Below, in pieces: positions 1-64,000 of a stretch of 64,000 nucleotides of DNA; the first letter of the stretch is position 1; the number at the start of each line of letters is the position of its first letter. The translations under genes and the position numbers were made by a program. The notes below the pieces were generated by a model, which was given only the letters and a program-made list of their open reading frames with translations, had not been told where the DNA came from and made no database searches. This stretch comes from Tetramitus jugosus (taxonomy: Eukaryota > Protista > Heterolobosea). Location: NCBI GenBank assembly GCA_937625935.1, contig OW569346.1:434001-498000 (forward strand), read 5' to 3'.

Positions 1-1138
1 TTTCCATTCTTGTAAAATTCGCTCTTGTTCTGAAATTGTTCCAATCGTTCGAGTGCCAAGTCCAAAAACACGACACGATCAATTGAAAACTGTTTCCGCA
101 TCTCTCCCATCCAAGCTGGCATCGTAACATGATGAGCAGGCTCCTGTAAAATATCATACTCTGGAATATATGGCTTAATATCAATAATCGGTGTTCCATC
201 AACCAAATCGACACCAGACAAGTGCAAAATGGTCTCTTGCGTTTCTTCCACTAGTTCGATCCGATCCAATTTCACAACAGACATGCCCAATGGATTCGGC
301 CTATACGGAGAACGACATGCAAGTGCACCCACTTTTTTACCAGCCAATCGAGGAGGCTTGACCTTGGCCTTGTTCAATAAACTGGCAGCAGTGAGACTTT
401 GATTATTCTTGGTGGTAGCTTCCACATTTTCATCAGTCGTGTGTTCACCACTCTCACCACTGTTGTTATTCTCAGCACTCAATTGCTGAACATGAAAATT
501 TTGATGAAAGATCCAAAAGAGCCAAATGTGACTAAATTCTTCCAATCCTTCAACAAAGTGATACGTGTTGGCTCTTTGTGGCAAATCCTTGGCTCCCAAG
601 TGAGACTTGTATCGATGCTTTTGTTCATAGGTGGAGGACATGGTGAGTCGAAGCTTACCACGTGCGTTGGGAATAATCATGGATTGCCTATACATCCATA
701 CATCAAAATAATCCATATTAGTCTCTTGTTTCTTCATAATTGATATTGTTGTTGTTGCTGTGTGTGAAAAAAAAATGGCGATGCATACCTTGGAGTGCCT
801 TGCTTTTGCTTCCAGCATGTCTCCATGTGACCAATTGGTTCTAGCACAAATCTTTGCATTGTTGTTTCGGTTTTATTCTTCTTCTTGTTTTGTGTTGTGG
901 TGTTGTTGGTGCTTTGAGTGAAAATTTTTGCCACAATTTTTGTCGTTGCTTCTGTTTCTGTTGTTGTTGGTTGTGGATTGACGATGGTTGTTTGATGAGA
1001 GCTTGGTGGAGTGTTGCTGCCAACGATGTTGTTTGATGTTGGAGTATCCGGCGAATAGGTGCGCTGGTGAAATGCATGTGTCGAGAAGAAGCGACAAGGT
1101 CTGAGAATTGGCTTGGCCAACAATAGGCGGGACTGCAT
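1..1138 (-). CDS. TRMO: tRNA (adenine-37-N6)-methyltransferase TrmO/TsaA; two exons seen (intron 688-788); 3' end runs off the window
   Basis: Splicing GTATGC..TAG joins KQGTPR|QSMIIP. Exon 2 reads EGLEEFSHIWLFWIFH, KVKPPRL, RSPYRPNPLGMSVV and GVDLVDGTPIIDIKPY, all TsaA motifs. Confidence 0.92.
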
Positions 1139-2162
1139 GAGATTGAGATTGTTTCTAATTTTTTGGTGCTATTCTGAGAGTTGTCCACAAGTCGAGCTGG
1201 AGCAATAATCATTATTGCACCGTTTAGAGGAATTTGCGCCTCTTATGAACAATTAGAAAGAAGAGGCATGTTGAATTATCAAGTGAATATCTGAAAGAAT
1301 GGGTCAACCTCTTCCTGTTCGACCGAGGATTGGACGAACATTATCATAGATTTCTTTCATTTGTTCCATGTTATCAATCCGTACGTCTTGACTGAGTATT
1401 GCAGCCGTTGCTTCCTTGGGTCATTGGATCATAAGTTCTGAGCATCGAGTCATTCAAGTTCAATCGCCGACTTATGCTGCTATGTGTTGTATTGATAGGA
1501 TTTCCCATCAAAATTAATCGTGAGACGAGCTACACTTCGGAGTTGACTGAAGGGTTTATTGATCAGTTGATGACATCCAATTTTTGTTGTGATGATGGAG
1601 TGAATATGGAACTCATTGTTGTGGTGTTCTTGAAGGTTCGTTGTGTCCCTAGAGATTTTAAATCTAGCAACACAACTTAATTAGCAACCTAGTTAGGATA
1701 CAATAAGTTGGAACAGTAGAATCCAGTATCGTTGAGAAGATGAAGCAGTACAAAGTCCAGAACCACTCTGGTAATTCCACTTTAAGGTACCCAATCTGTT
1801 CTTTGCAATTGATGAGCAATAGTCCAAGATAGTACTGGCTTCAATCTGTTCTTGATTCTATTAGAGTTAAACTACTCCTACCTCTAAATCCACCATAGCT
1901 CCCGTCAGAAATCAATTCACAATCGAGTAGAGAACTGGACGGTCCGTAATTCCGGGACGGATTCGCGGGGTGGTCCAAAACACCAACAACCAAAAATCTC
2001 CGGGTAAGGAGCATTTTCTAGCAAACTAAAGCCCGCATCTCGTCCGAACAAATAGAACACGCGCAAATCCTTCACACAGACCGCCAGAAAACAAACCCAC
2101 CCACTACCCACCCGCCACATCAAACAACAACCCACTACCATTACTATCAACTCCTTTGAAAA

Positions 2163-3518
2163 ATGTGGATACTTTCTCCCTTATTCGCCTTCCTCTATCA
2201 CATCATATACTATAGTTTCTATCTTTTCTGTTATTTGGTGAAAACGTGGAAACGGATTCGACTCGGTGTGAAACAGTACATGTCTGGTGGTAACCATCTA
2301 TATCGAATCATTTCAACAACAACAACAACAAGTAAAGATAACAACAACAATAATACTCTAGCACAATCATCGTCATCCAATCATGAGGCGACACTATCAA
2401 CGAAAACAATCAACAAAAACAACAAAAACAACAATGAAGAAAAGAGTCAAAAAATGATCAAAATCAATCATTTAGCAGTGATATTATCTGAGGATGCCAT
2501 ACGGGATTTACAATGCAGTCATTATGACTCATCATCATCATCAGTGATAACCACACTTCAAAATTGGATTCAATGGTGTTCACTCTTTAGTCATCAAGAT
2601 GATGATGACAGTCATGTCAAGTTTGTTCTGAACAGTCAAAAGACTAATAATAATAATAATGGTAGTAGTGATGTGAATGGTGATGAACTCGGCGAAGTTT
2701 ATTGTTTCAATGGTGTTCAAAATTTGAGTTTTTATGATGTGAATGGCTCACTGCGGCAACAATTTTCGTTATTGAACAAGGAACTCGTCAAAAAATCAGA
2801 CAATAACAATGTCACAATCCATGCATCATCGCCCATGGAACAGGATTTTGAAGCGGTGCCATACATTGATTTTCAAAGCAGTAGTATTCGAAAGAGAAGT
2901 GCTACAATGACAACTGATGATGATGATGATCACACAAGGGTCATCAAGAGATTCCGATTGTTAAACTATGAGAGTTGTGGAAGACCGTTTGTGACAAGAG
3001 TAGCACACGAGTTGATCACTGACAATGCACTCAAGCGACAAGTGCTGAAACAGGAGGAAGAGATGCAAAATCAAGGAAAATTTGGTGTCAATCATGAAAA
3101 GAAGAAACTTGCATCCAACAAGAAACAAAACAAGCAGTCCATATCAAACACAATTGTTAAGCAGAAGAAGGCGGAGGAGGAGCAGCAGAGGAAGCACAAG
3201 AGAAGGGAGCATAATAGTAATCACATGAAGGAGTCTCAACTCTGGTTGGTGTTGAGTGAAGATGACCAAAGAGAGCGATTAGAGCTGAATTCTATTGTGG
3301 AGAAACGTATGAAGGAGGCCAAGGAAGATTTGTTCCCTGAACCTGAGTTGTTGCTTGTTTTTAGTCCTAAAGTATGCTGTCTGCACGGATTTTCGCCTAT
3401 TCACCTGCGTTACACTCAGATCATTCACGTTGAGGAGTCAATTACTCATTTTTCCTATGACAGCTTTGTTCGATGTCTATTGCAGTTTGCAGGATGTGAG
3501 CAGAGATATGGAGTATGA
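2163..3518 (+). CDS. NUS1: Cis-prenyltransferase regulatory subunit Nus1/NgBR
   Basis: N-terminal TM segment, HLAVIL, PEPELLLVF...LHGFSPIHLRYTQI and the C-terminal RxG motif (EQRYGV). Confidence 0.85.
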   Translation: MWILSPLFAFLYHIIYYSFYLFCYLVKTWKRIRLGVKQYMSGGNHLYRIISTTTTTSKDNNNNNTLAQSSSSNHEATLSTKTINKNNKNNNEEKSQKMIKINHLAVILSEDAIRDLQCSHYDSSSSSVITTLQNWIQWCSLFSHQDDDDSHVKFVLNSQKTNNNNNGSSDVNGDELGEVYCFNGVQNLSFYDVNGSLRQQFSLLNKELVKKSDNNNVTIHASSPMEQDFEAVPYIDFQSSSIRKRSATMTTDDDDDHTRVIKRFRLLNYESCGRPFVTRVAHELITDNALKRQVLKQEEEMQNQGKFGVNHEKKKLASNKKQNKQSISNTIVKQKKAEEEQQRKHKRREHNSNHMKESQLWLVLSEDDQRERLELNSIVEKRMKEAKEDLFPEPELLLVFSPKVCCLHGFSPIHLRYTQIIHVEESITHFSYDSFVRCLLQFAGCEQRYGV

Positions 3519-3802
3519 ACAGTCGCTAATAAAATAAATACTTTCTTTCTCAGACATGCCCTTTCCTCTCTTAGAAACGTCTTCGCTTCTCTGCGAGAAT
3601 ATGTCACCGTCTTATTGACTTCTCAGACGTAGCTTGCAAACAGCTCTGCCAAGGTTCGACTGAGGATCTGTGATATCACTTTTCACCAATCCTACCTGTT
3701 GGACATGGTTATTCCTTGAAAAAACGCAGAATTTGTTCCGCAACAAAAAGTAGCCGGTACGAAAACGAATGTAATATTTGATATGGAATTTGTAGTAAGA
3801 AG

Positions 3803-3875
3803 GCCGAAATAGCTCAGTTGGGAGAGCGTGAGACTGAAGATCTTAAGGTCGCGTGTTCGATCCACGCTTTCGGCA
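3803..3875 (+). tRNA. tRNA-Phe(GAA), intronless
   Basis: 73-nt cloverleaf with GCCGAAA/TTTCGGC acceptor stem, AGCTCAGTTGGGAGAGC D-arm, CTGAAGA anticodon loop and GTTCGATCC T-loop. Confidence 0.97.
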
Positions 3876-3949
3876 ACCTTTTGGAGAAAGTTCGGATGTC
3901 AAATAAATTTTTAGTCAAATAAAACGTCAGCTAAAAGAATCATGTCATT

Positions 3950-6900
3950 ATGCGCAAGTACAACGGTCGCAGTCCTCCACAACAACAAGAAGAAACCAAC
4001 ACCACGTCCGAACAGACAGTCACCAGACAGTTGTATGACGAGCTCGACAAATTGGTGCAACTAACTACACCTACTCCTCTTGAACGCAACAACAATAATA
4101 AAGAAGACTTGTTGCTGCAACGAGGTGTTGTTGATGCTATTGATGACGACGATAATGATGATAATTTTGAATATTATTTGGATTATGGAGATGATGACTT
4201 TAGTGATGAGAAGACAAACAACAACAATAGTAGTAGTAGTAGCACTGGTGGTGATGATGGTAGTGATGAAGAAACGATTGATATCGATGTGAGTGAGTAT
4301 TCCAATTCGGATAATGAACTGTTTGAGCATTCAGTGTTGGAGCAAGTGATTGAAAATCGCATCAGAAGACAACAAGAATTGGATTATCGATTAAAAGTGA
4401 AGGATTATGTAGAGAGAAGTGATTCAGAGAATGATGATGATCATGACGATGATTATGATGACCATGATGACCATGATGAAAATGATGACCATGACGAAAA
4501 TGATTCCAATGATGATAATGTGAATGTTGCCATGATGGGTGGTGATGTCTCGTATCAAGACAATCGACAATTTGGCTCCATCAGAAGCAATACTCGCAGT
4601 TCTCAAAGCACTCTCAACAACTCCAATCATCAGGGCAGCAGTGCTGTTCTATCTGTTATTGGTGGAAATTCATTATTGGATCGAGTAGGTGTCATCATAC
4701 CAATGAACAATCGACATCAGAGAGGCAGTACAAGTTACGCTGTTCACAGCAGACACAATGACAACCATTCTTACAGGAATGACGGTAGTGACGATGACGA
4801 TGATGATGAGTCCTATGACGAGAGTTATTATTCATCTTCAGCATCTCTCTCATTGAGAAAAACACCTCCACGACGATCGCGTGCCTCTACAACTTCCTCA
4901 ACTTATACAGCTTCCACTTACAGCAGGAATCATCGATCCCCTCCAGTGCAAACGAATCAACCGCCACGTTCTGTCAATAGTGACATGATGAACAAAAGGA
5001 AGAGAAGATCTTGCTCTCTGGGTGGTTACGATTATTCGAACAGGCAAACTCACAATGATAATATCACTTCTAATACGATAGAGTTGGCAGAAGGTGTGGA
5101 CTTTATGAAGATTATTGCAAGAGATGAGCGAAAAAGGAGAAGAAGCAGCGTATCTGCAACCAACACTAGCTTGAGCCATCGGCTACCAACTGAAGATATT
5201 ATTTCTGGCAATGCAAGTATAGTACAGGCTTTTACGGATTTGGATATGATAATGATGAGAGATGTTACTGACGACAACCAAATGGTTCGTAGGACGAATC
5301 CATTGGCGGATCAGTCCTCCCTATTGATGACAAACGATGATTATTATACAACCAATCCAAAGTCGCACGAGGTGATCATGATGGATGATGACTTACAGCG
5401 AACACTGAGCGAGTTTTGTGAGAGTTATGCCATCTCATTATTACCAGAGAAGTGTGACAAGCCCAATTTCTTCTTCGAGCTTCCGACCGATGTACAGTTG
5501 TATATATTTGAATTTTTGTCTGATAGAGACAGATTAGGTTTATCACTAGTGAACCGCCAGATGCATGAATTAGTCTCTCGAGACTTCTTTTGGCATGATC
5601 GTTATGTTAATTTTGTACAGTCTAGAGAAATTCAAACTAATAAGAGCATCCTAACATTTATCCCAGAGTTGCGCTTTGTGGAGCCTAATGACTTTCGTAG
5701 GCATTTGGTTGCCACTCGGCGGAAGCAGCACATATTCCAGGATAGAAGGAACGCGGAGGGCTACTTTTCAAAGTATCGACTGCTTTGTTTGTTTGAATCA
5801 GTCGTTGTCGGTCCTGCGATTATTGCTGGATGTTTCATTGTCAGTACAATACTGTTTGGGATGCATTATGATTCGATTATTGCGCCTTCTCAGGGAAATC
5901 TAACTCTAGTGTTCATGCCGATGGTGATTGCTGTTGTAGTTTATTTGATAGGCATATTAACGTTACTGCTGAGAGAGACTCTATTCTTCCAATATGGATT
6001 CTTCGACCTCATTCACTTCTTTCATTTCTTAAGTTGTGTGTTGGTTCCATTCCCAATATTTTTCCTGCTGCTGGTAATTGCATTGAAGCTGCTATTTCTC
6101 TCATCACCTAGATTTCTGTGGAGCTATGCATCAGTACCTTGCATCATTGTTATGTTGGCTGTTTATTTGCCAATGATCATATCGATGATGTACAAGGCGA
6201 TACGGAAACGGATGACATTTGATGAAATTGTATATGATGCTGACATGTACACAAATAATAGGTCGCAGCGAGCAAAAACACAAAGAATTCACAATCTCGA
6301 CACAGAGTACGACATGAACAGTGTCGTCGTGAGGTTAAGCATGGATGAAGAAGATGATCGTGCGCGAATGTATGATAGTCTATATCATCATGATACACCA
6401 AGGGAATCGGACTCGTCAGATGCTCTGACCGTTTATGATCAAGCAATTCGGAATCGGTTATTGAGATACAAGAGAGCAGAGCAATATTCGAGGAGCAAGT
6501 TTTTGTTGCACGACTTTGAGCGAGAGCATGTCGAGAAGGATGATTTGATGTCAGACGAGGACAGTGAAAGTTTGGACACTATCCATCAACCAACTCTTCC
6601 CTATGATCGAGTTTTAGCTCGAAAGTCACCCAATGCAGCAAACTTGGAAGTGAGATTGATGCGAGTGGCTCAAAGAAAGGACAGAACGGCACTTGTTGTT
6701 CTCTACCTAGCAATAGGAGTTGTACTCTTTTGTTCTGTATTGACCATGGTTACCATACCATTGAAGCTCGACGGATTTACTCATGTGTCCTGGGGATCAG
6801 TGTTTGCACCTCTGTGGGTTATCTTTGTCGTTCTCCTCTTTGGAATTCCACTGTATCTGCTCTTTGGAATACTGACTGATGTTCCTCCTCGGAGATTAGT

Positions 6901-7180
6901 CAATTTCTGGCGTCAGATCAACAAGGACAAAGAGAACAGCTCTAGTTCAGAGGGGCAGCTTCCTGGAGAATCTGGAGGAGCTTTCGTGGCATTCATTATG
7001 ATACCATTCTTTCATTCGCTGCCGGGACTCGTCGGCCTCATACTGTTGGGTCTGAAGCTTGACAACTTTGCACCAAACATACCATTGACTGCTGGGTGTG
7101 CCGTTTTGGCAATTTGGCAATTCTTGCTCATTAGCACCTATGTCATTGTTGCTCTGCCCTTTAGTCTTCTGGCCAACTGA
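3950..7180 (+). CDS. F-box protein with a C-terminal multi-pass TMEM185-like membrane region
   Basis: F-box LPTDVQLYIFEFL..LSLVNRQMHEL..FFW, then about 8 TM helices with repeated LKLD-x-W-x2-VF-x-PLW-type units. Confidence 0.75.
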   Translation: MRKYNGRSPPQQQEETNTTSEQTVTRQLYDELDKLVQLTTPTPLERNNNNKEDLLLQRGVVDAIDDDDNDDNFEYYLDYGDDDFSDEKTNNNNSSSSSTGGDDGSDEETIDIDVSEYSNSDNELFEHSVLEQVIENRIRRQQELDYRLKVKDYVERSDSENDDDHDDDYDDHDDHDENDDHDENDSNDDNVNVAMMGGDVSYQDNRQFGSIRSNTRSSQSTLNNSNHQGSSAVLSVIGGNSLLDRVGVIIPMNNRHQRGSTSYAVHSRHNDNHSYRNDGSDDDDDDESYDESYYSSSASLSLRKTPPRRSRASTTSSTYTASTYSRNHRSPPVQTNQPPRSVNSDMMNKRKRRSCSLGGYDYSNRQTHNDNITSNTIELAEGVDFMKIIARDERKRRRSSVSATNTSLSHRLPTEDIISGNASIVQAFTDLDMIMMRDVTDDNQMVRRTNPLADQSSLLMTNDDYYTTNPKSHEVIMMDDDLQRTLSEFCESYAISLLPEKCDKPNFFFELPTDVQLYIFEFLSDRDRLGLSLVNRQMHELVSRDFFWHDRYVNFVQSREIQTNKSILTFIPELRFVEPNDFRRHLVATRRKQHIFQDRRNAEGYFSKYRLLCLFESVVVGPAIIAGCFIVSTILFGMHYDSIIAPSQGNLTLVFMPMVIAVVVYLIGILTLLLRETLFFQYGFFDLIHFFHFLSCVLVPFPIFFLLLVIALKLLFLSSPRFLWSYASVPCIIVMLAVYLPMIISMMYKAIRKRMTFDEIVYDADMYTNNRSQRAKTQRIHNLDTEYDMNSVVVRLSMDEEDDRARMYDSLYHHDTPRESDSSDALTVYDQAIRNRLLRYKRAEQYSRSKFLLHDFEREHVEKDDLMSDEDSESLDTIHQPTLPYDRVLARKSPNAANLEVRLMRVAQRKDRTALVVLYLAIGVVLFCSVLTMVTIPLKLDGFTHVSWGSVFAPLWVIFVVLLFGIPLYLLFGILTDVPPRRLVNFWRQINKDKENSSSSEGQLPGESGGAFVAFIMIPFFHSLPGLVGLILLGLKLDNFAPNIPLTAGCAVLAIWQFLLISTYVIVALPFSLLAN

Positions 7181-7278
7181 AACTTCCAACCAACAACAAT
7201 AAAAGTGTTTTGTGCTTCCACAAATTGCTCGAACAAAATATCGCGAGCCAAGAACACATTGAAAACATCAAAGAGACG

Positions 7279-9366
7279 ATGAAAGAGGCTGATGATATCA
7301 TTTGCCTATCAAGTGACGATGATGACGACGAGCAAGTTCCAACCACACCGCCACCACCACACCAACGAGCTCCACCAACAACACGATCATTATCATCCAT
7401 TGTTTGTCTCTCTTCTCAAGAATTCGAAGAAACAGAAGAAGATTTGACAATAGTCCATGAATCACATGCATCATCACCAATATCACCATTATCACCAACA
7501 GAAGTACAAGTAGTTGAACAACAACAACAAGATGCTGATATTCATGGCAGTGGTGGTGTCGGTGAAGATGAAAATGGCGTTCCATTGTTCATGAAATCTG
7601 TGCACACTTCTCCGTCTTCGTACATGATGTCTCGATCGACTCGTAAACCATATGACACATCTGCTTACACGAGAAAGAGAAGGAGATCTTCTTTAGAGCA
7701 TAGTATGGAATTCTCACCATCGTCGTCGTCATCATTGTCATCGAATCTTCTGAATATTAATAATGATGATGATGATGATACGGAGACCTTACAAGAGAAT
7801 AACAGTGGAGGAGATAAGAAGAAGAATGATGATAAGGTCGAAGAAGAAGAAGAAGAAGAGATTGATGATGAGTATGATGTTGATGTGTTGGATCAGGTGG
7901 AAACATTGACCAGTAAGGCCAGCACTCGAAAAAAGTTGGAAAAGTTGGAACAGTGTTACATGAAGCGACTCAAGGGTAAATTTTCAAATTTTGAGATTTG
8001 TATTCGAATGGATCCGAGTATTGTGCAGAGTGTGGGAGGATCCGACATTCAGCAAACTATTCTGGAAGAGTATGACAAGGATCAGTTGTTGTTGGGTAGT
8101 TATGATATCAATCAATCACAGTGCAGTGAAGATGAGAGTAATAACGAGAGTCATAATGAACCAAGACGAAAGAAAAGAAGAGGACCAGCATTTCATGAAG
8201 CGAATGGCAATAGACTTGACACATCATTGAACAATCTAAAGATTAAGAACCAAATCTTGTTTGAACGGTGGCTTCCGGGTCATTTTTGTGAGTATGTGCT
8301 CTATTGTGAGAGGAGAAGCCGGGCGAAGCTGTCGATTGATATGGCAAGGTTCCTTATCACTCGGGTGATTCCAATGTTGAGCAAAGAATGGAAGAATGAG
8401 TGCAATGGAGATGTTGAGGTCATTCTAGATCGTTTATTGGCAATAGAACAATGTGCTGGGGTTGTTGTTAGCCCGGATGCCAGAGACCTTATGATCCCAG
8501 TTCCAATTCCTCATATCACGGTTGTTCGGATTCCTGGTGATAACTTAGTCGAACTGATACAGGCAAATACCTTGAGTGGTTACGTGGAAAAGGTATGCTC
8601 TGAATTTCAGTCCCAATTCACCACAGTTGTCAAGAACAACAAGTATGTACGATATTTCGAAGATGTGGATATTCTTCGCCCGATTGTTTTCTTTCTAGTC
8701 GAGGGATTGCAGTCATATTTGAAGATTAGGCAACAATCTCGCTACAGAAAGATTATGAACAACCAAAAGAAAAAGAACAAGAGTTCCAATCGGAAGCAGA
8801 AGACCAAAGAAAATGATGACGCTGATGTATCCGAACAAGAAATTGAGCAGAAGGTAATCCAAGCACAATTAGAGCACCACTGTCAAATTTACCACACGAA
8901 GAACGGACAGGAGTCTGCTGATTATTTGGTGTCAATAGCCCAGAATTTATCAGAGTCACCGTACAAAGCACAAACAAGTGTTATTGACTTCAGATCAGGA
9001 TCATCCTCACCACTCATGAAGTACATTTATACTGGTGACGACACAGACTCGCAGTCATCAAAAAAAAAATTAACGAACGAAGAGATATGGTGCAGTCAAC
9101 TCATGGAAATTTCATCGGTATCAGAGAAAATTGCTAAGTCTATAGTTTCAGTTTATCCCAGTGTCAAATCATTGCTCGATGCCTATAGCGAAATAGATAG
9201 AAAATACGATTATCCCTGTCAACGAAACGAACGAAAGCAAAATATGCTGAAAGATATTCAGTGTACGTGGGGTGTGGGTGAAGGTTCAAGAATGGATCAA
9301 CGATCTATTCGTAAGGTGGGACCTGCTGCCTCAACCAAAGTGTTTATGGTATTTAATCCATCATAA
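7279..9366 (+). CDS. EME1: EME1-like crossover junction endonuclease subunit (ERCC4 domain + HhH)
   Basis: FLVEGLQSYL, IAQNLSESPYK, WCSQLMEISSVSEKIAKSIVSVYPSVKSLLDAY and RKVGPAASTKVF match the EME1 C-terminus. First ATG is 7279. Confidence 0.85.
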   Translation: MKEADDIICLSSDDDDDEQVPTTPPPPHQRAPPTTRSLSSIVCLSSQEFEETEEDLTIVHESHASSPISPLSPTEVQVVEQQQQDADIHGSGGVGEDENGVPLFMKSVHTSPSSYMMSRSTRKPYDTSAYTRKRRRSSLEHSMEFSPSSSSSLSSNLLNINNDDDDDTETLQENNSGGDKKKNDDKVEEEEEEEIDDEYDVDVLDQVETLTSKASTRKKLEKLEQCYMKRLKGKFSNFEICIRMDPSIVQSVGGSDIQQTILEEYDKDQLLLGSYDINQSQCSEDESNNESHNEPRRKKRRGPAFHEANGNRLDTSLNNLKIKNQILFERWLPGHFCEYVLYCERRSRAKLSIDMARFLITRVIPMLSKEWKNECNGDVEVILDRLLAIEQCAGVVVSPDARDLMIPVPIPHITVVRIPGDNLVELIQANTLSGYVEKVCSEFQSQFTTVVKNNKYVRYFEDVDILRPIVFFLVEGLQSYLKIRQQSRYRKIMNNQKKKNKSSNRKQKTKENDDADVSEQEIEQKVIQAQLEHHCQIYHTKNGQESADYLVSIAQNLSESPYKAQTSVIDFRSGSSSPLMKYIYTGDDTDSQSSKKKLTNEEIWCSQLMEISSVSEKIAKSIVSVYPSVKSLLDAYSEIDRKYDYPCQRNERKQNMLKDIQCTWGVGEGSRMDQRSIRKVGPAASTKVFMVFNPS

Positions 9367-12300
9367 ATTAAGTGATGCAAGAGATGATTGTACAAGGGAC
9401 AGTAAACTTTCTCTCGTCTCTGAGCTGGCGCGATACACACTGCTAAGCACAGAAACCGCTTCTGCAATCAAAACAACCTTCTCTGCTCTGGTATACTGCT
9501 TTGTCTCTTCGTTTTGCTCCATTTCGTAGTTAGGAAATGGATTATGGAATTGACCATCGGCTCTGGGAATGATGTGATTTACTTGTTTCTTGATAGGATG
9601 AGCCAGTTTCGCATGTAAGGAAATTTTGAGCGAATTCATTTCTTGCATTGGTATGACACCTGATTGATCATATGAATTATCATCATGATTCCGAAAGTTT
9701 TGACTTCTTATTTGTTCGTCAATCCTTGGAAATAGGCAATGAATGATATCAATATCACGAATAATTAATAGTGCTCTTTGTGTTCCATCATCTATCGTGC
9801 ACACAAGATTACACCACTTACTTTCAATTTGATAGATGAACTTGTGTATGGCATAGATGCTGCAAGAGTCCACATGAAATATTGCTCGCTGCGAGAAAAT
9901 ATGTTGAATATTTGTGTTGCTATACAGAGACAAGAGTTTCATGTTTGGCATGTCAGAGTATGAACCGAGATTCTGATTTCTAGTGCATGGTAATTGAATG
10001 ATTCGACTGCTACCGGGATTAAATGAAATATACACCTTTCCAGATTGAGAGCTATATCTTTTAGAAACATTGTAGAGGATGAGTTGCACATGATTTGGAA
10101 TACATCCTACCAGATGTGATCTTTTCACATAGACATCTATTGTATCAGGTGTGTTTGTGTCTCTCAACACGAGATGTATCTGAGAATTCTGTAAGGTTTG
10201 TCTTCTTATCAAATAACCCTTCATGTTAATAAATTCGTTCGGATTGTTATAAACTGACTGTTTGTTTGATGTCTTGCTATTGTTAATGAGCACCGATCTG
10301 ACAGATTGCAGTGCAGTGTCTTGCTCCTCAACAATTTTCACTACAGATTGATCTGTTAATTCCAGTCCTCCCTGATCCAGAATGACTGGATTGCGAACAG
10401 TGATAATGGTGGATAGACGAAGCATAGAATGCAATCCTAAACCAAACGAGGCTGAACACCGTATCTGGATCGTCGATCTTCGTGTGATAGAATTAGACGG
10501 TGATTGAAGTACGAGAGCCTTCATCGTAAACTCATTGTAAGAATATGACCAATCAGACAGGAAGGTTATTAAAAACTGATATTGGTCATCACAAGCAGCA
10601 GAATCTGTCCTGGTGGTATTCGATTCATTGGGTTGCGAATGTAATGATAGTTGTTGCATGTGATCATATCGGATGCACAGTTTGAGTTGAAATATTTGAA
10701 GAAAGGTAATGGATTCTCCATCTCTTTCATCTTGAACAATTCTGAACTGTGAAACCATGTACACGTCCTTCCGATACCTATTCCAGTCAAACTCTAATTG
10801 AGACGAATCATTCAATAGTAGCTGTACCAATATGGATGCTGTGCTATCGAAAAAGTTGAAGTAAAAGTCTTGTTGCTTCGATGAGGGAAATCCAAGAGAT
10901 CCCAATAGGATCCAATTCGAGGCTATATTATCTATCACGCTCCAATTTGCACCTCTCTTGTTCTCAGGCATGGTATCTTTAAAACATTTAGTACTCCAGT
11001 TGATCAGCTCAGATACCGTCACTATGATTGGTATCTTGTTATTCATATCGCTGTAGGCTGGCTTGTAACAAGAAACAAGATTGCACGACGTATTATGTTG
11101 AACAAAATCGTTGTAGACATCTGCTTGATCCTCTGTGAGCTTCGTGTCGTGGCAATTGGCGACAAAGTACTTTTCAAACAGGTATGATACGATATTACTA
11201 TCCACTAATTGTTGCTCGTTCATTAAATACTCAAACTTTGTTTTGCACTTTTCAAAAAATTGAAGAAATATGATATAGTGCGGATAGAGGTGTGGTTGCT
11301 TTGTCCAAACATCTTCATGTGGCATAATCTTCCCATTCACATTCAGTTGACTTGTATCAATAGAGTGCATGAGAGGACGGTAGTCACTCTCTGAATCCGA
11401 AGAAAACTTGATAATCTGAATTGTGCTTAAACGACAGCATCCAAACCCCTGCAATTCATACTTCTGCTCTAAACTATTCTGAGGAGCAAATATGGGATGT
11501 ACGTTGAATAATCTTACACGAACACCCTTCCTTAATCCTCGACCAAAGTTCTTAATCGGAAAGTAGTTTAGAAAAAGCGAATACTGATCATCTATCGTGC
11601 ACATTGCGTGAGTGTATAGTCGTGCAGTGCATGTAATGTGTCCTTCATAATGAATCGTCTTGCCATGATCAATCATGCTTTCTTCTATCTCTCCTTCTTC
11701 ATTGGACAACACACTACTGTTCAGATCGCTGGTACTTCTTGCTGTCACTCTCTCTGAGATGATTGTCGAGGTTTCCAACAATTGGGATTGGTGATTATGA
11801 TCAACAACTGCAGATGATACCTTTGCTATCTCAACACTCAATGGAAAGAAATAGGTTTGAGCAGATGCCATGTAGTATGAGACTGATGGTGTTTTGAGAT
11901 GCAATGTGTTCACTCCTGCATTCACAGACAGCTTTACTTTCCTTAAACCAGAAAACAGATAGGTCTGATTGACCGTAATAAAGTGATGCAGACAGACAAG
12001 ACTGTGATGCACCTTGGATGAAAATATAATAATGACTTGCTCTGTTTCACTCATTGACCGAACACTACTCAAAAAACTGGAATGTTCATTGCTCTTGTTC
12101 TTCTCATTTGAACCAGATACTAAGTGTTCTCTCTCCTTATTGGATGACGCTTCTGGTATTCTCTGTAATTGAACACGAATCATGAATTGGATGACTCGAT
12201 CAGACGATGATGACGATGATGATGCCTGTGAGAATATGGGACACATGGCAACCACCTCTCCAACAATGGCACAGTTCTTCACTTGAAAGTGATTATCAAT

Positions 12301-13302
12301 ATATCCGTCTCTTATCGTACAACGTCTCAACAAGTCATCCCTCGATGGAAAGTATGGAATCACCATTTGTGACATGTGTGACATTTGAAGTAAACATTTG
12401 ACTCTTGTTCTGTCCACTGTAATCTCCAAGTATGAAAATTGAGATGCACTGGGAAATTTTCTTCTCCTTTGTTGATTCCTCTTGTGAGCATCTCGGTCAG
12501 AATGATTAGAATGATGATGACTCTTGGCAGTACCGACGCTCCGAATACTCTTGGATGTCACAAATGACCAATCTTCAAACATGAACCAATGATTCAAATA
12601 GGACATGTTGAATGATTGGTCAAAGCTACTATTGTCATCTGAGTGCTGCAATGCCGTCATGGCATCATTCGAAGAAATTACTTCACAAACGACTTCAGTA
12701 CTCTTACTATCATTACTAACGACACCATGACTATTGTTATTCAAAGTATGATTATCAACATTATTGAGTTCATCGTCATCACTCTGAGTGAAAAACAGAG
12801 AAGCCACATGAATTCGCGTTTTCCATCGAGGCAAAATTCGACCAATCAAAATTCTTCTTTTACTACTACGACTACTGCTACTGCCACTACTACAACTACT
12901 ACTACTTTGACATGTATCAGAATCAAGTTTCTTCTTTTTATGTTCATTGTTCATTTGCAGCAAATCAGAAAGTTTGACAAGTTCAACATCCTCAGTATTG
13001 TTGTTGTTGCTGTTGTTGTGATCGGAAACATAGTGAATCAAATTGGAGAAAACATGTTGCATGACTTCTTCGGATGAACAGTGAATCGTTTGCCTCAATT
13101 GATCCAATAGCAACAACGAACGGGATGACGTATCAACCACTACCTTTTGTTTCTTTGTTACATGTTGTAGTTCATTGTCATCAGTGCTTGTTGCTGGAGA
13201 TGTAATGGTTGGAGGTCTGTCGGCAGACGTGGTGGTTGAAGTGTTGATGATGGTATTGTCATAGTGTCTCTTTCGATTGACTTGTTGTTGATTGGTTTTC
13301 AT
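9361..13302 (-). CDS. CTC1: CST complex subunit CTC1 (multi-OB-fold telomere protein)
   Basis: HYEGHIT...GRGLRKGVRVRLFNVH...GCCRLSTIQIIKFS and the C-terminal IDDGTQRAL resemble conserved CTC1 OB segments. About 1310 aa; first ATG is 13302. Confidence 0.75.
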   Translation of the reverse strand: MKTNQQQVNRKRHYDNTIINTSTTTSADRPPTITSPATSTDDNELQHVTKKQKVVVDTSSRSLLLLDQLRQTIHCSSEEVMQHVFSNLIHYVSDHNNSNNNNTEDVELVKLSDLLQMNNEHKKKKLDSDTCQSSSSCSSGSSSSRSSKRRILIGRILPRWKTRIHVASLFFTQSDDDELNNVDNHTLNNNSHGVVSNDSKSTEVVCEVISSNDAMTALQHSDDNSSFDQSFNMSYLNHWFMFEDWSFVTSKSIRSVGTAKSHHHSNHSDRDAHKRNQQRRRKFPSASQFSYLEITVDRTRVKCLLQMSHMSQMVIPYFPSRDDLLRRCTIRDGYIDNHFQVKNCAIVGEVVAMCPIFSQASSSSSSSDRVIQFMIRVQLQRIPEASSNKEREHLVSGSNEKNKSNEHSSFLSSVRSMSETEQVIIIFSSKVHHSLVCLHHFITVNQTYLFSGLRKVKLSVNAGVNTLHLKTPSVSYYMASAQTYFFPLSVEIAKVSSAVVDHNHQSQLLETSTIISERVTARSTSDLNSSVLSNEEGEIEESMIDHGKTIHYEGHITCTARLYTHAMCTIDDQYSLFLNYFPIKNFGRGLRKGVRVRLFNVHPIFAPQNSLEQKYELQGFGCCRLSTIQIIKFSSDSESDYRPLMHSIDTSQLNVNGKIMPHEDVWTKQPHLYPHYIIFLQFFEKCKTKFEYLMNEQQLVDSNIVSYLFEKYFVANCHDTKLTEDQADVYNDFVQHNTSCNLVSCYKPAYSDMNNKIPIIVTVSELINWSTKCFKDTMPENKRGANWSVIDNIASNWILLGSLGFPSSKQQDFYFNFFDSTASILVQLLLNDSSQLEFDWNRYRKDVYMVSQFRIVQDERDGESITFLQIFQLKLCIRYDHMQQLSLHSQPNESNTTRTDSAACDDQYQFLITFLSDWSYSYNEFTMKALVLQSPSNSITRRSTIQIRCSASFGLGLHSMLRLSTIITVRNPVILDQGGLELTDQSVVKIVEEQDTALQSVRSVLINNSKTSNKQSVYNNPNEFINMKGYLIRRQTLQNSQIHLVLRDTNTPDTIDVYVKRSHLVGCIPNHVQLILYNVSKRYSSQSGKVYISFNPGSSRIIQLPCTRNQNLGSYSDMPNMKLLSLYSNTNIQHIFSQRAIFHVDSCSIYAIHKFIYQIESKWCNLVCTIDDGTQRALLIIRDIDIIHCLFPRIDEQIRSQNFRNHDDNSYDQSGVIPMQEMNSLKISLHAKLAHPIKKQVNHIIPRADGQFHNPFPNYEMEQNEETKQYTRAEKVVLIAEAVSVLSSVYRASSETRESLLSLVQSSLASLNL

Positions 13303-13355
13303 GTGTGTGTTGAATTGCTTTTTGGGGACAAAAGTTCGAGAATTCAATCGAACAT

Positions 13356-14495
13356 TTATTTTTTGAGCTGAAGCATGGCTCCGTTGCTTGTCTGAGTAAT
13401 CTGAGCAACTCCAATGCCCAACAGTTCTCTAATGTGCCAATCTATGCCCAAATTGGTTTTCTTTAGCTTTCTCTCCCTCAGTGTATGCAACATGATTTCC
13501 TTGTACTTTTTCCGCTTCAGTATAGAAACAATCTCTTCTCTGCCTCCCTTGACCTCAACAATAAATTGTCCAGCACCTGGTGCATTGAAATAATAGTTTT
13601 GGTTGTCCTTTATGGTAAACAGACCAATTTTCATGAGAAGAGACATGTCTGTGGCTTGATCACACTCGATAATTCTCTTCAATTCATCCTTGCTAATCAC
13701 CGTATCCGAATACTCTGGTATCAAGTCATCAATGTACCTCTCTGACAAGACACGCAATCTTTCATTGTCCTTCTTGATCATGTTCACTCTCAATTTCTTT
13801 TGTTTTTCTCTGTATTCACTCAAATTATCATAATCTCCACCGTCATCTTCAACTGCACCACCATCCTCATCAATCTTGGCTGACAGAATGACATCGACCG
13901 ATCGTCTAATGTGTTGAATGAGATCATCAGTGTAACAATAAGCAGTGACAGTCGATCCCAGATGATGCATGTGAAATTGTCGAATGATACGCTCCGATAT
14001 CAACTCATCCAACTCTCTTTCAATCTGAGTTTGCATATTGGGTTCCAACATGGCATGAAGCATGTGTTTGAGCATGATGGGAACAGGTGTGTTTCTTCCA
14101 TGACACAACTGCTTCAATTTTAATAGTGCCAAATTGACTGTACTGAACTGTATTGAATCCACCAAATTATCATCCATGCTCAACAAATCGTCCATTGCTT
14201 CTTCAAATTGCTTTTGTTGTTCTTCACTCACATATTTTGAGTTGTTGAGTGTTGTGTTATTGGTAGTGTTGGTATCGTTTGTTTGGTTGTCTACTGTTGA
14301 TGTGCTACTGTTATTGCTGTTGACATGATGACTGAATTTGGTTCGCTTGTTGTTGGAAGAGTGGTTTGATTGAAGAGTGAGATTGGTAGAGACGCGATCA
14401 GCTGTTTGATTGACAAGTTGTGTTCGACGTTGTCTTTTTCGTCTGTTGCTTTCCATTTGAGCCACTACATCTTGTGCTCGTTGTTGTTGATTCAT
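13356..14495 (-). CDS. STK19: STK19-family winged-helix DNA-binding protein (TC-NER factor; not a true kinase)
   Basis: PGAGQFIVEVKGGREEIVSILKRKKYKEI...LGIDWHIRELLG...TSNGAMLQL matches the STK19 C-terminus. Confidence 0.88.
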   Translation of the reverse strand: MNQQQRAQDVVAQMESNRRKRQRRTQLVNQTADRVSTNLTLQSNHSSNNKRTKFSHHVNSNNSSTSTVDNQTNDTNTTNNTTLNNSKYVSEEQQKQFEEAMDDLLSMDDNLVDSIQFSTVNLALLKLKQLCHGRNTPVPIMLKHMLHAMLEPNMQTQIERELDELISERIIRQFHMHHLGSTVTAYCYTDDLIQHIRRSVDVILSAKIDEDGGAVEDDGGDYDNLSEYREKQKKLRVNMIKKDNERLRVLSERYIDDLIPEYSDTVISKDELKRIIECDQATDMSLLMKIGLFTIKDNQNYYFNAPGAGQFIVEVKGGREEIVSILKRKKYKEIMLHTLRERKLKKTNLGIDWHIRELLGIGVAQITQTSNGAMLQLKK

Positions 14496-14685
14496 GTTGT
14501 TGTTTTTCTTTATTGCATGTGCTCGTTTTTTTGAAGTGAGGTTCCAGCAATCGCTGGAACGAAGCGGGAGATTATCGTCAGCTGGAATCTACGGAATTCT
14601 CCCTCGACGTTTTTTCAGTTGTGCGATCATCAGACCATCAAGGTACCTTCACAGAAAGCAATATTCTTATTGATAAGAACAAGAA

Positions 14686-15673
14686 ATGGCTCATCGTTAT
14701 CAACAACATTTCTCTTTGCCAGAGAATTTTCATGAGATGCTCAAGGGTTTCACGAGAGAAGTCCTTCGTGATCAACCCTCTAACATTTATGACTACGGTC
14801 TTGAATATTTTACTCAGTTGGCAAATCTTCAAGAATCTTCATCAAAATCCTCTGTTCCTCATTACTATAGCGATCAACCGGCAGTGTCAGTTTCAGCATC
14901 TTTCCTGCAGTCATCTGACAGTGACCGGACATTGGCTGAGAATAAGGACTCGCAATCGTTGACAGAAGAAGAAAACAATGATAGAAACGAACAAGAAGAT
15001 TCTGATTTGCATGAAGAGGAAACCGATCATATGGATGTTGATGAGATTGGAGATCACTTAAAGGAAGCCCTTATGCAAGTAGACGTTAACGAGAATGGAT
15101 TCTTGGGAGTGGAACAAGTGAAAAGAGTGATATCTCAGTTCAATTTGATTTCTCCTATGAAACTGTTGTTCTTGGTATCGGAATGTTGTCAATTGACTGA
15201 TGAGGCACTAGTGGAGTACATTGATTTTGTGGATCAAGCTGTTGGTCTATTGAAGACAATTGACGATTATGATTTCCTCAATGAAGTATGTATTCGACTT
15301 ATGAAACCTGTTTTTTGGAAGAGCAATGAGTAAACTTAAACAATTGTTTGTTTGCTACTATTGTGCCAAATAGGATGTTGAAGTAGGGGAAGAGGATTTG
15401 GTGCATGATTTAAATGCTGCCGAGCTGGAAGAAGAATTAAGAGCTGTATTATCAAGGTCAGACGAAGAACAAACGGGTCAAATACACATTCGCCACTTTA
15501 TCCAGGAGTTGTCAGAAGCAGAATTGGACTTGACGAAGAGAGAACTCACAATCATCCTCTGTGAAACACCAGTGGATGAAAATGGAATGGTTAACTATGA
15601 GAATGTTCTTCCTAGCATGCACACACTGATATTTGTCGCGCAATGGATCGATGATCACATGCAGCAATCATGA
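14686..15673 (+). CDS. RIIa (D/D) domain plus EF-hand protein, radial spoke RSP7-like; intron 15286-15373
   Basis: LPENFHEMLKGFTREVLRDQPSNIYDYGLEYF is an RIIa domain, followed by EF-hand-like loops. The GTATGT..TAG intron joins the two ORFs in frame. Confidence 0.75.
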
Positions 15674-15923
15674 ATCGTGTCCGCTTCTTGGACCCTGAAC
15701 AGAGATTCAGCCCTTGTCTCGAAATCTTGCCGTTCCTGGTCATAAGCTGACTTTTGTGGACAAACCTCTCGTCGCGAAAACCAATAACTCCTATTTTCAC
15801 ACAACAGAAAACCCGAAAGCTACGTTTCTCGATAAACCATCAGACTCAATCGAACTCAGCTAAGAAACAATCAATAACAACACACTCCTAGTTTTCAATT
15901 ATACTTGATATTATTTTGATAGT

Positions 15924-16790
15924 ATGTCCGCTTCTGCTGCCGCCAAAAAAGCAACCCGAACGTTTTACGATGTCTTGGGCGTCAAAACAACTGCCAGCGC
16001 CAAAGAAATCAAGATTGCCTACTTGAAGAAGGCAAAGCTTTTGCATCCCGATATACACTCAGCCAAGAAGGAAAAAAAATTACAACAACAACAACAAAAT
16101 GCCGGAACAACAACAACAACTGATGTTGATGATGCATCATCACCCACAATTGACTATGAATCAGAGTTTAAGAGCGTAACAGAAGCATACGAAGTGTTGG
16201 GAGATGTCAATGAACGTAAAAAGTATGACAGTAGAGTGTTGAATCTGTTTGATGAATCAGAGTACTATTTTGGTGGAAAGAAGAGGAGTCAGGATGCATC
16301 AGCAACAGATGGTCCTCGAAGAGAAAAGGACTTTTGGGATATGAGTCGCAGAGGAACCAGTGGAGCGAGTAGTGCTGCTTTTGTGCGGAATTTCAGTGCA
16401 GAGATGAACTATAGGAGAAAAGTGAGATATGTGTCTGATCCGGAAGAATTGGACAAGTTGAGTCGGATGTCGAGGCACTTTTTCGATCCGAGTGGTCTGG
16501 CGTATGATCAGTTCGATGCACCCAAAATTCCCAACTGGTCCGTCTTTTCGATACAAGAGTCGAGAGCTAGAGGCATCATCTTTAGGCAATTCCTGATGGT
16601 TGTCGCTGCATTCGTGTCAACTTGTTTCGGTATTCTTTTCATCCACAAAAAGGTGCTCAAGCACTACGAGATGCCAAACAAAAAGTACGAAGCATTGTTG
16701 GCAGAGTACTATGCACAGAAAGCAAAAGAAAAGGGTGAAATATTCCGTGCTTCCTTCCTAATGAATGGACTTCCAGGTGGAAAATTGTAG
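15924..16790 (+). CDS. J-domain (DnaJ type C) protein with one C-terminal TM helix
   Basis: FYDVLGV..IKIAY..HPD..EAYEVLGD, plus a hydrophobic helix near the C-terminus. Confidence 0.88.
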   Translation: MSASAAAKKATRTFYDVLGVKTTASAKEIKIAYLKKAKLLHPDIHSAKKEKKLQQQQQNAGTTTTTDVDDASSPTIDYESEFKSVTEAYEVLGDVNERKKYDSRVLNLFDESEYYFGGKKRSQDASATDGPRREKDFWDMSRRGTSGASSAAFVRNFSAEMNYRRKVRYVSDPEELDKLSRMSRHFFDPSGLAYDQFDAPKIPNWSVFSIQESRARGIIFRQFLMVVAAFVSTCFGILFIHKKVLKHYEMPNKKYEALLAEYYAQKAKEKGEIFRASFLMNGLPGGKL

Positions 16791-16875
16791 ATTGAACACA
16801 AGATAAACGAACACTTTATGAACCAAATCTTGGGAGAAAGTTATATCCCTCGAATTTAGTTTTCAATAGATGCGC

Positions 16876-18801
16876 TTAAGCAGTGAGCTCAGTGGCAAGA
16901 ACCAAAGGATTACTGTTTCTTCTTCTCAGAGTGACTGAGAATATGTTTGGATAATCGACTAGTTCACTGACTTGAATGTCTGCGTTGCCAGTTTGTGGGG
17001 TAATATCGAATGGAAGGTTGAAAATAGTAACCTTCTTGTTGTTTTCAATAAATTCCTTCAAACTCTTGTCTACAGTTAGAGTTACATATGGATCAACAAC
17101 CAAAGTGAGAGACTTCAAATATTGTTGCAATGAACCGCTCTTTCCAAAGAATTGAGAAGGGACATATCCATCCTTGAATGGTCCCATCTTATACTGGTTA
17201 ATCACTTGAGTAGAGAACCAGTCACTTCCAGGTCTAACAGTAACAACAGAGTGAGCCATTGCACCAAATTCAATTGCAAATGTAACATTTGCCTTTGGGA
17301 ATGCATAATAGCCTTGATTGTTGTTTGATAGGACAAGATCAGACTTTTGATAAAAGGTGGATTGATCAACAACTTGATATTCCTTCACCTTGATCTCAGT
17401 AATTGTTTCAGTGACACTAGTTCCATTGACAACCTTGGTCACATTTCTGGTCTCGGTCACATTCTCTCTCATGGTCAAATAATCAATGACAATAGATGAA
17501 TCCATGGCATTGTCCATGGCTTGAGATCTGGACAACTTGAGCACCAAGCTTGGCTCAACAGCCCTTCTAGCATTCTGTTCAAACACCTTGATGGATGGTG
17601 ATGTGGTCCACAATCCATCTTTTCCATTGCTTACTGAAGCTTCGTATCCATTGTCCAAGAAATTCAACAAAGTGGCCCAATGTCCCTGTAGTTCGTATCT
17701 CTTTGCATAGATTTGACCTTCCATTGCACTGACTGAACCAGCCAACGCATTCAAATAGCTGCAGAACAATTGCTTGTATTCGTCCTTTTCGTACCTAGCA
17801 GCCATCATTCCCTTGTAATTCGCCAAGCAATTCTCTTCTCTTGTAGCGTATTCTGCCTGCTTGTCTGCCAATGATTGTTTCAATGCAGTCATGTCAGCGT
17901 GTTGCTCCACAGTTTCGCGAATATCAGATGGCATATCCAAACTAGACAGGAACTCGCTGAAAGCTTCACGAATCGTCAACTCGTCTTGATTTCTGTTGAA
18001 TCCGTCCAAAAACTCTTCAGACAGCTTTCTCATATCATTGTACAGAGTGGAATCAATCTCCATGTCGACAAGCTTTTCGAGCTGTGCGTTTGATGCAGAA
18101 GGGAAGCCCAATGCAGCCAACACAACCAACTCTAATTGCTTAGAGATGATGGTGGCATTGAACTTGGTGAACAAGTTTGGGTTCACTGCAGGCTTTGATG
18201 GCTTTGCAGTCTCTTCTTCCTCATCACCAGTGTAACCACGTGGGACAATGCGTCCACTTTTACTGCACTCTTGAGAGAATGTGTTGTAACAAGCACCACC
18301 ACATGATTTTTCGCTGAAACCGCACAAAACACCCTTGCTGCAAGTCTTTCCCATGGATTCTCTGGAAGAGTAGCATTTGCCTCCACAACATGTGCTCATG
18401 AAGGAGCACCTGACAGTAAAGCACGCCTCGTCAAACTCTTCATTGTCCGACTTTGTTGAATATCTTCTGTAGTTCACTTTTTTTGGCGCCGACAAACGTT
18501 TCTTGTTTTTCTTGAGCGAGCGAGATTTCATGATGCGAGTGGAGGAGTCTGAATCGTCGAAAAAGAAGGAGCGCCCAGCAAATCCTTTCTTACTCTCACC
18601 GTAGCAATCACCGACACAACGAGTAAAATCGGGGGATGAGGTGGCAGGGTGCTGTTTGTAGCATCGATCAGTACAGACAATTTTGTTTGTAATCTTGCCA
18701 AAATTGAGGAAGGCATGACCCACATGGAAGTTGGATAAGAAAAGGGCAGTCAACAGCAGCAGAACGACTGACGATTTGATGACCATTGTTGTTCTAGACA
18801 T
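16876..18801 (-). CDS. Secreted protein A (signal peptide, Cys-rich module, core paralogous to 19252-20862); function unknown
   Basis: Long intronless ORF with a hydrophobic signal peptide and biased codon use. Shares collinear motifs with the neighbouring gene. Confidence 0.85.
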   Translation of the reverse strand: MSRTTMVIKSSVVLLLLTALFLSNFHVGHAFLNFGKITNKIVCTDRCYKQHPATSSPDFTRCVGDCYGESKKGFAGRSFFFDDSDSSTRIMKSRSLKKNKKRLSAPKKVNYRRYSTKSDNEEFDEACFTVRCSFMSTCCGGKCYSSRESMGKTCSKGVLCGFSEKSCGGACYNTFSQECSKSGRIVPRGYTGDEEEETAKPSKPAVNPNLFTKFNATIISKQLELVVLAALGFPSASNAQLEKLVDMEIDSTLYNDMRKLSEEFLDGFNRNQDELTIREAFSEFLSSLDMPSDIRETVEQHADMTALKQSLADKQAEYATREENCLANYKGMMAARYEKDEYKQLFCSYLNALAGSVSAMEGQIYAKRYELQGHWATLLNFLDNGYEASVSNGKDGLWTTSPSIKVFEQNARRAVEPSLVLKLSRSQAMDNAMDSSIVIDYLTMRENVTETRNVTKVVNGTSVTETITEIKVKEYQVVDQSTFYQKSDLVLSNNNQGYYAFPKANVTFAIEFGAMAHSVVTVRPGSDWFSTQVINQYKMGPFKDGYVPSQFFGKSGSLQQYLKSLTLVVDPYVTLTVDKSLKEFIENNKKVTIFNLPFDITPQTGNADIQVSELVDYPNIFSVTLRRRNSNPLVLATELTA

Positions 18802-19251
18802 TGCCAAGTATTATCGACCTGATGTTGTTGAGAAATTTTGTTGTTGGATGTTTCGATGAGAGGGGTTCGGAGTGTGACGGAGAGTTACACTGAACAACTT
18901 CTGGGCGGCACAGCAGCTGGCTTGATCATCCATTGACACTTCCTGGCTGAAAATAAAATTCATTCTGTGAAGTTTGCAGCACAAGGGGGCGGAAAAAATT
19001 TCAGAACTCTCCTTCTTGTCAATGTCGATTCAATCAACGTGGGAATTTTGCGAAGGGTGTCAGGGATACTATTGTCAACTGTAATCAAGGGAACCGCACA
19101 CAGGTTCTCTCTGAGGTGGGTCTCGGTGCAGACACAGCGTGCTCCTCGTGCCAACCTTTTTTTGTTTGAAAAAAACAAAGTAGGAGGATCCTTGTTTCTG
19201 GCATCATTCCCTCATCATCACCAACGATAATAACCAAACAAAAAACCAGTA
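18802..19251. promoter_or_regulatory. Putative bidirectional promoter of the paralogous pair
   Basis: About 450 bp between divergent ATGs; contains four TGACA/TGTCA pentamers within 18934-19077. Confidence 0.55.
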
Positions 19252-20862
19252 ATGGCCCGCTCCATCTCGCTATTAGTTGCTGTCTTGTTGTTCATGACAG
19301 TTGCCGTTATGGCTCTGAACACCAATGAATTGAAGCATCACATGCTCCTCAAGGAATCTGACTGCAACACAGCCTGTATCAAAAAATACAAGTCCATTAA
19401 CCGTTGTTTGAACGCTTGTTCCTCTCTCATTACTGACGCTTCCATCACAGATGCCATCGTTGAGCGCTTGACCACCTTCTCCGACGTTACTCCGCTCGAG
19501 AAGAAAACCGCTGTAAAGGGCAGAAAGAACAGAAAGTTCCGTGGGCGCGGAAGAAAATTCTCTACTGCTGCTCCATTGAGCGAAGACGGTGTCGCTGAGC
19601 AACAACAGCTCGAAGCTACAAAGCACCTCTATCAATTGTTCCACAACAATTTGAGATCAGTGTTGACCAATGGAGGATACAGTGCTGGTTTCCAATTGTT
19701 GGAAAATGCAATTGACTTGACTGATATTAGAGCGATGATCCCTGGATGGGAATCAATGCCCATCTCCATCATCAACCGTCAATCCGTTCAAGACTATGAC
19801 AACATGGCCATCCTGTCCGAAGAGTTGACTCAAGCTTCCAAGCCTGGTCCATTCCGTAGAACTGACGGCACAAAGTACAACCAAGAATATGAACAATTCT
19901 TGGCTGGTGTTCAAGGTGTGACTCAAGTAACCATTCCAAACCCTGACAATACATTGAGTGCCAAGAGAGCTCTTGAGTTTGAATATGCACTCAACAATTG
20001 TACCGTCAAGTACAGCAGTGCCAGTATGACCATTGTTGCTCGTTACACTGAAGAGCAATACTCGAACATTTTCTGTCCAGAGGTCAGACAGAGTGAACAA
20101 GCCATGTTTGCACAGATTGGTATCGAAGCAGGTGCCATTGCAAACAACAAGGCCTATGCTGCAGCTGTTGCATTGGGTATGGCCCGTGGATTGTTTACCA
20201 TGTCCTCCGCATTCAAGAAATTCCAGAGCTTCAGAGCCATGGAACACGAATGCCTCAAGGCATTGGAAGAAGAGAGACCACTCAATGGCAACGCAAAGTC
20301 CATTAGCTTTGCATACAATCATCACAACTGGAGAAACACTGCAGAGTCCTCCAGCTTTGATGTCTCTGTTGGCTATGGAGTGTTCAATGCCAAGGTTGGT
20401 CGCAGCAAGGAAACCATCACTGGTCTTGACTTGACTGCCATCGGTGGTGTTGAGATTGCTCTTGCTGACTTCAAGTATGTTCCATTGTATCCAGGTGAAT
20501 GGTACTCTTCCACTATCCTCAACTCTTTGAGATATGAGATGAGAGAAGCATCCTCCTCCCCAATTACTAGATTCTTTGGACAGAGCGGTACATTGACTTT
20601 GATCCCTAAGGCACTTTTTGTTGTCAACAACCCAACAATCAACTTCTTTGTCAAGTCTGACAAGAAGGAAGAGTTCAAGCAAAAGACCCAAACCACCATT
20701 GGTGGCGGATTGTCCGTCTTTGGTATTAACTTTGGTGGCAACTATGGTCGTGGAAAGCAAGTGGACGAAGGTACTGAGACTGGAGGAAACACCAAGATCT
20801 CTATCATCTCCAACAGTTGCAGACCACAATTGTTCGCTGTTGACAACCACTACATTTACTAA
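19252..20862 (+). CDS. Secreted protein B, with two Gly-rich amphipathic hairpins; candidate pore-forming subunit
   Basis: Signal peptide MARSISLLVAVLLFMTVAVMA, strongly C-ending codons, and paralogy to 16876-18801. The function is inferred. Confidence 0.85.
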   Translation: MARSISLLVAVLLFMTVAVMALNTNELKHHMLLKESDCNTACIKKYKSINRCLNACSSLITDASITDAIVERLTTFSDVTPLEKKTAVKGRKNRKFRGRGRKFSTAAPLSEDGVAEQQQLEATKHLYQLFHNNLRSVLTNGGYSAGFQLLENAIDLTDIRAMIPGWESMPISIINRQSVQDYDNMAILSEELTQASKPGPFRRTDGTKYNQEYEQFLAGVQGVTQVTIPNPDNTLSAKRALEFEYALNNCTVKYSSASMTIVARYTEEQYSNIFCPEVRQSEQAMFAQIGIEAGAIANNKAYAAAVALGMARGLFTMSSAFKKFQSFRAMEHECLKALEEERPLNGNAKSISFAYNHHNWRNTAESSSFDVSVGYGVFNAKVGRSKETITGLDLTAIGGVEIALADFKYVPLYPGEWYSSTILNSLRYEMREASSSPITRFFGQSGTLTLIPKALFVVNNPTINFFVKSDKKEEFKQKTQTTIGGGLSVFGINFGGNYGRGKQVDEGTETGGNTKISIISNSCRPQLFAVDNHYIY

Positions 20863-20962
20863 ATGAATTCTATGTCAAAGTAAATAGTCATGCTCCATGT
20901 GTACAATCTCTTCACTTGTTCTTTTCCTGTGCTTGTGTTGGTCCTACGATCTGGGATGTTTA

Positions 20963-22819
20963 TTATGAGGGTAGTAGAGAGTCCAGTTCAGGAATTGGCA
21001 TTTGAACAACGGCAGTGATCAGAGGAATTGAACTGGATTCACTGCACACGAATACCTTCACGATATCTGCCACTGGCTGCGGTGCCTCACCTGTTAGGGA
21101 GTCGCTCATATTTCCCAATAGAGACACCTCTCCTTGATATTCATACTGTATTCCAGGCAAGAGAGATGGAATATTGAGCTTGTTCGTCTTCATGTCGTAT
21201 ATCGCTTGATTGTACGAGAATAATAAGGCGATATTGCTCATGGGTTTGGCACCAGTGTTCTGTATGCTGAGTTTGATTTTAAAGTCCGGGCCTAAACCTT
21301 GAACATTTGCAGTCAGCCGAATACTTGCACCACTTGTGTATGACAATGGACCTTGCCCGTCAGTTAGAATCTTCACAAAAGCTCTAGCTGTTGTTAACCT
21401 CAGTTTACAAAGTTCTTTCTGGAATACTCGATGCATCTCAGTGCTGTACTTTTTCTCTCTCTCTGTTTGATCCATATAGAGCGCTGTCCTTACAGGTAGA
21501 TTGAGTGGAACTTCTTGTTCTACAGAAGGTCCCTTGTTAGATGGTTCAAGTTTTGCCATCCGAGATAAAATCTTAAACTCTGTTCCTCCATTTCGATAAG
21601 AGAGAGCTAAACAGTTCGCCTCACTGCCATATGTTCCAAAACACATTCCCGCCACAATGTCATTCGTTTCAATTACATTTACCAAGCTCTTACCGTTGTA
21701 GATTCGCAACTCTCGATTTTCGAGGGCAACCAAAAGACATTTCACACTTCGTGAAGATATCATGTCTATCACTCCCATGCTTTTAATCGCACAAGGAACA
21801 TAGATACTATATTGTTTTCTACCTCGGCTCGAAAAACAATTGATAACATTATTAATCAGTCCAATCACGATATTCTTATCCAAGCGTTGCAAGCCACAAG
21901 CATGTGTGTCGAGTTCAATTACTACTCCACTAACTTTCTTGTTCTTGATTGTATACACGTTATTGTCTCTGCATACAACAATTATCCGAGAGTCAATATC
22001 TAGGGATCCTCCAGATACAAGATACACCGGTACGGATGGCAGTGTGATTGTATCTGTTATTTTAACACCATTCTGATCGAGGATTAGGACCTTTCTTGAT
22101 TCCGTGCCTACAATCAAACATCCTATAGAATCTAATTCATCTTTATCCTTCGATATCACAGTCATACAGGTTATTACTGTCTGTTGAAATAGTGGAAAAG
22201 ACTTTCGAATCGATATGTACATCTGAATTTCATTTGGATCATTCATGCTTAGCACTTCATAGCTTCTATTGCTCAAAGGAACACCCATGTCTCTCAGTCG
22301 AAGCAATTCTTCAAATGTGGTTTTTGCATCATACTTGTCCATTTTCAAATTCTCCCAAATTGCTCTCTCACTGTCACCAATCTCAATGTTTGGAACCGTA
22401 AACTTGTGATGAGGTTGTAAGTTTCTGTACAGGAACACATGACATCCACTAGCTACTGCAATAATAGGCCTCCTAGGAGCTTTGTAGTCTGAGTAATAGG
22501 ACACCACAGCTACTGGTTCTTCCAACAAAATGTTCTCACTAATGATAGAAGTTCCTTTAAACACTTTCATTTTATGACTAGACACGGATGTTCGATTCCT
22601 GAGCAATGGGTTATTGCCAGAACTCAGCAACACTAACTTCGAGTCACCATCTCCATTGATATCAGAGAACGTCATACTTCCTGGGAGTGCACACACATTG
22701 GCCAAAGGATCATACCACGCATTTATCCACACCTTGTTCTTCTCTTCGTCTTGAGAAGCACTAGAATTACTGTGGGACAGTGTGGTGTTGTCTGACTTCT
22801 TTCTTATGAGTAAGCTCAT
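20963..22819 (-). CDS. BBS1: Bardet-Biedl syndrome 1 protein (BBSome subunit)
   Basis: WINAWYDPLA..SDINGDGDSKL, CLIVGTE, MHRVFQKELCKLRLTTARAFVK and VQGLGPDFKI. Confidence 0.95.
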   Translation of the reverse strand: MSLLIRKKSDNTTLSHSNSSASQDEEKNKVWINAWYDPLANVCALPGSMTFSDINGDGDSKLVLLSSGNNPLLRNRTSVSSHKMKVFKGTSIISENILLEEPVAVVSYYSDYKAPRRPIIAVASGCHVFLYRNLQPHHKFTVPNIEIGDSERAIWENLKMDKYDAKTTFEELLRLRDMGVPLSNRSYEVLSMNDPNEIQMYISIRKSFPLFQQTVITCMTVISKDKDELDSIGCLIVGTESRKVLILDQNGVKITDTITLPSVPVYLVSGGSLDIDSRIIVVCRDNNVYTIKNKKVSGVVIELDTHACGLQRLDKNIVIGLINNVINCFSSRGRKQYSIYVPCAIKSMGVIDMISSRSVKCLLVALENRELRIYNGKSLVNVIETNDIVAGMCFGTYGSEANCLALSYRNGGTEFKILSRMAKLEPSNKGPSVEQEVPLNLPVRTALYMDQTEREKKYSTEMHRVFQKELCKLRLTTARAFVKILTDGQGPLSYTSGASIRLTANVQGLGPDFKIKLSIQNTGAKPMSNIALLFSYNQAIYDMKTNKLNIPSLLPGIQYEYQGEVSLLGNMSDSLTGEAPQPVADIVKVFVCSESSSIPLITAVVQMPIPELDSLLPS

Positions 22820-22946
22820 GGAGTGTTGATTCTGATGGTCATAGAAGAAAATATTATCGTCGTCACAGTAGTTGCAATTCTGGCGCGCAAATCAAGTTCA
22901 TGCCAGCGGGCGAAAACAAGTTCATAATTTATTTGGTTGATCGAAT

Positions 22947-25589
22947 TCAAAAGTTCAGGTAGTCACCTGTGAAGTCAAGATCTGGAAGGGGACTGTTGGA
23001 ACTGAAGGGGTCTGCATAATCTGATCCTATGCCCGTAGATGATCCATTCATCCGACTGCTTGTGGGCGTAATTAAATTGTCAGAGCTGACAAATCCTATG
23101 TGATCCAGCACATCTAAATCTACGCCGTCCATATCGTCCAAACTATTCGCGTTTGCATTAGATTCCATATTCGTAGTATCATTACCTGCCTTGAACAGAT
23201 CTCCCTCAGATACAAAGTATTGATTCATCCGCTCTTTTTCGCGCTGCTTTTCTTGTTCTTGTTCTAACCGCTTCTTCTCAACCTTCCATTCGCTCTGTTC
23301 AGCTCTAAAGGACCTTATATCAAACCATAATTCTTCTTCTGTTGTCATCTCTCTCGTATCATTCATAAGCTCGCGTCGTAAATAGGATTCAGCAACTGTC
23401 CGTGATTGTAAAAATTTGTTCGCCACATTGTCAATCTTTTCATCCCACTTGGCATCATTTTTTAGAGGTTGATCGAGAAATCGGAAGCAGGATAAGCGAG
23501 ACAAAATATCCTTCTTGTTCCTGAAAGGATGAGTATAATCAGCAGAGAATGCCTTCTGTTTTTCTTGCATAATAAGCATACTTTGCTGCTCGGGCGTGAG
23601 TGAAGTATGTCTATGTTGTTGCTGCTGTTGTGGCTGTATCTTTACACCTTGAGGATGAGGAATATTTGACTGTTGTGTGTTACCGCTACTGCTGCCAACG
23701 TTGGCGTTACTAGATCCTGGTTGCATGTGCTGTGCTGGCATATGTGACACAGCAGAGGATTGAAGTTGCGCTTGAGTTGGCTGAATGAGCGATGGTGGTT
23801 GGTGCATATGTAGTTGTGGTTGAGATGAAATTTGTGACTGGGCAATCTGTTGTGGTTGTGGTTGCAGCATAGATGGATGTTGAGATGATTGTTGTGGCGG
23901 TATTTGTTGCATAGAACCTGATGATTGTTGAGGAGTAGGCATACGAACAGGTGTTGACATGCGACTTCCTGGTAGATGCATTACATTTCCATTTGCATCA
24001 ACAGTCATACCACCACCCACAGCACCCATATTGCCAGCACCATTGGCAACTGCTTGCATCATCATTGGATTGTTCATGAATGGTTGTTGAGGTTGATTCA
24101 TAGCCATCATTGGCATACCACCGCCAGCACCAAAATAAGGTTGTGATGATGCCTGATGTTGTTGTTGTTGCTGCGCAGCTTGAAGTTGCTGGAATGCAGC
24201 GGCACTGAGACCTATAGGCCCATTGTTGCCCATCATCATTGGCACCTGAGAGAGTGTCATTGGATTGACGGATGATGGTCCATTGGGAACACTAGCAACA
24301 CCTGCAGGATTTACAAACATTCCACCTGGTATACCAATCTGTGGTTGTTGCTGCTGTTGTTGTTGTTGTTGTTGTTGTTGTTTGAACATGAGAAGACTGG
24401 ATTGAAGTGCTGCGTTTGGTTGTGTCATGCCCATCATGAGATTTGGATTATTCATCATTGTGTTGGCTGCTGTCGTATTCATCATGTTGGTTGGAGTAGG
24501 TGTGGTGCGAGTGCCGTTGGCAGGAGAGGGAGACATGATGGAAGGTGTGCTACTCGTGCTGTTGGATACAGTATTGATACCCGCTTGTGCTCCAATGACA
24601 CTACCATTTCCAACAACGACACCACTGCTGTTCTGAGCATTTGCTGTTGGCGTTGGTGTTGAACTCGAGTATGGTTGTTGTTGTTGTTGTTGTTGTACAT
24701 AGGTACCAGTTGATCCATCTTGATTCGATGTGAGTGACGGTGTAGGTGTGTTCGTTAATGTTGTTGGATTGACACCCGATGCATTAATCAACTGTTGTTG
24801 CTGCATAGCGAGTCGTCTCTGGTGAATGAGCATTGCATTCGTATTATTGGTATTATAACTTAAATAGGGAGTAGTGTTGTTGTTGATCATTTGAGGAGTC
24901 ATGTTTGGGTTGTTGGTGGCAGTAGCAGGTGTAGTAGTGTTACTAGGAGTATTCGTTCTTGATGATGACGACGACGATGGTGGAGGAGGGGTTGCACTTG
25001 GAGTATTGGGAGCGTTGTTGGTCGTTGCGGAAGGAGTCGGTGTTCCAGAGGTTGGATTATTAGTGTTCATCATGATGGATGATTGAGGTGATGGACTCGT
25101 GATCGATGGATGCATCATATTACCTGCTATTCCATTTCCACCACTAGCCAACATTTGTTGTTGAGCATTGATAAACATTTGTTGTTGAGGCGTTAACCGT
25201 GCTACATTTGCATTGGGTGTGCCTGTTCTTTGTTGTTGAAAGGACAGATTGGCTTGAGTAGCACCAGCACCACCACCACCACCACTCATGATATTCAATT
25301 GTTGTTGATGATGCTGTTGCTGTTGTAATTGTTGTTGCAAAGCGACAAACTGTTGTTGTTGTAGGGCTTGAATGTATTGTTGCTGCTGATGACTCTGTAG
25401 TTGTTGTTGTTGTTGTTGATAGGCTGCTGGATTGTACTCCATGAACTGCATGGGATTCATACCCATTGGTTGTTGATGTTGTTGTTGTGGTGATGGTGTC
25501 ATGGTGTTGATTTGTGAGGTGTTATTGTCCTGTTGTTGTTGTTGTTGTTGTTGTGCTCGCATGAGCTGCAGTTTGACTTGATCATTCAT
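22947..25589 (-). CDS. Q/N/M-rich protein with a C-terminal GLTSCR1 (BICRA-like) domain
   Basis: Low-complexity body followed by QKAFSADYTHPFRNKKDILSRL, which resembles the GLTSCR1 motif PDYxTPFxSxxDAxxRL. Confidence 0.65.
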   Translation of the reverse strand: MNDQVKLQLMRAQQQQQQQQDNNTSQINTMTPSPQQQHQQPMGMNPMQFMEYNPAAYQQQQQQLQSHQQQQYIQALQQQQFVALQQQLQQQQHHQQQLNIMSGGGGGAGATQANLSFQQQRTGTPNANVARLTPQQQMFINAQQQMLASGGNGIAGNMMHPSITSPSPQSSIMMNTNNPTSGTPTPSATTNNAPNTPSATPPPPSSSSSSRTNTPSNTTTPATATNNPNMTPQMINNNTTPYLSYNTNNTNAMLIHQRRLAMQQQQLINASGVNPTTLTNTPTPSLTSNQDGSTGTYVQQQQQQQPYSSSTPTPTANAQNSSGVVVGNGSVIGAQAGINTVSNSTSSTPSIMSPSPANGTRTTPTPTNMMNTTAANTMMNNPNLMMGMTQPNAALQSSLLMFKQQQQQQQQQQQQPQIGIPGGMFVNPAGVASVPNGPSSVNPMTLSQVPMMMGNNGPIGLSAAAFQQLQAAQQQQQHQASSQPYFGAGGGMPMMAMNQPQQPFMNNPMMMQAVANGAGNMGAVGGGMTVDANGNVMHLPGSRMSTPVRMPTPQQSSGSMQQIPPQQSSQHPSMLQPQPQQIAQSQISSQPQLHMHQPPSLIQPTQAQLQSSAVSHMPAQHMQPGSSNANVGSSSGNTQQSNIPHPQGVKIQPQQQQQHRHTSLTPEQQSMLIMQEKQKAFSADYTHPFRNKKDILSRLSCFRFLDQPLKNDAKWDEKIDNVANKFLQSRTVAESYLRRELMNDTREMTTEEELWFDIRSFRAEQSEWKVEKKRLEQEQEKQREKERMNQYFVSEGDLFKAGNDTTNMESNANANSLDDMDGVDLDVLDHIGFVSSDNLITPTSSRMNGSSTGIGSDYADPFSSNSPLPDLDFTGDYLNF
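24344..24380. repeat. (TGY)n trinucleotide tract encoding polyQ; representative of many coding microsatellites in the window
   Basis: tgttgctgctgttgttgttgt... seen directly. Confidence 0.9.
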
Positions 25590-26616
25590 TTTTTATATTT
25601 CTTATATTTCTCAACGGTGTGTGTTCACGGAAAAAAAAAATTGAAAAAGTACTTCTTCAATTGATTGATTGTTGTTTGGTGTGGTTGATGGTCTTCTTCT
25701 TCTTCTTGAGAATCAATGAATGAATTTGTTCGAGCAAAGAGATATATGATGATGACTGATGAGATATTGAACGAGTGTGATAGAGAGAGGCAACCAAAAA
25801 TGATGATTTTCCCTCGCTAAGGTGAACAAAATTGAAAGGCAGTGACTTTTTGTCTTTTTTGTGTGAGAGCAAAAAGATGGTGTGTAAATGGGGGAGAGAT
25901 AGAGAGTGGTTGCTCGCGTTTTTGACAACGTCGTTTGAGTTGTTCGTTGTGTGTTGACGTTGTTGATTTTTGTGGATTTTGTGTTCTTTTTCTGTGATAC
26001 AGAAACTTTGCCTTGGCCGTTTTTTCATCATCGCCAAACTGGTGGCACTAACGTTCATTGGTGTGTTAGCACCAAGAAACAACACTTGATACCATCTCAC
26101 TGAGAAGGTTCTCTAGATTTGTAGTGAGATCCGATGGATGACCTTGACTGATCAGTTCGGTCCCTGTCATATATCTTTTTTCGAAACTGAATGCAGCCAT
26201 TTACCATTGTGGCTCTTGGATTCTTTTCCTTTCGGATGGAGCTCTTCCACTTTTATAGAACGGATGACGAGGAAGCTGCTGACTCGCGTTTCACCAAGCA
26301 CCACTTGCCCGATTAGAATGGAGTGAGGGCGTTTAGGGAATTGTTGATCAATGGACCGACAAATAATCGGTCAACCGTGTCGGGCTCCGACGCGGGGCCC
26401 ATTTGAATCTTTCAACAGGACACTGCTCTCGATCGTGTTCCAACAACAAGGTTTCCAACATCTGCCTTGAGGTGCAAGTTAGCTTGCTCTAATTATTGGA
26501 GCACAAGAGTTCGTCGGTTGGTGTTTTTTTGTTCTTGTCGCCGCTTGTTGTTTGGCATCTTGTTTTCACAACACAAGCACTCACCACAAGATATAGGTTT
26601 GTTTTCCGTTGGTGTG

Positions 26617-27729
26617 ATGTCGAATCAACCCAAAAATGGCACCATTTCTTCAGAAGATGGATTAGCGAGAGAGGTTGAACCGAAACAGGACTTCTACGCA
26701 TCACAGATGATTCCTCATGCACAAGAGAAAGTCATTCCAGTTGGTACGTTGTACAAGACTGACCATGCTCGACCAAATATTCTGAGCTATCGTTGGTTTT
26801 CTGTCGCTATCTTGTTAGTTGCAATTTTCCTTGCATTTTGTTATGCAGGAACAAACATGGCTATTGTAACCTCCGGAAAATGCATAACTGACTATCAAGG
26901 ACATCGAGGTTGCCGTGGTTTAATGCCAGAGAACTCTATTCCTGCGTTCTTAAAGGCTATGGATCTCTCTGTAGATACATTAGAGCTCGATTGTGTAATT
27001 TCAAAAGACAGAAAGGTTGTTGTTTCACACGATCCATACTTGAATCACAATATATGCTATGGTCCATTGGGTGAAATCATTGCAAACGAATCATTGGCCA
27101 AGGAAAAGTACAATATTTACAACATGAACTATCACTCTGAGATTGAGAAGTGTGACTGCGGGAGTTTAGGCAATCCCAGGTTCCCTGATCAAATGAAAAT
27201 GAAGGTTCACAAACCATTGTTGAGCCAGGTGTTTGACCAAGTGGAACAGTACATCAAGGATAAAGGAATGAAGCAAGTATGGTACAATATAGAAACAAAG
27301 AGCAAAATTGAGGGAGACAATTTGTTTCATCCAGCTCCTGAGCAGTTTGTTTCTCTGCTGTACCAAGTGCTCCAAGAAAAGAATATAACACATAGGGTCA
27401 TGATCCAATCTTTCGATGTTCGAACATTGCAGGTTATGCGTACATTAGATCCTAACATACCCTTGGCATTGTTGGTTGAACATGAAAGCAATGAACCATT
27501 TGATTTTCAGGTTGTATTGGGTCAGCTTGGATTTTTGCCACACATCTATTCACCACACTTTTCTCTTGTCACAGAGGACATGTTGTCATTCATGCGTGAC
27601 AATAAGATTAAAGTAATACCTTGGACGCCTAATACGAAGAGCGATATCGACAAGGTTGTAGCCATGGGAGTGGATGGAATTATTACAGATTATCCAAATA
27701 TTGTCACAAATCGTTGCAAAAGAGCTTAA
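26617..27729 (+). CDS. Glycerophosphodiester phosphodiesterase with an N-terminal TM anchor
   Basis: QGHRGCRGLMPENSIPAF, LELDCVISKD..VVSHD, NIETK, IQSFD, PWT and GVDGIITDYP. Confidence 0.93.
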   Translation: MSNQPKNGTISSEDGLAREVEPKQDFYASQMIPHAQEKVIPVGTLYKTDHARPNILSYRWFSVAILLVAIFLAFCYAGTNMAIVTSGKCITDYQGHRGCRGLMPENSIPAFLKAMDLSVDTLELDCVISKDRKVVVSHDPYLNHNICYGPLGEIIANESLAKEKYNIYNMNYHSEIEKCDCGSLGNPRFPDQMKMKVHKPLLSQVFDQVEQYIKDKGMKQVWYNIETKSKIEGDNLFHPAPEQFVSLLYQVLQEKNITHRVMIQSFDVRTLQVMRTLDPNIPLALLVEHESNEPFDFQVVLGQLGFLPHIYSPHFSLVTEDMLSFMRDNKIKVIPWTPNTKSDIDKVVAMGVDGIITDYPNIVTNRCKRA

Positions 27730-27807
27730 TGTGTGTTCATTTGGGATTCATTAACTGAACATAAATAAGTTGAAGTTGCATAAACTAAGCAAAATAAATT
27801 AGATCAT

Positions 27808-29271
27808 TCATTGTGGTAACATGTATTGACGCATCTTATTCAAAAATACGCCAGCTTTTGCATGACCATTCACTTGAGCTAAGTTGAGATACCTGATAGC
27901 TTCCTGTAGCAGAGAGCTCTCTTCCTCCATTTTGTAATGTTGTATCAAGAACTCGGCGTACTCGAATTGGGCTTGAGAGTGATTAAGAAGAGCTGCAGCC
28001 TTTAGGTAATCGAGTCCCATGCCAAAGTACTGAGATCTTCTTGATTTATCCTTCTCTTTGTTTCTTATCATCCAACCCTCACACATCAGCTCTGTCGCTC
28101 GATTGTAAAGTAAATCAGACAAATCTTGGCACTTTTCCATCCTCTGCTTGAATCGTTTCAGATTTTCAATCTTCTTATGTAGCTCTTCAATCTCCTTTGA
28201 CTGCTTCTGGCAGAATTGTTTCAGTTGGGAGTTTAATCGCTCATTATCCATATCTGGAAACGTTAACTTCTTTGCCTTATTGACAGGAGTAGCAACATAA
28301 TCCATCGAAACATCCTCCAGTGATAAAAGTGAAGATTTGTCAAGCTCTGCTGATGCATTTATCAGAGATGAGGGAGTTGAAACTTGGAGAGAGTCTTCTG
28401 ACTGACGCGATTCGTTTCTTTGGATAGATTCTCGTTTGTTTGGTGTATGCACACTCTTGTTTCTTGAATCTCTTTGGCGACCTCTGTTTGGGTCTACCTT
28501 GAGAGAATTGGTACGGAGGTCCTTCTCCAAACACCTCTCTTTTTCATTTTGAGGTTGAATATTTGGGGGTGATCCAAAAACACTATTCTCCAAGTAATAT
28601 TCAAAATTAGGGAATGCTAACTGTAAATCTGCTAAGAAATTTGACCTGGTAGACGATTCACCCGACCAACGATTCTTCAAATCCTCTATTCTACTAACAT
28701 CAGATTCTGTCAATGTTGCTCTGGTCATTTGAGGATGCGTGGATGTGGTACCTATTGCATGGGGGGTTGATTGTGATCTCGAATGGACATGCATATTCTG
28801 CACCTGAGGTAACAATCTCCGAGGGCTCTGACTACTTGTAGCAATTTTGTGATTATTGTTGACAATCGCGGTTGGAGAATGAAGATCTATTGGACCTTTT
28901 GAAGGATTTCGAATTACATCAACTATCTGTTCGCTATTATTATTTACAACTTGGCTGACTCCACTCCGATCAGCATTGGGCAAGGTGAACGCAGTAAGTT
29001 CAAGCTTTTTGTCAATGTTGAGGGAGCGAATGGGTGTGCGAGGTATGGGCTTCCGCGGAGAGCGAGCAGGAGTACCTATTGACATATGATGCACCGATTG
29101 CAAAGATTTTGGAGTGGATACATTTTCTCTTAGACTAGCAACTAGAGAATCACCCCTTGCTGGCGTGGATTCTGTAGCTGTCCTCTTAGATGTTGTGTGC
29201 TTCTGTTGCTGAGAGCTAGCCTTGTTCTTTCGAGAGGAGTGGGTATGTGTAAGCGATTTGAACAGTTTCAT
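27808..29271 (-). CDS. Uncharacterised protein: disordered N-terminus, coiled coil, C-terminal Sel1-like repeats
   Basis: YLKAAALLNHSQAQFEYA and AIRYLNLAQVNGHAKA. Confidence 0.65.
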   Translation of the reverse strand: MKLFKSLTHTHSSRKNKASSQQQKHTTSKRTATESTPARGDSLVASLRENVSTPKSLQSVHHMSIGTPARSPRKPIPRTPIRSLNIDKKLELTAFTLPNADRSGVSQVVNNNSEQIVDVIRNPSKGPIDLHSPTAIVNNNHKIATSSQSPRRLLPQVQNMHVHSRSQSTPHAIGTTSTHPQMTRATLTESDVSRIEDLKNRWSGESSTRSNFLADLQLAFPNFEYYLENSVFGSPPNIQPQNEKERCLEKDLRTNSLKVDPNRGRQRDSRNKSVHTPNKRESIQRNESRQSEDSLQVSTPSSLINASAELDKSSLLSLEDVSMDYVATPVNKAKKLTFPDMDNERLNSQLKQFCQKQSKEIEELHKKIENLKRFKQRMEKCQDLSDLLYNRATELMCEGWMIRNKEKDKSRRSQYFGMGLDYLKAAALLNHSQAQFEYAEFLIQHYKMEEESSLLQEAIRYLNLAQVNGHAKAGVFLNKMRQYMLPQ

Positions 29272-29562
29272 TTGTTTTGTTAGCCAATCGGAATGGTTTC
29301 GAGCTGAAATACTTCAAATCTAGTAGCTCAAGTTTTGCACGCTGAGAGATGTAACGTTTATCCAATGCGATAGGTCAGTTAAAACCCCGAAATATTTGGC
29401 GATAACGTTCAGAGATTCGTCGTAGTGTCAATAATGTCTGTGTCATTATGTGGAGATCAAAAGAGTTAAGGTTATTAGGAATCATACCTGTTTGTTTATT
29501 AGACAGACAAATTGGTTCATCATGATACACATGCCATATCAGATAACAACAACATTACACTC

Positions 29563-30810
29563 TTAGTAGCGATTTCCTCCGCCACTGCGTCCTCCACCGT
29601 GGTAGTCCTGCCCTCGATCGCCATGAGAGCTTCGATTACCACCGTAAGGCTGTCTGCCACCATGATAACCACCATCTCTATCACGATCATAATCTCTGCC
29701 TCCTCCGCTTCGATTGTTGCTATGATATGGATGACTTTGATCTCTGTTGTATCTGTCTCTACCGCCTCTGTGGTGTCCACGGTATCCACCGGATTCACCT
29801 CCACGCGAATCATAGTGATCCCTTGGTCCATCACCAGTATCTCTTCTGCCTCCATATCCAGTGTTTGAGGAAGGATGATAGTGATCTCCATTGTTTTGAT
29901 CTAACGTGTCTCCATTGGTCATATTCGTGCTACTAGTATTGCTTGTTGTTGTTGCTGGAGGGGAACTCGTAGGATTATGATGATAGTGGCTGCGCCCATA
30001 ACCATGCGAGCGCTCATCAGCATACCGCTTTCTTCTATACTCAAAATCCTTTTCATAGTAATCTTCGTCTTCTTCTCTTCCGTGTGTGCTACCACGCGCA
30101 CGATTCGTATCTCTTTGTCTTCTGTCTTCAAATGACCGATTCTCTCTCAGTTCCTTTAGCTTGTCTCTAATTTTTTGAAAGCCCAAATGCATTTTTCCTG
30201 CAAAATGATCCGCCAACCTCTGATCGCTCTCATTTGCACTCAATAAGGCAGCACAGATCTCACACACAACAAGTTGTTGCTCCTTTGCGGTGGGAAGCTT
30301 TGACTCTAGTGATTCCTTCTCCTTTGTTAGCGTTTGGAGTTGTTCCATGAGTTCATTTGCCTTCTCAAACTCCTGTGCATTGGTCAATTCTTCAATCTCT
30401 CGTGACATGGCTTCCACTCGTTCTCTCACAGTCTTCAGCTCTTCTGGTTCGTTGGTTACACTGTTCTTTTGTTGAATTTCTAATCGTCTTTGATGTCTCG
30501 ATATTCTGTCATCGCACTCTCTCTGTAATCGATCCAAAATCTGTTCCAGTTCTCTCTCATATCCAAAATCTGTTCTTCTGCGCTCGACATTGTACTTTGT
30601 TTTAAAATCGTCGGGAGCAGGACAAATCTCGTAGGGACACTTGCCCAAATCTTGCTTGGTATTCGGAAACAGTTTGTATGGACACAATCCACACAAATCA
30701 AATTTGCATACACGACTGTCGGAGAATTCTTTGACAATGAGATTGGAGCGATCACCGTTTCGGTTCACACCCATGAGTTCGTCTAGTTGTTTGGCCAGAA
30801 TGTGTGTCAT
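29563..30810 (-). CDS. LUC7: U1 snRNP-associated Luc7-family protein
   Basis: LDELMG, VCKFDLCGLCPYKLFPNTKQDLGKC, VCEICAALL..RLADHFAGKMHLG and an RG/RD-rich tail. Confidence 0.95.
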   Translation of the reverse strand: MTHILAKQLDELMGVNRNGDRSNLIVKEFSDSRVCKFDLCGLCPYKLFPNTKQDLGKCPYEICPAPDDFKTKYNVERRRTDFGYERELEQILDRLQRECDDRISRHQRRLEIQQKNSVTNEPEELKTVRERVEAMSREIEELTNAQEFEKANELMEQLQTLTKEKESLESKLPTAKEQQLVVCEICAALLSANESDQRLADHFAGKMHLGFQKIRDKLKELRENRSFEDRRQRDTNRARGSTHGREEDEDYYEKDFEYRRKRYADERSHGYGRSHYHHNPTSSPPATTTSNTSSTNMTNGDTLDQNNGDHYHPSSNTGYGGRRDTGDGPRDHYDSRGGESGGYRGHHRGGRDRYNRDQSHPYHSNNRSGGGRDYDRDRDGGYHGGRQPYGGNRSSHGDRGQDYHGGGRSGGGNRY

Positions 30811-31104
30811 GGTGATGTGCAGCTGGTTGCTATCGTTGTTGTTGTACAGTTCTGATTTCGATTTTGTTGTTTTTGTGTTCAACCAATTCACGAATGCTTT
30901 CTTTTTTTACGTCTTTGGCGCCGTTTTGTTAATAATTTTCCGAATCTCGCAATGAACCAACACTATTTGGTTGAACCTATGATGAAAAATGTTGAAGCAG
31001 AGCGAAATTGCCACCAACATCATGCGGAGTCGCTGAAAATCCATTTCACAAAGAATTCACACCAACAACCAACAACAACAACACCAACAACAACAAAAAC
31101 CAAA

Positions 31105-33366
31105 ATGGCAAAAGGAAAACCCCAAGTCGCAAAAAAGACACAGAACAACAAAAAAGCTGCTGTCGCCCCAGCAAAGCCATCTTCGATAGTCGCCAATAAG
31201 AGGAATGGTGTTCAAAAGAAGCCACAACAACAACAAAAGAATCAACAACCAAAGAAGCAACAAAAAATCTCTAAAAGAGTTGAAGAAGAAGAAGAAGATT
31301 TTGACATTAATGATGAGGATTTGATGGGTGAAGATGAACTGAACAGACAATTGATGGAAGCAAGCTCTGATGAAGAGATTGAAGGTTCTGATGATGACTC
31401 TGATGCTCTGCCCGATAGCTACGAAGGTGAAAAAGTGGTTGGAAACAAGAATGCATCAAAGAAGAGGTATGTTGATAACAACACTCGGTTTTTTCACACA
31501 GTTTTTGCGGCAAATTTTTTGGCGCCCATTTCATCGATCCAATATTATTTACACTTTTTTTCTTCAATGGAACGCAGAGTTTTGAACAAGAAACAAGTGA
31601 GTAGCGACTCTGACTCTGAGGAAGAAGAAGAACCACAACGCAAAAAACAAAAGAAGACGAATAATACCGCTCCATTATTTGCTGCGAATGATTCTGATAG
31701 TGAAGACGAAGAAGAAAATCCTTCTGACTTTTTCGGATTTGGTGACTCATCAGATGAGGATGAGGCACAAGATGACGAATACTTGAGCAAGGTGGAACAA
31801 GATGCAGATGCCATTGATCAAGAAAAGCAAAGAATCGAACAAGAAGCTGAGGAGGAATTGTTGGAGAATGCAAAGGAACAAGAAGAAGTCACACTGCTCC
31901 AACAGTATCATCAAGAAGAAGAAGATGCTGAGAATGAACAAGATGATGAGGCACTCAATGTTCACGGATTTGGTGAAGATGTCACCAAGGTCCACCAAAG
32001 AATTATGGAAAACATTAGAGTGTTGAGCAACTTTTCAGAGTTTAGAGAAGAAGGATTCACCCGTGCTGACTACTTGAAACTCTTGGGCAATGATTTGAGC
32101 TCCTACTATGGTTACTCTCCAGAAATTGTTGACATGTTTTTGAGCATGTTCTCCGTTCCTGAAGTGGTTCAATTGCTTGAGGCAAACGAAGCACCAAGAC
32201 CAATCACCATCCGTTCCAATCAACTCAAGACTAGAAGAAGAGAATTGGCTCAGAATCTGATCAACAGAGGAATCAATCTTGATCCTATTGACAAGTGGAC
32301 AAAGGTTGGTTTGAAGATTATTGATGCCAAGGTTCCACTTGGTGCCACACCAGAGTACCTCGCTGGTCACTATATGCTTCAAGGAGCTTCCTCCTTTTTG
32401 CCTGTTATGGCTCTGAATCCAAAGCAAGGTGAAAAGATTTTGGATATGGCTGCTGCACCTGGTGGTAAGACTACATACATTGGTGAGTGCATGAAGAACA
32501 CTGGCTGCCTGTTTGCCAACGATTTCTCAAAGGAACGTAGTGCTGCTCTTGTTGCCAACATTCATCGTATGGGAGTAAGAAATGCCATTGTTTTCAATTA
32601 TGATGGTAGAGATTTGCCACAGATTTTGCCATTGATGATGGACAGAGTCTTGTTGGATGCTCCTTGCACAGGTCTCGGTGTCGTTTCTCGTGATCCTAGC
32701 ATCAAGTTGAACAAGACAAAGGAGGACTTTGAGATGTGTTCCAAGCTTCAAAAGGAATTGATTCTTTCTGCAATTGACTGTGTTGATGCAGAGTCTGAAA
32801 CTGGTGGCATCATTGTCTATTCCACATGTAGTATCAGTGTTGAAGAGAATGAAGATGTTGTTGCCTATGCACTCAAGAAGAGACACGTTGAGATTGTTGA
32901 CTCTGGTCTTCCTTTTGGAAATGACGGTTTCACAAAGGTTCACGGAAAGACCTTCTGTCCACAAATGACCATGGCCAAGAGATTCTATCCTCATGCTCAC
33001 AACATGGACGGTTTCTTTGTTTGCAAGCTGAAGAAGCTCAAGAATGGACCAAAGGAAAATGGAAAGGTCTCTGCCTCAAAGTCATTATCCAATGTTCAGA
33101 AGCAAAAGGCAAAGGACGCAGCCAAGAAGAAGGAACAAAAATTAAAGAACATTGCTGAGCAGAAGGAAAAGGAAGACAAGAACAAGAAGTTGTTCCAAGA
33201 GGCATTGAAGCAAACTGGTGGTAATGTTGAAGCCGCCAAGCAAATTATGGAAGACAGAAAGAAGGAGATTCTGTCAGGCAGAAAGAAGTTCAGAACCACC
33301 AAACGGAAAGAAAAGTGGCGTCCAATTGGTCGCTTTGCTAAGCAATCAGGTCAAAATATGGTGTAA
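31105..33366 (+). CDS. NOP2: Large-subunit rRNA m5C methyltransferase Nop2; probable in-frame intron 31467-31577
   Basis: GATPEYLAGHYMLQ, LDMAAAPGGKT, DRVLLDAPCTG, YSTCS and RFYPHAHNMDGFFV. Confidence 0.96.
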   Translation: MAKGKPQVAKKTQNNKKAAVAPAKPSSIVANKRNGVQKKPQQQQKNQQPKKQQKISKRVEEEEEDFDINDEDLMGEDELNRQLMEASSDEEIEGSDDDSDALPDSYEGEKVVGNKNASKKRYVDNNTRFFHTVFAANFLAPISSIQYYLHFFSSMERRVLNKKQVSSDSDSEEEEEPQRKKQKKTNNTAPLFAANDSDSEDEEENPSDFFGFGDSSDEDEAQDDEYLSKVEQDADAIDQEKQRIEQEAEEELLENAKEQEEVTLLQQYHQEEEDAENEQDDEALNVHGFGEDVTKVHQRIMENIRVLSNFSEFREEGFTRADYLKLLGNDLSSYYGYSPEIVDMFLSMFSVPEVVQLLEANEAPRPITIRSNQLKTRRRELAQNLINRGINLDPIDKWTKVGLKIIDAKVPLGATPEYLAGHYMLQGASSFLPVMALNPKQGEKILDMAAAPGGKTTYIGECMKNTGCLFANDFSKERSAALVANIHRMGVRNAIVFNYDGRDLPQILPLMMDRVLLDAPCTGLGVVSRDPSIKLNKTKEDFEMCSKLQKELILSAIDCVDAESETGGIIVYSTCSISVEENEDVVAYALKKRHVEIVDSGLPFGNDGFTKVHGKTFCPQMTMAKRFYPHAHNMDGFFVCKLKKLKNGPKENGKVSASKSLSNVQKQKAKDAAKKKEQKLKNIAEQKEKEDKNKKLFQEALKQTGGNVEAAKQIMEDRKKEILSGRKKFRTTKRKEKWRPIGRFAKQSGQNMV

Positions 33367-33620
33367 AAGTTTTGTGTTCGGTAAACGCTTATCTACATTA
33401 TCTTTTGTTCATGGTTGTTCACGCACCTTATCGAATCTTTGAGTGAATCGAGTGACATCATATTTAGATCATCTTTGTTCTAATTTTTTATCTAAATACT
33501 AATCTGGACCTGGTTGACCACGATCTCACCTTGTTATTTAAGAGGTGCATATGTGATCCTCACTTGCTGGCAACAATAACAACAACAAACAGATACAATT
33601 GTTTATATACAACAGCAACA

Positions 33621-34157
33621 ATGGTAGACATTACAACCCTCAAGAGAAACATTACCGATTTCAAGCCCGTGGAAACGATACAAAAGGGCTTCCAGGAGAC
33701 TGTGACAATCATCAGGGAGACGGTTCAGGTGATTGTCCCACAAGTGAAATCCTTCTTTGGTGTCACTACTTACCCCACATGGAAGATGGAAGTCATGCAT
33801 CCAATGAGTCCCAAGAAGAGAGAAGAGATTTGGGGAGTTGCAAACTATGATCTTGACTTCTTCACCAGTTGTCTGTTCTTCAAGATGTTCGACAAGGATG
33901 AAGAGTTCTATGGTTTCGGATTCCCAACTCTTGACTTGAAGAAGGACTTGTTCACAAAGTTAAAGACCACCACACCAACTGAAACAAGAGAGTTTCCATC
34001 CTGGAAGATGAAGTTCATGCACCCAATGAGCGACAAGCACAGACTCGAACTGTATGGAAGAGCAAATTACGATCTCGACAAGTTGACTAGCTTCTTTTTC
34101 CAGAAGACATTTGGCTTGATCAAGTCTGATCTTCCATTCTCCTCCTTCACTCTCTGA
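33621..34157 (+). CDS. Small protein with a duplicated 40-aa motif; unknown function
   Basis: Two copies of PxWKMxxMHPMSxKxRxExxGxANYDLD, with biased codons. Confidence 0.8.
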   Translation: MVDITTLKRNITDFKPVETIQKGFQETVTIIRETVQVIVPQVKSFFGVTTYPTWKMEVMHPMSPKKREEIWGVANYDLDFFTSCLFFKMFDKDEEFYGFGFPTLDLKKDLFTKLKTTTPTETREFPSWKMKFMHPMSDKHRLELYGRANYDLDKLTSFFFQKTFGLIKSDLPFSSFTL

Positions 34158-34387
34158 ACTCTCGGAGAGGAAGAACCAGCTGGAAAATCCGATCTCATCA
34201 TCTTGTACAAAAACAAACAAAACTGTAAATAAATCATCATGAATACCCAATTATCTGATGCGGTCAGGAGAATTTTCAAAATTTTTTTTAGAATGATAAT
34301 TCCACTGGCGAGTCTTTTTGGTTTTGTGGTGTGACAACAAAACAACAACAAAAGCAAATCACAACAACATTAAGAACAATAAGAATC

Positions 34388-35083
34388 ATGAAGAGCACAA
34401 ATCAATTTATCGATGATGACACGTACAAGCAAATCCTGAGTCAAGTGTACCTGGAAGATGGCTGGAAACAAGATACTGCTCCCTCTGGCAAGCACCATCT
34501 GAGCATTCAGAAAAAACAAGTGTTCCCTGATCGTGTTCAAGCCGTCAAGGTAATTGCACGCGTTTCTCTCAAGGCAGACCACATTCTAAAAGTTGTTCTC
34601 AATGTTGAGAACCGATTGAAAATCTCCGATCACACCAAGGAGGCCAAATTCGTAGAAAAGACCGCTGCCGACAATTTTACCGATGTGTTTTACACTTGCT
34701 TGGGCGCGCCAAGTCGCCTCGTTTCTGCGAGAGACTTTGTAGTTGCGCGAAGATGGGACTCCATCAGTGATTGCTGCGCTTTGATTGGAGCTCAACCTCC
34801 ATCTCCACCCAAGGGATACATTGTAGCTCTAAAGTCAGTTGTGAGAGATGACTGTCCACCAACGAGTGGCAATGTGAGAGGTGAGTTTGTCATGCAAGCC
34901 ATCATGATTCACGAGCTTGAAGATGGAACATCTGAAATTCGTGTTCTCAATCAAGTAGAGCTCAATGGTTGGATACCTTCTGCCGTTCAAGGCTACTTCC
35001 AGACAAGTGTGCCATGTCAGATGCCAGATCTGTTGGAGAGAGGTGTTGAATATGAGAGAAGCATTGGTCATATCACAGATTAA
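34388..35083 (+). CDS. START lipid-binding domain protein
   Basis: LVSARDFVVARRW, PPTSGNVRG and QVELNGWIP. Confidence 0.9.
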   Translation: MKSTNQFIDDDTYKQILSQVYLEDGWKQDTAPSGKHHLSIQKKQVFPDRVQAVKVIARVSLKADHILKVVLNVENRLKISDHTKEAKFVEKTAADNFTDVFYTCLGAPSRLVSARDFVVARRWDSISDCCALIGAQPPSPPKGYIVALKSVVRDDCPPTSGNVRGEFVMQAIMIHELEDGTSEIRVLNQVELNGWIPSAVQGYFQTSVPCQMPDLLERGVEYERSIGHITD

Positions 35084-35232
35084 TCCATCATATTTGTTGT
35101 GTAAATAAAAAGTTCGCCGTAATTACGGTAAAACCTACCTTCGAAACGTCGTTGAGCTTGTCGTCTGCGTAATTCGGGAAATGAACAATTATTTCTCGTT
35201 CTTCCATCAAGCTACGGACCAATAGACAACAC

Positions 35233-35547
35233 ATGAACAACACCGCGATCATTATCGTATGTGTTGTCGTTCCATTGGGATCCGTTCTTGGTGTTTTCTT
35301 CTGTTCTCTGATGATTCTTTTGCTCTGGAAGGTCCACCAATGGACGAGAACATGTGAAGTTCACTCTGATTGTTGTGAATCGAGTTCTCAGATCGAAAAA
35401 TGTAGTTCTAAAAGCTCCACTCCATCGACCGTGGACATGTACATTGATGTAACAGAACAGCGTCACAGTCCGCTGTCTCTCTATCGATTGAACTCTTTTT
35501 CTAACAACAAGGTTCATGCACAGCCATTCACTAGTCATAATCTGTAA
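35233..35547 (+). CDS. Small single-pass membrane protein
   Basis: ATG-initiated 104-aa ORF with an N-terminal TM helix and polar tail; no family recognised. Confidence 0.5.
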   Translation: MNNTAIIIVCVVVPLGSVLGVFFCSLMILLLWKVHQWTRTCEVHSDCCESSSQIEKCSSKSSTPSTVDMYIDVTEQRHSPLSLYRLNSFSNNKVHAQPFTSHNL

Positions 35548-35705
35548 GTACTCAGTTCAAAAGTTCGAATTAGACTTCTTTCCTTAAACTAATTATCATA
35601 AACAATAACCGACCGATACCTCCAAACAGAGATGCCATTAATATTTACGAACCAGAAGATCAAACAAGTCTGTCCAAACTTGAACAAACAGAAGAATAAA
35701 AAATT

Positions 35706-36166
35706 ATGCGCATGCTCAATGCAAATGGCGACATCATCTATGACAGTGCCTTACAGCGATCATTCCTTGAATTGATTCAACACGTTCTGAAACTTCTCAA
35801 AGTTTTTGCCTGTGGTTCAATTGGATCACTATTGGTATGCACAATGACTTCTCTCCGCCATGCCGTTGGCCAATCTTCTCACACCACCAAAAACAATAGA
35901 TGTATCGGATCGGATTCAAGCTTCTTGTTGGGATCAGAACGTCATCAAATGATCCACCGAGTAACACTTTGACAATGCATGGACAAAGACCGGATGAAGA
36001 GGAAAAGAAGAAGACAAAATCGTTCAAACCGTTAACTACGATTCAGTGCATGCTTCACGGAGGTTGTTTTGCGATCGGCTTATGGATATTTACGCATCCG
36101 TGGTTGTCTTCCATGTACGAACTGAATCAATCCAGTGTCTTTTACATTCATCAAAAAAGCAAATGA
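35706..36166 (+). CDS. Probable two-exon small membrane protein (131 aa; intron 35835-35899)
   Basis: A phase-0 GTATGC..AATAG intron joins two ORFs in frame; two hydrophobic segments. Confidence 0.5.
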
Positions 36167-36227
36167 GCGAGACAAGTTAACAAGTGCGCTTAAGAGTTTC
36201 GTGGAAAAAAGACGACCAACATTTTGG

Positions 36228-38897
36228 TCATGTATTCTTTGTTGGGTTGTTCTGAAGACCAGCAGAGGGAGCAAATGAGCCATAGTAGGGTCCGATCTGT
36301 GGCGTGATCACCATTTGTTGCAAGTGCCGCACAAGGTTTTTCAATTGTTTCACTTCTTCTGCCTGTCGTGCATATTCCATCATGAGCACCTTGACCAGTT
36401 CGTCATTGTTGTTCTTTCCCATGGCTTCCACAATGTTGAACGGAAGTGGATGATTGGCAGTGGTACCACCACTCGAAGAAGGCAACAGTTGTTTCAATTG
36501 TTGCTCCACTAATGGTGCCAAGGTCTTTGATCCATCGACACTCTCACTTGTTTCACTCTCACTCTTGCTATTGTTGTTGCTGTCCAGTAAAAGAATGCCA
36601 TCGTCATTGTCATCGTTGACCATTGTAGACGAACCAATCACACTATCACTCAATACGGGTGTATCTCGACTTGGACCGTCGTTCGTCGGTTGTTGTTGCA
36701 CCACAGGTGATGAATCATGCATGGGAGAGGGTGACGATGGCTGAAGGAGACTGTAACTCGGTAGAGATGTAGTTTCCGAGGAATGATTGTGACGCTGATG
36801 GTGATCAATCGACAGACTGGAGAATGGATGTTGTTGCTGCTGCTGAGGCATTGGAGATATCATGGCAGATGCACTCAGTGGTGACAGAGGCAGAACCAAG
36901 AGCGAAGTAGGAGATATGGCATCAATATCAATATCATCGAGATCATTGTTATTGGATGATAAATGATTCGAATGATCGAGATTGTTGTTGCTATTCGTAG
37001 GATTGTCATGCATGCTTGATGCAGAGTGGTGATGATGATTGCTTGGTGTGTGCGGTGTATGCAGCAGTCCTTCATCATTGAAATCCAGTAGCATCTCTGT
37101 ATCAATCTTGAGCTTTTGCTGTTGTTGATTGGCTCTCTTTTTGCTTGCCTTTCTCTTGTGCAGTGTATTCTTTGCACCACCGTCACTGCCCTTGTCACTC
37201 TTCTTTTCATGATTATTATTCTTATCATCGACTTCTTCATCATCATCATCAATGACAATGACTGCTGAAGAGGAAGAGGCTCCTTCAGTCGCCTTGTTGT
37301 TCATGGATGTTGTTGTTGTTGTTGTTGTTGTTGTTGCCGACATCATATCACCACTGTTCATCAATGATCCCAACAGTGGAATGTACTCTGCCATGGACGG
37401 ATAAAACTTGTCTTGTTGTTCCATATCAGTCTCCTCCATTCCTCTCTTTCTTGTTCTCTTTCTCTCTGCATCGATGCACGTACTTGTCTTGCCTAATTGA
37501 ACACAACGCTTACAAGGTCTGCCAGAGTCACATGCCGCATGAGCAATTCTACAATTGATGCATGCACGTTTGGTGTATTGACCTCTCTTGCTCATTCTTC
37601 TTCTGCGTCGTCTTCTTCTTCGTCTAATGAGAGCTACTTGAGGATGCTGTTGTTGCTGTTGTTGTGATGATGGTGATGGTTGTGGTTGTCCATTCGCATC
37701 CACATAGTAGTAATAGTAGTCTTCATCATTTTCATCACCGTCTGCTGCCTCTTCATCCTCATATTCATCTTCATACTCTTCTTCACCGTCATCATCTATA
37801 TCACCGTCATCTCTATCATCTATATCATCATCGTCATCGTCATCATCATAGTAGTAGTAGTATTCACCATTGTCATAATGTTCTCTACCTTCATGCTTGA
37901 CTGTACTTTCACTCTTGATTCGATTCTTCATCTTGATTGATTTATGATTCATCGTTGATGTTGATATTGATGGTGGTGGAAGTGAAGTTGTTGTTGTTGT
38001 TGTATGATGATGCATAGGATTGTTATTGTTCATCCATGATTGATGATTCATTGCATGAGGATGATGAAATAGCATGGTGCCACTTGTTGGTGTTGTTGTT
38101 GTTGTTAGTGGTGCACCAGTTGTTGTTGTTGTTGTTGTTGACAGTGATGGTAGTGGTGGTGGTGCGAAAAAGAGTGATGTGTGGTTTGGTGATGCATGAG
38201 GTGGAGGTGGGTGCATGGGTATCATTGGTTGTTGTTGTTGTTGTTGTTTTGTGGAAAGTAGTGAATTTCTTGATCGATTAATCTTCTTTTTTTGATTCAT
38301 AGTATTCACATTGGTAGTAGCAGCAGTAGTATTGCTATTCGTGATCGTTGGGTGATTACTACCCGCAGCAACACCAATCGTAGTATTAGTATTATTATTA
38401 TTATTACTATTATTATTACTACTTGTTGTTGTTGCTGTTGTTGAATGATTCTTTTGTGAGTTCAAATTGGTTGAATTTGATTGAGGCAATTTCTTATTAT
38501 TGCTTACTGATTTTTGCGATGCTAGAGATGATGACGATGATGAAGAAGAAGAGGAAGATGATGACAATGGAGGAGGAGGTGGTATAGGAGTGCTCGTACT
38601 GAGCATTCTCATTAATTGTTCATGTTGTTTGTTTTGTTGTGCCAATATACTCTTGAGTGCTGTGACTGATGATGACGATGATGGTGTATTGCTGCTACTG
38701 CTACTGCTACTGCTCATGTTATTGCTATTGTTATTACTAATATTACTGCTACCATTGCTGGTCATATGACTGTTATTTGGCGACTTGTTTGTCTTCGGTT
38801 GTTGTTCCTTTTCTGATTTAATCGTTGATGTTGTATTCATATTGCTGGGTATTGAAGTTGAATTGCCCTTTTGTTGTTGTTCTTTTGTATCATCCAT
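36228..38897 (-). CDS. Zn(II)2Cys6 binuclear-cluster transcription factor
   Basis: CINCRIAHAACDSGRPCKRCVQLGKTSTC, preceded by a poly-Arg NLS; short C-terminal coiled coil. Confidence 0.92.
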   Translation of the reverse strand: MDDTKEQQQKGNSTSIPSNMNTTSTIKSEKEQQPKTNKSPNNSHMTSNGSSNISNNNSNNMSSSSSSSSNTPSSSSSVTALKSILAQQNKQHEQLMRMLSTSTPIPPPPPLSSSSSSSSSSSSSLASQKSVSNNKKLPQSNSTNLNSQKNHSTTATTTSSNNNSNNNNNTNTTIGVAAGSNHPTITNSNTTAATTNVNTMNQKKKINRSRNSLLSTKQQQQQQPMIPMHPPPPHASPNHTSLFFAPPPLPSLSTTTTTTTGAPLTTTTTPTSGTMLFHHPHAMNHQSWMNNNNPMHHHTTTTTTSLPPPSISTSTMNHKSIKMKNRIKSESTVKHEGREHYDNGEYYYYYDDDDDDDDIDDRDDGDIDDDGEEEYEDEYEDEEAADGDENDEDYYYYYVDANGQPQPSPSSQQQQQQHPQVALIRRRRRRRRRRMSKRGQYTKRACINCRIAHAACDSGRPCKRCVQLGKTSTCIDAERKRTRKRGMEETDMEQQDKFYPSMAEYIPLLGSLMNSGDMMSATTTTTTTTTSMNNKATEGASSSSAVIVIDDDDEEVDDKNNNHEKKSDKGSDGGAKNTLHKRKASKKRANQQQQKLKIDTEMLLDFNDEGLLHTPHTPSNHHHHSASSMHDNPTNSNNNLDHSNHLSSNNNDLDDIDIDAISPTSLLVLPLSPLSASAMISPMPQQQQQHPFSSLSIDHHQRHNHSSETTSLPSYSLLQPSSPSPMHDSSPVVQQQPTNDGPSRDTPVLSDSVIGSSTMVNDDNDDGILLLDSNNNSKSESETSESVDGSKTLAPLVEQQLKQLLPSSSGGTTANHPLPFNIVEAMGKNNNDELVKVLMMEYARQAEEVKQLKNLVRHLQQMVITPQIGPYYGSFAPSAGLQNNPTKNT

Positions 38898-39505
38898 TGT
38901 TCTTGTTGGTGGTTTTTTTTCTTCTGTGGTGGATCGGATTATTATTGTTGTTGTTGCTGTTGTTGTTGTTGTTCGAATAGAACGTTCGTGCGAGCAATGA
39001 GTGTTGTTCTTCTTTTGTTGGCAAGTGATGATGAACTCGATGTTTGTTCAAATACAAGAGTGAGGGGAAACTTCAACAGCGGGAAAATTGTAGGAGATTC
39101 GGAGGCGGGATTACGGAAAGAGCGCAAGATCTGACTAACTGCCTCTGAACAAGAGAGAATTGAAGGAGTGCCTTGGTGTAGTGTATCTACACCTGAATAT
39201 GAAGATATGGTGAAAGTATGTGAAATTCAGGAAAACTCCAGCTCAAACAGGTGAGAGTATTGGTTGTTGTTGTTTTTTGTGGGTGCTGGTTTTTTTTCGA
39301 GGCTTTTTTGGTTGTTTTTTTGGTCAACCAGGTACGAGGCGATCTGTGGTATCCGTGAAACTCGATTCCATCTGGATGCCCAACTTAGGACGTTGAATGA
39401 ACGATAATCTTATCATTGATATCCTTTGCAGTCATGCAGAGCGAATACAGGGAACCCCTTGTACTGTGACATGAAGATCGCTGTTCATCCATACAATACG
39501 AGGTT

Positions 39506-40429
39506 TCATTTCAACTTATCTTCATCACTATCTGAACCCTCATCATCTGTATAATCATCTGAAACTTCGTCTGAATACAATTCATACTGTTTTGCAGCTT
39601 CCTTCACCATTTCTATAAAGGTTTCGCTTCCAACCTGAATGGGCATCCCAAATGCAAAACGATCTGAGATTTGATCTTCCTCAATAGAAATTGGATACTG
39701 TACCACATTCTTTTCAACTAAGTTTCGATAGATGCTTGGGTCACTCAGTTGATATCTTTGGATAATCTTACTTGCACACATTGGGACATGAATCTGATCA
39801 TCCAATAACTGTATAGCCTTGTTTAATGCTAAAGACTCTGTTTCTTCATAGCCTCCGCGAATTGTAAAGGTGCCAGTTGTTGTATATCTACTTTCACTTA
39901 ACTGGATAGTATCTAATTGAATGGAAAGTGGAGAATTAGTCTCTAATGACATTCTTATGGTTGGAATAGTAGCAAAACATTCAAGATTCCGCTCAAATTC
40001 TTCCAAAGTGCGATAATCAGTTGAAAGGATATCATTCAACTTTCGTACAATTCTTTCTGTGTCGAACAAATCTTCAAAAATCAACATGCTAAATGTACCA
40101 ACACAAAATTGTGCTCCTACATATCTCAGTGTCCATCCATTAAGTCTCTTCTTCAACAACATATTCTTCTCAGCAAGTACTAAGTGGTCATCTTGTTTGA
40201 TGTCGTAGAATATATCTTGAAATTTGATGAATTGTCTGTTCATAGGGAAGAGTCTGATTAATGATTCAATAGTTTCCATGGATGCATAAAAGTGTACTCT
40301 TGTAATGGATACTTCATCTTTTGGTACGATTGCTCTAAACAACGTATCTATTGACACCTGCTTTTGAATTGATAGGATTGGTTCATAAGTCGTTTGGTGT
40401 TTATAATCGAGCGTTGAAACCTCAACCAT
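39506..40429 (-). CDS. Divergent CYTH / thiamine-triphosphatase-like protein
   Basis: FQDIFYD..LAEKNMLLKKR..GWTLRY, FATIPTIR and IQLD resemble THTPA segments. No ExExK motif is visible. Confidence 0.5.
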   Translation of the reverse strand: MVEVSTLDYKHQTTYEPILSIQKQVSIDTLFRAIVPKDEVSITRVHFYASMETIESLIRLFPMNRQFIKFQDIFYDIKQDDHLVLAEKNMLLKKRLNGWTLRYVGAQFCVGTFSMLIFEDLFDTERIVRKLNDILSTDYRTLEEFERNLECFATIPTIRMSLETNSPLSIQLDTIQLSESRYTTTGTFTIRGGYEETESLALNKAIQLLDDQIHVPMCASKIIQRYQLSDPSIYRNLVEKNVVQYPISIEEDQISDRFAFGMPIQVGSETFIEMVKEAAKQYELYSDEVSDDYTDDEGSDSDEDKLK

Positions 40430-41335
40430 CTTCTCTGTTTTCGTTTTTGTCTCGCGTGCATAATTTGGTTGAGGCAGTACATCAACATTACTAAGCCCCT
40501 CATTAAAACAATAGATAAGATACATGCTATTCCAGCAAACCAAGTTTCGATTCATACACCAGCACTCGAGATTACATCAAAACTTATCAACCATTATCAA
40601 CAAAACGCAATTGCATACACAGCAATCACTGATACAGACAAGAACAATTAGAAACTGCAATTAAAAATGGAGATATCAAGTTTTGTCACAAATATGAAGG
40701 TTTTTGGGCAACAGAAACTGTGTTCAACAATGATAGGTATATTCTCATCCAAGATGATGTTGCAAAGGATGCCTTCTTACTGATTGGTTTCTATGCAGAA
40801 TCCAGTAAGACAGCATATCATCAATTCATTACCTCATTAGAGTATCTGCATAGAGAGATGGTCCCTATGTTGATTTTGTAAAACAGCCTTGAATAATCAC
40901 TGAGAATGAAGTCACCAGTGTGTGAGTAAATGAATTAGAAACGATATCCTGTACACCCAATATCATATATCTGTTGTTGTGGTCCGCACAGAACAGAAAG
41001 ATGAATAAATCAATTGAATACAGTTTTGAATTGGCTTTACATACCAAGAATGTGCATTGGATACTGACACATGGTCTGTGGAACGCGGATGCCAAACAAG
41101 CCGGCAAAATGTTAAGGACAAAATCAAAACAAGAACATGATCGTGTACAAAATTGGTTTTTTTTTATTATTAAGAGTCAACAAGCTAACACGACAAAAAT
41201 GAAGTGTCAGTGAGTTGGGTAGTAGTGGTACAGCTCATGCATTTTCAAAAATGAAAAATGGCAGAGGCATCTTGTCAATGGAAGTTGTGAATAATCGCAA
41301 TGACTCATTTTCGGAAAAACATCAATCACAATCAT

Positions 41336-41569
41336 TTACTCGGATTGAGCATTCTCGCCAAACATGGATGCGACTCTAATGTTGTTAATGATTTGAATGA
41401 CTGCTGAACCCACGACAACAAACAACAAGATGGCCAAAATGATTCCTCCTACTTGTGGGTTCTTTCCAGTCTCAGTAGCAGCCTTCTTCTTCTCTTCCAA
41501 AATTTTCTTGGTCACGTCAGGTTGGCTGTATGTCTTGTTCTTTTGTCTGAGGGTGCTTTGTGCTGGCAT
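41336..41569 (-). CDS. SERP1: RAMP4/SERP1 ER translocon-associated protein
   Basis: 77 aa; VGGIILAILLFVVVGSAVIQII. Confidence 0.88.
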   Translation of the reverse strand: MPAQSTLRQKNKTYSQPDVTKKILEEKKKAATETGKNPQVGGIILAILLFVVVGSAVIQIINNIRVASMFGENAQSE

Positions 41570-41821
41570 TTTCTCGAGATGGTGTGTGAGTGGTGATTGA
41601 GTGTTGTTGTTGATTTGTAATGGTCTCTCTTTTTGGTGGTTTCGAAGTTGGGGGAAACAAGAAAAAACCATGCACTTTTTTCTCTGTTCGAATTTCCGCC
41701 GTCGGGATTCGGGAATATTCTTTGGCGTTTACAATGCCACGTAATCAGCCAGTTGCCAGTCTTGTTGTATTCCAAGGAGATTTCTAGGAGGTTTGTGTCT
41801 TGTCAATCCATCAGCATTGGA

Positions 41822-44476
41822 CTATATGGATGATAGAATACCAGAGTAGTCCTTCTTCATCTTTTCGAGATACTCCTGATTTTGGTAGACGAGAGTATCC
41901 CCAAACTTCCTTCTCAAAAGACGAGCCACCTCTTCACATTGCTTTCCGTACTTGCAAAATTGCTTGAATAGAATGTTTCTCTTCTCATCCATACGGATAG
42001 GGTTAGAGCCATCATTTCGTACTACCTGCGATACTTCTACGTCCAGGTCTGTTAGCTCCATCAGTGCCCTTTCGCGATTTGATATTGCTACTGCAGCATT
42101 CTTCCAAGCATTAAAAACTTCTGACAACCTTTTAGAATCTACTAGGTTGGTTTCTGAACTGTACTTGTTCAATAATTGAATTCGATACTCTGCCGGAATG
42201 ATTAGGTCATCAAACACGGACTCAAGTTCAGTCAGAGTTTTCTTGTTGGCTCTAACAATTTCCTTGGTGGATTCACGACTATTTCTTCTCTCTTTCTTCT
42301 TCCCAACTTGGGACTTTCGGATGTCAGTTGTCTTCCCTTGTGTAAAGTGGGACTTCTTGAAATGAAGATTTGTCTGAGAGACAGGCCGAATGTAGTGAAT
42401 CAAACGATCACTTTCATCCACTTTCTCAATGTTCAACTTCCTGTCGTCTCTTAACTCGAATGCCGACGAACTGGTTCGATTAGATAAACTTTCTCTCCTT
42501 TGATCATCATACTCTCGATAAGCACTACTCTTTGATCTTAATTTTTCAAAGTATCCTCGGGTAAATTCCTTTGAGGCGACTCTAGTGGTGTCTTCTAAAC
42601 TCTTCGGTATATCTTCTCTCGGCGTTCGAACACTGGAGTCACCAAGAATTTTCTTCCACTCTGAAGTTTTTAGGTGATCTGTGAAGTCTCGTAGTCCTCG
42701 CTTATCGATAATATTTCTCTCTCGAATATTCTTTGGGTGAAATTGTTCCATCGATCGATAAAGAACCTCTCTCTTCTTCGATTGTTTGTCTTCAATTCTC
42801 TTTTCCTCTAAATTCACGATATTGTTAAAGAAGAATCTGATAGAGTCGTCATGACACCTCAGATAGTTTACAATAATGTACAACAATCGCTTGTTCTGAG
42901 TTAAGATGTAGCTTTCCTGATAATTTTTAGATTTCTCGATGTTGTCCAGCAAATGTCGCTTCACAATTTGTTGGATCCTCGAATCATTACTGACTTGGGT
43001 ATATAGACCGACATAGTACTTTGCCAATAGTGTTAGGTGATTTTCGTTACTAACAACAAAAGGACAATCAAGTTCGAAAACCCAGAGGAACAATGTTTCA
43101 GCTCCCTTCATCCAAGTTTTCTTGAAATAATCAGTGGTTAGGTTGGGAGAGTTTTTCAAGGCTACTAGGAGATCATCCATGGCTCTCTGAACTGTCTTAT
43201 CTTCTTTTTTGTCAGAGGGTGTGATCATTCCCTGTGCTTGATCGAAACACTTACATAAGTGCAGGACATTTTTTTCAATAGAACTACACACTTCCTTCAT
43301 ATGTTCATCGAGTTCTTCAGTTAATTTCTCGGTTAGACCATCTATCTTCACTTTTCGTCGCTTCTTAGTTGGCTGGGCTTCGTCAATTCGATATCCCTCA
43401 ACATAATCATCGTCAATATGAGCAGGATCGCACAACTTCGATTCAGGTGGAATAGAAATACAAATACTATCTCTCGAATCATCGAGAGTGAGTTCGTTGG
43501 TAACAGTGGCTACAGCCTTAGTTTCTTTCTTTGGTTTCTTATTTGTTCTTGACTTAACAATTGATTTCTCCAGCAAACTGATCTCCGTCTGGGCTGATGT
43601 TCTTTCGAGCTTGGATATTTTATCTGCGGCCACTTGTTCTCGAAGATGTTGCGCAATAGTCGAGGGATGATTCTTAATTATCAGTTTCGATGGACTGATA
43701 CTCCTTCTGTTCAGCTCTTTGAGTAGTCCATCAGATCGTTTAGAATCATCCTGTCTAGCGATGCCATCTCTATTCGGGATGTTGTGTTGTTTGTCAGTAA
43801 TCTTTAACTGAAGAGGAACTAGTTCAATCTCTTCAGTGATAAAAGGATTCTTCGATGGGAGTGTGGATGGAACAAAAGCATCTGATAAAAGGGAAATAAT
43901 AACTTCTTCAAAATTTTCTCCCATTCTTTCCTTTCTTACTCTAAGGGTTGCCTTTCTGATTAAATCCGTGCTCTTGTTTCTTGACAAATCCAAGTTTTGT
44001 TTTGTTGGCTTAAAGAGAGCTACAGGATTCTTCGTTGGATTTTGGGCTCTGTGGATCAAAAAGCCAAGAGGATCAGTCAAACGTTGCCTAATTTCTTGTC
44101 TGTTTGATACTTCTTCTTCCTTTCTCTTCGATTGTCGTTCTCGAATTCTCTCCAACTTGGTTCGATCCACTCTATATCGAAGGAGGGTGTAAATCTGGAT
44201 TTGTCTCACTCACCTATATAACATTCTGCATAAAGATGACATACTTGGACAGAGCAGATCGCAATTTGTTTTGTATTCGTACTTCGTTGACTTCGGGGCT
44301 GAATATTCCCTTTTCATTCATATCTAAAAAGAAGAGATGTGTGACTGGGAAATGAGGAAGAAAAAGAAACAACAAAACAAATATCTACCTCTCAATTTTC
44401 CTTGATAATACTGAACCAGTTGATTCTGGTACTCCTCCATCGCTTCAGTAAGATGCGACGGAATATTGTTGGACAT
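41822..44476 (-). CDS. Coiled-coil protein with a CCDC87-like C-terminus; 5' exons tentative (intron 44324-44388 plus a second of uncertain bounds)
   Basis: LESVFDDLIIP..KYSS..AWKNA..RE..FGDTLVYQNQEYLEKMKKD. An upstream ATG at 44476 has a GT-AG intron. Confidence 0.55.
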
Positions 44477-44576
44477 GTCATCAGTGCAGAAAGAACATGC
44501 GTTGAGTCTGTTTTTCGTTATCCGGAGAAATCCAACAACTGTAGATAGAGAATCAAAATTTATTGTTGTGTTGAGA

Positions 44577-46973
44577 TTATATCATTTGATGATCCATTGG
44601 ATCCATCTCCACATGACCCATCTCTTCTATCTCCTCTTCTGGATCCTTTGGGAATCCAAGACGCTTTGTGGTAGGCAGCAAAACTACGAACCATGTCAGT
44701 AGAAGAACGGAGATAATCCAGCAGGAGAGCGTAATCACACCACTAAATGGTCCTAGCTGTTCGCACACATTGCTCCTGGATGATTTGTAGTAGTTTCCAA
44801 TATAGTTGCAATGTGCAATTCCCGTTACGTTATCAATCAAATCGTTCACCTTATCAATTGCATAATCCACGACAGACATTGCCGATTGAGCTACGTCATT
44901 AATGTTGCTTGGAACAGAATCGATTGCGCTCTGAATTGCCTTGATATGTTGATCATTGACTATGAGCGACTTGAGTTGATTCAATTCTGCCAAACAATGA
45001 TTAAGAGTGCTATTGAGCTCGAGAGTATCTTGTTTCAATGAATTTGTTTTGTTGATGACCTCATCTCTCGCGTCCTTGTAATCGAGGAGCAGTGCTCTTC
45101 GATCGTGGAAGAATGTTTGATTCGCAACGTAAGGTGAGGAAGCTGGATCCAAAGCAGTCACATTGTCGAGTGTCCAATACTCTCCTCCAAGTTTGGCTGA
45201 CTCTTGATTCAACTCATCCAGCTTTGGTTCCACAATTGATTCATCATAACCAAATCGAGTATAATTATCATACTGTGGATAAATTTCGTTCACATGCAAT
45301 TGAATGATCAGGAGATAATCTGTTGCATTCTGGAATGAAACTGTCACCAAATCATTCGTCTTATTATAAAAATCTGTAATGAAGGACGAAGCTTCTGATG
45401 TGAGAGAGCTAGCATTGAACGATTGAATCGTATTATTGATTTCTTTTCTTACTGGATCAATCAATCCAGTCACATTGAGGAAATCGGTTTCGAGGCCCGG
45501 TATCATATCCAAGATACTATCATTGCCGGAGCAGTACAGAATATCAAGGGCAATATCTGAAATGTTGCCCATGATAGCATCAGTGTTGAATTCACTAATT
45601 TGGAACATGTTGTTGGTGTCGAGAGTGGACATGAGCCTCCTAGCACTTGCAGTGTTGGTGCTGCTCGACTTACCCAGAATATACTTGTCGACCAGTGACT
45701 GACTTCGCTTCACAGCAGGTTCCACCTCTCTGCAAACATCAGTAAGAGCGATGAATAGGATCAAATGGAGCAAACCAATCACAATAAACAAAAATGGAAT
45801 GAAGAATGAGCAGCATGCCGTTAATCTTGGTGACCATCTCCACTGGCAACAAACACCAACGAGTCCAAATGCAAAAATGACAAAGATGACTGCAAGGAAT
45901 GTGATAAACACGGAAATACGCACGTTATCCACCACGTTGACATAGTAGAACACTTGGCCCATGATGTCTCTTCCCTTGTCAGTGTACTTTGTTACTTGGT
46001 TCAATGGCTCATTCACTGCACTCTTCACATCTGAGAATGATGATTGAATAGTGGATCTTGAGCCATTGACTTGTGTTTTCACTTGATCAATCAAGTCGTT
46101 CAAGGTTGTATAGGCACTGTTGATATTGGATTGTGCACTGTCCAAAGAGGTCAAAACATTGTTCAATTCTGTCGTGTACTCACCCAAATCTGGTACATCT
46201 TGTGACTGAGGAGACTCTTCCAGTCCACTGCCATTTTCAATTCGATGAATCAAAACGGTCATGTTCGAAAAATCACCTTGCAAGTGATTGAGCAAAGAAT
46301 TGGCATCTGTCACGTCTTGTTTCGCACCACCCAAAGAAGTGTCAATCGTTCGGATTGTTGAATTGAGACCGGCGAAGGAATCGACGACAGTGTCCAACTT
46401 TCCAAACACGTCATCGACAATGTGATCCGTGTTGTTGATGGATTGGATTCCATTGTCGATTCTGTCGAGGAAGGTGTTTGCTAGGCCGTTGGTGTCCTTC
46501 TCGACCTTTCTCAGCGTAGTCGTGAACAAGATGCAGAACAACATGACCAGTATCATCATTGCACTGAACACGACAAAAATACCGGCATTGGAAAGAATAG
46601 AGAGTCGAATCTGATTGGAAGAATATCCACCTAGTTTGGGCTTTGATCCACCACATACTTGACATGAGCATCGGCAACACCATATATAGAATGCTACATT
46701 GTAAATGACAAAGAAGAAGATTGCAAAAATGATGAGAACAATTGCAATGTAGATTCCATAGCCAGCCCATCCTAAACCATCATCCAACATTTGTGGATAG
46801 TGTCTTGTTGGTGTGGCACCTTGAGAGCATTGGACCATGGATGATGATGATGTTGATGCTGTTGGTCCAAAGTTACTTGTACTCATCATGATCATCACAA
46901 GGGCAATAATGCAGGTGAAGAGTAGGGACAGAGAGGTTGTCCATCGTTTTGTTGCTGTTATAGTCCTACTCAT
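44577..46973 (-). CDS. Prominin-like five-TM glycoprotein
   Basis: Signal region, TM1 followed by a CCRCSC cluster, two large helical extracellular loops, DVC, ILYC and a late CxxIxxxY...VC before the last TM. Confidence 0.7.
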   Translation of the reverse strand: MSRTITATKRWTTSLSLLFTCIIALVMIMMSTSNFGPTASTSSSSMVQCSQGATPTRHYPQMLDDGLGWAGYGIYIAIVLIIFAIFFFVIYNVAFYIWCCRCSCQVCGGSKPKLGGYSSNQIRLSILSNAGIFVVFSAMMILVMLFCILFTTTLRKVEKDTNGLANTFLDRIDNGIQSINNTDHIVDDVFGKLDTVVDSFAGLNSTIRTIDTSLGGAKQDVTDANSLLNHLQGDFSNMTVLIHRIENGSGLEESPQSQDVPDLGEYTTELNNVLTSLDSAQSNINSAYTTLNDLIDQVKTQVNGSRSTIQSSFSDVKSAVNEPLNQVTKYTDKGRDIMGQVFYYVNVVDNVRISVFITFLAVIFVIFAFGLVGVCCQWRWSPRLTACCSFFIPFLFIVIGLLHLILFIALTDVCREVEPAVKRSQSLVDKYILGKSSSTNTASARRLMSTLDTNNMFQISEFNTDAIMGNISDIALDILYCSGNDSILDMIPGLETDFLNVTGLIDPVRKEINNTIQSFNASSLTSEASSFITDFYNKTNDLVTVSFQNATDYLLIIQLHVNEIYPQYDNYTRFGYDESIVEPKLDELNQESAKLGGEYWTLDNVTALDPASSPYVANQTFFHDRRALLLDYKDARDEVINKTNSLKQDTLELNSTLNHCLAELNQLKSLIVNDQHIKAIQSAIDSVPSNINDVAQSAMSVVDYAIDKVNDLIDNVTGIAHCNYIGNYYKSSRSNVCEQLGPFSGVITLSCWIISVLLLTWFVVLLPTTKRLGFPKDPEEEIEEMGHVEMDPMDHQMI

Positions 46974-47460
46974 GTTGTTGTCAATCTTTTATACGGTTGT
47001 AGTGGTAGGCGGACTGTGATGTTCAGTGTGTCTCTCTTGTAACTTTGTGATGATGGGTGTTTTGTTTTTCAAAAAACCCAAAGAGAAATGGAAGAGAGGA
47101 CAGCGAAAGGAGGGTTGGGATGTATTTACTTGTTTTGTGTTTTGTGAGAGCATCCCTTGCAGAAGAAGAATGTGCAAGGAAGATGTGACGAAATGTCGGG
47201 TTGGAACTTGGACATTTGACGTCGGAGTCCTCAACGATTACGGTCGGTCCATTTTTAGTTAGTAGATCGGTTGATTTGATGACTCTTGGAGGACAACGGA
47301 CAACAAGATTCGAAGACAAGATGCCTGAGGAGTTCTCTCGCAGTGAGCGAGTGTTCATTTGATTCGGTTTTGTGGATAGAGAGCTTTCCAGCATATGTCC
47401 AATGGACAAATGCAGTTTGTTATTTGCTGATGGATGCATCACCATTCATTTGTTTCCAAG

Positions 47461-48693
47461 CTAATTGCGGTTCAACGGGTTTGGTGCCTCTTCTTCGTTG
47501 ACAAGCACTGTTGGCATGGCAGCAAAACGATGCGTTAGCGCAGGTATCACATACTTGTGCAACAACACGGAGATGAACAAAAGCGAGCTCACAGCGAATC
47601 CAATCGCTAAAATAGCAATGGCAACCTGCAGCTTGTATATCTGACTCCATGTCACAGTAATCGTCTCAGTTCCAGGTGGAACATACTGTCTCACAACTCT
47701 CTGGTTAATATCTTGGATGGGTCTGTTGTTTGCAATGTGGTGCGGCAAAATGGACATAAATCTTCTGAGTTGAGATCTGGAGACACTGAACACGCTGTTG
47801 ATTAGGATCCATGTGACAGATTCAGAACAAGGTGGAGTCGTCAATGATCCATCGTATGTGATATAGGGCAGAGAAGTACTATCACGCACCAATGACTCAA
47901 AGCTCAGATAATCATTGGTCGATGTATTCGAATAACAAAAGTCAATAAACTCGTTCAAGAAGGCTGAATCCTCATCTGTGGTCACCTTGAAGAAGAATCC
48001 AACGACTGCCAACGCACCTGTCGCAGTATTCTTGTGCACAAAGTGAATCTCCAGTGGATATGCAACACCATCAATGTGATGCTCCGATACTTCATGCGTA
48101 TGGAATTGAGTCATATAATATCGATTTGCTTCATCATTGGCGTCACTCGAAGAAGAGAGCTTTGGCAGAGGTCCTCCCGTCATGTACATTGTGTTTGGCT
48201 CCAGACTCGTCTGGCATGTTTCTCCGTTGAAGAACACTCGACCAAAACCTGATTTCCAGTGCAGCTTCAATGGCAAAAGCGTATCGTCTCTAACAGTGCC
48301 ATTCACCATTGTGTTGATATCGATTGGTGATTGATGAACTCCGTTGCCACACAATGGATATTGGATGGACCAATGTTGTGGGCCATTGGTGCACGGATCA
48401 TAGTTCCACTCTTGTGCACTCACAAGTGCAAGTTGTTGTTGCGCGTCAATGATCAAAAGCATGGCAATCATAACAACAATCAACCAAACAGTCAAACACT
48501 TGAGAGAGTGAAGACCATTGTGTGGTGTTGAGGATGATGATGATGTCAATCGAACACGTTGTTGAAGAAGATTTGGCATTGTTGAGTTGTCTGTGGAAGT
48601 ATATTGATCGTTGGGTGAAGCATGCGATGGCCCTGCAACAGTATTCTTCTTCTGTATTGTGTTTTGTTGGTGGTGTGGAGAAAAGCGCGACAT
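47461..48693 (-). CDS. Alpha-class carbonic anhydrase, type I membrane-anchored (start uncertain)
   Basis: QSPIDI, QFHTH, SEH, EIHFVH, YDGSLTTPPCSESVTW, NNRPIQ and a C-terminal TM. Confidence 0.95.
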   Translation of the reverse strand: MSRFSPHHQQNTIQKKNTVAGPSHASPNDQYTSTDNSTMPNLLQQRVRLTSSSSSTPHNGLHSLKCLTVWLIVVMIAMLLIIDAQQQLALVSAQEWNYDPCTNGPQHWSIQYPLCGNGVHQSPIDINTMVNGTVRDDTLLPLKLHWKSGFGRVFFNGETCQTSLEPNTMYMTGGPLPKLSSSSDANDEANRYYMTQFHTHEVSEHHIDGVAYPLEIHFVHKNTATGALAVVGFFFKVTTDEDSAFLNEFIDFCYSNTSTNDYLSFESLVRDSTSLPYITYDGSLTTPPCSESVTWILINSVFSVSRSQLRRFMSILPHHIANNRPIQDINQRVVRQYVPPGTETITVTWSQIYKLQVAIAILAIGFAVSSLLFISVLLHKYVIPALTHRFAAMPTVLVNEEEAPNPLNRN

Positions 48694-49135
48694 CTCCTGA
48701 AAGCTTTTTATTCTCCTCGTGAATCTTTTGAAGAGTTGGATATTTGTCCGCTCACAACCTGGTGGTGGAAGAACAAACACAGCATTTAGATCTCAATCAA
48801 TGGATATTCTAACGAACGTATGTACGTAGGTCAGAATCAATCAACGACCCAGCAATCAATGGGTCAAGAACTTTACGATCACCGGAATAAGATTGAAGGA
48901 TACAATTATCAATTGGATTTCGAGGATGTTCTTGTACTTCGATCCATTGTTTTGACCTAAGCAAGCCCTGAATCGAGTCAGTGGTTGTCCACCATATGTA
49001 TGTGAATTGATACAATTCTGAAACACCGAAGTGTCCACCTCTGAATCAGAATGTTCGGCTCAAGAATCGGGAAATCTCCACCCTTTGATTCTGCGCAACA
49101 AAACATCAAAAAAACAACAAAAAGCTCAGGTCCAC

Positions 49136-50368
49136 ATGGCATCACCGCACAAGGAGGAGGACGACAATGGTATCGCACCATTGTCCACACCACATCATCA
49201 TCATCATCATCACTCCATGCCAAATCAAGAACAACGACACCGAAACATGACAACATCATCTTCACCCATTACCTCTGCACACCACAATCATCATCAAAAA
49301 AGAAAAAATAATCATCATCATCATCACCACAATCACAATCACTCACCACTGTTCACCACGAGCAACAAGTTTGTCCAATGCGCCAAAAACTACATTTTAC
49401 CCATTATTGTCTGTTTGATTGGAGGTGTTGCATGGACAGTGGCCACATGTATTTTAATACCCGGTGCATTCCTACACTATAGTACGATCATGTTTGTTTT
49501 GAATCAAGTGATTGGCAGTACCGAAGTCTTTCTCATGTTTTGGAGTTATTTCAAGTGTGTGAAGACGAGTCCAGGTTACGCATCAAGCGACTGGGAAGTG
49601 AATCAAGTAAGAGATGATCAAGATCGTGTTCAATTGTTGAGATTGGAGCCTGCAAAGAACGGAGAAGCAAGATACTGTGCCAAATGTGGCATTTATCAGC
49701 CACCGAGAGCCCATCACTCGCGCGCACACAACAAGTGCGTTCTCAGAATGGATCACTATTGTGTCTGGGTGAACAATGTGGTCGGTGCATTCAATCACAA
49801 GTTTTTCTACTTGTTTCTGCTATATCTGTGCCTCGGTATAGCTCATTACTTCTTGTTGGTGATGGTGTACGGGTATCGACTGGTGAACGATTTGACAGCT
49901 GTGAATCCTATCCCATTTGTCGTTCTCATCATTTTCACAGTCTTCTTGTTACCGATTACACTCATGGTGTACATGTTCTTTGGATGGAACACGTATCTCC
50001 TGTTGACCAATCAGACATCTATTGAGAATCACATCAATAGTGAGATCAACATTCGACTAAAGTACAGAAAAAAGAAGAAGAATAGCGAAAATGGGGACAA
50101 GGTCCAATTCAGACACATTTACAATGTAAACATGGTGGACAATGTGAAGAATGTGTTGGGTGATCGAGTGCTACTGTGGTTCTTGCCCACGGATCCAACT
50201 GGTTCCGATGGTTATCACTTCAAGACAATTGGTGTCGAAGAGGTGGAACGAGTCAATGCCTACATCCAAGATGCTAGACCAGATGAGAGTGCCTATGTCA
50301 GTGAGAGCAGCGATGATGAGGGCAGTGAGGAGGATGAAGAAGATTTGGATAGAAACTCTATTGTCTAG
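49136..50368 (+). CDS. DHHC-family palmitoyltransferase, DHYC variant
   Basis: Four TM helices, CAKC..PPRAHH..CVLRMDHYCVWVNN and NQTSIE. Confidence 0.92.
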   Translation: MASPHKEEDDNGIAPLSTPHHHHHHHSMPNQEQRHRNMTTSSSPITSAHHNHHQKRKNNHHHHHHNHNHSPLFTTSNKFVQCAKNYILPIIVCLIGGVAWTVATCILIPGAFLHYSTIMFVLNQVIGSTEVFLMFWSYFKCVKTSPGYASSDWEVNQVRDDQDRVQLLRLEPAKNGEARYCAKCGIYQPPRAHHSRAHNKCVLRMDHYCVWVNNVVGAFNHKFFYLFLLYLCLGIAHYFLLVMVYGYRLVNDLTAVNPIPFVVLIIFTVFLLPITLMVYMFFGWNTYLLLTNQTSIENHINSEINIRLKYRKKKKNSENGDKVQFRHIYNVNMVDNVKNVLGDRVLLWFLPTDPTGSDGYHFKTIGVEEVERVNAYIQDARPDESAYVSESSDDEGSEEDEEDLDRNSIV

Positions 50369-50597
50369 AGATTGGAACATCATATCCTTGAAAGCCATAC
50401 ACTGTTGTTTGCTACTTCATTTTTCATAAGGACACAACAATACAATGCGCTCAATTTCAAGTGTATCAAGCGGGGAAATAATCCATCAGCTGTCCAACTA
50501 TTTTTGACGTGCAGCGATCCATCAGCAGTGGGAAAGCGCGTTTTGGATCTGCTTTTTTGCATCATCAACACGAAAATCAGTTTGATCATCATACACA

Positions 50598-51476
50598 ATG
50601 GGCAATCATCAAAATAAAGACTTGCGATTCAAATCCTCAAAATTCCGTATGTTAACACTACTCCTCTGACCTCTCTCTCTGTTTTCATGTCATGTTATTT
50701 CTTCATTTCAGATCGTCCATTTTGCAAAGCTCTCCCAAGAACTGTGCTGACACTGACTGCTGCAATAACGTATCAGTATCGGAAGATGAAATCAGAGAAA
50801 AGAGACGCTTTTGGAACCAAATGTTCCCCACTGGTGTCGCAACCAGATCAAACTTTCATAAATTTGCAGAAAAAGTGGCAATCGAGTACGACAATATGAG
50901 CAGTGTTGATTTCATGTTTCGAGCAATGGATGCAGATAAGAATGGAGAGATTACATTCGAGTATGTGTTAGTTTGATGATCGCTTGATGATTGAGACTGT
51001 TTGCTATATTGTTATATTTGTAGTGTTGGTTACTAAATACAACGCATCTTTCATGAATATGTAGTGAATTTCTATGGTACATGGCAATTACTTCACCAAC
51101 GAATCATAATGCAATGGTTCAGGTCGATGATCTGGTTGACATGTGCTTTTTGATGTATGATGAAGATGGGTATGTTTTTTTCACAGCTTGATGATTGTAC
51201 GATTGTCTGATTGTATTCGCTGACCATTATGGCGTGCTTTTTTTTTGGCGACAAAACAGCGACGGTTATGTGACAAAGGAAGAGCTGCGACGAACAATGA
51301 ACAATGTGTTCAGCACACAGGGTCACGATATTACAGAGTCTGAAGTCAAGGAGAACATTGAGAAGAGAATTAGAAGACTGCTCGAGGCATGCGACAAGGA
51401 TCACGATGGTCGATTGACCAAGCAAGAAGTCAAGGTAGCTTGTCGCAACAATCCATCCCTCGTTGATTTTCTTTAG
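50598..51476 (+). CDS. Neuronal calcium sensor / recoverin-like EF-hand protein; introns 50647-50776, 50961-51064, 51170-51259
   Basis: Three GTATGT introns give MGNHQNK..FLSEDEI..FPTG..DADKNGEITFDEF..YDEDGDGYVTKEEL..DKDHDGRLTKQE. Confidence 0.85.
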
Positions 51477-51564
51477 AGCGAAACTGTAAATACAATATGA
51501 TTTTTCACGCCATTTGTTTGCCGCTAATTTCACTGATTTTTACAAAACAACTTTTCGAGCTTAG

Positions 51565-52395
51565 ATGGATCAGGCGATACACCAGCAATTGGAAGAGCTT
51601 AGAGCTCTTGAAGAAACAGAAGCAAAGAAGCTAGCACTTTTGCAGAGTGAAATCGAACAAATTTCACAAGCTCTATCGAGAGATGAGAATGCTCTGATAC
51701 AACTGAACAGACAAAAGAGGAAAGTCATGGCTCAGAATTTTAATATGCAAGTACAGATTGACGAGTTGGATACTGAGTATGAAAGCTTGGTACAAAAGTT
51801 TGATGACTTGAAGAACCAACTCAGTGAAATACAGATTGTCAAGAAGAAGGCCGTTCAAGAAGCAGTGTCCAACTTGAGAAAAGAACTTCAAAAGCAGAGA
51901 GAAGAGCACCACATCTACACACAGAGAATCAAGGACTACTTTGACAATCAGAGTGAACTTGGAAAGAAACAGAAACAATTGAGTCAATTGTTGCAAGAGA
52001 AACAAGCCACGACACAGAGTCTTTGTTGTCAACTGGAACAGCAGACCCAATTAAACCTGAAGATGAACAAGACAATTCAAGAGCTGCAACGGGACAAGCA
52101 CTCTATCATTCAGCTGAAAAGAAAACTGGAGCAAAACACCTCAAAGACAATCTCTGATACAGAGGACTTGAGAGAGCAGATTAAACAAATGAAGGAAACA
52201 ATAGGACACAAGACACGAGAGACCACTCTGTTGCATTCAGAGCTCAATCAGCAAAAGGATCTCTTAAAAACAATAGAAGAACAAATTGCAGAACAGGAGA
52301 ACAAGAAATCCATGGTGAATCAACTCAAAAATCGTGTATTCCTAGAACATCAGCAAAAGCAGAATCAATTGAAATCAATTCGACAACAGCAATAA
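51565..52395 (+). CDS. Coiled-coil protein of unknown function
   Basis: 276 aa of continuous Q/E/K/L heptad pattern. Confidence 0.75.
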   Translation: MDQAIHQQLEELRALEETEAKKLALLQSEIEQISQALSRDENALIQLNRQKRKVMAQNFNMQVQIDELDTEYESLVQKFDDLKNQLSEIQIVKKKAVQEAVSNLRKELQKQREEHHIYTQRIKDYFDNQSELGKKQKQLSQLLQEKQATTQSLCCQLEQQTQLNLKMNKTIQELQRDKHSIIQLKRKLEQNTSKTISDTEDLREQIKQMKETIGHKTRETTLLHSELNQQKDLLKTIEEQIAEQENKKSMVNQLKNRVFLEHQQKQNQLKSIRQQQ

Positions 52396-52481
52396 ATCAA
52401 TATAGTGTAGGTGCATTTGCGTGCATGAGTACATGTGTGCGTGTGTCTGTGTGCTTGGTGCACACGTCATGTGTGAATATA

Positions 52482-53987
52482 TCACACCATTGATCCAAAT
52501 GAAGAATTCATCTGTGCAGAGTACAGCGAAGAATTCATCACTGCTACGTGCTGTCTGTACTCGGACAATGGTTTCCTGAATGGAATTCTACTTGGTTCAC
52601 AAGGTGCGAGCAAGAAATCGTTGAAAAAGTTGCGCAAAGGTCCCCTATTGAACTTGTTCTGATCCCGTCCTCTACGTTTCTTAATTGCTTCATACGTCGT
52701 TTGATTGGTACAGATCAAATAACCATGGTAACCGAATAGACTGCCCACAAATCCCAGTGCTCCCAGGCAGAACAATATAATGGGCACGGATCCTGCTGTA
52801 CAAATAATTTTCCACACGGTTGGTGCATCACCGCGAAACGGATACGTCTTGGCCAACGTGACACACGAATAAACAATTTGAAACACACACAGTGCAATCA
52901 TTGTCAATAGTGCAATCGTTGTCGATGTCACAAAGTGACTAAATGCCCTATAGTTTCTCTTTCCTATACAAGTGCCCGTCCACGGACAATGATGATCAAA
53001 CTTTTCCACACAATTGTCACAACGAGGACAGTGTGACGTTCTCGGAGGCCTATAAATCTCACACGTATAACAAAATTTCAACACGAGTTCCTCTCCGTTG
53101 ACATACACGGTTTGAAACAGTGGTGGATACTGCTTTGTGACTTCCTCGACATCCGGATTCTCATTCTGCATATTGTTCGTAATGACGCACCGCCTGGGCA
53201 ATATCCCTGGATCGGTCACTGCTGTCATGAACAGTGCAAACATGATGTAGACAAGTGCCAGTAAGGGAACAACCAACACAATGTACCCCACTGGATGAAG
53301 CAATATAAAGTAAGATGCCTCAAATGCCTCAAACAACAGAAAAGGGATCAAAATCAGAGTAATGGTCACTCCGATTTGTTTCGTGTCTGGTCCAATGATC
53401 CACCGACCACCACATGGAGTATAATTGTTGCCGGGCCATAATTTTGCCAATTTTTCACTATCACTCAACGTGACTTGTTGTTTTTTTCGCTTTGTCAAAT
53501 CGGCAGTGGAACACGATGTTGAAGTCAGGTCACTATTATTATTGTTATTGTTATTATAGTTATTGTTGTTATTGTTGTCTACTAATTGAGTTGATTGAGT
53601 TGGTAGAGTTAATTTTTTGATTGGCGAGAGTTGATCATCCTCATCATCATCATCATTCTCTTCATCATCACACTTGTGTTTTGCATTGTTTTTATTATTA
53701 TGCTTATTATTGTTATTGTTGTTATTGTTATTGGATGTGATGAATGATTGATTGAGTGAGGTGACTTGAGGTGAAGATGCAGTTGTCACTGGAGAGACAT
53801 AGTGATTAAACACGCGATGATGAGTATTGTGATTGTTTTGTTGTTGTTGAGTCAAAGATTCTCTTTGCTTATTGCGCATTAATTGTTCAATGGCACTCAA
53901 TGGACTACCACCATCACTACCACTCTCTCGTTCCTTTTCAGGTGATTTATTCCCAATGCTATAGTAGTTGTTGTTGTCCGTCATCAT
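52482..53987 (-). CDS. DHHC palmitoyltransferase, Erf2/ZDHHC9-like
   Basis: GRWIIGPD, TDPGILPR, KFCYTCEIYRPPRTSHC..DHHCPWTGTCIGKRNYR and NQTTYE. Confidence 0.95.
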   Translation of the reverse strand: MMTDNNNYYSIGNKSPEKERESGSDGGSPLSAIEQLMRNKQRESLTQQQQNNHNTHHRVFNHYVSPVTTASSPQVTSLNQSFITSNNNNNNNNNKHNNKNNAKHKCDDEENDDDDEDDQLSPIKKLTLPTQSTQLVDNNNNNNYNNNNNNNSDLTSTSCSTADLTKRKKQQVTLSDSEKLAKLWPGNNYTPCGGRWIIGPDTKQIGVTITLILIPFLLFEAFEASYFILLHPVGYIVLVVPLLALVYIMFALFMTAVTDPGILPRRCVITNNMQNENPDVEEVTKQYPPLFQTVYVNGEELVLKFCYTCEIYRPPRTSHCPRCDNCVEKFDHHCPWTGTCIGKRNYRAFSHFVTSTTIALLTMIALCVFQIVYSCVTLAKTYPFRGDAPTVWKIICTAGSVPIILFCLGALGFVGSLFGYHGYLICTNQTTYEAIKKRRGRDQNKFNRGPLRNFFNDFLLAPCEPSRIPFRKPLSEYRQHVAVMNSSLYSAQMNSSFGSMV

Positions 53988-54321
53988 AATCTTGTTATTC
54001 GTAAGTTGGGACAAGTCAGTCGCATGTGTGTGTGATGCAGTGCTGGGTTGTTTTTTTTTTCGCTTTTCCTTCTTTTTGTGTAGCTACGATTGTGATGCGG
54101 AGAAGGAGGTTGTTTCGTTTCACAGGAGAGCTTTTTGATCTACGCCACTTTCAGGCCGAAAGAGACCAATTGTCTTTGCCCGACCTTCGGAGAACTAGAT
54201 GCAATTTTCTCCGTGAATCGGAACGGTGAATTAAGTAGAATAGAGGACAAATTCAAGAAACAACATTCCAATTCCGCTCTGAAGAAAAAAATAAAAAACA
54301 ATTAGGAGGACGTAATTGGGA

Positions 54322-55570
54322 ATGGAATTGGATATTATCATCAAACGACCTGACAAGACATTTTCTCCCGGTGTATGTGTGTGAGATCTTCTCGTTGCTG
54401 CCTTGTATCATTCGAAACATCAACATCATTAACACTTTATCAATGTGTTGTGTCACATCCATCGACACACAATAGGAAAAAGTCCGTGGTGTGGTCAAAG
54501 TAACATCCAAAACTGCTACCAAACATTCTGGTCTTCGATTATTGGTCGAAGGTGGAATCACTTTTCAATACACTGGATCAAACAATATGAATCTGTTTGA
54601 TGTGGTCATGAGTTCGTTCAAACCGATCAAACTCGTTGATTTTTCCATGGAGCTCGCCACTGCAGGAAAATTACCCGAGGGCACCACTGAAATTCCATTT
54701 GAGTTCACATTGCAACAGACTGAGAGTGGAGGAAGCAACAATACTTCTTCATCAGGTGCTGCTGCTGCTAGTAGTAGTAGTAGTGGTGGTGGTGGTGGTC
54801 ATAATGATTCTGGTGATAGTGAAACAGCATCATTGATCGCACAAAGTACAAGTGCAAGTGCAACGAATACGACTCCGACATACAAGCTCTATTCGACCTA
54901 TCATGGTGTGTATCTGAGTGTGCGATACAAGGTGCACGCCGAAATGAAGTTTGGATTTTTTACGCGTGACATGAAAAAAGCACTAGAGTTTTACGTGTCC
55001 AACAATGGACAAGGATTCTTGCAAAAGCATGTGCAGTTGGAGCAAGACATTATGGCAAAGAAGATGAACTCTGATGTTGTCAAACAGTTTAGAAGAGAGT
55101 TCGATATGGAACCGAGCAAGCTTCAAAACGTGAGAAAGAGTTTGATTGGTATCGTTCCTGATTATCACATTGTGGGTCATTTGACACTGAGTGATTGTAA
55201 CATTGGAAGACCATTTACAGGTGAGATTACTGTTGTGAAATCAGCAGTCAACATCAAGTCAATCGAGTTGCAGCTCGTAAGAGTAGAGTCGTGCTCTGTT
55301 GCCGATGGAGGAATGGTCAAGGAAGCGACAGAGATCCAGAACTTGCAGTTGGCTGATGGAAATATTCCAGTCGGGTTCAGTTTGCCAATTTACATGATCT
55401 TCCCTCGATTGTTCACATGCCCTACGCTCATCACACAAAACTTTAGAGTAGAGTTCGAAGTGAATATTATTGTACTGTTTACGGATGGGCACCAAATTAC
55501 GGAGAATGTACCTCTGCGATTGTATAGTGGTAAGAATGAAGTGGGACAGAACAGACTGAAAATGTTTTGA
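54322..55570 (+). CDS. VPS26C: Retriever subunit VPS26C (DSCR3); intron 54373-54475
   Basis: MELDIIIKRPDKTFSPG|EKVRG, TYHGV, IKSIELQLVRVE, EATEIQNLQLADG and FPRLFTCPT. Confidence 0.95.
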
Positions 55571-56043
55571 GTATGAATAAAGAACGCAACTGTCTCGTCA
55601 AGGAATAGCTATTGTGCATGTCCAGTGCTGCGCAATTATAACGCTAATAATAGTGCTACCATTTAGTGCGCACACCGTTCAGAAGACAACCTTTGCGGCC
55701 TTTTTTTGAGATATAACTTGGAACTTCTTCTGACCAATTTCCGTGGGATTACCACCGAGGCTCGGAGTGCCATGGCAAAGGACTAAACCTTATTTCTCCT
55801 GTGCCCATCTATTGCGCAGAATCCTGATAAACTGCGCAAATCCGCCGCATTGGGTCATCATTTGCCAACGATTCAGAAGAACATGGCGCTTGAACTTTAA
55901 AAGGCCAAATTGACAGGTGTCAGCATAAACAAATCTATTCCAAACACAAACAACAAAACCAACAAAGAACAGCAACAACCTAGAGAGCAACAACAAACCA
56001 TAAGTGTCACACATATAACACTACAAACACGCCTGAATATAAA

Positions 56044-58428
56044 ATGACAACCTCACCAACAACTGCACTGCAACAGAGTCTTCAACAAGTGATCACAGAA
56101 GAAGACCACCACACTCAACAACAACAACAGCAACATGAAGAAGACGATAGAACAACATTTACTCTACAAGGTTTCGACAAGGAAAAACAACTTTTACAAG
56201 TTCTAGGCAAGAATCCATCTGTCGAACAAATCAAGAGACACGTCAAGGCCAATGGTGACCTCAAAACACTGCTCTCATGTCCACTGGGTGCCACATACTT
56301 TATGAAATTTTTGAATTTGGAGTTGAATCTAGAGAATTTGCACTGTTATTTCGATGCAAAGAGTTTGTTGGACTTTATTAAATATGCCAAAAAGTGTCCA
56401 CTGTTCCAATTGAGTGAAGTCAACCAATTTGAACAAAAATTGCAGAGATCCATGTCTGCTCTCAGCTTCACTGCCTCTACGGATCAAGATTTGGATGATG
56501 ATGATCGAACGGATACTGATGAAATTGATGACGCTTCTACGTTTCCTCACCACAATGATGTAGCAACTGCCACAACGACAACAACGACAGCAACTCATAC
56601 TTTTAACCATGTAGAGTATGAAGATGATGACACGTCGAGTACGAGCAGCAGCAGTTCTACAATGACTGTTGAACATCGTTATCATCAACCACAGAATCGT
56701 CAATCCTTCTCCAATGATCTGTCTTCAGTGACATCGGACACGGGTACGTCCACAACTACAACCACAACAAGCACAAGCACGTTGAAAATCAAGAGAGATT
56801 CAAGCCATTCAGAAGATAGAAGCATCAAGTTTGGTGATCAAGTCTCTGAGAAGACACAAAAGTTCTTTTCGACCTACATTGTCGAGAATGCGTCCAACGA
56901 AGTGAACATTGATGCCAATCTGAGAAAGCTCTTGGTTACTCAATTCCAAAAGATCTCTAGTCTGAGAGGAGAATTGAAAAAGGAGTTGCATGGTCCAAAC
57001 GCACTCCAAATTGCCTCAGAGATGAAGGTTAACGTTGAGAAGATGGAAGGATTGTTGGACGATTTGCAAACACAATTGTTGGTGAATCTCAATGATCCAT
57101 TTGCTCGTTTCAAGGATCATCCATTGTTGGATGAAGCATTGACGTTGTTTGCAACGGCCAATGACACAAACTATCACAGAAATCGTTTATTGTCAGCTGA
57201 CAAGGGAGGTGTCGTATTGAACAACTTGGTAGCATGGACAAACGGTATGCTTGTTCGATCACCTCTGACCGTTGCATCCAGTATGCTCGGCAGTATCATT
57301 GCGATCATTAGTGATGAGAGTTTGTGGACATGGGACGAAGATAAGGATATTCTCGTATTTAACTATGAATCACTAACTACCTCACCTCATAAGCCATGGC
57401 GCATGTTCCAGGACAACACGTCCGAATTGGCTCAAGTTGACTTGTCTCTCTTGGTGACAGATCATGAGAAGCTTGCCTTCTGGATCAACGTGTTCAACGT
57501 TCTCATGATTCATGCAGCAATCATTGCTCAAGGTATTCCAGTTCTTGAACTCACCAGAGAATTGTTCTACAGAAAGACAAAGTACACGGTTGGTGGTCAC
57601 GAATTTTCACTCGAAGATATCCGTGATGGTATCCTGTTTGGTAACCATGTGAGAAATATTATCCTAGGCAGACAATTCAAGAAGCACGATCCAAGAAAGA
57701 AGTTCTCTGTGAAGCAACCAATTCTTCACACCATATTCGCACTCTCTGACTTGACTATTCAATCACCATTGGTCGAAATTATGAACTACGAGCAAATCTA
57801 TGATCAATTGAACAATTTGGCAACAGTTTATTTGGACAGTTTTATTACTGTAGATCCAGACAACAAGGTTGTTGCTCCAGCATTGCTCATGGATCGCAGA
57901 TCTCTGCTCAAGGAATTCACAAAGTCGAATGATGTTCGATCTGTCAACATTGTCGACTCTGCTGTCTTCTTCGTGAAGCAATATGCAACACGCTTCCAAA
58001 AGGAGGAACACAAGGATGATATTGTCATTTTCAGAGACACAAACCAGTCTGTGACAAATCTTTCCTGTGCACTCAACCGTAGAGATTTGGAAATCTTGGT
58101 GAAGATGAAGAAGCCTGCTGAACCAAAGAAGAAGGCGAGTACCGAACTGAGAAGAACCTCGTCTGAGCACGAAGTCCACTCTGAAGAAGCTCTCAAGCAA
58201 AAATGTTCTTGGAATCGATCTGGTAAGTGTTTGTCTCAATCATTGAGAAACATGCGTATCAAATTCAGCAACAAAGTTAGTGTTGCCATGCAAACAAGTC
58301 ATCACAACCACAGCTCTGGTTCGTTGACTCGCTCTGCTTCAGAGCCAACCAACCACTCAGCCCCGGCAGTAGCAACTACAAAGAGAAACAGCCGTGGTGG
58401 CAATCAAGAAAAGTGCAACATTATGTAA
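56044..58428 (+). CDS. RGS-domain + DUF547 protein with a C-terminal CaaX box
   Basis: RGS motifs YFMKFL..ENL and YI..NEVNID. DUF547 motifs EKLAFWINVFNVLMIHA and YTVGGHEFSLEDIRDGIL. Ends CNIM. Confidence 0.8.
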   Translation: MTTSPTTALQQSLQQVITEEDHHTQQQQQQHEEDDRTTFTLQGFDKEKQLLQVLGKNPSVEQIKRHVKANGDLKTLLSCPLGATYFMKFLNLELNLENLHCYFDAKSLLDFIKYAKKCPLFQLSEVNQFEQKLQRSMSALSFTASTDQDLDDDDRTDTDEIDDASTFPHHNDVATATTTTTTATHTFNHVEYEDDDTSSTSSSSSTMTVEHRYHQPQNRQSFSNDLSSVTSDTGTSTTTTTTSTSTLKIKRDSSHSEDRSIKFGDQVSEKTQKFFSTYIVENASNEVNIDANLRKLLVTQFQKISSLRGELKKELHGPNALQIASEMKVNVEKMEGLLDDLQTQLLVNLNDPFARFKDHPLLDEALTLFATANDTNYHRNRLLSADKGGVVLNNLVAWTNGMLVRSPLTVASSMLGSIIAIISDESLWTWDEDKDILVFNYESLTTSPHKPWRMFQDNTSELAQVDLSLLVTDHEKLAFWINVFNVLMIHAAIIAQGIPVLELTRELFYRKTKYTVGGHEFSLEDIRDGILFGNHVRNIILGRQFKKHDPRKKFSVKQPILHTIFALSDLTIQSPLVEIMNYEQIYDQLNNLATVYLDSFITVDPDNKVVAPALLMDRRSLLKEFTKSNDVRSVNIVDSAVFFVKQYATRFQKEEHKDDIVIFRDTNQSVTNLSCALNRRDLEILVKMKKPAEPKKKASTELRRTSSEHEVHSEEALKQKCSWNRSGKCLSQSLRNMRIKFSNKVSVAMQTSHHNHSSGSLTRSASEPTNHSAPAVATTKRNSRGGNQEKCNIM

Positions 58429-58644
58429 ATAAACAACAACAATTCCTGCACACCAACCAATTATTTCCCTCGTTTCCCACTTTCAGAAACAACAAAAGCC
58501 CAATTACACTCTCACTGATCGGACATATTCAACGACTGTGTGGGGTGCGGAACTGATTATTCAATCAAGAACACAACCACAACAAAACAAAGAAAAAAAC
58601 TAAATCTTTGACATCATCATCATCATCAATATCATCTTTTGAAG

Positions 58645-60288
58645 ATGCAGAGCTTAGCACTGAAAATAGCTGATGTGATCTATGTGACCACTCGTCCTCA
58701 TCTCGCACAAATTGAGCCTCCATTCATTCAAATGGCTGCTCCATTCTATGCCATGATCAAACAAGCTGACAGTGTGATTGGAATGGGTGAAGGATCACTC
58801 ATGTACATGACATTTCTCATTTCTTCCTATCCATTGGCACTCATTCAGAGAAGAGTGCCAAGTGGTACGTTGAGACACTTGTATTCTGTTGTGTTTGGTC
58901 TCTTGTTCTGTTTCTTGTGTTTTGGTTGGCAGACACTTCATTCGTTTGTGCCTGCAATCGTCTCCTATGTGTGCATGCTTGTGTTGCCTGCTCATTTGGC
59001 AAGCAAGATTACATTTTTGTTTGCTTTTTCGTACTTGGCCATGTGGTATGTAACAACTACTGCCTCCAACATGATCTCTCTTGATTGAAATGATGTTGAA
59101 TTGTTGTTGTTGATTAATTGATTGATTGATTAATTGATTTGTTTGCTTGTTTGTTGAATGTATAGTCACACGTATCGAATGGCTACAGATTACCTAGGAT
59201 GGTCCATTGATTTCTCTGCTTTGCAAATGTTGGCCACACTCAAGATTATCTCTGTTGCGTTCAATGTTTATGACGGAAAGAAGGCTGAAAAGGATTTGAT
59301 TCCAATCTGGAAGAAGAACTCGATTGATCATATCCCTAGTCCATTGGCATACTTGAGTTATCTCGTCTTTTATCCATGTGTTCTCAGTGGTCCAGTCTAT
59401 GAATTGCAAGATTATTTGCATTGGATTGATACTCCGTGCAAGAAGCTTCCAAAGTCCCTCAAGATGGTGGCAAGAAACATTGGATTTGCTGTCCTGTGTA
59501 TGGCTTTGTATGTGACTCTGGGACCCATCTTCAATCGATCTAAGCTCGTTGAGCCATACATTTCTGAGATCTCATTGTTGCACAATGTAATGAACATTAT
59601 GTTAATTGGACTTGTGATGAGACAAAAGTATTATATTGTGTGGTATTTGGCAGAAGGTGCCTGTGTGACTGCTGGATTTGGTAAGCACGCTGGAGCTGCT
59701 GACAGTGACAATTGGTCACAGATTGAACACGCAGATTTCATAGCTGTCGAGTTTGCCACCAACATGAGAGGTGTAATGACAGGTTGGAACAAGGCTGTCT
59801 CTCGTTGGTTGAGATACTATGTGTATACGAGAGTGGGACCAGTTGAGGCACACATTCGCGGTGGAAGTAAGAAGCCAGGTTTATTGAACACATTGGTTAC
59901 GTTTGCCATCTCTGCCTTCTGGCATGGATTCTACCCTGGATACTATTTGATGTGGGCAGTGATGGCCATTGCTCAAAACACTGCAACTAGCATGCACAGA
60001 AAGACTCGTCCAATGTTCATTAATGATGAACAACCAGAGAAGAACTCCAAGATTATTCTCTTCTTGTACCAGTTTGGTGGATGGTTGTTGACCAACTGGT
60101 GCATCTCTTACTACACTACATCATTCCATCTGTTGAGTATCAGTGAATCTGTTGCATGGTTCAACAGAGTGTACTGGATTGGTCACATTATTACATTTGG
60201 ATTGTTCTTCTCACTGAGAGTCATCCGCCCTCCAAAGAGAAGTTCTGATGCTACTGTAGCCGCTGCAGCTCAAAAGAAGTCTCAATAA
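58645..60288 (+). CDS. MBOAT lysophospholipid acyltransferase (Ale1/LPCAT-like); intron 59046-59165
   Basis: QMLATLK, GP, KYYIVW, WNKAVSRWLRYYVY and SAFWHGFYPGYY. Confidence 0.93.
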
Positions 60289-60381
60289 ACAGCGAGATCA
60301 GAAATGAAATTGAACAATTCACGCATGACGACTCAGCGTCATAATAACTGGAACTATCTAGCTCATGAGCAACATGCACTC

Positions 60382-61101
60382 TTATTCTTGCTGCTGCTGC
60401 TGCTGTTGCTGTTCGTTTGCAAGCCAATCATGAAACAATTCCATGCAGCGATCGACATTCTCGTGCAAGAAATCATGCATCTCACTCTTGAGCTTCACAG
60501 ATCCGTCCAACGCGTGACCAATCTCGGCCCATCGAGCCTCCATAATCTCATCCTTCAAGAAGGGCACCAATGGAGGAGGCGGTTCGTCCAACACAGAACT
60601 ACGACCACTATTCTCCTCATTTTCATCACTATTCGTCATCGTGTTACACTGCTTCAACATTGATTTCATTCTAAACAAAAACAAGTGAACTTGTCTGTTC
60701 TGTTGCTCCGGTTTCACAATGGTTCCCATCTTGGCCACCAACTCTAGTTGATCTCGTTCCACACCAGACTCCTCATAAATCTCCCTAAAAGTCGCTTCTA
60801 ATTCCGTCTCTAATCTAGTTCCGCAAGTGTGATATTCGAGGTGACCCTTGGGAAAGCTATATCCCTTGAATGGTTTCAATGATGCTGCTGGTGGATTGTT
60901 GTTGTTGTTGCCATTTTTTTGTCCGTTGTAACCTCTGACCAGAATGATTTGATTTTTGAGAAAGTGTTCTCTTGTGTGTTGATAACGACGGTGATGAGTA
61001 GTTGCTGTTGTTTTGTTGGCTTGGTGGTGGGATGATGATGATGGGAACCAAATCACAATTCCACCCGATGAATGAATACATGGTCGTGTCATTGTGCTCA
61101 T
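60382..61101 (-). CDS. Nudix hydrolase (Ap4A-hydrolase-like)
   Basis: SSGGIV and FPKGHLE..ETELEATFREIYEESGV. Confidence 0.85.
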   Translation of the reverse strand: MSTMTRPCIHSSGGIVIWFPSSSSHHQANKTTATTHHRRYQHTREHFLKNQIILVRGYNGQKNGNNNNNPPAASLKPFKGYSFPKGHLEYHTCGTRLETELEATFREIYEESGVERDQLELVAKMGTIVKPEQQNRQVHLFLFRMKSMLKQCNTMTNSDENEENSGRSSVLDEPPPPLVPFLKDEIMEARWAEIGHALDGSVKLKSEMHDFLHENVDRCMELFHDWLANEQQQQQQQQE

Positions 61102-61478
61102 GATATATGATCTACTACGTTCAAATTGTTTGTTAGTAGCTCAACTGTGTGTGGAGGAATTTTTTTTTGCAAAGTTCGATGATTTGAAACACCCAGGTAG
61201 GACTCCTGTGGTTTGGATGGAGAGAATCTGTCAACGGCCAGCGGACATACCCAAAGAGACATCATCCATAAAGACAGGAGACAACAACAAATCGACGACT
61301 CACTTTCCTATCGTCGTGCTTTGCTCGTCGTCGGCTACAACAACCTCGAACACTGGAAATAAAAAAAAGGTGTTGCTGAAAAACCAAAAAGACAACAACA
61401 GCTAAAAAGCTTTCAAACCAAAAAATCTACAACAGCAACAACAGCAACACCATATATCGATAATCATACCAACCACAA

Positions 61479-63227
61479 ATGATGAGTGACAGTGGAGTAC
61501 ATGACAGCAGCACAGACTATGGACAATACAAGGGTGACTTGTGGGACAAATTCACCGAAATTATCGCCAAAATGAACATTGGTAAACAAAATGTAAAGGA
61601 TTTGCAAGCATTGACAAAATCACAGTCAGATGCGTTTGACTACATGGGCAAACCACTGTCAAAGACCAAAATGTTGGTCGAAGACAAGAATCTATAGTAC
61701 GTACCCAACAACATTTTTTTCATCATCCATCATCGTATCTCTCCTATGTGTGCATTAAGTATAGAGTAGAGATGGTTGAAAGATCCTAACAATTCTCACC
61801 CAAATTGTTTCACTTGTTGTTCAATTTCAAATCAACAGTACTGTCATGTTCTCTGCCAAGTGCATGTTGAGCTATGGTCAGAACATTGGTCAGAAACAAA
61901 TTGCCATCTCTCAAGAGTTGAACAAGAAGTTGTATGTAGAGTTGACTGATCTTCGAAAGGGTAAGTGTTGCACATGTCTCTCAATTTTTTTCTTTTTGTC
62001 ATTCATTTATTATCATCATATTCACACCAACTGTGTGTGTGTGTATTAGAGTTGAGTAAGGCAATCAAGAATGCAGTCAAGGACGAAAAGAAGCTTCGAA
62101 GCGATTTGGCCAATGCGAAAAGTGCCGCCGCTTCTGCCAAGAAGAAGGATCACGAAGAAGCAAAGAATTTTGAGTCGCTAAAGGAGAAGATGACAGAATC
62201 TGATAGTCTTCCACCAAAGAAGGCACAACAATTGCAAGCACAGACTCACAAGGCAGACAAGAGTGCACAACAGGCGAATAAGGCATACACGGCAGCGCAC
62301 GAAGCACTTGTCAAGATGGATGAGACATATTATGTAAAGTTGGGCGAATTGATGCACAGTTTGGAAGTTTTGGACAGAAAGAGATTGCACGCCACAAAAT
62401 CCGTTCTCATGCGCTACCACAATATGCAACTCGAGTTGGCACAGATGATCATGTCCGAGTGTGACACGATGAGACAAGCATTCGATCAGATTAGTGCCGA
62501 CACTGAGATTCGAACATTTGTGAGCAATACGAGAAGTGGTGCTTCACCACCGGCTGTTGAGCCATTTGAGCCATATGTCATGGGTGGTGGCAGTGGCAGT
62601 GGTAGTGGTAGTGGGCACTCGACTCCAGTCTCCTCCAGACCACAGTCCTTTAACAATACTCCTACTATTGGATCGCCATCTTCTGTCTCATCGACACAAA
62701 CTCCAGTCTCACCAACATTGATCCCTCCACCTGTGCTCTCACCTACGATTGAGCCAGTGTACCTCAACAACACACCTCCACCATTTGTAAGTACTAGTGC
62801 ACCTGCTCCATCATCTCAATCGAGCGGAGAGATGGTGAGAGCTCTGTACGATTATGATCCTACTGAACAAGGAGAGCTATCATTCAAGGAGAATGACATA
62901 TTGGTCGTGTTGGACAAGAATCCTGATGGCTGGTGGTTTGGTGAGATGGACGGGCGAAAGGGATTGTTCCCATCGAACTTTGTCGAACCTGTCGTTGAGA
63001 ATCAACCAGTTGCTCACTCTGTTGCTGCTAGTGCGGCGCCATCCAACAAAGTAATCACAACTGCCCTGTACGATTATGATGCTCAAGATGCTCAGGAACT
63101 CTCCTTCAAAGAAGGTGAAATCATTGAGGTCTTGCAAAAGAATGAAGATGGATGGTGGTACGGCAGCTTGCCAAATGGAGCTATGGGTCTATTCCCTTCC
63201 AACTTTACATCTGGTGGATGCGAATAA
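61479..63227 (+). CDS. F-BAR protein with two SH3 domains; introns 61697-61838 and 61961-62049
   Basis: N-terminal Y..DLWD helical region, a Pro/Ser linker, and twice ALYDY..ELSFKE..DGWW.G..GLFPSNF. Both introns restore frame. Confidence 0.88.
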
Positions 63228-63558
63228 TCATAGTAGTAGAAGGAATCAATGACATCTGAAACAACTAACTACAATTATTGGGCTCTACTCATAACCTGAC
63301 TGGTTTTCCCGTTTTTGTATATCAACACGAAAACAAAATTTGTATTAAAAACAATTAAGGTGGCGCAACTGCTGCGAGAATCCAACACTTTTCTTATTGC
63401 TGACCATAAGCTTCAACTTAATAATACTTCGATGACCCGTTTGACACGGTCGACAAAAAACTCCAGAGCGTTTGGCCTCAGCTGAAGTGCTGAAACTTGA
63501 AAGTTGCATTGACTCTTTCTCCAGTTTTCAACATTCACCCACGATCACGAAGCTCGTT

Positions 63559-64000
63559 TTACTCATTCAAACGTTTTGAATACTCTCTGATCACTTTCTT
63601 GAAATGTTTGGCAATTAGAGGTAGATCACCAGGTTCTTGCTGAAGTTGTGAGAGAATATCCACAGTGAATCGATGTGCATCATCGACTGCTTTCAACAAT
63701 GAGTCCTTGCCGAGATACGCCAAAGCTTCTTTCGCACTTTCCTTCCTTCTGGCAATACTTCTTGTGCAGAAGGCATATTTAATGACTGGATCACGTGAGT
63801 CTTGGTAGATATGTTTACCATTTCCCTTCAAGAACGACTTGAAGTTGTCCTCTGGAGTAAGAGTCAACTCAACCACAAAATCAATTATTACCAGTTTCTT
63901 GGTACGAGTCTCAAATCCGAAGTTATCGTAATTCGTAGTGACGTCATTTAAGTTGCAGATCCTGGTGACGAAATCCAACAAGGACAACTGACCAATAAGA
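63559..64000 (-). CDS. C-terminal part of a putative atypical kinase-like protein (5' end outside the window)
   Basis: Frame is open to the window edge; LNDVTTNYDNFG..IIDF resembles a PI3K/HipA-type catalytic loop plus a DF motif. Confidence 0.45.
   Translation of the reverse strand, partial: LIGQLSLLDFVTRICNLNDVTTNYDNFGFETRTKKLVIIDFVVELTLTPEDNFKSFLKGNGKHIYQDSRDPVIKYAFCTRSIARRKESAKEALAYLGKDSLLKAVDDAHRFTVDILSQLQQEPGDLPLIAKHFKKVIREYSKRLNE

Follow-up and report, generated by a model that had tools for sequence, protein, structure and literature searches.

The 64-kb stretch of DNA that we analyzed, hereafter called the window, is gene-dense eukaryotic DNA with a GC content of about 41% and long, uninterrupted open reading frames (ORFs). 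The first-pass annotation had described two uninterrupted ORFs diverging across about 450 bp, and we confirmed this arrangement:

Gene A, 16876..18801, minus strand: 641 aa; family member with a signal-peptide-like N-terminus and reshaped hairpins, candidate non-inserting partner.
Intergenic spacer between A and B, 18802..19251, no strand: 450 bp between the divergent starts, candidate bidirectional promoter.
Gene B, 19252..20862, plus strand: 536 aa; family member with a signal-peptide-like N-terminus and two intact amphipathic hairpins, candidate pore-forming subunit.

The pair is flanked by a DnaJ gene and BBS1, as identified with Pfam, and a scan of the 450-bp spacer for repeats found none of note. 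Head-to-head junctions make up 8 of the 30 junctions within the window (ORFs of at least 170 aa, antisense ORF left out), and divergent orientation by itself is ordinary here. The strong codon bias noted earlier for both genes holds for B, which has the lowest ENC of 32 ORFs (42.1), but A is just moderately biased (46.5, 9th). The lack of homopolymer runs relative to the neighbors holds in part: the longest run is 4 nucleotides for A and 3 for B, and neighboring BBS1 likewise reaches no more than 3. Two antisense ORFs within B (189 and 108 aa) were taken as shadows. Elsewhere in the window, a 178-aa ORF at 33621-34157 has the strongest C-ending codon preference and no Pfam match, the interval 36228-38897 gives a weak Zn2Cys6 match, and the interval 44577-53987 contains, besides an alpha carbonic anhydrase and two DHHC palmitoyltransferases, a prominin-like ORF whose N-terminus is signal-like.

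The two proteins had been aligned by eye through a series of collinear motif matches. All 16 of the 16 literal strings tested were present in collinear order, and pairwise alignment bore out the similarity: BLASTP found 80 identities over 351 positions (23%; E 4e-9), and the Smith-Waterman score of 136 compares with 41 ± 6 (maximum, 68) for 300 shuffles. A profile of the B family scored A at 37 bits, with 1000 shuffles reaching at most 4.2 bits, and with both of their clades left out of the profile the scores were still 148 bits for B and 102 bits for A. Both chains end at the same alignment column. N-terminal hydrophobic peaks, evaluated with a hydropathy heuristic that yields putative cleavage sites, fit the signal peptides proposed for A and B.

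Part of the stretch is present in 20 of the 24 sequencing runs listed, including eight soil metatranscriptomes. Eight runs were mapped (RNA on record for four, guessed for three, kind unstated for one), while runs X15 to X18, which have the highest word share and are of unstated kind, were left out, and the A-B junction rests on the window sequence. Separate contigs covered A and B in all eight mapped runs and none crossed the spacer; the mapped sequences are contigs and show presence only, neither expression level nor strand. A transcript-like contig from a metagenome collection (L001) matches B with short flanks (19191-20903, 99.4%), so beginning at 19191, and an A contig extends to 18844. 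A, B, and a third paralogue, C, had contig depths of similar magnitude that exceeded those of the neighbors, but these genes had served to find the runs, and depth is not a basis for ranking expression. Synonymous changes accounted for 17 of the 22 variants listed inside the B ORF and for 13 of the 23 listed inside the A ORF; none was a stop, and the indels listed in A were multiples of three. A and B are live genes, transcribed paralogues of one protein family. One contig of run X2 (window 16735-18447) joins A with the 3′ end of the DnaJ gene, and in X3 and X4 contigs (window 19353-21586) with 17 bases deleted at 20925 connect B to the 3′ end of BBS1, which is convergent with it; either overlapping 3′ ends or read-through would give such contigs.

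At E ≤ 0.001, a HMMER scan with a profile of A and B returned 216 clusters, and 150 of these were listed. Word searches had found 13 B-like proteins, and a word-based search for A had found nothing among 7991 candidates, a false negative given that the HMMER profile later yielded two A-type orthologues, P0041 and P0044 (39% and 35% identity in the profile scan). In all, 2 A-type and about 16 B/C-type homologues were found. Named sources of family members are Percolomonas cosmopolitus, Ancoracysta twista, Paraphysoderma sedebokerense, and a Paracaedibacteraceae bacterium. No Pfam cut-off was reached by the 77 family hits scanned out of 148 further hits, no NCBIfam cut-off by A, B, or five homologues, and no PDB sequence matched at E ≤ 0.001, family profiles included. 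The gasdermin profile gave no Pfam row for A, B, 12 B-clade rows, or the same 77 of 148 hits and none in PDB sequences, and a MACPF/CDC profile gave no row in the Pfam, NCBIfam, or PDB sequence searches of the family. B-clade patterns had no match in plasmids or genome contigs. No title or abstract opening in the literature search, whose scope excluded supplements and most subscription journals, describes the family, which is large (216 clusters), unannotated, and unnamed. Two outlying members differ in architecture: P0075 (1198 aa; four cluster members) carries the family domain at its C-terminus, preceded by about 780 residues without a Pfam match, and the distant single member at L022:4920-6320 has a different motif set and is closely followed by three same-strand ORFs (306 to 363 aa), perhaps a different kind of operon within the family.

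A midpoint-rooted FastTree phylogeny was built from 136 of 147 rows, leaving out rows that were less than 60% filled. It placed every protein with a twin-CX3C N-terminus, A and B included, in one group of 50 (support, 0.88). The A clade and the B/C clade each had a support of 1.0 but were not sisters, so the pair is not the product of a simple local duplication; of the old duplication proposed earlier, the paralogy stands and the local origin does not. Since the root is a midpoint, we claim no order of events. Paralogue C (P0011, L003:142-1770) shares 53% identity with the B core, and its first hairpin is basic and lysine-rich rather than hydrophobic. It lies outside the 64-kb window, but a further diverged contig in 7 of the 8 mapped runs has loose ends matching it, and C would appear to belong to the same organism as A and B. 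The annotation had proposed two components; C suggests that there are more. The first hairpin is likewise basic or polar in a clade of eight proteins apart from C (P0060 from Percolomonas, P0066, P0064, and others), and this subtype may have arisen twice. In X12 and X13, loose ends near 20428-20514 lead to more diverged family contigs that by eye resemble P0005 and P0010 and may come from other organisms in those runs.

Several features of B could be assigned along its length:

19252..19314, plus strand: probable signal peptide covering roughly residues 1-21, with a hydropathy peak that begins at residue 5.
19363..19557, plus strand: helical segment with the twin CX3C (38-56), plus a basic linker (91-102); candidate pro-region that putative processing would remove.
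19600..20859, plus strand: core, residues 117-536; predicted gasdermin-like domain with an inserted helical hairpin.
19915..20163, plus strand: coiled-coil hairpin insert of about 80 residues, about residues 222-304; conserved C250 and C275.
20332..20430, plus strand: hairpin 1, residues 361-393; alternating hydrophobic/polar, proline-free; low-confidence loop in the monomer model.
20674..20787, plus strand: hairpin 2, residues 475-512; glycine-rich, alternating, proline-free.

Throughout the B clade, segments 361-393 and 475-512 alternate hydrophobic with small polar residues, are rich in glycine, and contain no proline. MACPF/CDC proteins have a conserved diglycine where the sheet bends, and their hairpins develop from two helical bundles in a fold with a twisted core sheet. 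In B, positions G398-G399 are invariant in the 12 B-clade rows, glycine occurs there in only 15 and 17 of the 147 family rows, and A lacks the pair. Structure prediction of the B core gave a confident model (pLDDT, 89.7; pTM, 0.83) whose best whole-domain matches are the bacterial gasdermins 7n52, 7n51, and 7n50, with modest Z and E values. These alignments run in order from target residue 2 to about 220-228 and so extend beyond the hairpins, which the model renders as loops, short strands, and one helix. The last residue of B aligns to gasdermin residues 219-228, where the chain ends without a C-terminal autoinhibitory domain. MACPF, CDC, and aerolysin folds were absent from the matches listed for this model, and CDCL was absent from the best 50 listed; in a wide VIA search the listed rows were filled by the coiled coil. 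A first model from 12 sequences (pLDDT, 48), used as a weak hint only, matched pore-state MACPF structures, with the EaCDCL pore as the top VIA row, and its hairpins also matched viral coats and capping protein. RCD-1 pore rows appeared for both models. A prediction of the A and B cores in complex scored 0.00 with alignments not used and weighs neither way. The confident model supports the giant-pore beta-PFP type of fold expected at first pass and predicts for A and B a gasdermin-like variant of it, and the hairpin sequences make B the likely membrane-inserting subunit, as had been proposed.

The corresponding regions of A are reshaped:

18712..18801, minus strand: probable signal peptide covering roughly residues 1-30, with a hydropathy peak that begins at residue 7.
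18604..18675, minus strand: twin-CX3C motif (C43/C47, C62/C66); B and many protist-type members have it too.
18265..18423, minus strand: Cys-rich segment, residues 127-179, with two CGGxCY repeats; reduced in P0041.
17311..17469, minus strand: hairpin-1 equivalent, residues 445-497; long and rich in Thr/Val, with three N-glycosylation sequons; P0044 has a shorter version.
16939..17052, minus strand: hairpin-2 equivalent, residues 584-621; shortened, glycine-poor, three prolines.

In A-type proteins the first segment takes one of two forms, long and prone to glycosylation or short with three prolines, and the second, in A, P0041, and P0044 alike, is shorter, glycine-poor, and interrupted by two or three prolines. 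Lacking intact hairpins, A is likely non-inserting. The internal CGGxCY repeat was reached in none of 2000 shuffles; assignment of the Cys-rich segment to Pfam Carb_bind (PF10645) was rejected (E 0.012; 16.2 bits, under the cut-off of 25), and little of this sub-threshold likeness is kept in P0041.

Pairing of such genes recurs elsewhere, in support of the conserved pairing that the annotation had envisaged. The A-type P0044 and P0008 each lie on a 69,831-bp JGI contig, likely one and the same contig from another organism. In a Paracaedibacteraceae genome, P0099 and P0144 stand in tandem 68 bp apart (L005:6001-9130). Genome surveys around this genome found matches in 7 of 401 and 6 of 401 genomes, two of them shared and weak rows included. 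Pairs were counted after removal of six genomes, G152, G203, G362, G550, G558, and G748, whose weak matches (E 6e-5 to 1e-3) covered the coiled-coil part alone; five bacterial loci were left, comprising three same-strand pairs (G001, the seed; G060; and G728) and two single genes (G037 and G185). The first gene has intact hairpins in all three pairs, and the hairpins of the second carry 9 and 4 prolines in G060 and 4 and 4 in G728, with a polar and shortened hairpin in G001. Since P0099 and P0144 are sisters in the tree, degenerate partners likely arose more than once. Paracaedibacteraceae are a group of protist endosymbionts and offer a possible route of transfer.

Our leading but tentative reading, which comes close to an even chance, is that B is secreted, loses its pro-region, and forms a pore, while A co-assembles without inserting and starts or aims the assembly, with C as a possible third subunit. 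A and B would both be secreted and act outside the cell or in the food vacuole. Because B has no C-terminal inhibitor, removal of its twin-CX3C pro-region may be the activating step. B would then oligomerize, the two segments of each subunit refolding into four transmembrane strands of a beta-barrel. A would join this assembly without crossing the membrane, as a starter or targeting subunit, the basic-hairpin paralogue C probably co-assembling too, and the pore would be used against prey or competitors. Besides a binding subunit, A might equally be an inhibitor or a cap. B remains a pore-former in three of the readings considered, which together make pore formation by B quite probable.

One of these three, which we regard as unlikely, is that B, with or without C, forms the pore and the hairpin-defective A restrains it by binding or capping B oligomers, protecting the producer's secretory membranes or limiting pore size. 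This would fit the loss of hairpins alongside retained core motifs in A-type proteins and bacterial second genes, and B, without an autoinhibitory domain, would need some other restraint. The bacterial order, intact and then degenerate, might also be analogous to that of toxin-immunity pairs, in which the intact gene comes first and its partner after. However, the partner is absent within the stretch read in two of the five bacterial loci, the Cys-rich repeats and glycosylation sequons of A would be superfluous for a pure brake, and in two-component CDCL toxins the second subunit promotes the pore (PMC11952106). It is likewise improbable that A and B are pore-fold paralogues acting separately, brought together by an old local rearrangement in a compact genome. 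The frequency of head-to-head junctions in the window, the separate clades of A and B, the location of C outside the window, and the 2 A-type against about 16 B/C-type homologues agree with separate action, but members of a rare family are neighbors here and likely again on the 69,831-bp contig, intact-plus-degenerate pairs recur in three bacteria, and it is difficult to see how a protein with defective hairpins would serve as a pore by itself. It is rather doubtful that the family acts as a secreted scaffold or non-lytic polymer, in a cyst wall, an extrusome, or a surface coat, with a gasdermin likeness that reflects no more than a common sheet-and-hairpin arrangement: the modest match values, the viral coat and capping protein matches of the weak model, the coiled coil and diverged subtypes, which suit a structural heteropolymer, and the codon bias of B favor it, but the gasdermin alignments span the target domain in order (residue 2 to about 220-228), the glycine-rich alternating hairpins are conserved from protists to bacteria, and the patchy bacterial occurrence (7/401 and 6/401, weak rows included) would better suit a conflict system.

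A broader picture is conceivable, though well short of established: an unnamed branch of the giant-pore superfamily in bacteria and several protist lineages, with a gasdermin fold and an inserted coiled coil, deployed by a soil protist as a secreted weapon of B, C, and A analogous to complement, its intact-plus-degenerate pairing having arisen more than once. Such a system would be a candidate means by which soil protists kill prey or rivals, and a signal-peptide-bearing eukaryotic gasdermin-like system would bear on the relationship of gasdermins to MACPF/CDC proteins (PMC10153256, PMC11952106). The small bacterial two-gene versions provide easy ground for testing the division of labor. The value lies in the unnamed family and its recurring intact-plus-degenerate pair, the main uncertainty in a modest fold score and a function that is predicted only.

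Because A and B fail a defining feature of each known system, we file them under none. With the complement membrane attack complex, other MACPF hetero-oligomers, and pleurotolysin B they would share a secreted, disulfide-bearing, multi-paralogue giant-pore logic, and pore-state structures match the pLDDT-48 model, but they have no MACPF match in Pfam or PDB sequences and none among the rows listed for the confident model. The CDCL toxins EaCDCL-L/S (PMC11952106) likewise comprise two paralogues; in the present set of two, which are adjacent here as are paralogues in three of five bacterial loci, one would start and the other would build a giant beta-barrel, and proteolytic activation is plausible. 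Unlike them, A lacks the fourth, C-terminal beta-sandwich domain of the long component, the hairpin segments of B are not modeled as helical bundles, and the genes are eukaryotic and head-to-head. Neurospora RCD-1-1/RCD-1-2 (PMC11760362) are a gasdermin-fold pair forming heteromeric pores, but through heteroallelic expression in allorecognition, whereas A and B are two neighboring genes of one genome, 23% identical, with predicted signal peptides and with degenerate hairpins in one. Gasdermins are described in 10.64898/2026.10.05.756811 as proteins that "invariably act from within cells," a rule to which the prokaryotic pyroptolysins are a recent exception, whereas A and B begin with apparently signal-like hydrophobic segments. 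Pyroptolysins direct a gasdermin fold against non-self membranes from outside but are single-chain prokaryotic fusions with a CDC-like C-terminal beta-sandwich, which the eukaryotic A and B, with no residues after the core, do not have. Bacterial gasdermins (7N52, 7N51, and 7N50; pore, 8SL0/9A84) differ from B in offering no sequence or Pfam match, in the predicted signal peptides of A and B, in the coiled-coil insert of about 80 residues and the N-terminal twin-CX3C region of B, in its lack of the C-terminal inhibitor that is typical of gasdermins if not universal, and in its pairing with a degenerate paralogue. They are nevertheless the best whole-domain match of the B model, in which two loop segments are placed to become transmembrane hairpins; the amphipathic two-hairpin feature of gasdermins is present in B and its clade and degenerate in A-type proteins, and the predicted fold is closest to that of bacterial gasdermins (PMC10153256).
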